NCBI RefSeq assembly: GCF_006345805.1
Contig: NC_043002.1
Span: 54,870,001 to 54,934,000, forward strand
Source of the DNA: Octopus sinensis
Taxonomy: Eukaryota
Reading direction: 5' to 3'
Length of the DNA: 64,000 nucleotides
The notes under the pieces were generated by a model that saw nothing but the letters and a program-made list of their open reading frames with translations, was not told the DNA's origin and ran no database searches. Shown in pieces: positions 1 through 64,000 of the stretch; the first letter of the stretch is position 1, and each line of letters starts with the position of its first letter. Made by a program: the position numbers and the translations under genes.

Positions 1-605
1 TGGTGGATTGTAAATACAGGGTGTATAGTATTGATGAGTTCGGTGTGTATGCAATTTTAGTATATATATATATATATATATGTAATGTTCAATGTGTGTG
101 TGTGCATATCTTGATTGAGTACGTGTGTATAGTTCGTGGAAAATACTGATGCATATGGGATGATAACGAATGTGTGTGTGTATGTGTGTGTGGGCTGATT
201 ACATCCGTGTTGGCTATTGTATATATTTGGTGTATATGTTTAAACATGTCTACACACCTGAGTAGTGAATGTTAACGTTGCGAAAATCTGAAGGGATCTT
301 TAGGGATTACTGTGTCTTAGAACACAAAGATATTCCACTTGAACTTCTTTTCTTCGCGATGAGAGGTAAAAAAGGAGGGAATGTTAGATCGAGTCATTTC
401 AATCCCCGATCGATAACTGGGTTAGGTTTGTTTGATAAATTATTTTTATAACTTTTTATCCATCATGTCTCTCTCCCTTTATCACTGCTGATATTTTACA
501 GTATGAGGGTGGGCGCTTTTTTCATTTGTCTCGTTTTTTTTCTTCTTTCTTTTTCTGTATCCTAAAACTATAATCCGTTTCTGATGGGTGTGGACTAGCA
601 AACCT

Positions 606-805
606 TTGGCAAAAAATGAGTTATACCTGTAATTCAAAGGGTCAGCTTTGTCACATTCTGTGTCACGCTGAATCTCCCCGAGGACTACGTTAAGGGTACA
701 CATATCTATGGAGTACTCAGCCACTTGCGCGTTGATTTTTATGAGCAGGCTGTTCCGTTGATCGGATCAAGTGGGACCGTCGTCATCGTAACAGACGGAG
801 TGTCA
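606..805 (+). mobile_element. SINE family C, 3' half
   Basis: Matches reverse complement of full copy at 11124-11440 (ggcaaaaa..atgagtt...ctgaatctccccgag...gacggagtg). Confidence 0.85.
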
Positions 806-1364
806 GTATGTGTGTGTGTTTTCAAGAATTTCTATTTTGAATAAGATAGCGAAGCACTTACATAATACTTAGAACTGCAAGTAAATCCATCTCTATCCAA
901 ATTCCAGTCAAGTAATACAATATTTGATGCCATATATGAAACATTTTTTTTATCCCACCAGAATGTTTAAAAAAAAATCACCTTGGATCCTAGATGCCAA
1001 TTTGGACCTATATTACATGCGTTAAAGCACTAAAAAACTTGTTTTCCTCAAAATGAGCTGCTGAAATAAGGGGTGCGACTACAGGCATCTCTTATGCCAT
1101 CAAACATGGTAAAACGTAATTTGTCCTGCGGTTTTCTTTTCATGATTTAAAGTTTAATTAATTTACGATGTTGTAGTAAAAAGATAAACTAAATCTACAT
1201 GTTTATTAATATCACACACACGCACATACACACACACACACGGTTATCTTTTCTGCGTATGTTTGACACTTTTACCCTTTCCCTCTCTCTCTCTCTCTCA
1301 CATACACAGTCCCTCTCCATTAACAATCAATTGTAAGCATCACCTCTTCCCCTTCCTCTATTGC

Positions 1365-1400
<36 letters not shown>

Positions 1401-1818
1401 CAATACTCACTAATCAACATTAATTCCTCCCTCCCCTTCTCTCTCTTACTCTCTCATAACTTTACTCCGTCTCTTTCGTCTCATCAACCTTAAATTAACT
1501 CCTCCTGCTTCTCCTCCTTCGTTTTTCTTGTTCTCTCTCTCTCTTCGATCTCATTTCAAAATGCCACTGAGATGATTCCTATCCTGCCATCTCACAGAAT
1601 CGATAAAATAAAACAGCCATCAAGTACCAGAGCACATTTAATCGACAAATCCCTTTTCCCTATCTCACCCAAAAAGTTCTTTTGCCCAAATTAGAAACAA
1701 GAACACCTCATCTTACATCTCTTTCTTTTTCTCTTTCTCGCTCCCCTCTCTCTGTATGTGTGAATATATAAATGTGTGTGTAAGTGTGTCATACACATAC
1801 ACAAAGATTATATATTAT

Positions 1819-2112
1819 ATTGCAAAAATAATCAGGAACTTGACTGAGGATAGAAAACTCCGAATGACCCGTCCTTGTTTCCTTGTATCGTTTGTCTGGG
1901 TGTTTTGTTGTCCGTTTTTGTATCACCTCTCTTGATGTTTTGCGTTCTTGTCCCATTTTAGTATTTTATGTGTGTACGTATATATATATATATGTAAAGG
2001 AATACAAAAATGGGACAAGAACGCAAAACATCCAGACAGACGATACAAGGAAACAAGAACGTGTCATTCGGAGTTTTCTATCCTCAGTCGAGTTCCAGAT
2101 TATCTTTACAAT
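1819..2112. mobile_element. Tail-to-tail inverted pair of a short PLE-terminus-like element (family H2) around a (TA)n tract
   Basis: 1819-1970 and 1995-2112 are reverse complements apart from an indel; each has a CTGAGGA...CCGAA hammerhead-like core; third copy at 14717-14832. Confidence 0.65.
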
Positions 2113-2373
2113 TTCGGCAAACAGTGCTATTTTATCCAAGAAAATGTAGGGCTTTGAAAGAAAAGGGTGGGATGGGTGTATAGGACACAGCTCGAAGAAT
2201 TCAGATTTTCTCGAAATAAGACAAGTTTTACCGATGCAGGCTACCACTACCATCACCCTCTTTGGATTCTGTTTTAACTAAAATATTTATTTAATTAATT
2301 ATTTAGAGAACAGCCATCCTAAATCCAATCGTAACATTAGGTTATCATCGCTTGATTTGTGTTTTTTCTTTCC

Positions 2374-2690
2374 CCACATGGTTCCGGGTTCGGTCCCACT
2401 GCGAGGCATCATGAGCAAGAGTTTTCTGCTATAGCCTCGGACCGACCAAAGCCTTGTGAGTGGATACATATGTGTGTGTGTGTGTATGTGTGTCTCACCA
2501 CCACCGCTTGATAACCGGTATTGGTATGTTTACGCTCCTGTAACTTAGCGGTTCGATAAAAGACTGATAGAATAAGCACCAGGCTTAAAAGAATAAATTC
2601 TAGTTTAGGCTTCTTCGACTAAAACCCTTTAAGGCGGTGTTCCAGCATGACCGCAGTTTAATGGCTGAAACAAGTAAAACAAAATATAAG
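2374..2690 (+). mobile_element. SINE family A (5'-truncated)
   Basis: B-box-like ggttcggtccc, gccttgtgagtggat body, internal (TG)n, 3' gcggtgttccagcatg...gaaacaagtaaaa tail. Confidence 0.9.
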
Positions 2691-3078
2691 ACAAATATTT
2701 GTCTCGCTACTTGTTGTGTGTGTGTGTGTGTGTAGTGGCGTTTTACTTTTTGCTTTACTTTCGGAGTTCAAATCCCGCTAAAGTCACTTTATTACTTTTT
2801 TTAATCTTAAAGGTCGGTGCCATAAAGTCCATTAATTCGACAATAATCTTTTTTATACACCCCCCCTCCAAAAGTAAATAAAATTCTTGGGATGCGTGGT
2901 GCTTAACTTTGAAATTGTCATTATTCCTTTCTAGTGCATTAACCGAATCGTTACGGCGGTCGACATTATGGTCACGGTAGAAAGCCTGTAACCAGAGGGC
3001 TAACTCGATCCGGGCTAACGTGGAGCTTAACATCGATAATTTGTACTAATGTATAAAATCATATCTGTATATTTTTAG

Positions 3079-3136
<58 letters not shown>

Positions 3137-3249
3137 TATATATATATTATATATACCACATATTAATGTGACCAGATTATTTTCCTCTTCCATGGTCTCC
3201 GTCACAAGTCCTCTTCCTTGTGTATAATATTTTATTTTAATCAGTAAAT

Positions 3250-3456
3250 ATATCCTCTAACACTTAAACCGGTCATATCCAGCCCAAATATTCTCCCTAT
3301 TGATTGTTAAAACTGACCAGAGCCAGCCTCTTACACCTACCCTGCAATGTCATCGCATCATTGAAATCTCCAAGCTACAAGATAATCTATGATTATTTCA
3401 TAATAATATGCAGAAGCATTGCATTTGATAGAGTAATCTGAATTCGAAAGGATTAC
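3250..3456. mobile_element. Degenerate MITE with possible piggyBac-like (TTAA-CCCT...AGGG-TTAA) ends
   Basis: Decayed termini tatcctctaacact / gaattcgaaaggatta; recognition is tentative. Confidence 0.3.
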
Positions 3457-4310
3457 GAAATCAGCTTTGATCCTTAACTTTCAAGCCAATACTCTCAACT
3501 TGGGAAGGTTTTATTTTTCACACTCCCAAAGTCACTAAACGAAAAATTTTGTAGTACTTAGTGACGCCTCTTGACGTTTTGCGTACGAATCCTTACCATA
3601 TAGATTTTTGCCTTTTATCTTTCGGAAGCGGGGGATAGTTGATAAAATTGTATCAGTCAGGTATTAGGGTCTTTAAGATCGTTTATTCCTCCGCCCAAAA
3701 TTTGAGACCGTTTTAGAAATCAATCTAGAACTCAAGTCACATGAAAATTCATGTGATTTAGGCATGTTTCGTAGCAGGATCTTCAAAATTGTAATTGTTT
3801 GGTGCCTTTAAGTTTTACAAGCCAAAATTTAGGGGTCACCTCCATGGTTTAGAATAGTGTTCAAATTTATGATTCCCCACAGCAATAACAATGAGATGGA
3901 GTTGAGTGATGGCTTGTGAAGAAAAAAAATTGTTTAGATGAGTGTCGTGGTATTAGAGTGAATTATTTTGAGATACAGTTTCGATTCCTGACTGGAAACT
4001 TCCACTTTAACATCGCCATCTTTCGTTTGATGAATATCTTCAAACATCACAAGAACAGAAACGGAATTAAAGGAATTGCTTCTAATTTTGACACAAGGTC
4101 AGCAATTTCGTGGGGTGGGAGAATAGGTTAGTCAATAAGATACAGAACTTGATTAGTTCCATATTTTATTGCCTCCATGTAGATGAAAATCACTGTTACC
4201 TCGGAAGTATTTCAACTCAGAACGCAAAGAGACACTTAACGATTCCACCAAATCCACTGAATCGTTGCACCTTCACTTTCCACCGGACTCCTTAATACTT
4301 GGAATTAAAC

Positions 4311-4530
4311 ATCATATATATATATAGATATATCATATAAAATATCATATATATAGATATATCATATAAAATATCATATATATAGATATATCATATATAT
4401 AGATATATCATATAAAATATCATATATATAGATATATCATATAAAAATATCATATATATAGATATATCATATAAAATATCATATATATATATATATATAT
4501 AGATATATCATATAAAAATATCTTATATAT
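4311..4530. repeat. ~29-bp AT-rich minisatellite (tatcatataaaatatcatatatatagata)n
   Basis: Direct tandem units visible, merging into (TA)n. Confidence 0.9.
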
Positions 4531-4544
4531 AATATATATATATA

Positions 4545-4602
<58 letters not shown>

Positions 4603-4604
<2 letters not shown>

Positions 4605-4755
4605 CGTGGTAAGAAAATTGCTTCCCAACCACATGATTCCGGGTTTAGTCCCACTGCGTAGCACCTTGGGCAAGTGTCTTCTTATATAGCTTCGGGCCAA
4701 CCAAAGCCTTGTAAGTGGATTTGGTAGATGGAAACTGAAAAGAAGCCCGTCGTAT
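4603..4755 (+). mobile_element. SINE family A, 5' half
   Basis: tRNA-like head, caccttgggcaagtgtctt CORE-like segment, gaagcccgtcg. Confidence 0.9.
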
Positions 4756-4758
4756 GTG

Positions 4759-4794
<36 letters not shown>

Positions 4795-4795
4795 T

Positions 4796-5040
4796 GGCAC
4801 TCCGTTGGTTATGATGACGAGTGTTCCAGCTGATCCGATGAACGGAACAGCCTGTTTGTGAAATTAACGTGGAAGTGGCTGATTACTCCAGACACGTGTA
4901 CCCTTAGCATGGTTTTCGGGGAGATTCAGCGTGACACAGAAATATAAGGCTGGCCCTTTGAATTACTACTCACTTTTGCCAGCTGAGCGGACTGGAGCAA
5001 CGTGAAATAAAGTGTCTTGCTGAAGGAGACAACGTGTTGT
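4796..5040 (-). mobile_element. SINE family C
   Basis: Colinear with 11124-11440. Confidence 0.9.
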
Positions 5041-5576
5041 TCTAGAAACGAGTAAAATACCCACGATTTCTTATTTTAGCAGAAAGTCGTGAATTTGTTG
5101 GGACGAAAGAGGAAAAAGTTGTCGGGGTGTGGTGTGGAGTTGATTAAATCAACCATTTGTGTGAATGTGCTTTATGTTATTGCTGAGGGAAGAACGAAAG
5201 GCAAAGATGACCGGATGAAACTGAACTCAGAAAAGGGCGGTATTGAGTACCACAAGGCAACTTGGCCGTTGGTCAAACTACCAATCTGCTGCAATTTTGG
5301 ATAATTTCTTAATTTTTAGGAAAGAGCTGTGTGGTTAGTAGAAGTGCTTAGCCCCAAATCAAAGCGTTCCAGCCATGAGCATCGCATTTAATTTTCAAGA
5401 TTCTAATATTCAAAGTGTCCCTCGTTTATTTTTAACACTGTAATATGTAATTTTGAAGGTCTAACTCAATGAGGAGTTAAAGCCAGAACTTGCTCCTCCT
5501 CCCTTAATTAATTAATGATAATGGGATTAAAGTGATGGAAAGGCCGAAGTTCTTAATCCCTTCTTTTACACTGGGT

Positions 5577-5702
5577 CTGTGGTTCCCAACCTTCTCATTA
5601 CCAAGGACCCCTTTCATTTAAATGAGTTTTCCCACGGACCTCTTTTGATATGACACGAAATTTTGAATTTAGTTCCCATGGACCACAGGTTGGGAACCAC
5701 TA
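5577..5702. mobile_element. hAT-like MITE
   Basis: TIR ctgtggttcccaacc / ggttgggaaccacta; related truncated copy at ~29012-29160. Confidence 0.7.
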
Positions 5703-5806
5703 CTCAGGGTTCAAGTGACATCAGTCATTTGATTCCCTCTTTCATCTCTCCGATATCGATAGCACAAATACCAGTCATATACTGGAACCGCTCAGCTATC
5801 TTTGCA

Positions 5807-6012
5807 CAGTGTTTTTTTAGCCACCCTTCCCTTTTTTTTTTATTGGACCCTCCCAGCCATTCGATGTTTTTAAAATCCTGTTATATTTTTATAATTAATA
5901 TTATTAGGAATTGCATAAAAAAAAAGGTAAAATATTTTGTGTATTGTAGAAGCATAACCGATTTATTGCTAATAGATTTTAACACCATATGGACCCTGGT
6001 TGAGAATCACTG
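5807..6012. mobile_element. hAT-like MITE
   Basis: cagtg...ggttgagaatcactg termini; related copy at 50165-50393. Confidence 0.6.
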
Positions 6013-6027
6013 TTTCAGCACATTTCT

Positions 6028-6419
6028 TGGATCTTTTCGGTTTGAACGGCAGTTTTTAACATAATTTCTAGGTAACTAAAACATTTTAAACTTCGTATAC
6101 TGGTAGAATGTGTTTATAAAACATCTTTTTCTCTTGGCTTTATTGAGAAAATTCTATAGTTTGTAAGATATTTGTTGTTGTTTTTTCTTCAATTTCTGCA
6201 ATTTCACCCAATCAGTTAAAAAGCATTCTGTGCCGTATGAATATGTCCTTCGTTTAAGGAACAGATTGGGTTTATTTACATTTGTGAAGAAAAAAGATAC
6301 CCTTTCCCTAACCCTAAAAGAGATTGAAATGCAATAGAACGATTCTAGGGTCATAATTATGGGTGACAATTTCATATGACACCGCTAGAAAAAACTGTCG
6401 TTCAAACCGAAAAGATCCC
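6028..6419 (-). mobile_element. MITE with ~30-bp TIRs, 6-bp TSD and internal telomeric-type repeats (copy 1; strand relative to copy 2)
   Basis: TIR ggatcttttcggtttgaacggcagttttt / aaaaactgtcgttcaaaccgaaaagatccc; TSD atttct at 6022-6027 and 6420-6425; ccctaaccctaa at 6306-6317. Confidence 0.9.
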
Positions 6420-7604
6420 ATTTCTTTCAGTTTTATCATTGAGCCATTAACGAACGTGAAAACGATGCCCTAAACTTAAAGATCGCCTAACTCCACCACC
6501 AGAAATCTGAAACTGCGGTTCCTTTTACCAATATTGCTGGGCTACTAGATACTGGGTCCTTGAATTTACTCGTAATCACAAACTACAGTTGGACCAACGT
6601 ATGATAAGGGAGGAAAAAGAAAACAGAAACCAAGTTTATTTGTACTCTTTCCTGTCCGTCTTCGTCTCTCCTCCCGTCCTCCATTTCCTCTCCATCTCCT
6701 CACTGTCGTTTTATTATTTTTGGTTCCAATATGAGGAAGCCATCGTCGTCGTGGGTAGAGTGTCGTCTGACACCTCAACCAAGCGATAATATAAGAACAA
6801 CAACTGCCAAGTCAATAATTAAAGGATGATTCAGCAATAGATAACTCTACTTAATAGCTGTTATCCGTCCGTCCGTCCGTATTCACTTCAAATCTACCTT
6901 GCTCAAATCTTGCTTTAACTACATGGCTTTTCGCTTTCTTCTTTCTTTCTTTTTCTCCCCTATTCTCTCTGACTCTTTTATCTACTCTTCTCTCTCTTTT
7001 TCGTCTTTACTCTGTTTCTTCATCTCTTACACCCTTTCTCTCATATTTCTGTCTATTTTCTCTCTTCCACTACCTAACTATTTGACTCTCACCTCTCACC
7101 ATCTCCATCAGTTATACTCTGTCATTCTCACCTTTTCTATATCCTTTCTGCCTCTCTCTCTCTCCCTCAACCCACTCCTCTTTGTTTCTTCATAAATGTT
7201 CCTGTCATTATCTTTCACTCCGTGATTATTTCTCCTCCCTCCCTCTCTCCTCCTCTCTCTCTTATTTTTTTTCTGTCTGCCTTCTCTCTGCTGTTCGCTT
7301 TCCCCCTCCCTCTAGCTTTTAACTCTATTAATCGTACCTCGTATCTCTTACTCTTTCTTCTTCTCTCTACCTCCACTCAAATTCCAGTCGTTTCCTCCCA
7401 AGTAACTATTTAACTTCCCCTCTACCCTCTCTTCCTCTCACTTCTTTTTCGCCTCTCTCTCACCATCATATATTTCCTCCCTCTCCCTCTTTCCCCTTCA
7501 TTTCTTTCACTTTCACTTCTCTTACTCCTTTTGTTTAAGCTTCTCCCTTTCACTCATGTCTATACTTGTCCTTCTCCCGATGTTCCATCCATCCATCCAG
7601 TTTT

Positions 7605-7966
7605 TATCTTTTGAACTTATCTCCGTTTAGACTGTGGCCACGCTGGGGCAACGCATTGAATGGTTAAGTCGAACAGATCGATCCTAACACTCACTTTTTT
7701 AAGTCTGATATTTATTCTGCTTGTCTCTATCGCTGAACCGCTAGTTAAAGGGATGTAGACAAACCGACTCCGGTTGACAAGCTGTGGTGGGGTACACACA
7801 CAGCAGGCTTCTTACAGTTTCCATCTACCAAATCCATTCACAAGGCTTTGGCTGGCCCTGGGCTATAGTAGAAAACAAGAAGACATTTGACTAAGGTGGC
7901 ACACAGCGGGACTGAACCCGGAACCTCGTGCTTGTGAAGCTAACTTTTTATCACACAACCACGCCT
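7605..7966 (-). mobile_element. SINE family A
   Basis: Near full-length reverse copy. Confidence 0.85.
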
Positions 7967-7999
7967 CACACACGCACGCACACACACACACACTAATAA

Positions 8000-8126
8000 T
8001 ATTTTCTACTCTAGGCACAAGGCCCGACATTTTGGTGGAGAGGGCCAGTCAATTAGATCAACTCAGTATACAACTGGTACTTAATTTATCGATCCCGAAA
8101 GGATGAAAGGCAAAGTCGACCTCGGT
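8000..8126 (-). mobile_element. SINE family B, 3' half (B2 tail)
   Basis: actggtacttaatttatcga..ccgaaaggatgaaaggcaaagtcgacctcgg central domain. Confidence 0.9.
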
Positions 8127-8207
8127 GAACACAAATTAATAATGAGAACAGATTTATATATCCAGTTTTATTCTGTTGTCAGTCACATATTATACATACA
8201 TACATTT

Positions 8208-8245
<38 letters not shown>

Positions 8246-8375
8246 TATATATTATATATATGTTGTGTGTGGTGTGTGTGTGTGTGTGTGTATATATGTA
8301 TATATATATAAAACTGATAGATTTCTGCCAGTATAGGCGCAGGCCATGTCTAACTTAATAGCACCACACACACAC

Positions 8376-8429
<54 letters not shown>

Positions 8430-8434
8430 TATAT

Positions 8435-8610
8435 AGTTGGTTAATCCAAACAAGAAAACAAAATAAAAAAAGCAACAACGCAAGGACATGGAACAAATAA
8501 GGTATTATTGGACGCTAAGGGAAGAAGGAGGGTTTGACGTTTCGAGCGGAGCTCTTCGTCGGAAACATAGAAGGAAAGATCCCGAGAAGGGAAGACAGGG
8601 GAAAAAATCG
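8435..8610 (-). mobile_element. Short PLE-terminus-like element, family H1, ending in (TA)n
   Basis: Homologous to 24620-24795, 45820-45948, 47005-47195; contains HHR motif. Confidence 0.75.
8532..8566 (-). ncRNA. Minimal type-I hammerhead ribozyme motif (U4C core variant)
   Basis: Minus strand GUUU-CCGACGA-A-GAGC(UCC)GCUC-GAAA-CGUC-AAAC: stem I, stem II, palindromic ACGU stem III, GUC triplet. Confidence 0.75.
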
Positions 8611-9112
8611 ACATACATATATACTACACATATAATATATATATGTATACATACATATATACTACACATATAATATATATATGTATACATACATATATAC
8701 TACACATATAATATATATATATATATATATCATATATATATACTACACATATAATATATATATATAATATATATAATACATACATATATACTACACATAT
8801 AATATATATATATATATTATATAATATATATATACATACATATATACTACACAATAATATATATATATGTATACATACATATATACTACAATATTAATAA
8901 ATATATATATATATATTATAATATATATATACATACATACATATACTACACATAATAATATATATATATATATATATATAGATATACATACATATATACT
9001 ACACATATATATATATATATATATATACATACATATATACTACACATATAATATATATATATATATATGTATACATACATATATATATATACTACACATA
9101 TAATATATATAT
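8610..9112. repeat. TA-derived minisatellite, ~35-45 bp units anchored on tactacacatataat
   Basis: About 12 tandem imperfect units. Confidence 0.9.
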
Positions 9113-9270
9113 AATTAGGGTTCAGCAAAAAAAATTTACTTTTACCACTCACCGAACTTTTTGAAATAGCAGCCAAAGAATTTAGCTATTTCTCCTACTA
9201 TTAGAAGAGTCTCCCAGACAATATGTATGTATACATACATAAGACAAACACACACACACGTGTGTGTGTG

Positions 9271-9339
9271 TTAATAATTAAGGATGCTACAAATGACACC
9301 ACGCTTACTGGTGCCATTTGTAGCACCCTTAATTATTAA
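9271..9339. repeat. 31-bp-arm hairpin, 7-nt loop
   Basis: ttaataattaaggatgctacaaatgacacca / tggtgccatttgtagcacccttaattattaa, 2 mismatches. Confidence 0.9.
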
Positions 9340-9626
9340 TTTATTTTTTTTTACCTTATGGTATTACCTTCATGGTTATTTACGCATGCTATAATACCAC
9401 TTGATATCAATTGTAAACAATAATATCATTACATATTTTTTATTATATCATTATATATATGCGTGTATATGTACATGTAGAGGTAGGTACGTACATATAT
9501 GTTTATATATATGCATATGTTCTATTTTATTAACATATCATATAATTATATATATATATACAGGAGTAAACACATAAATGTGAAACAAGGTGGAAAAAAG
9601 AGTACTCAAATACCAGTGGTAGAGTA

Positions 9627-9799
9627 ATATGCTTTATTTTAAGCAGCAGAAAATTCAAAAATCTGTTACTTGAGTTTCTCGTTGCCGTTCATCAGACAGT
9701 TTTTGCTAGAATCTAGATTCTAGCAAAAACTGTCTGATGAACGGCAACGAGAAACTCAGAGTAACAGATTTGTTGAATTTTCTGCTGCTTAAAATAAAG

Positions 9800-9804
<5 letters not shown>
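9627..9804. mobile_element. Zero-loop palindrome of a PLE-terminus-like element (family H3) with an HHR on each strand
   Basis: ~88-bp arms centred at 9714/9715 (gctagaatct|agattctagc); right end runs into (TA)n. Confidence 0.85.
9730..9767 (+). ncRNA. Minimal type-I hammerhead ribozyme motif
   Basis: CUGU-CUGAUGA-A-CG(GCAA)CG-A-GAAA-CU(CAG)AG-UA-ACAG; predicted cleavage after GUA at 9763; mirror copy on minus strand ~9663-9699 lacks one stem III base. Confidence 0.75.
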
Positions 9805-9830
<26 letters not shown>

Positions 9831-10226
9831 TACATTACACACTAGCAAGTGCATACATACACACACACACACTGTCGTAAACACACCCACAGTGTTTATT
9901 TTCTGTTTGACTCAATTTTACAAGAAATAAAGTTTCTCAAGAAACTTTATTAATAACAAATAGTTCTGGCCAGACTGGAGCACATCAACTACAGTGTTAA
10001 AAAAAAAACAATTTTTTTTTTTTCCTCATGGTTAAGCCTGCCGCCTCAAGCTGTGTAATGTCGTCGTCAGATCGACCGACGGCTGATGTGACTCTATCGA
10101 AATAACCTTGAAAACCGTTTGTCTGTTACATCATGGAGAAACAGTAGAGAGGGTAATTGCCGTGCGCGTGTGCGACACACGAAATAGATATATATGTGTA
10201 TGTGTGCATATATGTGTGTATGTGTG

Positions 10227-10272
<46 letters not shown>

Positions 10273-10779
10273 AGGTTTTGTGTAGTTTTGCTCTCATATT
10301 TTGGAGATGATATGTGTGTGTGTAGGTGTGGTGATGCAAACAGGATAATTGAACTCAGAGCAAAGGTGTATATACATATATACTCATGAAGCGAAGAGGA
10401 CTAATTTCTTAAGAATAAACAATTAACTTCCTTATCTCCATTTTCATTTTTTAATTTTAATATATATATTATATATATATATTATATATATATATATATA
10501 TATGTATATATGCGTGTGTGTGTGTTTATGTTGTTAAAATGAAAAATAAGTTTACATGAATCGAGTTATTTTATACTTTGTAGAGTACAAATTTATTATT
10601 CTTAAATAAAAATATTATTGACTGTGATTCGAAGTCTCGGCCAGTTAAGCCATCGGTGGAGTGCAATGCATTGAAATTAATCTTAGCATTATATCTGCTT
10701 ATAAAACTCTACATAAATGAATAAATTTTAAACAATAACATTAATAATAATAATAATAATATATATATATAATATATAT

Positions 10780-10827
<48 letters not shown>

Positions 10828-11056
10828 TAAATATATAATATATATATATATATTAAATATATATGATAAAAAAATGGAGTTAACGCAGGTTTTAAAACAA
10901 GTATTTTTACTTTCGACATATGTTTCGAAAATTCCACTGATACTATTCAAAAGAATAAATGGTATAAACAATGCAATCTTCTCTTTTTGTGCTGCCCTAG
11001 TAACTATTTATTTATTTTTCCGTGTTAATTGTTAACAAGGTAAAAATACACTCATC

Positions 11057-11120
<64 letters not shown>

Positions 11121-11123
11121 TAA

Positions 11124-11440
11124 AGACTCCGCCGGTTACGACGACGAGGGTCCCAGCTGATACGATCAACGGAACAGCTGTGCTCGTGAAATTAACTGCA
11201 AATGGCTGAGCATTCCACAGACACGTGTACCTTAACGTAGTTCTCGGGGATAATCAGCGTGACACAGAGAGTGACAAGGCTGACCCTTTGAAATACAAGT
11301 ACAACTCATTTTTGCCAGCTGAGTGGACTGGAGCAACGTGAAATAAAGTGTCTTGCTCAAGGACACAACGCGTCGCCGGGAATCGAACTCACAACCTTAC
11401 GATCATGAGCCGAATGCCCTAACCACTAAGCCACACGCCC
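11124..11440 (-). mobile_element. SINE family C, full length
   Basis: Minus strand tRNA-like head (tggcttagtggttag A-box, gagttcgattccc B-box), tgtccttgagcaagacactt domain, conserved tail. Confidence 0.95.
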
Positions 11441-11495
11441 TATATATATGCACACACACACACACATATACATACATACATATATATACATATAA

Positions 11496-11884
11496 GGTGC
11501 AGGCGTGGCTCTGTATTAAGTTTGCTCGCCAACCATATGATTGTAGGTTCAGTCCTACTGCATAGCGCCTTGGGCGTCTTCTACTATTCCTTGGGCCGAC
11601 CAAAGCCTTGTGTGTGGATTTGGTAGATGGAAACTGAAAGAAGCCCGTCGTACACACGCACACACATGTGTATGTTTGTCCCCTACTACACTGCTTAACA
11701 GCTGGTGTTGGTTTGTTTTCTTCCCCGTTATCTAGCATTTCAGCAGAAGAGACCGATAGAATAAATACCAGGCTTAAAAAAATAAATACCAGGGTCGATT
11801 CGTTCAACTAAAATTCTCCAAGGTGGTGCCCAAGTGTGGCTGCAGTCTAATGACTGAAACAAGTAAAAGAGGAAAGACAAAAGA
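11496..11884 (+). mobile_element. SINE family A, full length
   Basis: Head, internal microsatellite and tail all present. Confidence 0.9.
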
Positions 11885-11975
11885 TGTGTCTATATTATCT
11901 GAAATATATTTTTCCCATTGACCTTTCAACTATAATGGACTTCATGACACCTTCTCCCTTTCTGCCACTCATTCA

Positions 11976-12010
<35 letters not shown>

Positions 12011-12259
12011 TTCATATGTGTGTTTTTGTTGTGTCTTGAGTACACATATCACATCCTCTGGCTTGCAGATATCTATACACGGGTTATAGTGGTGGTGGGT
12101 GGTGGTGGTGGCTGTGGTAGATGATGATGATTGGCAGTCCTCCTCCTCCACTGCACTCTACCCTCTTGCAACGATGCACTGCCACTTCCGGCTTGTCATC
12201 ATGGTGCACTACCTCCTACTATGATGATGATGATGATGATAATAATAATAATGATATTA

Positions 12260-13080
12260 TTTCTTTTATTTGCCACAAGGGCGACGGGTGAAGGGATAAT
12301 TCAAAGATGGACATAAAGTGTGGGGATATACATGATTAGAGAGAAAAGAAATAAAAAAAAATCAAGTGTGCATAGTATGCAGTATTAACAACAAAAAAGC
12401 AGCATATGGGGCAGACATCAGTTTAGAAAATAAAAGGAAGATAGTGATGCAGTCTTCCTGATAGGATCTCTGGGGCTAATCGAAGAACTCCACCATCCAA
12501 GATCTTTCTGAATACCAAGGGCAAATACCCTCCCCAATGTCTGTTCTCTAGCTCACAGGTTTATACTCAGAGTGGGACCATCTGCTCGTGCCATTTTTGC
12601 TGCTTTCGCTCACCTTTCAGTTATTCAGCATTTCTCAAACTATCTGATGTGGTGTACGGGCAGTTTTTTTTCTCTAATGTGCCAGGGACCAGTAATATTT
12701 CTTAATAATATTAATTTGTACTGTAAACAATATATTTCTATATATATATATATATATATAATGAATATAATAAAAGTTAACAATTTCTTTTTTATCTTAT
12801 ATTTATTTTGTAAACAAATAATACAATGTTACATAAGCATTTTATAATGTTTCTTTCTTTTCTGGAAACTCGGCAGCTGATGGCTCGTGGACCACCACTT
12901 TGAGGAGCATTGAATTATAGTACTTCCCTTTCCACCTTTTTCAAGCGGAACTTGAAAATGTCGATGAGGGCTCTACTAAATACCACTTATTCTCCATGGC
13001 CAACCTTAATATAAAGTTCAGTAAAACCTCCAGTCTGTCTTTTGTGCTTTTCAAAAATTATTGGCGTGCTTTGCTTTCGA
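12260..13080 (-). mobile_element. 3' end of a degenerate L1/Tx1-like LINE, interrupted by a MITE
   Basis: Minus strand reads ...SRALIDIFKFRLKKVEREVL* then, past the MITE, TER*AKAAKMARADGPTLSINL*, resembling Tx1-type ORF2 C-termini; followed by a putative 3' UTR ending at (ATT)n. Confidence 0.5.
12626..12912 (+). mobile_element. hAT-like MITE
   Basis: TIR cagcatttctcaaac / ctttgaggagcattg; reverse copy at 32268-32546. Confidence 0.75.
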
Positions 13081-13414
13081 GTGTCTTAGTGAAGAGGTCA
13101 CAACATGGATGCTTCATCATCGCCATTCCTGTATCTTCTTCGAGATAAACATGACACCTTATCAGATCTTAGAAACAATTCAATGGTTTATTTGAATTTA
13201 GTGTTTGGCTATAACAGAAATCTCTAAATTATTTAAAGATTTTAATCCTGCTTGCTGGCAAATGACAATTGTTTCCGTAAACTGACCATATATTTATTCC
13301 ATATCTCATACAATGCTATGCAATTCATACATTATGTAATCCTGCGCGTCAAGATCTTGTGTGACATGCTAAGCGACAGCCAGGAATTATAATCTCCTGT
13401 CAATTTTATGATAT

Positions 13415-13735
13415 TGGCGCAATATAGCCGAATGGTTAAGAGGTTTGCTTTGTAATGTCGCGGTGCCGGATTCGATCTCACCATATACCATCTTGAGCCG
13501 ATGTCATTTTGGGGTCGATCTGAGATTGAAATGAGATCGATGGAAAGTGTATGGAAGCCCATTGAACGGATTATATCTGTAACTCAAAAGGTGCAACCTT
13601 GTCCCCTGTTTCTGCCTGAGAATTACGTTAACAGTACATGTATCTGTGGAATACTCGGCTACTAAGACGATAATTCAGGAGGAGGTAATTTGGTGGACCG
13701 AACGACTGAATACTCATTGTCGAACGACAGATGCG
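13415..13735 (+). mobile_element. Old SINE with A-like head and C-like tail
   Basis: tRNA-like head, then cctgagaattacgttaa...tgtggaatactcggc tail; similar copy ~18445-18718. Confidence 0.6.
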
Positions 13736-13985
13736 GTTTCGAAGCCAAGTGACCCCGTCACTTTCTCATTAGGGACATAAACTTGGGCAAATCAATTTCA
13801 AAAGTTTTCTGCTGTTGTCAGACACTCTGGATTTAACTGTTTTACTCTATATTCAAACGTATTGAGTCCTTCATTGTGTGAATGATGGTTTTAATCCCTT
13901 CAAGATAATCATAACTTTTTAACTATTCCCTTCTCCCCCTGCACACACGCAATCAAATGAATAATAACAAACGACAAACGAAGGA

Positions 13986-14021
<36 letters not shown>

Positions 14022-14168
14022 AGCAAGCAATAGAAACAAGACTGCATTTTGCACTAAAAGGCAATGTGAGTTTATCTCATAGTGCCTACCGTGTGTATAT
14101 GTTTATCTGTGTACATATATACATATATGTATAATTCTCTCTCCCCCTGTGTGTGTATATATTATACA

Positions 14169-14558
14169 CGCAGGAGTGGCTGTGTGCTAAGTAGCTTGCT
14201 TACCAATTACATGGTTCCGAGTTCAGTCCCACTGTGTAACACCTTGGGCAAGTATCTTCTACTGTAGCCTCGGGCCAACAAAAGCCTTGTGAATGAATTT
14301 GGTAAACGGAAACTGAACGAAGCCCGTCGTATATACATGTGTGTGTGCGTGCGTGCGTATGTGTGTGTTTGTTCCCCAACATCGCTTGGCAATCGATGCT
14401 GGTGTGTTTACGTCACCCTGACTTAGCGGGTCAGCAAAAGACACCGATAGAATAAGTACTAGGTTTACAAAGAATAAGCCTGGGGTCGATTTGCTCGACT
14501 AAAGGCGCTGCTCCAGCATAGCTACAGTCAAATGACTGAAACAAGTAAAAGAATAAAG

Positions 14559-14560
<2 letters not shown>
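14169..14560 (+). mobile_element. SINE family A, full length
   Basis: Well-preserved copy. Confidence 0.95.
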
Positions 14561-14642
<82 letters not shown>

Positions 14643-14645
14643 AAG

Positions 14646-14832
14646 TAATCCAAACAAGAAACAAAAAACAAAACAACGCAAGGATGTGGAACAAATAAAG
14701 TATTATTGGACGCTCAATGCGAGGATGATCCGGTTCTTGACTGAAGATTGAAGGCTTCGAATGTCCCGTCCGTGTTTCTTGTATCGTCTTCTAAATGTTT
14801 TACGTTCTTGTCCCAGTTTGTATTTTTCTACA
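14646..14832. mobile_element. Head-to-head fusion of H1 tail (-) and H2 element (+) inside (TA)n
   Basis: 14646-14716 matches 8442-8516; 14717-14832 matches 1826-1970 (ctgaaga at 14741). Confidence 0.7.
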
Positions 14833-15303
14833 TATAATATATATATATATGAGAGAGTGAGTGAGTGTGTGTGTGTTATCTATGACGGTATGTAGTGCCA
14901 GCGTATATAGACTTTGTCTCAGATTGCCTGGTTTCTCTAATGGCGTATGTGCAAGAAGCCGGTCTGTATCAATGTTAATGAATGACAGAGGAAGTGATTA
15001 AGAATGACGCAAGCACAGCTGTTAGTTTCCAGGAGACATCTTAAACCAGGACTGCATTTCCGTGGATTAAATATGGACAAACATCGATCAACAAACCATG
15101 TCTGTCTGTCTAGTTAGGTCTGGGAATATGTCTACATACAGACTCACACATATTGTACAGCCTCGTGTGTGTATAATATCTGTCTGTCTATCTATCTATC
15201 TATCTGTCTATCTGTCTGTCTGTCTGTCTGCCTGCATGCCTGCCTGCCTGTCTGTCTGCCTGTCCTGCCTGCCTGCCTGCCTGCCTGCTGCTGCCTGTCT
15301 GTC

Positions 15304-15380
<77 letters not shown>

Positions 15381-15383
15381 ATA

Positions 15384-15712
15384 TTTCAGTTATTAGACTG
15401 CGGCTACCCTGGAGCACCATCTTCAATTTCTAGTCGAATGAATTGACTCCAGTATTTTTTCATTAAGCCAACTTAATCACTTTTGCTGAACCGCTAAGTT
15501 ATGGGTAACACCAACATTGATTGTCAGGCAGTGACAGGGGACAAACAGGGACACATACACACACACATTTATACGACGAGCTTCTTTCAGTTTCCGTCTA
15601 CCAACTTCACTCCCGAGTCTACAGCATAAAGCACTTGCCCAAGGTACCACACAATGGGAATGAAATCAGAACCATATGGTTGGGAAGCAAACTTCTCATC
15701 ACACAGCCATAC
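15384..15712 (-). mobile_element. SINE family A, degenerate
   Basis: ggagcacc tail to ttgggaagcaa...cacagcca head. Confidence 0.8.
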
Positions 15713-16040
15713 CTTCACCTTAGATACATAAGAATATTGGAGGACTGTAAAAGAACAATAAGAACTGTAATAAAGCTGAAGTGAAGAACGAATATAATAT
15801 AGTGCGTGTGTTTATTTGGCCAAAAAAGAGGAAGGGATGACCGTCCCGAAGTATAAAAATACTGGGAATGTTTGAACATCAATCACTGCCGGAGAGAGAA
15901 AGAGAGAGAGAGGGAGAGAGAGATTTTCATCTCCTACTACCTCTCTCTCTCTCTGCATTCCCGGGATGCATTGCAATATTTACCCTCTACGTGAGGGCCA
16001 CGCCTAACAACACCTTGTATATTGGTTCAACGGTAAACAG

Positions 16041-16076
<36 letters not shown>

Positions 16077-16761
16077 GGAGCGTGCACTCCCCCAGAGACG
16101 GTATTTCCACTTTAGGTTAACACCCCCATACACACACACACACACGTGCAGGGTTTTTTTTTATTCAGCGTGTTTTAACCTCGTTTTTGATAAATTAAAA
16201 AAATTTAAGAAAAGAAAAAAAAAAATTCGTGGAATTTTGTCAACTGACGTGATTCATAGCGATATCTATATCATTGTAGCTGTTGTTGTTTTTGAAGTTT
16301 AGGTCAGCCTTGATCAAGCTAACCAAAGAAAAAAAGGGCGTTCCATCCGTGACCCTCAAATCTATTCAGATACAAAGCATCTGGGATGACATTGACTTAA
16401 TATCGTCTTGTAAGTGGATAGGGGTTTTTATTTGGTGGTGGTGATGGTGAGATTAGGTTGATATTTTTAGCAGGTAGACTGGCCACGTAGAAGCATCGTT
16501 ACCTGGTTGTAGTGAGTGGTAGTAGCAGTAGTCGTAGTGGCAACAGTCGTAGCAGCAGCAGCAGTTAGTCGAAGACGTTGTGACAGGGCTGTGTGTGTGT
16601 AATATAAGTTAGCACTTCACTCTCGATAGAAACATACATACGTGTGTGTGTATGTAATCGTTTGTCAATTCTTTTGGGATAGGTTGAAGGTAACAAACAT
16701 CAAATTTGATTTAGTACACAACGATTCACCTCCAGACAGACAGACACACACATATATGTTC

Positions 16762-16802
<41 letters not shown>

Positions 16803-16902
16803 CACAGTGTATATATTATTAATTCAAGCGTATAGATGATTTTATACAGCCTCAACTAAGTGTGTGTGTGTGTAGTATAAATATATGATGATAATAATTA
16901 TA

Positions 16903-17119
16903 ATTTTCTACTCTAGGCACGAGGCCTTGAAGAGTTTGGAGGAAGGGTGCTAGTCGATTATATCGACCACAGTACGTAACTGGTAGTTAATTTATCGACC
17001 CCGAAAGGATGAAAGGCAAAGTCGACCTCGGCGGAATTTGAACTCAGAACATAGCGACAGACGAAATACCGCTAGGCATTTCACCTGGCGTGCTACAGTT
17101 ACTGCCACCTCGCCGCCTT
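16903..17119 (-). mobile_element. SINE family B, full length (B2 tail)
   Basis: Minus strand ggcggcgag...gagttcaaattcc B-box, gcctttcatcctttcggggtcgataaa central domain. Confidence 0.95.
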
Positions 17120-17184
17120 CATATATAATAATAATAGTTGTAGTAGTGATTTCTTTATTATGAAACAGTTGTGATCTTTATCTT

Positions 17185-17372
17185 TTTCTTAGTTCAGTCA
17201 GTCAGACTAGAGCACCGTCTTAATCTTTTTCAAGTCGAACGGATCGACCCTTTTTTAAAAATCTGGTACTTATTCTATCGGACCGTTTTGCTGAACCGCT
17301 AGATCACGGCGACGTAAACACACCGACACCAGTTGTCAAGCGGTGATGTGGGAATAAACAGATACAAAGAGA
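17185..17372 (-). mobile_element. SINE family A, 3' half
   Basis: ggtacttattctatcgg...gaaccgcta...gttgtcaagcggtg. Confidence 0.8.
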
Positions 17373-17629
17373 CACGTGCATTGCCACCACACACCACAAC
17401 ACCACACACACACACACACACACACACACACCACATATATATTATATATATACATGGTATTGTTGGGTGTGTGTATATATATATATATATATATATCTAT
17501 GGTGTTTGTAGGGGTGTGTATACGTATATATATATATACCTGGTGTGTGTATACGTATATATATATATACATGGTGTTGTGCATGTATATATATATCATG
17601 GTGTGTGCATATATATATATATATACATG

Positions 17630-17667
<38 letters not shown>

Positions 17668-17672
<5 letters not shown>

Positions 17673-17850
17673 CTGTGTATGTATATATATTTACATACAT
17701 GATCTGTGTATGTATATATATTTACATACATGATCTGTGTATGTATATATATTTACATACATGGTCTGTGTATGTATATATATTTACATACATGGTCTGT
17801 GTATGTATATATATTTACATACATGGTCTGTGTATGCATATATATATATA
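17668..17850. repeat. 31-bp minisatellite (atgatctgtgtatgtatatatatttacatac)n
   Basis: About 5.5 near-identical tandem units without spacers. Confidence 0.95.
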
Positions 17851-18385
17851 CACATACACAGTATATATGTGTATTTATATATATACACATATATACATAC
17901 ACGGTGTGTATGTGTATATACATATATATGCATACGCAGTGTTTGTAAGGGTTATCCGTTGCCATATTTCCCCACTGTACACTAGCTTTCTTCTAATGCT
18001 TCCGAGTGGTAATATTCCAATATTTCCTACTCAGTGCCTATGGTAGGCACCTGCCGAAGACCGGACAGTACCACTGGCACTGGAACAACCAACATGAAGA
18101 CACGAGTTTAGAGTATGTCAGTATGTAAGCTGGAAACAGTCGTCCAAGATGTCGTGTGGTGCCTTGAATATAATTCGCAGTACGGTTCGGCCTGTCATGA
18201 AGTATGGAGAAGCGGTTCGGCAAAGAGAGACCGATAGGATAAGTAGCAGGCTTTAAAACAGTATTGGGGTCGATGGCGGTGCCCCAGCATGGTCGCAGTT
18301 CAATGACTAAAACGAGTAAAAGACAAAGATAAAAATACACACACACCACACACACACAAAGAAACTCTCTCTCTCACGCACGCAC

Positions 18386-18431
<46 letters not shown>

Positions 18432-18846
18432 GCACTGACATGACCAAGTGGTTCGCAAGTTCACTTCCCCATCGCATTGTTCTGCTTTCTTGGGTCCTTT
18501 GCCATGACATTGGATCAGTCCATTCTTTGTGAGTGAAATTGGCAAGACAGAAACTGTGTAGAAGCCTATCCAATGGACTCTTCATGTAAATCTCTCTGGA
18601 GATTATGTTAAGGAGACTAGTCGTTGCGCAGTACTCAGCCACTTAGACGTAAATTACGTAATTAGTTTGGTTAATCGCGAAGTTGGAATATTGAATGATT
18701 ACGACTGACGGACATCCATTTAGTTTTATACATACATGTAAACACATTTGTGTGTGAATGTGTGTATAAATACATACCTATATCTATATGCATGAGTGTG
18801 TGTGTAATATATATATATATATACCCACACCTACACTCACATATTC

Positions 18847-18923
<77 letters not shown>

Positions 18924-19249
18924 CACGTATATACACACATGTATATATACCTACACACGCTCCGATTTTATTCCAATTACCCGGTGTATGTGTGTGCACG
19001 CGCGCATCTGGTTTGAATGTAGGACATGCGTGTTGTAGTCTCAGCTGAGTGGGTGGGTGTTGGCTTCTGATCAGCATCATGCTAGCTTCTTCTTTAACTA
19101 AACAATGAAATGACATTGATCTGTGTGGGTTTTAAGCTGGCTTCTGTGTAACATCTGGGGATGTGTGAATGCTTACTTGTTTGGCGGCCGAGCTTGAGTT
19201 TGTGTGTATCGCTTCTGGCTGGTAAGGATGGGAGAGAGAGACACACACA

Positions 19250-19560
19250 GGTAGGTAGTTAGGTAGGTAGATAGATATGTAAATAGATATGTAGATGGGT
19301 AGATAGATTGATAGACAGGCAGATGGGTATAGATATAGATAGATAGACAGATGGATAGATATAGATAGACAGACAGATGGATAGATATAGATAGACGGAT
19401 AGATGGATAGATATAGATAGACAGACGGACAGATGGATAGATATAGATAGACAGACGGATAGATGGATAGATATAGACAGACAGATGGATAGATATAGAT
19501 AGACAGACAGACAGATGGATAGATAGATGGATAGACGGGAAGATGGAGCGGTAGATAGAT
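19250..19560. repeat. Complex (GATA/GACA/GATG)n microsatellite
   Basis: Direct inspection; (TATC)n tracts also at ~21135-21305 and ~31105-31180. Confidence 0.95.
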
Positions 19561-20637
19561 GTGAGACAAGTAAATGGGTTGGCAGAGAAATGGTGAGTTA
19601 TGAAAGTGGAGATGGTAAGAGTAGGAGACAGAATGTGAGTCAGTTATTATAGTGATTGTTGTGGTGGTGGTGGTAGCAATCTGCTTCAGTAGTTTATAGA
19701 TTGGTGGTGGTGAGGAAATATGCATGTTGTTGGTGGAGGTGGTTGCTAAAAGGATGGACATGTATGGATGGACGTGAGGTTGGAGGGGAGTCAGATGAGT
19801 GACAGTGGCCGAGGCGATGGGGAGGAATGTATTTGGGAGGGAGGGTGTAGTGGTGATGGTGGCGGCGGTGGTGTTTGGTTTACAATTGTTTCCAGCAAGC
19901 TACATCCTGCCATCGGTATTGGAGATGGGGGTTGGGAGGAGGAGAAGAGGAGGTGCGCGCAAGCGTGTGAGAAGCCACAGATGTCTGCTTGTCCCACCAG
20001 ACTCACTCACTCAACCACTGCTCCTTCCCCCCTCTCTCTCATACACACACATTGCCGTCTCACTCTTTCACAAACCTCCCTGTCTCTCTCATCTATCTAT
20101 CTATCTATCTATCTATCTATATATATATATACACACACGCATACATATGTGCATGTATGCAGGTATGTATAAACGTGTGTATGTATATGTAGATACGCAT
20201 GTACGTACGTTTATGTGTGTTTGTATAGGTATATGTATATTTATATATCTATATATGTATAGGTGTGTGAGTATACAAACATGCACACACACACACACAC
20301 ACATACATATCAAATGACATTTATCTCTCACAGAGTGCTCTTGTAGTGGATCCCAGTAAGCATATATATATATATATTATGTGTGTGTATATATATTATA
20401 TAACGAACTTGTTCTATATAGATTGTCAGGTGCATTATATATATATATATATAATATATATATATATTATATATATATATACAAATAAAATAATAATAAA
20501 ATAGAGAAAACACATTAGTGGTTTATCAGCTTTAGGATATTAGAATGGCTTATTTAATTAACAAAACTACACAACCATAATTAACATAACACACGTACAC
20601 ACACACACACATACACACATATATATATATTATATAT

Positions 20638-20670
<33 letters not shown>

Positions 20671-21185
20671 CTATATATATATATTATATAGAGAGAGAGA
20701 GAAGAGATTGTAGATGTATGTGTGTATATAATATGTATAAAACTGCATGTATGCATCCATTCACATGCACGTAATTATCTCATTGTACGTGCGATGACTA
20801 TGCCTAACCCTGCAAAAGCAGTGCCATATTAACCATAACTGCAGCAGCAAATCCGCTAAGAAACTTGTTGCGTGCTAATTACCCACAATGCAATGTTATT
20901 TTCTGTTATCAAATCGGACGTTTCTCCTTGTCTTTACTATATTTAGTTCAAAATAAGCCGCAATAAAAATAAATCTACCCCTTGACAAATAACCGTAGAA
21001 GAATCCTGTACCGACATGTTCTACCTTCGTTTATTTTCCACTTTTTTTTTTTTATCACTGGAATTTTTTAGTTGTAAAATTTTAAATAAAACTTGACTAT
21101 TGAGATACCTGCTAGGGAAGACCTTCACGATCCATTCTATCTATCTTTTTATCTATTTATCTATCTATTTATCTATCTATCTATT

Positions 21186-21281
<96 letters not shown>

Positions 21282-21702
21282 AGTATGCCTGTCTGTCTAT
21301 CTATCTTCCTTCTCTCTCTCTCTCTCATTTATTTTACTTTATCATTACTATTCGACGTGTTTTTATTGTTAACAAATAATGAATAGCTCATAAATCCGGA
21401 TAAACGGATTTATGAGTTTTTATCCGACAAATATTTACCCCGATAAATTTTTTTCTTCCTCTCCATGAGAATGTTAAATATCATTTTTTTTTTTATTGTT
21501 GACAACAAACAAACAGGCAACTATATAACCTCGTCTTTCTCTTTTCCTTTTTTTCTTTACTTCTCTTTTAACTTGACTTTACACCAATATTCAATCTAAC
21601 AAAGCCTACATTCAAAGACATTCCAACCTATGACTATTTCTCGAACTTTCTCCTTCAAACACAATGCGTCTATCTGCGAAGGATTCCTTCTCTTTCATCT
21701 TT

Positions 21703-21814
<112 letters not shown>

Positions 21815-21835
21815 TGGGAGTGTATGTATATCGTG

Positions 21836-22120
21836 AGGGTGTGTGGCTTAGTGGTTTAGGTGTTGGACTTTTGATCGTGTGATCGTGGTTTCAATTCCTG
21901 GACCAGGTGTTGCGTTGTGTTCTTGACCAAAACACTTGATCTTGCGTTCCTCTCGACACCTGGCGCGTGGTACACTATGCACTTTTACAGGCAATGGTCC
22001 ATTTGAAGGTCAGAGTGAGCTAATGTACAGCACAACGTTGGATCGCTGTAAACAGGTCATCTGGGTAGTTTGTCCGGCAAGAAGTTGCCGGGCACTCACA
22101 TACAGTGATAGTTCGTTCCA
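21836..22120 (+). mobile_element. SINE with C-type head and a different tail
   Basis: gtgtggcttagtggttt...ggtttcaattcctgg...ttgtgttcttgaccaaaacactt head, then unrelated 3' sequence. Confidence 0.65.
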
Positions 22121-22477
22121 TGACCGAGCTCGTCTTATAATTTACTCATTTTACAAATCAACTTTTCCGATTGAAATTGACTAAAATATAATTATTCCCT
22201 ACCAGCCCCCCCCCCCCCCACACCACTCAGAAATAATTTTTCTATGAGTTTTAAAACAGGAGAGGTGTAGTTAACCAGTAAAATGACAATTATAAAGCAA
22301 GAGAATGCAAAAGAAATATGTAAACTGGTTTTATTAATTGAATTACCTTTTAAAGCGGGACAATTTGTGTGCTTGTACGGCGGATCTCCGCTCGTACTTC
22401 AAGACAAAAGTTCACACAAGTCTCGGCTTGTAAAGCAAATTACTCGTACTGCGAGGTTTCTACTGTATATATTCTTT

Positions 22478-22850
22478 TGTTCTTTTACTTCTTTCAGTCA
22501 CTTGACCGCGGCCATGCTGGAGCACCGCATTTACTCAAACAAATCGACCCTAGGACTTATTCTTTGTAAGCCTAGTACTTATTCTATCGGTGTCTTTTGC
22601 CGAACCGCTAAGTTACGAGAACGTAAACGCTACCATCGGTTGTCAAGCGATGTTGGGGGACAAACACACACACACACACACATATATACACACACGACGA
22701 GCTTCTTTAAGTTTCCGTCTACCAAATCCACTCACAAGGCTTTGGTCGACCCGAGGCTATAGTAGAAGACACCTGCCCAAGGTGCCACGCAGTAGGATTG
22801 AACCAGGAACCATGTGGTTCGTAAGCAAGCTATTTACCACACGGCCACTC
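22478..22850 (-). mobile_element. SINE family A, full length
   Basis: Well-preserved reverse copy. Confidence 0.95.
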
Positions 22851-24528
22851 ATATAAAATGGAATGGACGACTTTATTTAAAATCACTGCAATTGTTTCCA
22901 CACATTTTTGCATCCCTGTGGTACATTGATGAGATGTTGAGCAATTATGAATCAACATCTTACCGCAGGTGTAAAAATGTGTCAAAACAATCGTAGTGAT
23001 TTTAAAAATAAAGATTGTCGTTCATTTCATTTTCTATCATTTATCTATTTCAATAAACTCCTGATCGGAGGAGCATTTTACATTGTATGATAACATCAGG
23101 TAGCCAATAACTGTGGATGGGCTTTGCATAGCATTCGATAAAGGTTTTTACTCGAATCTTATTTAACTCTGTGTGTGTGTGTGTGGTGGTGGGGGGGGGT
23201 ATGATGTCATGATGTCGAGCTCACTGTGAGTTCTGTCAAACGGTCTAATTTCAATTCCTGGGTTGGTTCCTGTCACACCAAAATATTCTTTGGTGTTGGA
23301 GCCGTGCATAAGTGGCAATGCTTTGTTTTGTGACGCAGGGCTAACATAAAATTAACCTTAAAAGGCTGTAAGAAAATGAGGTTATTTAAATATTTCAATG
23401 GTTTTCAATTTGAGGAATACATATTTCGGCGTCCGTGAATGCCATAGCTGAGATTCTTTATTTTCTGGTTCTGCAATCAGGCCACAAGACAATGAAATGG
23501 AGTACACGTTGGGCGAGAACCTTGATGCGGAGAATGATGTGTTTGTTTAGAAAAACTTTCTAAAGTTTGCAAAAAATAGCGAAGTTTAGCCTCTCCAAAT
23601 CTTGCGTGCAGTAGGCAAAGTTTTTTTTTCTACGAGAGTTCCGGACCCCAGTTATGAACTTATTTGCATACAGCTAATCAGAGCTCAACTATCAAACTAA
23701 TTTATGAGCGCGTGACAAGTGATGGGCGATAAGATAAGGTCACTTGGACAAGGAATGACCGTGTTTCTTTTCTCTTTTAATAATTCTTGTTCTTGTTTCA
23801 ACTATGGCTGCCTCTGCTTAGTTATTCGTGTTGTTGTTTACTTTCTAAAACAGTAAGGGGAGGGGGTTGCTCGCACATCACCCTCTACCCGCATTTTTCC
23901 CATCCACATCTTTACCATAAGGGGCCCTAACAAAATCCGATAACAGGTATAGATGCAAATCTATCTAATTAATTGTCTCCTTCTAAAATCAGGCATAACT
24001 TGGCGAGTGTTCGACTTGCAACACCGTTTTTCATATTGAGCTTACTTGGTAGAGTGTGTTTGTTAACTTGACATGGTCAAGGTGAGTTCTGTTTGGTTAT
24101 ATGCAAACGAGTTCATTACGAGGGTCCGGATCTCATGTGGGGAAAAAAATTTGCGTGCAGTAGTTGGAAATAAAGCTGATTCCGTAAATTCTATTTGTGT
24201 GTGTGTGTGTGTGTGTGTGCTTCTCTAGTTGTTGTCGTGAGGATGTGGAGATAAGGGGAAACGGGGGCTGGGCCAGTAGCATGGAACAGAAAGACGACTA
24301 GTCTTCTGGATGTAACTTGTTAGCTGCAGCTCCGGTCTTTCATCAATTATGATGGCCTAGCACACACACACACACACACACACACATATCTATGTGTGCG
24401 TGTGTATATCTATGTATGTTCATATATATATTTATATGTGTGTCTGTGTGTATATATTTCATATTCTATGTAAATATATTCGTGTATATACATATATATA
24501 TATATACATCTATCTGTGTGTATGTATT

Positions 24529-24591
<63 letters not shown>

Positions 24592-24619
24592 GTGTCACAT
24601 TAAGTTGTCAGCAGCATAC

Positions 24620-24791
24620 CACCACTTTATATCTATCTTTCTTTCTTTCTTTTCTCTGTTTCTGAAGAAGCGCTTTACTCGAAACGTAAGACCACCTTTC
24701 TTTCCTTCCCTGAGCGTCTGCTAATACTTTACATGTACCACGTCCTTGTATTGTTGTTGTTTTTTGTGTTTGTTCTTCATTTTTGGGGATT

Positions 24792-24795
<4 letters not shown>
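24620..24795 (+). mobile_element. Family H1 element with HHR motif at 24658-24692
   Basis: GUUU-CUGAAGA-(decayed stem II)-GAAA-CGUA-AGAC, then ctgagcgtc and T-rich tail into (TA)n. Confidence 0.7.
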
Positions 24796-24827
<32 letters not shown>

Positions 24828-24892
24828 GTCACTTTGAGACCGCGACCTAGCACGGAATTTTGTCAGGGAAGAGGTCGCGGTCTCGAAGCGAC
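24828..24892. repeat. 21-bp-arm hairpin between (TA)n tracts
   Basis: gtcactttgagaccgcgacct / aggtcgcggtctcgaagcgac, 23-nt loop. Confidence 0.9.
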
Positions 24893-25224
24893 AAAAATAT
24901 TTGGCAAATTAAATTTATATATATATATATATATATATATTTACACACACACACCTGAAACCTAATTGTGTTTATCTGCCTCGCTACTTGTGTGCGTGTG
25001 TGTATACACACACACACACATATGTACACAACTGTTTGCATTCATAGCTGTAACAGATTAAAAAAGAAACTAAAAAAAGACTATCTTACATTTTTATTGG
25101 TGTGTGTGTGTGTGTGTGTGCAGATGGATGGTGTTTAGAGACAAGGCTGAAGCGGGTGTGGATATTCGCCTGCCAACATGTAGTCATAAATATGCATCAT
25201 GAGAGGGAAAGAAACATAAGTATT

Positions 25225-25268
<44 letters not shown>

Positions 25269-25642
25269 CTGGGAAGAACATTCTGTGGCGCGTGTATTTC
25301 ATTGAAGTCCCTAACTGCTGCTCTTCCACTAAGTACAGTTTAGCTTTTCTGCTCGATCTATTCTCTTGCTTCCAGATGTTGCAACATCGATCTTAACGTC
25401 CATATTGTCAGCTAGTTGTTTTATGTGTGTGTTTTATTTTATTTTCATTTATTCATTTAGCAGTTGTTGTTGTTGCTGTTGTTATTGTTCGTTACTTGCA
25501 TAAAGGCTCCATCATCAATACCACCACCACCACCACAATCGCCACCGCCGCCATTTTAGTTTCTCCATCACCTGGAGCACAGGCTGCTGTCCTCTTTTCA
25601 TTTTCTTTTTTTACTATTTAAATATGTGCGTGTAAGAAAGGG

Positions 25643-25688
<46 letters not shown>

Positions 25689-26129
25689 CCTTTATATATA
25701 TATATATACACATATATATGTGTGTGTTCAGCAGCCTTAAAAGTGAACCACATACATACATCACACACGCACGCAACAGAAGTTTATCAGTTGGATCATT
25801 GTTGCTGACGATGTATTTTTTCCATCATCGTTGCTGTGTGTGTTCATTTGTCTATGTCAGGCTGTGAATTGCCCAAATCAATAGAACGAATTCCTTGAGC
25901 TATTTATTCGGGCTTTCTGAGTTCAAATACTTGCCGAGGTCCAACTTTACCTTAGGTCTTTTCGGGGTCGATAAATAAAGCAACAGCCAGTTACTATGAC
26001 TTGTCGCTCTCTTTCCCCGATCTTCTGTCTCTCTTTCTCCCCTATCTTTCTCCCTCTATTTCCTCCCGCTCTCCCCCTCTGACATGCCACAAAGGCTTGG
26101 ATAATAAGCCTGGCCTCGATAGGTGTGAG

Positions 26130-26425
26130 ATCCATTCAGACCAACCCCAAACCTTCGACAAGGTTGATCATCAATACTTGATCCCGGACATTTACAGCTG
26201 GATCACATCATCACACTGTGACGTCTGTTCGGAGGTCAGAGTAACTGGGTGATGAGGTCTCGTTTTGTTAACGGTACCTTTTATCATGACCTTGGACTCT
26301 TGGTTGTTGGCTCTTGAGCCGTTGTGGCCATTTCTGTGTATTAGAGGGATGAAAAGATTTCTCGCTCGAACTGGCGCGTGCGGAGGCCGTGTCACTATAG
26401 GTGGATGACGGTAACGTCACTGAGA
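26130..26425 (+). pseudogene. Degenerate L1/Tx1-like reverse transcriptase fragment
   Basis: DQPQTFDKVDHQYL (D..KAFD.V.H motif), LLALEPL, VSL*VDD (YADD relic) in the expected order. Confidence 0.65.
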
Positions 26426-27659
26426 TGGACATACCGAAAATCAAGGAATTTAGTGCCACACTGCAAAAAAAAAAAAAAAAAAATCCCCCAAGACAGAACA
26501 AAACGAAATGGTAAAAGAGAACACATTCACCATCACAAATAAGCGGGCATGTAGTTTTAGTAACTTAGACAACATCGGGTTTCATTGGTCCCTCATATAA
26601 ATCTCTCTCGCTCCATATACTATATAAAAAGGATTGTTGATCTTTCATCGGAGTTTCATAAAACCGGTTTTCTGGATTCTGTGGTGTATAGATTTCCCCT
26701 TCCCTGGTCGGGACGCCGGTCCGTTTCAGGATAACTCATTTTTTGCCAACTGAGTGGCCAGGAGCAACGCGAAATGAAATGCTTTGCTCAAGAACACGAT
26801 GCATCGCCTAATCCAGAAATCGAAAGCACACACATACACATGGGTGAATTGTAGATGTAATTGGAAAGGTAAAGCATTGACACACACACACACACACCTG
26901 CCTAGGAATTACGTTCAAGGTACAATCTTTGTAAAATTCCTAGCCGCTTACATATCAATTCAATTTGCAGGTTATTCAGTTTATTGCACTACTGAATCCA
27001 CGTCGTCGTCGGACGACGGAGATCCATCGATCCGTATCAAAAAAAATAGAGAGAGACGCTATATGTTGAGGTGAAAGGAATAAGAAATTTGAGACAATAG
27101 TGGAACAGCAATTGGGTAAGGAGTGGCGCAGAGCGTCACGAATCATTTGTTCAGGTGTCTCATTCTCACAGACCAGCCGCTCTCAGCGCTGTCACAAACA
27201 GAAACTGATATATATAGGCATATATATACAGCATTATACATCCTACATAATCCATTATTTAACTGAGTTGATGTTTTATAACTGCCTTACCAACATCTAT
27301 TTTATATATATTTTTCCTGTATTTATCTTTTAGTTAATTTATTTATCTTTTTATTGTGTCATAGGAGGCGGGATAGTGCCCCACCTCCGAACATATTATC
27401 ACACACACACACACACACACACACGTGTGTGTGTGCATAGGTACAGCTACATATATTTTTATCGATGTATGTGTGTCTGTATGCATATATATTTATATAT
27501 GTATACTTGTGTGTGTGTATATATATATAGACACACACACACATGTGTAAATATGTATATATTTATACATGTGTGTATTTATATATACGTGTGTGTATGC
27601 ATGTGTGTGTGTACGTATCGAAGTATATAAAAATGAACTTTGTACTGTTTTCACGTTTA

Positions 27660-27697
<38 letters not shown>

Positions 27698-27768
27698 CAT
27701 CTCCATCTGTATCTCTGTCTCTCTCTCATCCGCCTCTATTTCTTTCTCTCTCCTCCATTTAAAATCTC

Positions 27769-27799
<31 letters not shown>

Positions 27800-27974
27800 G
27801 CCTTCTTCAATTATCTCCTTATATAAATCTCTCTCTCTCTCTCTTTGTTCTATAGATTTAGCAACTTTCAAAAATGACTGCATTATAAAAGCCGATTGTC
27901 TCTCTTGTCCATGTCTGTTGTGTATGCAGGAGAACAGAAGCACGTATATTGACATATATAGATTATCCCCTGCA

Positions 27975-28158
27975 TGTTTCAGTCGGCAGACTGCGGCCAT
28001 GCTGGGGCACCGCCTTGAAGAATTTTTTGGTCGAACGAATCAACCCCCTGCTTGTATTTGAAAGCCTGGTACTTATTCTGTTGGTCACTTTTTACCGAAA
28101 CGCTAAGTTACGGGGAGGTAAACACACCAACACCGGTTGTGAAGCGGTGTTGGGACAC
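27975..28158 (-). mobile_element. SINE family A, 3' half
   Basis: gactgcggccatgctggggcaccgcc tail. Confidence 0.85.
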
Positions 28159-28235
28159 ACACACATACATACACACGTGCGCGCTCACACACAGAGAGAG
28201 TAAGATGTTGATGCATTTATATGTATATATACATC

Positions 28236-28282
<47 letters not shown>

Positions 28283-28292
28283 CTATATATAT

Positions 28293-28365
<73 letters not shown>

Positions 28366-28578
28366 CAAAGGGGCTAAACACAGAGGGGGCAAACAAGGAC
28401 AGACAAACGGATTAAGTCGATTACATCGACCCCAGAGCGTAACTGGTACTTAATTTATCGACCCCGAAAGGATGAAAGGCAAAGTAGACCTCGGCGGAAT
28501 TTGAACTCAGAACGTAACGGCAGATGAAATACGGCTACGCATTTCGCCCGGCGTGCTAACGTTTCAACCAATTCGCCG

Positions 28579-28582
<4 letters not shown>
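28366..28582 (-). mobile_element. SINE family B (B1 tail)
   Basis: Head, central domain and aaggggctaaacacagagggg tail. Confidence 0.95.
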
Positions 28583-28616
<34 letters not shown>

Positions 28617-28734
28617 GTATGCAATTGTGTGTGTGTATGTGTGCTACGTATATCTATATTTATACATGGATGTGTCCACACACGGGGCTCGTAAACGGGT
28701 GGGTTTGTTGTTGAACGGATACATTTGTCTAGGG

Positions 28735-28935
28735 CAGTGGTTTTCAACCAGGGTTCCGCCAGTACAGTCCAGGGGTTCCGCAAGAAGTTACAAAACTGCT
28801 AAAATCGGCAGTAATTTTTAATTCTCCTGTGCAGATATGTGTGCATAAGACTATTAAATTATTGCACAGGGGTTCCTCGAGCCAGTGGAATGTTTCGTTG
28901 GGGTTCCGCTCCAGCAAAAAGTTTGAAAAGCACTA
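28735..28935. mobile_element. hAT (Charlie/Buster-type) MITE
   Basis: TIR cagtggttttcaacc / gtttgaaaagcacta; exact 8-bp TSD gtctaggg (28727-28734, 28936-28943) with central TA. Confidence 0.9.
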
Positions 28936-29515
28936 GTCTAGGGCATAAAATTTCCGGAATGGACTTGTCAGAAACTACTGACCGGGGCAGTGGTTAGTGG
29001 ATCCCCTACACCAGTGGTCCCCAACCTTTTCAATACCAAGGACCACTTTTATTTGAATGAATTGTCCCGCGGACCTTTTTTAATATGCTTATCATTATGC
29101 ATACGCACGTTCGTACATACGTACATACATACATACATGCATGAAATTTTGAATTTAATCCCCCCTCCCCAGTACTACCTTTGGGATATATTGTCCTACA
29201 CCTTTTTTATGGTATTCGATGGCAATCTAATTCCGTCTTGCAAAATTTCTCATGGGATGTTCTCTGCCTGTACGTGTTTGGAGAGGCGCAGGAGAAGGCA
29301 GAACATGGATTCGATCTCACTAACTCGTCGACTTTATCGTTAATTGGTTTGGTAGGAATATTTATTATTTAGAAAACTAAATACAAGATTAATAGAAACA
29401 TTTCGATATTCAAATCTCGAATTTCTTTACCATTATCCAAAACTCTTCGATCCAGCGTGCATAAACTCTCTCTCTCATATACACACTGTCCCTCTCCTTC
29501 CCTCTCTCCGCTCTC

Positions 29516-29553
<38 letters not shown>

Positions 29554-29696
29554 CAGTCTATCACCCTCCTGCCACTGCGAAAGCATCAAATCGCGTTGCC
29601 TGTCTTAATTGTGGGTATGTGTGCGATCTCCTTTTACTCTGTGTATACATTCATATAAATATATAAGAATTTATCGTTGTATAAATATATATATAT

Positions 29697-29928
29697 ATTT
29701 CTTTAGTACCCACAAGGGGCTAAACACAGAGGGGACAAACAAGGACAGACAAAGGGATTAAGTCGATTACATCGACCCCAGTGCGTAACTGGTACTTAAT
29801 TTATCGACCCCGAAAGGATGAAAGGCAAAGTCGACCTCGGCGGAATTTGAACTCGGAACGTAACGACAGACGAAATACGGTTACGCAGGTCGCCCGGCGT
29901 GCTAACGTTTCTGCCAGCTCGCCACCTT
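29697..29928 (-). mobile_element. SINE family B, full length (B1 tail)
   Basis: Well-preserved copy. Confidence 0.95.
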
Positions 29929-30064
29929 ACATACACACACGTACACATGCGTATGTATATACGTATGTTTTGAATCTATATATATATGTGTGTATTTTAT
30001 ATCTGTATCAGTTGAAACCCTAGACATTACTCAATAATTATTTGTGTTCGTGTGATATATGTAG

Positions 30065-30128
<64 letters not shown>

Positions 30129-30638
30129 CACACATATATATATATATACACACACACACACGTGATTCCTTTGCACAGCAACCGGTGAATACCCAGCTAT
30201 TTATCAATATCATCCTGCTCCTAGTTACCCCATCAACAACCAACATAATCACAGTAAGAAGGATAAATGCAAACAACAAGATCTATCGACATCATGAAAA
30301 TCATAATAACTTGGAAAAAAAACAAAAAAAACAAGAAAGCCGTAGAGATACAGTTTTCCACTTGATCTCTCTCTCTCTTTCTCTCTTTTTTTTTTTTTTT
30401 TGAAAGAAGTGAAGCCTTCTGCAATAATAACATCAACAACAATAGTAAGTAGAAGAAATAGAGAGAGAGAAAAAAAAAAGATGGGGAGGTGGAGGGAGTG
30501 GATGAATCGTACCGAGTGGCTCTTTCATCTTGTCAGCCTTACTGCTTGTTACAATAGTGAGAGGCTACTGGGTGCTGTCGTGTATTTAAATATGTCGTTG
30601 ACGCCAATACAAGTCGAAAATCTGTGTATGTGTCAGTT

Positions 30639-30674
<36 letters not shown>

Positions 30675-31104
30675 AGTGTACACACACACACACACACGCA
30701 CAGTCACACACGCATACACACGTACGCATTTTTCTCTCTGACACGTTATAAACTCTCTCTCTAACACGCACAGATTCTCTCTCCACTTTCCTCTCATTTA
30801 TCTCCCTTTCGTTCTCTCCTCCCCCTCTGTCTCTCTCTCTCTCTATCGCTCACTCTTTAATGGTCCTGTTTCATGGTCTCTTTCTCTCATTCAATTTCTT
30901 CATTTCCTCCACCTTTGCCCCTTCTCCCTCTTTTCATTTCCCCCATTCCTCCTCCTCTATCACATACTAATTCTCTCCCTCTCGACGCTATCTTCCATTC
31001 TCATTCTCACTTTCTACTTCGCTCTACTCAACAACGCATTCTCTCTCTTCTATAATAGACGTCTCTGTCTACACGGTGCTTCGCTTCTACTTCTCTCTCT
31101 CTCT

Positions 31105-31178
<74 letters not shown>

Positions 31179-31544
31179 CTTTACCCGTCTGTATATCTCT
31201 GTCTGTCTTAATATCATGTCTGTTTCTCACTTTCTTTCTCTACCCGTCTGTATCTCTCTCTATCGATCTGTTTGCCTGTTTATCGATCCGTCTGCCTGTC
31301 TATCGATCTGTCTGTCTCTTTCTTGCTCGCAATGTGTGGCGCTGGTAAAAACGCAATTAGATTCTTAATCGCGACTCTTTGGGCAAAGGCATTTGCAATA
31401 TAGCATTAGCTCTTTCAATGCCTTGCATTTATCTTGGTGGACCTAGAACTGCAGAAAACCGTAACACACACACACACGTAGAGTTGGTGCGCCGGACAAA
31501 ATATTCAGTTTATGGAGTTATATCCCGTTACATAGATGTGGTCA

Positions 31545-31761
31545 TTCTTTTCTACTTCTAGGCACAAGCTCGAAATTTTTGGGGGAGGGGGCCAGTCGAA
31601 TAGATCGACTCCAGTACGCAACTGGTATTTAATTTATCGACCCCCGAAAGGATGGAAGGCAAAGTCAACCTCGGCGGAATTTGAACTCAGAACATAAAAA
31701 TAGACGAAATAACGCTAAGCATTTCGCCCAGTGTGCTACCGTTTCCGCCAGCTCGCCGTCT
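31545..31761 (-). mobile_element. SINE family B, full length (B2 tail)
   Basis: Well-preserved copy. Confidence 0.95.
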
Positions 31762-32267
31762 TATAGACGTGGTCATTCGTTAAATAAATTTCCATAAAAT
31801 ACTGGAATCGATACAAAATCAATCAAAGCCATTAGGACGTGTCGTTGCATTTGAATGGCTGAAAGTTGTAAAAAAAAAAAATTAGGAAAATGTCGAACGA
31901 GACACATCTCTCTCTGGGAGGGAGGGGAAGAAGATAGGAGAGGGAGAACAGGAGGAGGAGACGGTGAATAGGAGGGGGAGATGGTGAGTAAATGGGTGGT
32001 AGGAAAGTAGGAGGGATAGTGAGAGAGAGGAGGGGAATTTGACACTTTATAGCATTGCGCGCGCTGGCTTCAATAACTAAAATCATGGAGAGTGACACAA
32101 AAACAAAAATAAAGATATACAGGCATTTTGTTGGTCATCTATCATGCAGTGGATGCCACCACCACCACCACTAGTACTACCACCACCACCACCACTAGTA
32201 CTACCACCACCACCACTACTACTACTACTGCTACTACTACTATGGCGGCGAGCTGGCAGAATCGTTA

Positions 32268-32546
32268 GGACCGTGGACCGGTGCTGGTCCGCGAGTCATC
32301 AGCTGCCGGTCCGCGGCAAGTTTCCAGAAAAGAAAGAAACCTTATAAAATGTTTATGTAATTTTGTATTATTTGTTTACAAAATAAATAAAAGATAAAAA
32401 AAGAAATTGTCATCTTTTAGTATATTCATTATATATATATATTGTTTCCGGCATAAATTAATATTACAAAGAAATATTACCAAACCCTGGCACATTGGAA
32501 AAAAAAAACTTCCGTTACGTCACATCAGATAGTTTGAGAAGCACTG
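32268..32546 (-). mobile_element. hAT-like MITE (same family as 12626-12912)
   Basis: Ends agtttgagaagcactg; internal sequence is the reverse complement of 12626-12912. Confidence 0.8.
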
Positions 32547-32642
32547 GTCTAGAGTATAAATAATAATTATAACAATATAGAATATGGAGACTTGTTCATC
32601 CCCAGAATTTATTTCCTCCTATTTTTTTCAATTTTATGCGGC

Positions 32643-32888
32643 ATATTTTTATGGTCTTTATGACCTATAGGTGTTTCCATTGCACAGATTACAGGGAGTT
32701 GTAGATGCAACATGGCACGATTTTCAGTGCAGCTTATTCAGGGTTATATCCATTTAGCTCGCTTCGAAACTAGCCAAATGGATGGGCTCTGAAGAAGCTG
32801 CACCAAAAATTGTACCAGGTTGCATCTGCAACTACCCGTAAGCTGTGCAGTTGAAACACGTGTATGTCATAAAGACCATAAAAAATAT
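32643..32888. mobile_element. Diverged zero-loop palindrome (family H5) with extended-stem-II HHR on each strand
   Basis: ~120-bp arms, roughly 80% identical by eye, centred on ttcgaa 32763-32768; right end runs into (TA)n. Confidence 0.8.
32784..32869 (+). ncRNA. Type-I hammerhead ribozyme motif with long stem II
   Basis: CUGAAGA (32789-32795), AGCUGCAC...GUGCAGUU stem II with inner GUUGCA/UGCAAC hairpin, GAAA (32853-32856), palindromic ACACGUGU stem III, GUA; stem I decayed (consensus of both arms UGACC/GGUCA). Confidence 0.7.
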
Positions 32889-33233
32889 ATATATATATGT
32901 ATATATATATAAGATGTATGCACACCAGGGATGTGCCTACCTTGAATAAAATATATCGATAGCAACATTTTCCTTTTATGGCAAAATATACCCCTAATTC
33001 AATAAAATTATGAAGATTACTATGCATAAAATGCAAATTTAATTTTTTTTTTTTTGTAGATTAAGTAGGCATAATTCGCCCCTGCTTCTCAATCTCAGTA
33101 TTTAAGCTATGCAGAGTAGACGTAGTACACGTGCTGCGCACATTCCTACAACAACGTGTTTCGCATTTTTTTTTGGGTTTTTCTATATAAATGTCACCAA
33201 CTGCCTACCCTGAGTAATTACTGACGGCACGTG

Positions 33234-33282
<49 letters not shown>

Positions 33283-33297
<15 letters not shown>

Positions 33298-33486
33298 CTG
33301 TGTTTGTCCCCTCCCACTATCGCTTGACAAACGATGTTGGTGTGTTTACGTTCCCGTAACTTATCGGTTCGGCAAAAACTGACCGATAGAATAAGTACAA
33401 GGCTTACAAAGAATAAGTTTTGGGGTCGATTTCTTCGGTTAGAAGCGTTGCTCCAGCATGGCTGCAGTCAAACGACTGAAACAAAA
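33283..33486 (+). mobile_element. SINE family A, 3' half
   Basis: cgcttgacaa...ggttcggcaaa...ctccagcatggctgcagtc. Confidence 0.9.
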
Positions 33487-33679
33487 ACACACACACACAT
33501 AATATATATATATATATATATATTACAGGCTTTCCTTATACTCTCCGTCAAGTCAAATTCAGTCACAAGGCATTTTTTCCTAAGTTGCCGCACAATGGGA
33601 GTGAACTTGAGACCACACAGTTGCAAAGCAATCTTGTTAAGCGATGAAGTGAGTTCTCTCTCAAGGTTTTCCCTTTTAT

Positions 33680-34072
33680 GCTTTGGTCGTTTCAGTCATT
33701 TGACCGCGCCAATGCTGGGGCACCGCCTTGAAGAATTTACTTACTCTATCGTCCCTTTTGCCGAACCACTAAGTTACAGAGATGTAAGCACAACACCTAT
33801 TGCCAAGCGGAGACAAGCACAGATACAGACAAACACACACACACACGACATTATATATTTATACTCTTTTACAAATACACCAGCATCGGTTGTCAAGCGA
33901 TGTTGGGGGACAAACACAGACACACAAACATATACACACACATACATACATACACACAACCAAATCCACTCACAAGGCTATAGTAGAAGACATTTGCCCG
34001 AGGTGCCATGCAGTGGGGTCTGAACCTGGAATCATGTGGTTGGGAAGCAAGCTTCTTACCACACAGCCACTT
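33680..34072 (-). mobile_element. SINE family A (rearranged, middle duplicated)
   Basis: Tail and head present; tgtcaagcg segment occurs twice. Confidence 0.8.
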
Positions 34073-34989
34073 CTTGGGTCTCCTTCCCTGTTACTTCCCA
34101 GAACAGTTTGTAGTTGTGCGTATTGTAAAGAGGTTCACCTCCCACACAATGTATAAAGCTCAACTTCGATGATGTTCAGTTCGGTTCATACTTCAATTGT
34201 GACTTCAAATACGTCATAGGTGACTCATCCTTTTTTCCTTTATATTTTTTTTCTTTTACACATTTTACTGCCTTAAAGAAATGTTGCTGTATTGATATAA
34301 TTGGCGATGCTTTTCTGAACAATTAGTTTTATTCGCCACTGACCCACATCTATTTTCCGCTTGCGCTTTTGCGGCGGCGGCGACGGCACCACCACCAACA
34401 CCAACACCGCTGATGATTGTATGTTTGTCTCAAAATATAGGGCAATGCATGTCTGAGTTACAGCATTTCTTTTGACTCTATGCGTTCTCAGTTCAAATCC
34501 CTTTCATCCTTTCGGGGCTGATAAAGTAAAATACCGGCCAATTGCTGGAGGGTCGGTGTAATAGACTTCTCCCCTCCCCTCAAAATTACTAGCCTTGTAC
34601 CTATAATAGGAAGGATTATTGTCCGGGTGGTAAATTAATAAAATCGTTAGCACGCCGGACAAAATACTTGGTGAAATTTCTTTCAACTTTTTACGTGCGA
34701 AGTTCAAATCTCGCTGAAGTGTACTTTGCCTTTCATCCTTTCAGGGCCGATAAAATAGAGTACCAGTCAATAATTGGGGACCGGGATCATCTGTATCCCT
34801 ATAATGTAGTGAATGGCATTAAAACTTGGAAAAATTCTTCTTGGAAGCATTACACTAAGATGATCCCTGGCTGGATTTGAACCCGTCACTAGATATTTCA
34901 CAGTATTTTGTCCCCTCTCCAACCAATTCTGCCAAATTCGCTAATCCTAATTCTTCAAGAATAAATCCAGTTCACCAGAGTTTCTTTCT

Positions 34990-35428
34990 TTTCTTTTTTA
35001 CTCGCTTCGGTCATTGGACTGCAGCCATGCTGGGGCACTGCCTTGAATTTTTAGTCGAACGAATCGACACCAGTATTTATTTATTTTTCTAAAGCCTGGC
35101 ATTTATTCTTTCGGTCTCTTTTGCCGAACCGCTATGTTACGGGGACCTAAAAAGAAATCAACACCGGTTGTCAAGCGGTGGTGGGGGACACACAAGTACA
35201 AAGACCACACACACCTCGTGTATGTGTGTGTACGCACGCACACTCACACACACACACACACACACACACAAGACAGGTTTCTTTCGGTTGCCGTCTACCA
35301 AATCCATTTAAAGGGCGTTGGTCGGCCCAAGGCTATAGTAGGAGACACTTGCCCAAGGTGCCATGCAGTGGGACTGAACTCGGAACCATATGGTTAGAAA
35401 GCAAGCTTCTTACCATACAGCCACGCCT
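34990..35428 (-). mobile_element. SINE family A, full length
   Basis: Well-preserved reverse copy. Confidence 0.95.
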
Positions 35429-35581
35429 GGATCTATTTCGTTTATTTATATTTACTAAATAAACCCAGTTTATTGTTAGCGTGTGATATTACAATAACCG
35501 ACTTGGGACAGATTTGGGAATAAAAGTTTCACTTCACATCGCTTTTGATCTACAGCAGCTAACTTTTTAATTAGAAGTCAA

Positions 35582-35653
<72 letters not shown>

Positions 35654-35689
35654 ACCCGTTCTGTAAGAAAAATAAAGAGGGAGGATGGG

Positions 35690-35835
35690 GATGCGGAGGG
35701 CGAGAAATCGGTGACTTCCGGTACATCGAATATTTGATTGTCGAGGTAAAAGGACGGATTGCAGGTAAAAAGATGAGGACGGTTTCGCTTCCTTTGTTCT
35801 GGGGAAACCGGAAGTCGGTAATTTTGTATCAAATC
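35690..35835. promoter_or_regulatory. Candidate promoter/enhancer with two inverted ETS sites
   Basis: acttccgg 35714-35721 and ccggaagt 35808-35815 in a CpG-retaining non-repeat patch beside a long (CT)n tract. Confidence 0.3.
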
Positions 35836-36424
35836 GACGGAGTGTTGTATATTTAACCTATGCTCTGTGTGTGTGTGTGTGTGTGTGTGTACGTATGTAT
35901 GTGCGTTAGTGGTCGGTCGTAGAGTAAACACCTCGGGTTCACCGCTGGAGTCAACCAAAATGTGTCATGGTTGACTCTCATTGAGTCATTTTCCTCACTT
36001 TTGTTGTTATTTGTGGTATTTGGCTTCCTTCCACAGTTTTATACAAAGGCGCGCGCACACGCACACACGAATGCACGCGCAGGTTCTGAAGCGTAGCTGT
36101 GTGGTTAAGTCTGTTTCAAAATCAAGTAGCTTTGGGTTTGATCCCACTGCGTGACAACTTCATAGCGATTGTCTTCTGGTGTAGTCATGAGCTGCCGGTA
36201 CCTTGTGATTAACAATGATGATGATGATGATGATAATAATAATATAATAATAATAATAATAATGATTTCATTTATTTGCCTCAAGGGCGATGGCTGAGGG
36301 GGACAATACAGAGACAAACATAAAGTGTGGAGGTTCACGTATAATAATGAAATGATAAAAAAAGTGTACAGGGTATACACTGGAATCGAAGGGACATATA
36401 CATAGCATAGAAAGGTTTAATAAT

Positions 36425-36803
36425 AATGGTTTCAAATTTTGCCACAAGGGCACCAGTTTTGGGGGAAGGGATGAGTCAATTACATCGACCCCAGTCTTCA
36501 ACGCCGAAAAGATGAAAGGCAAAGTGAATCTCGGCGGAATTTGGACTCAGAACCGAACGGCGGGCGAAATACCTATTTCTTTATTACCCACAAGGGGCTA
36601 AACATAGAGGGGACAAACAAGGACAGACATAGGTATTAAGTCGATCACATTGACCCCAGTGCGAAACTGGTACTTTATTTATCGACCCCGAAAGGATGAA
36701 AGGCAAAGTCGACCTCGGCGGAATTTGAACTCAACGTAATGACAGACGAAATACCGTTAAGCATTTCTCCCGACGTGCTAACGTTTCTGCCAGCTCGCCG
36801 CCA
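36425..36803 (-). mobile_element. Dimeric SINE family B (B1 unit + headless B2 unit)
   Basis: Two central domains ~182 bp apart joined at aaagaaata|ggtatttcg (minus strand). Confidence 0.9.
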
Positions 36804-37489
36804 TAATAATAATAATAATAATAATAATAGGGATGTGGGCAGGAAGCTGGCAGAATTGTTAGTGTCGAAAAATTTACCTTGTGATATTTGTTCCTGCTTT
36901 TTATGCATTGAGTTCAAATCCTGTTTAGGTCAGCATAGCCTTTTATCCTCGAAAGAGTAAAGTACCAATCAAGTACTGGGGGTGGGTGATACCGCTAGCC
37001 CCTTCCCTACAAAATTACTGATCTTCTCCCGGAACGGAAACCATTATCGTCATCATCGATGATGATGATGATGATTTGAAAGAATTGGTGAGGGAGGTGT
37101 CCTAATGGTTTTTATCGATAACTTTTATATTACTGCGATTTGTTTTATCGATCCTGCATTATTAAAAGCTAAGTCGTCTCTGCTGCAGAATTGGAAGCTA
37201 GAAGAGTCAGTTTGCCCAATGACTGGCCCCAATGTGGGTCCTACAGACACGCCCCACCGCCTACTAAAGTGGGCGTTCAGATTGTAAAGGAGGCGTTATA
37301 AGACATTCTTTAAAAAGGGGCCATTGAGTATATTGTTAACCCCTGTACAACTTCCTGCGTTATTATTTTGTATATATTGCTGGTATTCACCCCCTCATAC
37401 ACCCCCCCCTCACACTTCTGGCAAATACTTCTAGAATGGAATGAGTTCAGGTGGAAGAATGTACAGGGCTTTGAAGGGCCTTAGAAATT

Positions 37490-37820
37490 CAGGCGTGGCT
37501 GTGTGGTAAGAAGTTTGTTTCCCAACCACATTATTTCAGGTTCAGTCCCTCCGCATGGTACCTTGGGAAAGTGTCTTCTACTATAACTTCGGGCCAGTCA
37601 AAGCCTTATGAGTGGATTTGGTCGATAGAAACTGACAGAAGCCCGTCATGTGTGTGTGTGTTTATGTCCTTGTAACGTAGCGATTCGACAGAAGAGATCG
37701 ATAGATTAAGTTCCATTCTTTTAAAAAAAAAGTGAGTATTGGGTGTTGATTCGTTCGACTAAAATTCTTCAAGGTTATGCTCCAGCATAGCCGTAGTGTA
37801 ATGAGTGATACAAGTAAAAA
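37490..37820 (+). mobile_element. SINE family A
   Basis: aggcgtggctgtgtggtaagaag head to ctccagcatagccgtag tail. Confidence 0.9.
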
Positions 37821-38179
37821 CAAAATCCCTATAATATGAAGTAAGCTGGCATCCTTTTCACTATTAAGTTTACTTGCAGCCGGTGTCCCTCGGTATTTTC
37901 TGTCCATCATTCATCTCTAGTCATCATCATGATACAGGAACGATGATGCAGTAGAGGCTGCTATAGAAAAATAATTTGGCGCAAGCAGCCCGTTTAGTGG
38001 TGACCTGCCAAAAAGAGGCCACCCTGCTCCGTCCCTCCTCCCTTCTCTCAGGCGTTCAGTCCCTATATTGTCTTCTTCCTGCTCTGATCAATCAATGGAA
38101 CCGGAAAGCTCAATGAAGATAAACTAATTTCTGTTGCTACCTTTATTACAGTATCGCGACATATATGACGAAAGTAGGA

Positions 38180-38370
38180 CGGCGAGTTGGCAGAATGGTT
38201 AGCGACGTCCGGCAAAATGCTTTGTGGCATTTCACACGTCTTCACGTTCCGAGTTCAAATTCCGCTGAGGTCGACTTTGCTTTTCAGGTACCAGTTAATA
38301 ATTAGGGTCGATGCTATCGACTTAACCCGCTTTTCCTAAACTTGCTGGCCTTGTGCCAAAATTTGAAACC
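38180..38370 (+). mobile_element. SINE family B (B2 tail)
   Basis: ggcgagttggcagaa head, gagttcaaattcc B-box. Confidence 0.9.
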
Positions 38371-38520
38371 AGTGTATAAGACGAAAGTGAGGGGCAACTT
38401 AAAATTTTCTCCTGCATCTGCTTTTCTGCGCACGCGTGCGCTCCCTCCTCCCGGTCACATATATGGGTGCAATTATAGTTTTCCTTTTTGGTAAAACATT
38501 GCACACGGCTGTCTATTAAC

Positions 38521-38551
<31 letters not shown>

Positions 38552-38659
38552 GCGCATATATGTATAAATATATAAGCTTAAGTATGCATGACATACAAAT
38601 CTCATTCATTGATACTGAAGTTCACGCGCACACACTACTTCATTGACACACATTAGCGC

Positions 38660-38690
<31 letters not shown>

Positions 38691-39102
38691 TTGACATACT
38701 AATGCCAGCACACCTGTTTATTCCGTCCTTATTTTATTTTGCTGTGTGTGCGTGTGTGTGTGTTGTTCGGTTCCACTTGAAATATTTCAGTACGTTCCAG
38801 AGCAGGACCCATCGAAAGCGTCTCAGTTCATCAACTTATCAAAAATGTCTACCACGTCATGTAGAGGAAGCTGCATGTGACAGACTAGCGTTCTCTCCAC
38901 TTGTACCGCAGACATTGTTTTCCGTCCGCTTAATAATAAAGAAACATTTCCTGAACTTTTCTCACCAGTGGTCTTATGTTCAATGTTTGTAACGATTTAC
39001 CACTGAGAGCATTTGAATCCAGACAGGCAGGTAACGGAGGTGGGAGTCATGGTGTCGTTAAGAAAATGCTCCTGCTTGGTTGTATCGCTGAATTGGATAC
39101 TT

Positions 39103-39266
39103 GATGGCAGAATCGTTGGCACGCCGGGCCAAATGCTTAGCGGTATTTCGTCCGTCTCTACGTTCTGGATTTAAATTCTGCCGAGGTCATCCTTATCATC
39201 AGTTGAGCACTGAGGTCAATGTAATCGACCACCCGAATCTCCCTAAATTTCAGGCCTTGTGCCTAT
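39103..39266 (+). mobile_element. SINE family B, internally deleted
   Basis: tggcagaatcgtt...ggccttgtgcct. Confidence 0.8.
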
Positions 39267-39721
39267 TAAATGTACAACCCTTCAACAAATTTAGTTTATA
39301 TAATATTTCGTTGATTTGTCATGGTAGCCATATATATTTATCCAGGGATGGGGAAGACTGCAACAGGAATTTTACTTGGCTAAACGGGATTTGCTTTCTG
39401 GCCCCGGGTGGTAGGGGACGATCGCTTCTTCAATTTCAAATGACCGTCAGACATATATTTTTTCTTTTAGTGCAGGGTCCCCTTCAGATATTTATTGTCT
39501 TGGTTCTTGCTTGTCTCGAATGAGCCCCGGATAGATGTATCAAGTGACCTATCTCTCCCATCTTGTACACCCTGGTCACATCTCGATATCATTGTGAAAA
39601 CTGCATCCCAAAGATTAGCTTTATTCTTCAGACCCACAAAATACACCAGACTTGATTTGTGATTCAGTTTTTACTAATATGATCCGTCTTCGATCATATT
39701 TCTATCTCTTCTCATTAAATA

Positions 39722-39921
39722 TCGGTTTCAAATTTTTGCACAATGCCATCAATTTTAAGGAATTGGGTAAATTGTGTCTAACTTGTACCTATTTTATCGA
39801 TTCCGAGAAAATGAAAGGCAAAGCCGACCTCGGCGGAATTTGAATTCCGAACGTAAAGACGGACGAAATGCTGCCGAAGCATTTTGCCCGGCGTGCTAAC
39901 GATTCTGCCAACTTGCCACCT
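39722..39921 (-). mobile_element. SINE family B
   Basis: aaaggcaaagccgacctcggcggaatttgaa...ccggcgtgctaacgattctgcca. Confidence 0.9.
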
Positions 39922-40064
39922 TCCTCATCAAATATTAATTTTTAAAAAAATTACTTACAAAACAAATATCAACACTCAAACACGCTACATACAATCTACA
40001 CACACACGCACGCACACACAATACTGATGTAAGTACTTTATTTTTTTTTACAAAAACAGCGCTG

Positions 40065-40102
<38 letters not shown>

Positions 40103-40518
40103 AGTTACGTTGACATTAGCAACCCTCACGACTTGGCTATTTCTGATAAGGCGACCCACAGTATAATGTCATTTGGTACAGAACTTTCAGAGAAAGCAAT
40201 GTATGGAAGGACGCACACACGCACGGATCTATTGGAAGAAAGAGTGAGAGAGAGTTTGTGTGTGGGGGGGGAGGGGGTTATACAACTTCCAAAACTTTGG
40301 AAATTGATTACAGAAGCCAAAATCTTTTCTAAAGTAATTGGAGGCCTTTTGTGGTGATGTTAATGACGTTTCATCGTCCAACAGCATTAGTTGCCCAAGT
40401 TTTATGGTTGCCATTCACAACGGGCTAAGTGGTGGTGGTAGTAGTAGGAAGAGGAGGAGAAGAAGAGAGATTACGCATGAGAAGTCGAAAGACGCACATG
40501 TATATTCTCATCACCTGA

Positions 40519-40637
40519 CACTCCGTCGGTTACGACGACGAGTGTTCCAGCTGGTCCGATCAACGGAACAGCCTGCTCGTGAAATTAACGTGCAAGTGGC
40601 TGAGCACTCCACAGACACGCGTACCCTTTATGTAGTT
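40519..40637 (-). mobile_element. SINE family C, 3' end
   Basis: actccgtcggttacgacgacgag...cacagacacg. Confidence 0.9.
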
Positions 40638-41288
40638 CTTTTTCCTTTTGATTTTTTTTTTTTTTAAATTCTGAGACGCAAGTTGTTTCGTATTCTAGTT
40701 TTTGACATTAGAGCTGACTCACCATAAAGCTTTTATCACTTCAAGAAAGCATAGCGTTCTTTATCATTTTATATAACCATACAGCCTTGGTGATTAAACG
40801 ACGGAATTGATGCAACATTGACCAAGATTATGTTTTTGTAGATTTCCTCTACGTTTTTATGGATTCCAAGTTCGCATCTGGCAGGGCTTGGGTTTACTTT
40901 TCAATTTTTCTGCCTTCAAACACTGATAAAATAACCAGCTGTTAAATTTTGGAATTCCATTCAATAAAAAGTTATCTCTGTCTCCCCCAATGTTATGAGG
41001 TGTACCCATATTGGAATACCTATCTATCTATCTATCCACAAACATATTTATATAGACACACGCATACACGTTTTTTTTTTTTCAAATAATAAACAGTAGA
41101 AGCCACGAAGTAATTCAAGGAGCGAGAGTTTCATGCGTTGGCACTCATCAAACAACGCACGAAAATATCGGTCCTTGAGTGACTCCGTAACTTCAGCTGA
41201 TTATCAAGGAAAAATATATAAATACTCACGTTTTGTGTTCTATTTTCCTGTTTGCATCACTAATCCCCTCCTCTCTCTCTCTCTATAT

Positions 41289-41326
<38 letters not shown>

Positions 41327-41328
41327 CC

Positions 41329-41363
<35 letters not shown>

Positions 41364-42065
41364 CCTTCAACTACTACCGTAGTTGAATAATATTATTCTT
41401 AAGGTCGCAATTTACTCACACGTAGCACTTTTCAGAGATTTGTCGCTAATTAAGTTCATAACCAAATTGAAAGCTGTTAACATTTTTGAAGGGGGCTGGT
41501 CCCTTGCTACATTTTGGCATAACAAATTGAGATTTGATCCAGTAGAGAAAAGTTTACATCAGAATTTGTAGCAATATTATAGACGAGTGAGTAAAGCCAC
41601 CAATCAAGTTTAGATCTAAATAACTTTTTTTATTTTAAGAGCAAAATATATTTATCTTAGCTTCAATGATAGAAGAAAGCATGAAAAATTTGGTAGTTTT
41701 GTTCCCATGCAACAAAAATTTGTATAAAAAAAGTTGTGAGATAAAATATCATAGAAAAAATATTAGGAAGAAAAAAAATTGGATTGAAGTATAATTAACT
41801 TTTTTATATTAAAAACAAACTATATTCTAATTAAGCTTAAATGATAGAGCAATGAAGTTTCAAAAGATAATTTTGTGAGTGTTTGTTTCTCAAATTTGTG
41901 AGTGATAATATAGTTCTATACTCTTTTTTATGAATGTAGTTCTGTATGGGGACTTTTAATATATGTCACGGGCGTCATTGAGGTAAGGGAAAATTATCAA
42001 CGACACCTGTAATTGACACATTTGACACATTATTAATTAGCATAATAGCATAGCCTGGGAAAAAC

Positions 42066-42889
42066 ATGGATTACATGGAAAAATGCGAGCAAGAGAAATA
42101 ATATTCTTTAGATTATAAACCTGGAAAATTACGCTTGGAAAAGTTCAAGACAACTTATTACGTCTGGTAAAGTACAGAACAAGAAAATTCTTTACTTCAA
42201 ATATTGCAGCTCAGGATAAAATTTGAATATCAAAAATTATTTGATTTTAATTTACAAAGTAACATTATAATTAAAAAAGGTACCATTTTATTAAAATATC
42301 GACACTCTAGAATACTTAAAAAATGAGAGCCAGAAGTACTAATATAGCTACCGTTTTATACAAAGTAGAATAGTATATATGGTAGGCAAATTCATTATGT
42401 AAAATATAGGCATTGGGTCAAGACTAAAAATGTGAAGACTTGGCAATAACTCAAGCAAATTTTACTGTGAATTTACTGTAATATATAACTAATTTTGATG
42501 TTATTCTATTTATTGTACTAATTATGTACTACTATTATTTTTTACAACCTATTTTCAAATTTCTAATTACTAAATAATAATTTAAAAAATGAATTTTTTT
42601 GAAGTGCTAAAAATATTTTGAGTTATTTAAAAAATTTTTAATAGCAGTAATAACTTGTAATAAAATTTTTAATTTTAATAAATGAAAATATTTTCTGAAT
42701 CTAAATATTTTATTTGAAATTTTATCCTGAGCTGCAATATTTTAAGTAAAAACTTTCTTGTTCTGTACTTTACCAGATGTAATAACTTGTCCCGAACTTT
42801 TCCAAGCGTAATAACTTGTCCTGTAATTTTCTAGGTTTATAATCGTAGGAATAATTTTTCTCTTGCTCGTATTTTTCCATGTAATGTAT
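42066..42889. mobile_element. Foldback/MITE with ~170-bp terminal inverted repeats and AT-rich core
   Basis: attacatggaaaaatgcgagcaagag...gcagctcaggataaaattt mirrored by aaattttatcctgagctgc...ctcttgctcgtatttttccatgtaat. Confidence 0.85.
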
Positions 42890-42928
42890 GTATGTATATA
42901 TATATGTGTGTATATGTATCTTTATATA

Positions 42929-43207
42929 CAAGCCTAGTACTAATTCTATTGGTCTCCTTTGCCGGACCGCTAATTTACGGGGATGTAAACACACCAACAT
43001 CGGTTGTTAAGCGATGGTGGGGACAACCCCCCCCCACACACACACACACGACAGGCTTCTTTCAGTTTCCGTTTACCAAATATACTCACAAGGCTTTGGT
43101 CGGCCCGAGACTATTGAAGACATTTGCCTAAGGTGTCACGCAGTGGGACTGAACCCGGAACCATGTGGTTGGTAAGCAAGGTACTTACCACACAGCTACT
43201 CCTGTGC
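42929..43207 (-). mobile_element. SINE family A (3'-truncated)
   Basis: Head and body well preserved. Confidence 0.9.
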
Positions 43208-43544
43208 ATATATATAAAAATTGTAATATGTATCACGAAGCCCCAAGGTAATACATAATCCACAAAGACTGTTAACGTTATCCAGAAATATAAATCCAAA
43301 AATTAAACAAGTCAGAGAGATTATTATTCGACAGGAAAACCTTAGATAAATGACTCGTTTAATGGATTTATTTTAGACATTGACCTAAACGTGCTTCTGT
43401 TCTAGAAACGTGTAATGGCCATGGAATAAACCGTGTTATCATTGTTTACAAGTCCTGAATTGTAAGTCAAGAACCGACTTAAAATTAGTCGCTTTAATGA
43501 CTTCAGCTATCTTTCATCTATTTTCTTTATGCTTATTTCTGTCC

Positions 43545-44070
43545 TTAAATTGCGGCTTTGCTGGAGCACCGCCTTAAACTAGCGTAGCTAGGGTGTGGAT
43601 TCGCCCCGGGCGGCATTTTCGAAGGGGCGGCACTTTTGGGTCGGCTGTAGTCAATGTGTTTTTTGTGGGTTCCGGGGGCAGCAAACAGAATGGCTGCCCC
43701 GAGCGGCACACACTCTAGCTACGGTAGTGCCACCTTGCAAGGTTGTAGTCGAATAAATCGACATCAGCACTTCTTTTTCTTTTATGATGGGTACTTATTT
43801 TATCGACCTCTTTTGCCGGCCCGCTAAGTTACGAAGACGTAAACAAACCAACTCTGGTTGTCAGGTGGTGGTGGTAGTGTGGTGGAAAAAACATAAAAGC
43901 TGCACGCACGCACACAGATACACATACACAAGATGGGCTTCCATACAGTTTCTGCTTGCCAGATTCACTCACTCAAGGCTATAGTAGAAGATCCTTATTT
44001 GAGGTGCTGCTCAGAGGAACTGAACCTGAAACCACATAGTTCCAAAGCGAGCTGCTTTACCACACACCCA
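43545..44070 (-). mobile_element. SINE family A, interrupted by a MITE
   Basis: gctggagcaccgcc tail resumes after 43729. Confidence 0.8.
43577..43729. mobile_element. GC-rich hAT-like MITE nested in a SINE
   Basis: TIR aactagcgtagctag / ctagctacggtagtg; degenerate 8-bp TSD ccgcctta / ccaccttg. Confidence 0.75.
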
Positions 44071-44528
44071 TGGCTGCTCTTTTTTCCTTGCCATAATTTC
44101 CGTAATTTAAATTTTTTTACCTTGACTTCATATCTGTTTACTAAACAAAGTACCAGTCATACATTGGTGTTGTTCCACTCCTTTCTTCACTTTAAATTAT
44201 ATATAATACATCAGTCATTCAGTGTCGAGACAAGTCTCGTTTCTTACTGATAACTGTTTTCGATAAAAAAAAAAGTGACATCAAAACTTGAACCAGTAAC
44301 CACCATTTATCTGGCCATCTACTTATTTCATGGGGAACAAATTGCAGCCTTTCTCTTTTCATTCCCCACTCTCTATCTATCTCCAAGTTTCAACCTCTCT
44401 TTCTCTCTCTCCCCGTGTTTCCCCACCTCTCTCAAGAAAGCCCACCCGACTGTGTGACCTTTAATAGAAGTCCTTCATATCAGATAACTATGGCTTTAAG
44501 CTTATGGCGCGGACATCGAGAGAGGAGA

Positions 44529-45462
44529 GGTGGCTGAACACTCCACAGACACGTGTACCCTTAATGTACGAGGGGATGTCAAAAATTATCCGCACTTTCA
44601 TCGCGACATATCTTTATTATTGTCACACTGCCTTCAGCGCATGGTTGGTACTATTGTGGTTACATGACCGAAGTTTGAACCTGGTCGCGCCATTTTTCTT
44701 TCTGGCTTTACAGTGTAAGCATGGCCGCTCCACTAACAATGTGCACCAAAGAAGAACAAAGTGCAATGATCCGATTTCTCTGGAAAATGGGTGTACGATC
44801 AACAGTGCAAGACACAGTGCTTCGCTGTCCAAGAAACTGAAGCCAGCAATTGGCACCAAACGCCAAAGCCTATTGTCGAAGGAAGTTTTGTTGCTGCAAG
44901 ACAATGCTCGCCAACACACGGCCGCCCAGACCGTTGAAACCATTAACCAATTGGGATTTGAGGTACTGGAACACCCTACCTTCAGCCCAGATTTCGGCCC
45001 TTCCGACTATTATACCTTTGAACCGCTCAAAGATGGTTTACGAGGGCGTCGATTTCCTACGGATGATGTGAAGAAAGCGGTGCATAAATGGCTGCACAAC
45101 CAACCGAAAACCGTCTTCTTGGAAGGAATATGCAAGCTTGTCGACCGCTGAGACCAAGTACATCGAAAAGGAAGGAGTCTATACAGAAAAATAACTTGTT
45201 TATCCCTTGCTTTTGGGTAAATACATTGGAAAAACAAGAGCGCGTATAATTTTTCTCTCCCCCTCGTAGTTCTCGGGGAGATTCAGCATGACATACAGAA
45301 TATGACAAGGCTAGCCTCTTGTGAATTACAGGTACAACTCATTTTTGTCAGCTGAGTGGACTGGAGCAAGGTGAAATAAAGTGTCTTGCACAAGGACACA
45401 GCGCGCCACCGGGAATCGAACTCGCGACCCTACGAACGTGAGCCGAATATCCTAGCCACTAA
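44529..45462 (-). mobile_element. SINE family C split by a mariner insertion
   Basis: acgtgtacccttaatg|TA...TA|gttctcggggagattcagc rejoins the family consensus. Confidence 0.9.
44569..45266 (+). mobile_element. Internally deleted mariner (D34D) transposon
   Basis: TIR cgagggg / cccctcg with TA TSD; N-terminus MAAPLTMCTKEEQSAMIRFLW at 44721, then deletion to C-terminal DNAR...SPDFGPSD with exactly 34 residues between the Asp residues. Confidence 0.95.
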
Positions 45463-45819
45463 AACTTTAGTACACAGATTCTATAAACACATCGTTCTCA
45501 GAGATGGAAACTCTTCTTCAAAGGGAAAAGTTTCGCGTTCAAAACCAACTGCACGCGCACACACACACACACACACAAGTATGTGTATTCATTTATATGC
45601 GTTAGAAAATGCCCTCAGAAGACGAGAGAATAGTTCTTCGTCCTAAATCTGGCACAATATAAAGATGATGGTATTTAACTGTGCCAAGCTTCATTGTCCG
45701 GTGTCTGGGTCGTCGCTGGCAATATGTATGAATGGCAGAGCAGTAGACAAAACTAGCCTAGCATCCCTGAGCCGTCAACGGTATGGTATGATGTATGTGA
45801 CCGCGTGTATATCGTTGGC

Positions 45820-45947
45820 GATTTTCTTTCTCTGTCTTCCCTTCTTTGGACTTTCTTTATGTTTCTGACGAAGAGCGTCCAATAACACTTACTTATTCCA
45901 CGTCTTCGCGTAGTTGTGTTTTCTCTTTGTTCATGTTTGGATTAACT

Positions 45948-45948
<1 letters not shown>
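45820..45948 (+). mobile_element. Family H1 element with HHR half deleted
   Basis: gtttctgacgaagagc fused to gtccaataa via gagc microhomology; tail tttggattaac(TA)n. Confidence 0.7.
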
Positions 45949-45982
<34 letters not shown>

Positions 45983-47004
45983 TACACACACGCATACATA
46001 CACCCATACACATACATGCATCCGACACACACATACATACACACTCACACATACATACACACACACACACTCACTCACACACCTGTATGTACGCGCACAC
46101 ACATGCACATACACACACTTCCCCACACCCACACGTACACATACACACTCACACACCATACACACACACACACACACACGGACATACATCTATGCACACA
46201 CATACATACACACATACTCACATACATTCATCGGACACCTGCCACCCAGACATACACACAGACACACTCACACATCCACACACATACATACTTACGCGCA
46301 TACTCGCAGGCACGCGCACATACACACTTGCGCCGGCTCGCGCTGCATACGCGCCGCATACACCTCGCCCTTGGACCTGACGAGACCTCCCGCCTGTTCC
46401 TGGGACCGTCGCGTGTCGTTGGGTTTTCCCACGCCTGTCTCCGCGGTACCACTCTTCCATCTTCCCCTCAGCTGGAGTCCTTTTTCCTTAACCCCCCCCT
46501 TTTTCGTTACACACACGCGCACACATATACACACCTTGCCTATATATATACATCACTCTTACACACATTCAATCTACTCGCCATAATACCACCACGACAC
46601 TGGACACACACACACACACTACTACTCAACACACGCTGGCACGCTACATACGCCCCCACCCCTTCCCCTCCCTCCCTTCCTCCTTCCTTCTTTTTCTTAC
46701 TACTGACCTCCCTTCCTCCTCCTTCTTTTTCTTACTACTGACCTCGTCTGCTAGCTGACCACTCGTCTCGCCCTACCCCACACGCCTACACACAGACGCA
46801 CACACTAACACACACATATTTTTTTGTTTTTTCATCTCGCCTCACACACACACATACACACACGCACACGCACACACTCACACATACACACACATCTGTT
46901 GGGTTACCAACCTTGTCTCCACTCTTTTGCCTTTAAAAACCCACTTTGCTCTTGTTATCGTCAACATCCGCCTTTCACCATGTGCAACTCGTAAACACCA
47001 GTCG

Positions 47005-47187
47005 TCTTTTTTCTCTTTCCCTGTTGCCCGCTCTGGGATCTTTCTTTCCTCTCTTCCTTCTTTATGTTTCCGACGAAGAGCTCCGCTCGAAACGTCATAC
47101 CTCCCTGCTTCCATCTCCTGAGCGCCTATTAATAATAATACTGTAATTGTTCCTGTTGTTGTTGTTTTTTTGTTTCCCTTTTGGATT

Positions 47188-47195
<8 letters not shown>
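47005..47195 (+). mobile_element. Family H1 element
   Basis: Homologous to 8435-8610; tail ttttggattaaaa(TA)n. Confidence 0.75.
47066..47100 (+). ncRNA. Minimal type-I hammerhead ribozyme motif (U4C core variant)
   Basis: GUUU-CCGACGA-A-GAGC(UCC)GCUC-GAAA-CGUC-AUAC. Confidence 0.7.
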
Positions 47196-47224
<29 letters not shown>

Positions 47225-47276
47225 GGATTCTCTTGTCGTGAACGACAAATGAAAGTTCAGTAAAATAAGGCATTTA

Positions 47277-47372
47277 TCATGTTCTGTGGACACGAATGTC
47301 TCTCTTGGGGCCTGCTGGTGCCTTGCAAACCTTTTGGCAAATAGTACAAGTTGAGGACTCAGTTTGCTTGAG
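47277..47372 (-). pseudogene. C2H2-like terminal zinc finger, probably the 3' end of an RTE LINE
   Basis: Minus strand LKQTESSTCTICQKVCKAPAGPKRDIRVHRT*. Confidence 0.5.
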
Positions 47373-47401
47373 TGCTTGTGAATTAAAACATAAAACGGAG
47401 T

Positions 47402-47850
47402 GACCATATTCATAACAGTGAAGTACTTACAAATGCAACGTATCAGGTATTGAAGCCATCCTCATCAAAATACAGCTTAGATGGTCAGGTCATATCTCAC
47501 GTATGAACGATATCAGAATTCCGAAGCAACTTCTCTTTGGCCAATTACCAACAGGAAGGTCAATTGGAAGGCCACTCATGCGCTTCAAAAGACAATCTGA
47601 AACGATGCGACATTTCCTTTTCGTTCTGGTAAAACAAAAAGTATCAGAACGCTGGACCTGGCATCAGTCCTGCTTCTCCTCACTTCAAAAATTTGAACAA
47701 AATCGTCTCCAAACGCCGAGACCAACTTCGTGCAAGCATGAGGGCACGCTGGCACAACGCTGCTCCTCTAAATGGAAACCTTACCTATCATTGTGGTTTT
47801 GTGGCACGAAACAAAGCAGGCCTAGCCATTCACACAAGAAAACAGATCGT
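47402..47850 (+). pseudogene. RTE (BovB-like) LINE ORF C-terminal fragment, frameshifted
   Basis: DHIHNSEVL...GIEAILIKIQLRWSGHISRMNDIRIPKQLLFGQL..GRSIGRP..RFK and terminal CGFVARNKAGLAIH. Confidence 0.85.
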
Positions 47851-48069
47851 AAATTATACATATATATCAAACCCAAGCAGTTTTGTTAATTCGCATCATT
47901 ATCTCCATAGCTTCTCACCCGGATTCCTCTTATAGCCACTTTTTACTGTGCGGAGGTTTTGGAGTGTAAGTTCAAATCGTTTGCGCGCTACTCAGTGATT
48001 TCTATATTGAGAATCATTATATCTCATCCGTTTCACACATGTATGCATGTGTGTGTGTGTGGGGGGGGA

Positions 48070-48420
48070 GGCAGTGGTTAGGGCAGCGGACTCGCAGTTT
48101 CGATTCCCAGACCAGGCATTGTGAGTGTTTATTCAGCGAAAACACCTAAAGCTCCACGAGGCTCCGGCAGGGGGTGGTGGCGAACCCTGCTGTATTCTTT
48201 CGCCGCAACTTTCTCTCACCCTTTCTTCCTGTTTCTGTTGTACCTGTATTTCAAAGGGGCCAGCCTTGTCACACTCTGTGTCACGCTGAATCTCCCCGAG
48301 AACTACGTTAAAGGTACACGTGTCTGTGGAGTACTGAGCCATTTGCACGTTAATTTCATGAGCAGGCTGTTCCGTTGATCGGATCAACTGGAACCCTCGT
48401 CGTCGCAACCGACGGAGTGC
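48070..48420 (+). mobile_element. SINE with tRNA-like head, distinct middle and C-type tail
   Basis: agtggttagggc...ttcgattccc head; tail near-identical to family C. Confidence 0.9.
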
Positions 48421-48433
48421 TACGATGTATGTG

Positions 48434-48465
<32 letters not shown>

Positions 48466-49678
48466 GAGAGAGAGGATGGCCGGATATAACCAATCATGGA
48501 ATATTGTTTCTCGTGGAATATTTTGCATAATTTTCTTCTCAAAAGATGTTTACTAACGTTTGTCTTTTTCTTATAAAACATCTCTCACTCCCCCCCCACT
48601 CCTTCGACTTCCGTCCTCTTCCTATCTGTTATCATCTCTCTTTGACTTCTCCCCTCCTCCTCCTCCTCCTCCTCCTCTTGGCAATTCCTTGTAAAGGAAT
48701 ATTCCGTACTTGAACGAACGAACGAGTAAGAATCCCGAAAACTACATCAGTTGTTCGCTAAACCCTCCCTCCTTTTGTTCATTCCTTCCCACCAAACACA
48801 GGAATCAGTAAATGGCTGTTTGCTGCAGACAACATATTCTTCACTCTACAATTTCATTGGTTCAGCCAATTTTCTGCCAGCCTCCTCCAGTCTTTCATTG
48901 CCATGATGCACAGCATCCTTTCCCGTTGACACACCCAACGCTTTTACTCATTCATTCTCACTCCCACTCTCTTTCTCTCTCTCTCTCTCCCTCCCTCCCT
49001 CTTTATCCTCGGATTATTATTGGGTCTTTCGCTCGTCTATATTTCGTCTGTGTTGTCGCTGTTTAACCCTGAGTCGCGCCTATTAGAGTAAGTAGACGGA
49101 CTAACAATCAAAGGTGTTACAACAGTAATCATCCTGCATTTATTTGCATTCAGACTTAAGTTTATCCTGGATTACGTTATCCAGTGTTTTCTTCTTTGCT
49201 TTAAGAGGCATGTTGCTGCTATTTCTAACACTTCGAGCGACGACGTACAAATCCCTTTGTTTCTTATTTTCTTCCTTACGTTCGTTTGTTTTTAACGTTT
49301 GAAAACTTCTTGTTTGTTTCTTACATTTATTTGTTTGTTTGTGTCTTACATTTGTTTGTTTCTTGCCTTTACTTGTTTCTTATGTTTGTTTTTACGCTCG
49401 TCTGTTTTTCTCTTACGTTTGACTTTTTTTTCTTAACAGTTTTTATATTTACTTTTTCTTTACGTTTGTTCGTCTTTTTGTAACACTCGTTTCTTTTTCT
49501 TTTTTTTTTTCTTTTTTTTTTACGCTCACTTGTTTCAAACTTCCGTTTCATTCTTTCTTCCTGACGCGGTTTCGTTCGTGTTTCTTTCATTCGATCCGGT
49601 TGCATCTTCTGTGTTTTCTTTGAATCATTATTGAGGAACCGAGGTCTGAAAGGATCAAGTACCCATCGTCTCGCAACT

Positions 49679-50102
49679 GGGATCTTTTCAGTTTGAACGG
49701 CAGTTTTTTCTAGCGGTGTCATATGAAATTGTCACCTATAATTATGACCCTAGTATCGATCTATTGCATTTCAATCTGTTTTAGGGTTAGGGTTAGGAGT
49801 GGGGGAAGGGTATCTTTTTTTTTTTCTTCACAAATGTAAATAAACCCAATCTGTTTCTTAAACGAGGGACATATTCATACTGCACAGAATTTTTTTTACC
49901 TCAATGGACGTCATTGATTGGTTGAAATTGCAGAAATTGAAGAAAAAAACAACAACAAATATCTTACAAACTATAGAATTTTCTCAATAAAGCCAAAAGA
50001 AAAAGATGTTTTATAAACACATTCTACCAGTATACGAAGTTTAACATTTTTTAGTTACCTAGAAATTATGTTAAAAACTGCCGTTCAGACCGAAAAGATC
50101 CC
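49679..50102 (+). mobile_element. MITE with 6-bp TSD and internal TTAGGG repeats (copy 2)
   Basis: TIR gggatcttttcagtttgaacggcagttttt / aaaaactgccgttcagaccgaaaagatccc; TSD gcaact 49673-49678 and 50103-50108; ttagggttagggttagg 49781-49797. Confidence 0.95.
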
Positions 50103-50164
50103 GCAACTGTAGAATTGTGCATGTGTAGATGGCTATGGATTTGTCTTCGGGAATTGATGTAAAT

Positions 50165-50393
50165 CAGGGGTCCTCAACCCGTTTTTGCCTGTGATTCCCA
50201 TTCTGCTCCACCCGACCCTCATACCCATTCGATCATTGCAAAACTCTTATTTTTTTATAATTAAATATTATTAAAAATTGTTTAAAAAGGCAAAATAGCT
50301 TGTGTATTGTTGAAGTAAATTGCGCATAAATTTTAACAACAAAAATTTACGCGGGCTCCGAAGGGGTCATGTGGACCCGAGTTGAGAAGCACT
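50165..50393. mobile_element. hAT-like MITE
   Basis: caggggtcctcaacc / gttgagaagcact; similar to 5807-6012. Confidence 0.65.
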
Positions 50394-53103
50394 TTTGAAA
50401 ACAGTAAAGGACTGAGGAGTAAAAATGATGTTATATAGGGGCGGATGGGGGTGGTGGTGCTGAGTAGCATGTGTTCCCCTTCAAGAAAAGAAATGCGCCC
50501 TTCTAAATAATGTTACTACGCCCTTTTCTCTTTTAATTGTATTCCTTTCTGACCTTGTGCCCTCCCTTCGAATATTCCTGGGACCGGCCCTGGTTATCTG
50601 TACTCTTTCCTTTCTCTCTCTGTGTGTGTGTGTGTGTGTATGAAAAGAGAGTGAGAGAGAGATGGTTACGGGATACGAACCAGTTTTGATTCGACTGATT
50701 TTTTTTTACATTCGATGACGATCAAAAATTGGGACATCGTTCACTGTCGACGAGGTGAATGCCTTGGTCCGTGTATAAATTTCTAGTGTTGTTGTTGTTG
50801 TTATCTTTATGCGTTAGGTTAGGCTGACCCGTTCAAACCGGAGCTACAACACCCTGTAACAATGACAAGTAAGAACAATAGTGAATGAGCCTGAGGTGTG
50901 GCTGCTAAAAAAATCTATTTGGAAACCTAACTTTTAATGTACAATTTCTATGTTGTCAAATATGCGTTGAGGCATTTATTCACACACACACACGCTCATA
51001 TACACACACTCTCATATGCACACGCACACACACTCACACGCACACGCACACACACTCACACATATTATACATGCATACTCACGTACACATACACACACAT
51101 TCTTTCCCTCTCTCTCCTATATACACACACATACACATACTCGTACGCACGCGCGCGCATACACACATACTTCTTCACATTGATAGGCAACAACCAATTC
51201 ACAGAAATGATCAGATCTCACCAAGATACTTCTTGGTCAGTGCTTCCTTCATTTTTGTAGTCCAGGGACTCTCCTCTCCACCACCTCTTTTACTAGTCGG
51301 TGTTTAACAAACACCTCCCCTCCCCGCGTTTTAGAAAAACTCCACCAGATTATTTTAATCCACCGGAATCTACTTTGTTTGCCACAGTAATTTATTATCC
51401 ATATTTTCAACATGCCTCTTTTAATACATTTTCGTGGATTAATGGCCGCCATGTTGAATTTTTATACAACGTACTAAAGAAGGCCATGGGCCTTGATACG
51501 GTTAGAGGAAAATTCGCCGCAAAAAAAAAATTGCCAGAAAACAAAAAGATGAGCTGTTGTGTCTGGGGAGAGTCATTCTTCTTTTAGTGCCTTCCTTATA
51601 ATTTAACACACGCACCGGTGAAATTTTCACTCATTTACTGATTTATTCTTTACTAAAATTTTTGTTGCGTCTTGCAACTTTTTCAATAGTTCTTGACTCC
51701 AATCTGCGTTCTTTTTAGTTGTGCACATGAATGTGGGTCAGTGTGTGTTTGTGTGCATTCACATATATGTATGTTTGTGTGTATGCATGCATGTGTGTAT
51801 GCATGCATGTGTGTGTATGCATGCATGAGTGTATGTATGCATGTGTATGTATGCATGTGTGTGTATGTATGCATGTGTATGTATGTATATGTGTGCATGC
51901 ATGTGTGTGTATGCATGTGTATGCGTATGTATATATGTATGTATGTGTGTCCGTTTGTATGTATGTATTCTGCATATTCGTGTGTGTGTGTTTGCAACTA
52001 TGTGTGCACTTCTGTCTCCTTGTGTGTGCATGTCTGAGTGTGTCTAAAAGAGAATGGCTCTCCCCAGACACTGCAGAATATGCTTCACATAAAGAATCTT
52101 GCAAACCAAATCTAAAAACGAAAAAAAAAAAATAATAAATAAGATGAGCTGTATTCTTAAAATGGCAACTTCCTCAATTAACCTACCAATTAGAGAAAGA
52201 TAATTTCTTTAACGCATTGGCTCCTACACATGCTGCTTGTGGGTCGTAGTGGTATGTTAGCGAGCTCCGCCCGACCCACCAGCAGGTCGCTTCTTAATTT
52301 CTTTCCTAAAGGCTTTCTGAGAGCTGGAATGCTCCGATTGCTTTGATTTGTGCTTTTGCGACACGAAGAGAATTTTTTTTATAGATTTCTTATATATATA
52401 TTCGTTTTTCCTCTGATTTCACCATGTACTGAGGTAAAATAAAAGATTGAGTATTGAGAAAATTTTATTTGCCATTGAAACAAAAATAGTTCTTTTTGAA
52501 AAAATCGGTAGATTTTTCAATAGAAACAGAAGGAATGAAAAATATCTTACTTGCCATGGAAACCAAGATAGTTCTTTTTGAAAAAAATTCGAGATCTTCC
52601 ACTAAAAAATATCCCAAATTTTTAATTGACCACGGGTAGGTCGTGTGGTATCTAGGATGTGATATGAAGTAGGGTACCACATGACCCCTCCCCCCCGGTG
52701 GGACGTGAGTATCTAACAATACCTATGTGGCCCCTGCCTCACATGTGGTATAGTGTAAAAATATTACATCGCTCATGTCACAATTAAGATATCGTCTTGG
52801 GACCCTGGGATAAAATGTAAAATGAGGCTCTGGAGCCAACGTGTTAAAATCTAGTTTACAGTCTGCTTGTGAGCCTCCTTTAGAGTGAAATTTCCTGTAG
52901 CAAATTTTCCCACGGCAAAATTGTTTGTGGTGAATTTTCCGGACACGCCTTCGTACACCTTCGATCATTTTTCTGACCATTCTTAGCATCATGTCCTTCC
53001 CAGACATATTTTAATTAGGGCAAAGATTTACTCTCAGTGAAGATGCGTCACCTTGTGATTAGGAACGTCGCATTCACGATCGCAAAATATGGGTAATGTA
53101 TTC

Positions 53104-53445
53104 GGCTGTGTGGTAAGAAGCTTGCTTCCCAACCACATGGTTTCGGGTTCAGTCCCACTGCGTGGTACCTTGGGTAAATGTCTTTTACTATAGATGCAAG
53201 CCGACCAAATCCTTGAGTTGATTTAGTAGACGGAAACTGAAAGAAGACCGTCGTGTATACACACACACACACGTGTGTGTGTATTTGTTTCTTGTTTGTT
53301 TGTTCCCCATCACCGCTGTGCAACCAATGTTGGTGTGTCCACGTTCCCATAAATTAGCGGTTCGGCAGAGGAGATCGATAGAATAAGTTACAGGCATTAA
53401 AAGAAAAAGAAGTCTCCAGCATGGCCGCAGTCTAGACGAGTGAAA
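53104..53445 (+). mobile_element. SINE family A
   Basis: ggctgtgtggtaagaagcttgcttcccaaccacatgg head to ctccagcatggccgcagtc tail. Confidence 0.9.
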
Positions 53446-54758
53446 GATTTGTTTCTAAGAAAAATTACAATTCTTCGAAACACGTCGTACTCCCTTGTGA
53501 AGCATTCATCACCCCACAGCGGGTGGCGAGGGTGTAGATGGAGAGAGAGAGAAAGAGAGAAAGAGCGAGAGAGTAAACTGAGACAAGTTTCCATGGATGT
53601 CTGTGGTATGTATGTATGTAGGTAGACAGATAAATATTTCTGGAAGAAAGAGTCGTGACTTATCTTGTTACTGCGCTTCCCTTGTAAATATTTCGTTAAT
53701 TCTGCCATAATTTACCACGAAATTTATTCCGTGCATTGGGATTAGTTTTGATCGAAGTAAATCTGACCTTTGTATATTATTAAACCCCTTCCTTTCTTTC
53801 TATTTATTGTTATATTTGTTGTTTGGTTCCAGCCTTGTTGGGTAGCTACGCACAGCTTTGATTGAGTAACAGTTATGGCATGGAGGCATTGGTCGGGTGG
53901 CGAGAAAGCATAAGTATTAAGTTTGTCTTATAAGATCACAAAAGCACACGCATCTGGCCAGGGTTACTAGCATTTTCAAAAAAGAGCCGAATTAAGATAG
54001 CAAAATTTTCGTCTTAAGCTTCTTTATATTTGCATAACATGAAGGGGTCTGAGATGATTTGGCACAGCTGTTTTGGTGCCGACTATACGGCGTTGCTGAT
54101 TCGACTTGATATTAGACGTTTTAATGTTTCTTTTGTTCTCTCTCTCTCTCTCCCCTTCCCTCCCTCTCTATGTGTATATTTCTGTGCGTGCATGTATAAC
54201 TGTGTGTGTATATATTTGTGTGCATTTGCCTCCATTGCTAAAAAGTACTGTCTCCAAAACAGGTTGAATATCCTGCCAGCCGTGCCAAACCATCAGCATC
54301 CAAACAGGTGCGCCAAGTAGTTTCATTCCATGCAAAAAGTGGAACAAACGAACTATACGGAAACATACAGGACACCCACATTCCCCGGAAATATAGTCCC
54401 AAAAGATATGTAAAAAAAAAAAAACCTTGATCGATTTTCAATTGGAAATTGTTACAAGGTAGATGCCGAGATTGTAATGACTTGTAGTCAACGGCTGATG
54501 AATGGATATGGCACATCCATTTGTGCTACGCTTTTCCTGTATATTTTCTTGTTGTCCGCATGGATTGTACCTGTAATTCAAAAGGCATGGCCTCGTCTAA
54601 TGCTTTTACACACGTTAAGGGTATACGAGTCTGTGGAATACTCGGCTACTTACACGTTAGTTCAGGAGCAGGTAATTTACTTGATTGAACAACTGAAACC
54701 TCATGGTCAGGCGACGGAGATGCACGATTACGATATAAATCATGTGGCAGAAAGAAAT

Positions 54759-54806
<48 letters not shown>

Positions 54807-54983
54807 GAGAGAGAGAGAGAAAATGTTGACCACATCTTTCACCAACAATGTTTACTTCATATTTTTTGGTGTGTCCCAAATCTCTCTCCCTCCCTCTCAC
54901 ACACTCACTCTTGTAGATGGTGATGGAGAGAGAATAGTATCGACAGGAATGTGGTGATGCGAAGCTGTTACTGCTGGCAATAA

Positions 54984-55378
54984 TCCTTTCTACTAAAAGG
55001 CACAAGGCCTGAAATTTACGGGAAAGGAGTTTAATCGATTACATTGACTCCGCTGTACAACTGGTACTTATTTTAGCAACCCCGAAAGCATGAAAGGCAA
55101 AGTCGACCTCAGCGGAATTTGAACTCAGAACGCAAAAACGGAAGAAATACCTATTTCTTTACTACCCACGAGGGGCTAAACACAGAGAGGACAAACAAGG
55201 ACAGACAAACAGATTAAGTCGATTATGTCGACTCCAGTGCGTAACTGGTACTTATTTAATCGACCCCGAAAGGATGAAAGGCAAAGTCGACCTCGGCGGA
55301 ATTTGAACTCAGAACGTAACCGCAGACGAAATACTGCTAAGCATTTCGCCCGGCGTGCTGACGTTTTTGCCAGCTCGG
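54984..55378 (-). mobile_element. Dimeric SINE family B (B1 unit + headless B2 unit)
   Basis: Same junction gaaatacctatttcttta as at 36566-36585. Confidence 0.9.
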
Positions 55379-56755
55379 TGTCTCTGGCGTAAGCACAAAA
55401 GATAGAAACTTAGGAGCTGGGAAGAGTTTATCGATTGTACTATAAATGATATTTATTCTATCGATCTAAGAAGGATAAACGGCAAAGTTAACCTTAATGG
55501 TAATTCCATGGGATCTGGCAGTTCTCTTAGTTATGCGAAATATATTTCATACAGCAGAAAGGAGACTGGTGGATGAAGTGTAAAGAAGGTAGGTGCACGC
55601 TACTGCATTTAGAGTACCGTAGAAAGTATTTTGTGGCGTTCTTTGTCGAATTCAAATTCCACCAAGGGCCGACATTGCTTTTCATCCTTTAAGTGTCAAT
55701 AAAATAATAAAAGAAACCAGTGAAGTATTGGAGTCGATTTTAATCGACAGAACCCTCTTCTTTCCTCTCGATGGCGTCTGTGAGTTAGTCTTTTCTCTTT
55801 TTATTCAGGTCTTTTCTATTCAGTTTTTCTTCCCTTTTCTTTTTCTTATTTTTATTCCTAACTACACAATCTTATTCTGGTTACATTTGTATGTACAACC
55901 TCCTTTCTTGTATAACTCTCTGATCCATATTGTAATTCTGAATCGGATAACGCACACACACACACACACACACACACGCGTACACACACACACACACACA
56001 CACGCGCGCGTACACACACACACACATGTACATGCACATACGTGAACAATAATTAGCCCGTAAGCCATGTGTTTAGGGGGCACACGAAAGTATAAGTGAG
56101 TTGTATGGGTGTTTGTGTGTCTGTGAGAGAGAGAGAGAGAGAGAGGAGGGGGTGGAAGATACCCGCCTTCTCTATTTCAAAGTCAAAACGAAAGGCCTTG
56201 TGATTGTAGTGTTTTATTTTATTTTTGTTCCGACTATTTTTTTTTATTATTTCAGTCTACCCCCCCCCCAACACACACACACACTTTGCCGCCATGTTTC
56301 TATGTTTTTTTATATTTTTTAATGGTTTTTACTTGTTGTTAATGTTGCTTTTTTTTTTTCAATTCGTTCTGTCCGACACAATACAGACTCTGAATAAGAA
56401 GGATTCAACGGAGAAAGGTCAACGATGTTGATGAAATAAAGAAATGAAATGCATACGATTGGGGAATGAGAGGGAAGAGGATAGATAGATAGATAGATAG
56501 GGTAGAGAAGGAGGGAAAGGTAGAGAAAGTATGAAACGTAGAGCGACAGATAGAGAATAAGTGTCGATGTTAGACCCATTATCAGGCATTATTTGTGTAT
56601 ATCGATGCTAAACTAATTATCCAATTTTCTTATAAATAATTCTGCTCGTGCCATTTGTTGCTTCTAAGAATTTAGTCCTCACCCACCACAAATCAATAAT
56701 CTGTGTCCTTTCTACAAATGTTTGGGACACGCCTCTCTACAAGTTGTTTAAGAAT

Positions 56756-57105
56756 TTATTACTTCTGCCTTAGCGAAGGCGGAGGTATTGTTTTCAGTCG
56801 TGTTTGTTTGTTTGTCCGTGGACAGAATATCTCAAGAACCCCTGGATGAATTTTGATGAAACCTTCAGGGATGTTTGGCCTCGTGACTGTCACGAACTGA
56901 TTAGATTTTGGGGTCGATCCGGTACTGGACAAGGATTCTGGGTTATTTCCCCATTGTTTTGAATTTTTGAGAGAGGTCGGGTTCAATTTTAGTATTTTCA
57001 TTTGTGAGAATTTCAAATGTTCTCATTTTAAAATTCATCTCTGGCAAATCGTTCAGTGGACGTTAGTGTTACCTAGATGGAGGTTTGCGCTCTCTGGGTG
57101 CTCTT
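56756..57105 (+). mobile_element. Helentron-associated non-autonomous element (HINE/DINE-1-like)
   Basis: 5' ttattac.tctgcc...ggcggaggta inverted repeat, (GTTT)n, 3' ggaggtttgcgctctctgggtgc subTIR plus stem-loop; second copy at 60820-61192. Confidence 0.8.
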
Positions 57106-57121
57106 ATTATTATTTGGAATG

Positions 57122-57312
57122 TGGCGAGCTGGCAGACTTGTTAGCACGCCGGGCAAAATGTTTTCGTCCGTTTTTACGTCCCGTGTTCAATTCCGCCGAG
57201 GTCGCCTTTCATCCTTCCAAGGTCGATGAACTAAGTACCAGTCACGCACTGGAGTCGATGTAATCGGTTGTACTCTTCTACAAAAATTTCGCGCCTTGTG
57301 CTTATAATAGAA
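57122..57312 (+). mobile_element. SINE family B
   Basis: ggcgagctggcag head, gcctttcatccttcc domain. Confidence 0.85.
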
Positions 57313-57979
57313 ATCATCATCATCATTATAATACTGCTAATACTGTTTCCCTTCTTATCTGACTCGTTTATTTACGATTCTATTTTATTTTATTTTATTT
57401 TATTTAGCCATCTCTGCAATCTTGTTCAGATTTTGTATCCTTCGCTGATAACAACCTCAGCGCATTGTTGTCGTTGTTCGGTTCTGTGTGCTGAAGAAGA
57501 TAAAGCTGAGTCATCTCTGTTGTATTTCCCATAAACTGAAAACGATAAATTCGGTCAAGAGACAACATTTAAGAGCAAATATCTATATTACAAAAAAAAA
57601 AAAAAAAAAGAAAACATTTATTTGTCGTGTCACTACCGCCATATTTATCACTTTGTGTTTGTAAATCAGACCGGTTGACATCACAGACTGTGTGTAGTGA
57701 CGATGCAAACTTGAACGACACAAGTTTCATGGTCGATTTAATAAAGCACACATAAACACTTTTATGAATCTAAATAATTAAGAACCATCATTGTGCAGTA
57801 TTCAGTCAGGATTCCACAACAACTTTAGTACAAGTGCACTTGATTACACTAATTTTCGGATGCGTGTTCTTCAAAAGTTGGCTGTATTTTCTGTTTATGA
57901 CACTGAATGTGAAACTGAAATGGCAATCAGAAATGTTACATTTATAAATAAGTTTTCGTGGATATAATCCTTCGTAAAT

Positions 57980-58186
57980 AATGGTTTCAAGGCACAAAGC
58001 CAGCAATTTCGGGGGAGGCGGGTAAGAGGATTACATCGCCTCCAGTGTTCAAGTGGTCCTTATTTTATCGACCCTCGTAAAGACGAAAGGTAAAGCCGAC
58101 CATGGCAAAATTTGAACGTAAAGACGGACGAAATGCCGCTAGGCATTTTGCCCAGCATGCCAACGATTCTGCTAGCTCGCCGCCTT
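57980..58186 (-). mobile_element. SINE family B
   Basis: Ends gctcgccgcc; further decayed B copies at ~25905-26000, 34480-34790, 36836-37020, 55590-55750, 59580-59775. Confidence 0.85.
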
Positions 58187-58559
58187 AAATTCTTAGTAAA
58201 TGATAACCCAGGGTTGGTTTTAGTATATTTCTTTCTCTCTATCTGGAAGCAGACGGATTCATTTGTGTGATTGCATCATCACTATTGTAAACGTTTGCAA
58301 GCGTTGCAAGCCAGAAAGAAACCAATGACATGAGTCAGTTCCCTAAGGAGAAAAATGTACAAAAAGTATGTCATAAGAGACTGTACCTCCTTACTCAAAG
58401 ATTTCACCGAGGAATTCCCAAGGAGGAGAGTAACATGCTTCTGTTTCTGAGTAAACAAGGAACGAGCAGTGAGAGAAGATTCTGGTCTATGTGGGAGGCA
58501 CTACGTAAATAGCTAAGGGCTGTAGTATAGGAGTAGATAAAACATAGAGGTTTGTGACT

Positions 58560-58810
58560 TGAGATATTAATATGAATGTTAACGTTTGGCTCATCGTGAC
58601 CTATGCAGTAAGGCAGGGGCAGCTGGTGAGGCAGAGATGACAGGAAACAACGTAGTCGAATAGGAGCTGTACCCAGACATACAGATCTTGATGAACTCCC
58701 ACCCCACCCCAGAGAGAAAAGTGCAGGGCAGAAATCCCAATTGTTACAGGTGTAGGACTAAGGGCTACTTGAGGGAAGAAAGGAAACAGAAGCGGAAAAG
58801 GACAATAGAC
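58560..58810 (+). pseudogene. Degenerate L1/Tx1-like ORF1 (zinc-knuckle) fragment
   Basis: VQGRNPNCYRCRTKGYLREE resembles the VEGRxPxCxxCxxxGHxxxxC knuckle with H and last C lost. Confidence 0.45.
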
Positions 58811-60271
58811 AACAGCAGAGTCAGATATCACAACAGCAAGCCTCTGGGACTAACCATAGTTGGTGTTGCACTACAGGATGTCGCTGCGAGAAGACTTAGG
58901 GACCAACGAAAAAGGAGGAGGAGGGCTTGAGACAACCGAGAAGTCGTCTCCACATAAGCACCAGTTCCTTGCAACAAAAGGGAGAGAAAGGAAACTGGAG
59001 AGGTACCCCAAAACTGTCAGAAACAGCAGAAAAAAAAGCGGGCTTAGACTGGAGACTACTTTAATGGTGTTTGAACGTTTAAGGGATTGTATCCCGGAAG
59101 ATATAGAACTCCTCACGGCTCGGCTTGGGGTACAACAAATGTTGTGGCGGGCACTTTTCAAGACATCTTCAGTTCAAAATACGTCGACGGATAATACGTA
59201 TCAGACTTCTGGGGTCCATTTAATAAGCTGTTGTCTGTGTGGCAACACGTGGCTGAGTGCCAAAGGTAGGACTCCTTGTTGTTTGTCTGCCTCGTCTCAG
59301 CATCAAGACATTTGTCCCTGTTCATCAGCAGCAGCAACATTTATAATAAACATTCATTGTTTGTCAGTTTTGTGTAAGCAATCACTGTCGCTGCTTTCAT
59401 ACATTTTGGTAACGAGATGCATAGTCACGGAATGTCAGGAGGGATATTCAGTGCACACACACACACGCACATACACGCACACACACACTCGCGCGTGTGC
59501 GTGGCCAATGGTCCTTTGAGGATAGGGAAGAAGCCCCTTAAAAGAAATATGCGAAATGATTTTTTATAAAATGACTTCCACATAGGCGAAAGGGGTCTGA
59601 AATTTGGAAGAGAAGGGATTATTCGATGCTGTCAATCCTGGTATTTGAATGGTACTTTATTTTATCTGCCCCTGAAAAGATAGAAGGCAAAGTTGGCCTC
59701 GGTAAGATTCGAACGAAGAACATTAACTATCACAACTAAACACTGCTCGGTGTTATGTCCAACACTGACTTCGCCAATTCATTTTCAACAATAATATTCT
59801 CTCCTTTTTTTTACAACGGGAAAGAAGGGTTGCTGTCACGTTCATGCCGTCGCTACAACTTTTTTTGTGTGTTGATGGTTGTCGGTGGGGGTGGTGAGTG
59901 CTGTTTAGTTTCCTGGGTTTAGAAGTCTTCGGGGTGTAAATAATACGCACACACACACACACACACACATGCACACACGCAAATTATAATACAAGGAGAT
60001 GGAATGAACAGGCTTTAATCAAACTCATTACAATTGTTTCTGTACATTATTAACCTCAGCTGGTATTTGCTGAGTGTTTCGCAATATTATATACATTATT
60101 GCATTAATATGATACAACAACAGCTATGAACCTGCACGTTTTCGGGTGAATGAGTTGGAGATCTCTTCTGGATCTCTTATACTTTCCCTTAGTCTTGTAC
60201 TCATGTTCTATTTTTAGCATTCCATTGACAAAGACCAACACAAAAATGCTAAGAGATATAAATGATATATA

Positions 60272-60525
60272 AACGGAAACGGAAAAAAAAGCCCGTCGTG
60301 TACATATATACATATGTGTGTGTGTCTGTGTGTGTCCTGCATTGATACTTGACAACCTATGCTGGTTTGTTTCCGTCTCCATCAATTAGCGGTTCGGCAA
60401 AAAGAGAGCGATTTAATACGTACCGGGTTTTAAAAAAAAGTAATGGGGTCGATTCATTCGACCCAAAAAAATTCAAGAACGGTGGTCCAGCGTGGCCACA
60501 GTCTAATACTGAAACAAGTAAAAGA
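60272..60525 (+). mobile_element. SINE family A, 5'-truncated
   Basis: acggaaac...gcccgtcg...ttagcggttcggcaaaa...gaaacaagtaaaaga. Confidence 0.85.
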
Positions 60526-60567
60526 TATATATATATATATATAGTGTAATAAAAAATAAAAAAAATA

Positions 60568-60634
<67 letters not shown>

Positions 60635-60819
60635 TAAAAGATATAATGAGTGTGTCTGTGTAAAATAAAATGGTTTTTCTCTCTTCTGCTTCCTCTGCAG
60701 TGAACACAAAATTCTCAGTCTTTGAAGATAAACTCCCACTCTTTAATAAATGTGTTCACTCGTTCACCTTTCTCTTTCATACAATATATATATTATATAT
60801 ATATATATATATTACCTGA

Positions 60820-61192
60820 TTATTACCTCTGCCTTGGCGGAGGCAGAGGTATTGTTTTCAGTCGCGTTTGTTTGTTTGTTTGTCCGTGGACAAGATATCT
60901 CAAGAACCTCAGGATAGATTCGGATGAAACTTTCAGGGATGTTTGGCCTCGTGACTGGCACGAACTGATTAAATTTTGGGATCGATCCTGTACTGGACAA
61001 GGATTCTTGATTGTTTTTTATGTGTTTTTTTTACTTAACTTTTCAGAGTGGCCGGGTTCATTTTTAGTATTCTCGTTTCTGAGAGCAGTCGAGTTTATTT
61101 CAGATATTCTCATTTTAAAATTCATCTCTGGCTAATCATTGAGAGGACGTTGATGTTGCCTTGCCGGAGGTTTGCGCTCTCCGAGTGCTCTT
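60820..61192 (+). mobile_element. Helentron-associated non-autonomous element (HINE/DINE-1-like)
   Basis: acctctgcc/ggcagaggt 5' inverted repeat, (GTTT)n, 3' ggaggtttgcgctctccgagtgc; homologous to 56756-57105. Confidence 0.8.
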
Positions 61193-61209
61193 ATTAGTAT
61201 CATCACGTG

Positions 61210-61390
61210 GAGCAAAATGCATAGTCGCATTTTATCAGTTTTTACGTCTTGAGTTCAAATTCCGCCGAGGTCGTCTTTGCCTTTCATCCTTTCGGGGTCG
61301 ATAAAATAAGTACCAGTGAAACATTAGAGTCGATGTAATTGACTTGTCCTCTCCCCCAAAATGGCTGCCTTTGTGGCAAAATTTGAAGCA
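61210..61390 (+). mobile_element. SINE family B
   Basis: gagttcaaattccgccgaggtcg...gcctttcatcctttcggggtcgataaa, ends in (ATT)n. Confidence 0.9.
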
Positions 61391-61444
<54 letters not shown>

Positions 61445-61636
61445 TAAAACAGCGAGATTCGTCTTCATCCGACTTAAAGTTTCGCAGGCTTCAGGCTGAA
61501 GCCTAACTCGTTCAGCCCAGATTATTGAAGTCGGATGGAACCGAATGAAACTGTTTTAGATATATACAACTCCTACGAAATATGTTGAGTGCCTTTTTCT
61601 TTCATATGTCCATTCAGCCGTGTGTGTATGTATGTA

Positions 61637-61682
<46 letters not shown>

Positions 61683-61946
61683 CTTTATACTTTGATACTT
61701 TGATAGGTTTCGGCCATTATTGGCCCAGGCCATGTCTAACTTAATAGCACCACCTGGTGAAGTCTTTCAAGTCAGAATTTGGGCACTATGGCCCACTCAA
61801 GTAGAGAGTTATTGTATATATATATATATATATATATACATATATATATACATATATATATACATATATATATATTATATAAATTATATCATACATATAT
61901 ATATATATATACATATATATATACATATATATATATACATATATAT

Positions 61947-61977
<31 letters not shown>

Positions 61978-62049
61978 ATTATATATATATATATATATAC
62001 ATTATATATATATATATAATACATATATATATATATATATATATATAAC

Positions 62050-62084
<35 letters not shown>

Positions 62085-62211
62085 ATATACTATATATATA
62101 TTATATATATATATACATATATATATATTATATATATATATACATATATATATACATATATATATATATATAATATATATATATAAAATATTATATTATA
62201 TACATATATAA

Positions 62212-62514
62212 TCGAGACAAAACCACTATTTTAAAACCAACAAGGAAAGACTTAATCAATACATAAAATTTTAATATAAATTAAATAAACCGCCACTACA
62301 AATGTTTCATGTCTGCTCCGACAATCTTCAGGTGGATTTCGATCTTCTAATCAGTATCAAAATTTGATACTGATTAGAAGATCGAAAATCCACCTGAAGA
62401 TTGTCGGAGCAGACATGAAACATTTGTAGTGGCGGTTTATTTAATTTATATTAAAATTTTATGTATTGATTAAGTCTTTCCTTGTTTGGTTTTAAAATAG
62501 TGGTTTTGTCTCGA
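62212..62514. mobile_element. Near-perfect palindrome (family H4) with an HHR on each strand, inside (TA)n
   Basis: ~150-bp arms centred near 62362 (tatcaaaatttgata); right arm continues as an unpaired tail to ~62610. Confidence 0.9.
62390..62432 (+). ncRNA. Minimal type-I hammerhead ribozyme motif
   Basis: CCAC-CUGAAGA-U-UGUC(GGAGCA)GACA-U-GAAA-CA(UU)UG-UA-GUGG; predicted cleavage after GUA at 62428; identical mirror copy at 62293-62335 on minus strand. Confidence 0.85.
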
Positions 62515-62620
62515 ATTATATTATATAATATTTTACTATAAAATTGGATTTAACCCTAAATCTGATTTTTCCCTGTAATTTTGGATTCATTCCCTAATAT
62601 TTATTATTATATATATACAT

Positions 62621-62666
<46 letters not shown>

Positions 62667-62687
62667 CTTATTATATATATACTTATA

Positions 62688-63060
62688 CTAGCAGTATCGC
62701 CCGGCGTTGCTCGGGTTTGTAAGGGAAATAACTATAAAGCATTTTTAGAGAGTTATAGCCAAAAAATAGAAAAAAAATGATGGTAAATTTGTTTTTTAGT
62801 TAAAAAGGTCGAGTTGCGTCCCCTAGACAGTCTGTGGTTTGTGTTTCTGATTCTCGACCCCATGTCGAATTTATCGATTTTTTTCAGAACTGGGGGAACT
62901 TTTCAAAATTTTCGCTGCGTTAGTTTTGAATTATGACATTGGGCTATGTGTGTGTCAAGTTTCATCAGAATCGGTTGAAAGCCGTGGTCAGGGTGAGGGT
63001 ACAACCTAACAGACACACAGAAACACACACAGAACAAACTGCCGTTTATATATAGAGAGA
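62688..63060 (-). mobile_element. Non-autonomous Helitron
   Basis: Minus strand starts TC (tctctctatatat), ends CTAG with GC hairpin cccgagcaacgccggg just upstream; inserted between A and T. Confidence 0.85.
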
Positions 63061-63170
63061 TTTATATATATTTATATATATATATATATACATATATATT
63101 TATATACATATATATATTTATATACATATATATTTATATACATATATATATTTATATACATATATATTTA

Positions 63171-63367
63171 TATAACATACGGGGGATCAGCCATCTGAAT
63201 GTGGCTAGGGTCAGGGCGGGGTGTTGGGGGTGTTACTGATGCATTTAGCCCCAGGCGAACATCAACGTCACCAGAAGGGCTGACACCATCCCTAAATGCA
63301 TCAGTAACACCCCACCACCCCGCCCTGACCCTAGCCACATTCAGATGGTGATCCCCCGTATGTTATA
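63171..63367. repeat. GC-rich inverted repeat, ~77-bp arms, 43-nt loop, inside (TA)n
   Basis: tataacatacgggggatca...ctgatgcatttag / ctaaatgcatcag...tgatcccccgtatgttata. Confidence 0.9.
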
Positions 63368-63484
63368 GAGCAGTTACTGTTTATATCTCGCTCAGAGATT
63401 TATTATTGTATATTATATACATATATTTTATATATATATTTATATACATATATATTTATATAATAATATTTATATACATATTAT

Positions 63485-63530
<46 letters not shown>

Positions 63531-63763
63531 TATATATATTTATATATATACATATATTATAGATATTTTATATATATATAAATTATATATACATATATAT
63601 TATATGTATATATATATATTATTATACGTGTGTGTGTGTATAATATATATGTATATATATTGTATATGTGTGTATACATATGTATATATATATTATATAT
63701 GTGTATATATGTATATATATATAATATATCATATATGTGTGGTATATATATATATTATATGTG

Positions 63764-63812
<49 letters not shown>

Positions 63813-63888
63813 AGTGTGTGTATAATATATATATATATTTATACGTGTGTGTGTGTGTGTGTATAATATATATGTATATGTATATATA

Positions 63889-63949
<61 letters not shown>

Positions 63950-64000
63950 GTATGTATGTACCTATTATACTGCTCAGCATTTCGTCCAGCGTGTTAACGA

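Follow-up and report, generated by a model that had tools for sequence, protein, structure and literature searches.

EN+ Penelope-like elements (PLEs) are described as carrying an inverted 5′-truncated pLTR together with a tail (PMC8557442, PMC3846280), and intron retention is a described hallmark of these elements. Pairs of hammerhead motifs on opposite strands, 100-700 bp apart, have also been noted in PLEs, where even dimers of the minimal hammerhead are reported to cut poorly (PMC4209133). Self-priming on an antisense template has been proposed for both palindromes and intron retention, with a call for further experiments (PMC3846280), and the significance of intron retention has been termed unknown (PMC8557442). 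In Drosophila virilis Penelope the pLTR contains the start site, a short first exon and a 75-bp intron that begins 46 bp after the start and ends beside helix I of the hammerhead (PMC2377424, PMC4209133); most D. virilis Penelope elements are described as keeping this intron. Anolis Poseidon (PAc) nicks and extends both target strands in vitro, with reverse transcription starting at two internal sites that bracket the tail; the anole hammerhead cleaves only with protein, its cleavage is dispensable, and the protein is predicted to be a dimer (PMC11167929). Elements of the Hydra clade are generally under 3 kb and are recognized by DKT, RWK, a CxCX5C linker, CxxC and CxH, without CCHH (PMC8557442). 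Animal non-LTR retrozymes (bioRxiv 10.64898/2026.07.22.740005), which are short, hammerhead-bearing, non-coding and pLTR-related, are described as head-to-tail tandem arrays.

The locus described here lies in a window of 64 kb (the whole stretch of DNA that was analysed) and is very probably a young insertion in which two end-pieces of a Hydra-type PLE stand head to head and both lack the intron; it was likely generated by twin reverse transcription of the 5′ end of one spliced mRNA. As an inverted repeat it comprises a left arm at 62212-62361 (150 nt) and a right arm at 62363-62514 (152 nt), and the palindrome is far beyond chance. The initial annotation had described a palindrome of about 300 bp with arms differing only by single-base indels. 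The palindrome is real, and its arms are indeed free of substitutions and differ at two single-base indels, each in a short homopolymer run and with the base absent from the left arm; the element is nevertheless longer, for comparison with family sequences carries the right arm some 95 nt past 62514, to about 62609, and this extension had been overlooked, as had a splice junction in each arm. Both ends of the element grade into (TA)n, and with (TA)n on both flanks a target-site duplication is unreadable here. No further copy accompanies this single head-to-head pair (62212-62609) in the 64-kb window. Coordinates are collected in the table.

Features of the palindromic insertion (positions are those of the window; a point marks features without strand)
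Feature	Position	Strand	Remarks
Left flank, (TA)n-rich target microsatellite	61815..62211	.	Start approximate
Short (tail-less) arm	62212..62361	-	18 nt of exon 1 fused to exon 2, to the proximal end point; outer end indistinct against (TA)n; listed as L018, 5′ extent -18, 3′ end of the short class
Mirror hammerhead	62293..62335	-	Motif inspection; predicted cut 3′ of 62297 on the - strand
Left-arm exon 1/exon 2 splice junction	62343..62344	-	Identical junction
Head-to-head junction	62357..62367	.	11-nt near-palindrome occurring naturally in exon 1, with 5 bp on each side of centre base 62362
Long (tailed) arm	62357..62609	+	24 nt of exon 1 fused to exon 2 (parent 5′ UTR)
Exon 1/exon 2 splice junction	62380..62381	+	1249-1314-nt GT-AG intron at the same point in 12 long loci
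Type I minimal hammerhead	62390..62432	+	Motif inspection; predicted cut 3′ of 62428
PLE tail	62515..62609	+	One arm only; 82-95 nt; soft boundary, first 13 nt resemble TA repeat
Right flank, (TA)n-rich target microsatellite	62610..62682	.	End approximate

With the inverted pLTRs described for EN+ PLEs the locus shares a head-to-head copy of the 5′ end, a palindromic junction, a tail on one end only, an AT-rich target and a pLTR hammerhead, the inverted copy being 5′-truncated as in those elements. It differs from published accounts of EN+ PLEs in that both arms are intron-less, no ORF body lies between the repeats, the tail measures 82-95 nt in this family as against 30-40, and the 5′ ends of the family halt at a fixed upstream limit instead of being randomly truncated. 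In contrast to retrozymes, whose general make-up it resembles, it consists of one dispersed pair, arranged head to head and unequal at its ends, and it is not classed as a retrozyme.

Comparison of the right arm with its own 2.72-Gb genome returned 1267 candidates, and scoring of 40 of these yielded at least 69 matches. At least 23 genomic places, the window's own included, match the arm at 100% over all 152 nt, which bears out the youth already attributed to the palindrome. Among all 65 spliced loci found in the first 100 of 300 exon 1 matches (contigs C1-C7), which form the sample used throughout, 46 carry a two-armed palindrome, and nearly all arm ends run into TA repeats. The centres of these palindromes vary and their arms are unequal, so that a fold-back artefact, a possibility raised by the initial annotation, is excluded as a general cause. 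For the window locus itself a fold-back library or assembly artefact is scarcely credible: the assembly does contain scattered single-base indels, and it is the source of the evidence for this locus, but the arms are unequal, their end points are family-specific, and similar arm-to-arm joints occur in contigs of two other runs. A more diverged subfamily (L216, L222, L287 and L024; 87-89% alike) also has head-to-head pairs and retains the hammerhead core.

Long copies of the element were found with a pattern extending upstream of the arm. The parent copy L071, on the minus strand at G000:C4:78072500-78082000, forms a partial tandem whose unit measures 6178 bp. In it a hammerhead and tail are followed by an ATG (exon 2 +283), the reverse transcriptase (RT), a linker, the endonuclease, a 3′ UTR and exon 1; next come an intron of 1291 nt, another hammerhead with its tail, and finally (TA)n. 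The hammerhead-bearing repeats, 6178 bp apart, bracket the ORF in the manner of a pLTR-forming partial tandem, and the second tail stops at the same point as the long arm in the window, whose exon 2 portion is 99% identical to the parent copies L066, L070 and L071 over 227-229 nt. The ORF of about 2.6 kb is disrupted by frameshifts in L071, and no intact ORF was present in the 13 long loci checked, where assembly indels may contribute to the frameshifts; these long copies with broken ORFs are candidates only for the active source. The 3′ UTR and the intron of L071 have internal repeats in common.

The closest named proteins to the parent are from Octopus species (57-89% local identity). A model of the RT, built from an 11-sequence alignment (pLDDT 78), has TERT (3du5) as its best PDB match (E 1.8e-9, TM 0.54) and the YRDD motif is present; on this model the parent carries a telomerase-like reverse transcriptase. 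Downstream of the RT there are VVYKC...YIGST motifs, and Atlas feature matches of the C-terminal part (0.96-0.97) include GIY-YIG clusters, with PF01541 in 18% of one cluster, which points to a putative C-terminal endonuclease of GIY-YIG type. Neither an RT nor a GIY-YIG match was returned by Pfam (four parent ORF pieces and the 11-member alignment) or by a PDB sequence search.

Several motifs of the Hydra clade can be recognized in the parent, namely DKT, CTCRDKSKC (the CxCX5C linker), CYLC (CxxC) and CRH (CxH). A CCHH pattern gave no match in three frames of the endonuclease, no cysteine pair lies between the GIY-YIG half-motifs, and insertion is into (TA)n, the preference of the Hydra clade. 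By its motifs, the absence of CCHH and its (TA)n targets, the element fits best as a Hydra-type PLE, with which it also shares the hammerhead. It differs from the clade as characterized in PMC8557442 by having KWK in place of RWK (6 of 10 aligned relatives do carry RWK), a 3′ UTR that is long and rich in repeats, a 1.29-kb intron and a 6.2-kb unit; the 6178 bp are to be read against a figure of under 3 kb that is given there as a tendency and not a strict criterion. The Hydra section of that paper makes no mention of an intron or of spliced copies. The Neptune and Nematis clades were considered and rejected, as the CX2-5CxxC linker and the CCHH endonuclease motif are both absent, and a first label of Neptune was abandoned after the Hydra definition. 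In miniature elements derived from DNA transposons (MITEs) the terminal inverted repeats are equal and the unit has a constant length, and this candidate is contradicted by the unequal ends, variable centres and splice junction. At L071:6078-6250 an asparagine-rich (AAT)n stretch lies between the RT and the endonuclease, a position in which an asparagine-rich stretch is described for Adineta PLEs (PMC3846280).

The intron of the long copies (about 1.29 kb) sits 9 nt upstream of the ribozyme, between the bases equivalent to 62380 and 62381, with a GTATGT donor and a pyrimidine-rich acceptor ending in AG. Its GT-AG ends are present in 12 of 12 long loci, one of which has an extra donor further upstream. 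In the window both arms carry the exact exon-exon junction, and the source must therefore have been a sense, processed RNA. Genome-wide there are 300 exact matches to the exon 1 end, of which 30 run into the intron (donor type), leaving about 270 spliced by subtraction (of the 100 listed among the 300, 85 are spliced), and 84 matches to the exon 2 start have the acceptor in front of them. Intron retention is thus found in the 30 donor-type and 84 acceptor-type matches, and not in the window copy or the approximately 270 spliced arms; the missing intron marks the window copy as a variant product of its family and not as another family. When match lists were compared by eye, no acceptor-type arm was found near any of the 65 spliced loci. 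At L259 (G000:C13:68184550-68185450) the two arms have in common an unusual junction, in which exon 1 is followed by the final 10 nt of the intron. Whereas truncated pLTRs in inverted orientation, tails on one side only and hammerhead pairs on opposite strands are already known from PLEs, the spliced origin of these stubs is what is new; no report of intron-less PLE stubs was found in the literature searched, which consisted of main texts and included few subscription papers, so that a prior mention is possible.

The upstream limits of the arms suggest where the RNA begins. Among the 115 arms in the 65 loci, the splice junction is reached by 92; 87 arms end at -16 to -33 and none extends beyond -33. 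Position -27, the A in a TCACT word, is the end point of eight arms, and for Adineta PLEs a similar initiator-like site has been named (PMC3846280). Of the exact matches extending to -34, all 15 continue into the intron, and three spliced matches mismatch at that base. From these genomic sequences we infer that transcription starts near -27, at the initiator-like site some 27 nt before the intron donor, with a first exon of about 27 nt. The arrangement resembles that of D. virilis Penelope in its pLTR start site, its short first exon and an intron ending beside hammerhead helix I, although here the intron is about 1290 nt long and would begin about 27 nt after the start. Common to both is that splicing alters helix I, which in the present family is predicted to be lengthened (-15.9 kcal/mol spliced versus -10.3 kcal/mol unspliced).

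The spliced copies appear to have arisen repeatedly. They could in principle derive from a one-time intron-less master stub that spread as a non-autonomous MITE-like or retrozyme-like family, possibly via antisense or read-through transcripts; such spread would suit the high copy number and near identity of the stubs, the prevalence of one centre type (12 of 23) and the tandem palindromic units at one locus (L064). When haplotypes were defined at nine recurrent sites and spliced loci were compared with 19 intron-bearing loci, however, five haplotypes, the commonest among them, proved common to both. With at least five haplotypes shared between spliced copies and intron-bearing parents there can be no single intron-less master, and the widely varying centres and arm lengths, the unequal ends and the head-to-head, not tandem, arrangement of units likewise make this origin improbable. 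The tandem array at L064:4220-6326 (G000:C905) is made of 581-bp palindromic spliced units, for which local amplification or an assembly effect is possible.

Within a locus, the two arms agree closely. Across the 46 pairs, 296 of 298 site comparisons are concordant, where 84 disagreements would be expected if the arms were independent; the arms of L090 disagree at 2 sites. In 9 of the 46 pairs both arms carry the same locus-private substitutions, and the older locus L024 has 9 private substitutions in both arms. Arm-to-arm conversion after insertion could partly account for this agreement.

The following sequence of events is proposed for the formation of such palindromes. Transcription would begin at the initiator-like site, and the RT-endonuclease would nick both strands of a (TA)n target and reverse-transcribe the 5′ end of the same spliced mRNA twice, with two start sites internal to the RNA, one on either side of the tail. 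On a spliced mRNA, only about 170 and 255 nt would be copied back to the cap. The two cDNA ends would then pair through the self-complementary terminus of exon 1, and repair would yield the palindrome. Full-length copies would have to be made from a read-through RNA, starting in its downstream terminal repeat, where the intron is still in place; this would explain intron retention. Both-strand nicking and two tail-bracketing starts are the in vitro behaviour of PAc; Poseidon is another clade, however, and the PAc tail lies inside the ORF and not, as in the present family, in the 5′ UTR. The passages on PAc in PMC11167929 do not link this mechanism to palindromes or splicing.

The distribution of the tail is remarkably regular and bears directly on the number of priming events. 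A tailed and a tail-less arm are combined in 45 of the 46 two-armed loci, the sole exception (L099) passing the script cut-off by a few bases, in six of six acceptor-type pairs picked from the list of 84, and in all 20 two-armed loci among 30 sampled from a second family. An alternative to two priming events is a single one on the same spliced RNA, after which the cDNA 3′ end would fold back and copy itself and the endonuclease would trim one tail. Fold-back accounts directly for identical arms and shared private variants, and self-priming and endonuclease resolution of tails are both published guesses (PMC3846280, PMC8557442). The asymmetric pairs, 20 in number, in which one arm is truncated within exon 2, are more discriminating: the truncated arm is the tail-less one in 12 and the tailed one in 8. 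As a folded-back strand cannot supply a tail that it lacks, the latter 8, with a complete arm that has no tail, require either a second priming or an additional step in which the first strand is cut and rejoined. The tail rule, these 8 pairs and the in vitro behaviour of the anole PLE together tip the balance modestly towards twin priming on one RNA, while fold-back with trimming is a possible but rather unlikely route. The junctions themselves do not separate the two, since either route would produce the same microhomology there. Twelve of 23 two-junction palindromes centre on the 11-nt near-palindrome of exon 1, and their centre base splits 6:6, as expected from repair of a mismatch between annealed cDNA ends; fold-back with either arm made first also fits.

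Extended to the whole family, the twin-priming proposal holds that hundreds of stubs record both-strand priming on one sense RNA from two internal starts, that spliced mRNA can give rise only to tiny intron-less palindromes, and that full-length elements arise only from the unspliced downstream repeat. For this broader statement the arguments on either side seem evenly balanced. If true, one mechanism would cover intron retention, head-to-head palindromes and the one-sided tail of PLEs, and the antisense-template model would be ruled out for these structures.

Each arm also contains a hammerhead, and here the initial annotation was accurate in its description of an intact motif on both strands and of its unstable stem III. 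The motif has a 4-bp stem I, the CUGAAGA and GAAA core, a stem II of 4 bp whose base carries a U/U juxtaposition, and a stem III of the form ACA-UU-UGU, with a GUA triplet that ends at 62428. These core nucleotides and stems, the NUH rule and the short near-palindromic stem III place it among the type I minimal hammerheads, of the dimer type that PMC4209133 reports for PLEs. Variants in the family keep the core and the NUH rule, and in one of them stem III is fully self-complementary; the dimer helix is predicted to be weaker for the window haplotype, at -2.9 kcal/mol versus -6.4 kcal/mol for this variant. Rfam returned 0 matches for the whole window at the gathering score, and unconstrained folding of the monomer was no better than that of shuffled sequences (z 0.1-0.7). 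A motif scan of the 64 kb gave these two hammerheads as its sole hits, the scan being strict enough to overlook a hammerhead palindrome at 9627-9804.

It had further been suggested that a transcript running outward from the centre could cut itself after 62428, whereas read-through would give a long dsRNA as a substrate for ADAR or Dicer; on this reading the locus would be a functional host element with a regulatory duplex. That read-through RNA would lock the ribozyme is upheld by prediction (-245 kcal/mol for the hairpin versus -4.5 kcal/mol for the hammerhead fold), and a hairpin of such stability, if transcribed, together with the intact core and the variants that keep the core and the NUH rule, one with a self-complementary stem III, would be compatible with a functional host element. 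A locus-specific switch is nonetheless very improbable. The window copy is one of hundreds of equivalent recent retrotransposition stubs; its + arm begins 3 nt downstream of the putative start base and lacks the intron, which makes transcription outward from the centre unlikely; the two ribozymes lie on opposite strands, so that a dimer is impossible within one RNA; and an intact core is expected from youth alone. PLE minimal hammerheads, moreover, cleave poorly even as dimers (PMC4209133), the anole's only with protein (PMC11167929). Contigs of four presumed-RNA runs cover the family, but they stem from many copies, perhaps of other species, and A>G differences in them are therefore unreadable as editing. 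The hammerhead is probably cargo of the parent 5′ UTR that is inert at the window locus.

Arms that begin at the cut site were also sought. All seven matched arms are true truncations at +48/+49; in a control pattern, about 11 of the first 100 of 149 matches begin at +52 to +55 and most others at +56 to +60. As seven cut-site starts are comparable to neighbouring positions, an enrichment of cleavage ends cannot be claimed. A large class of arms starts at exon 2 +56 to +60, immediately 3′ of the ribozyme (L264-L293, for example L265, L286 and L287), and often has at its centre tens of bases of (TTTTA)n or (TTTA)n that repeat the last template word and resemble reiterative, telomerase-style RT slippage. 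Stalling of the RT in the ribozyme or trimming of cleaved RNA may underlie this class.

Intron retention and the formation of head-to-head palindromes are stated open questions for PLEs, and spliced stubs bear on both. In this young family, whose arms number about 270 spliced and 84 unspliced, counting and a single reaction in vitro can put the models to the test, and its stubs mark the putative start site of the element without recourse to RNA data. For genome annotation, hairpins of this kind are to be treated as insertion by-products, and not as regulatory ribozymes unless expression data support such a role. The window locus is in itself an ordinary by-product, while the family provides a useful record of mechanism.

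Other repeats are present in the window. The palindrome at 63170-63365, the sole one of its kind in the window, lies in (TA)n with extra sequence on its right; its arms measure about 75 nt each and are separated by 41 nt, and a canonical hammerhead core was not seen in it. Older or shorter inverted repeats (69-84% self-identity) are found at 32646-32884, 1819-2112, 22851-23037 and 9271-9339, the first two of which contain hammerhead-like words and may be decayed stubs of a like kind. In ORF lists covering the window's final 24 kb and the 10 kb beyond it no host coding exon was evident, and an open reading frame at 44468-45151 resembles what we take to be a fragment of a mariner-type transposase. 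The hammerhead palindrome at 9627-9804, with a tailed arm that continues leftwards, belongs to the second young family (377 candidates), in which 20 of the 30 sampled loci are two-armed. A splice junction is not evident in that family, and its arm 5′ ends fall at the A of an initiator-like word that is present in longer copies.
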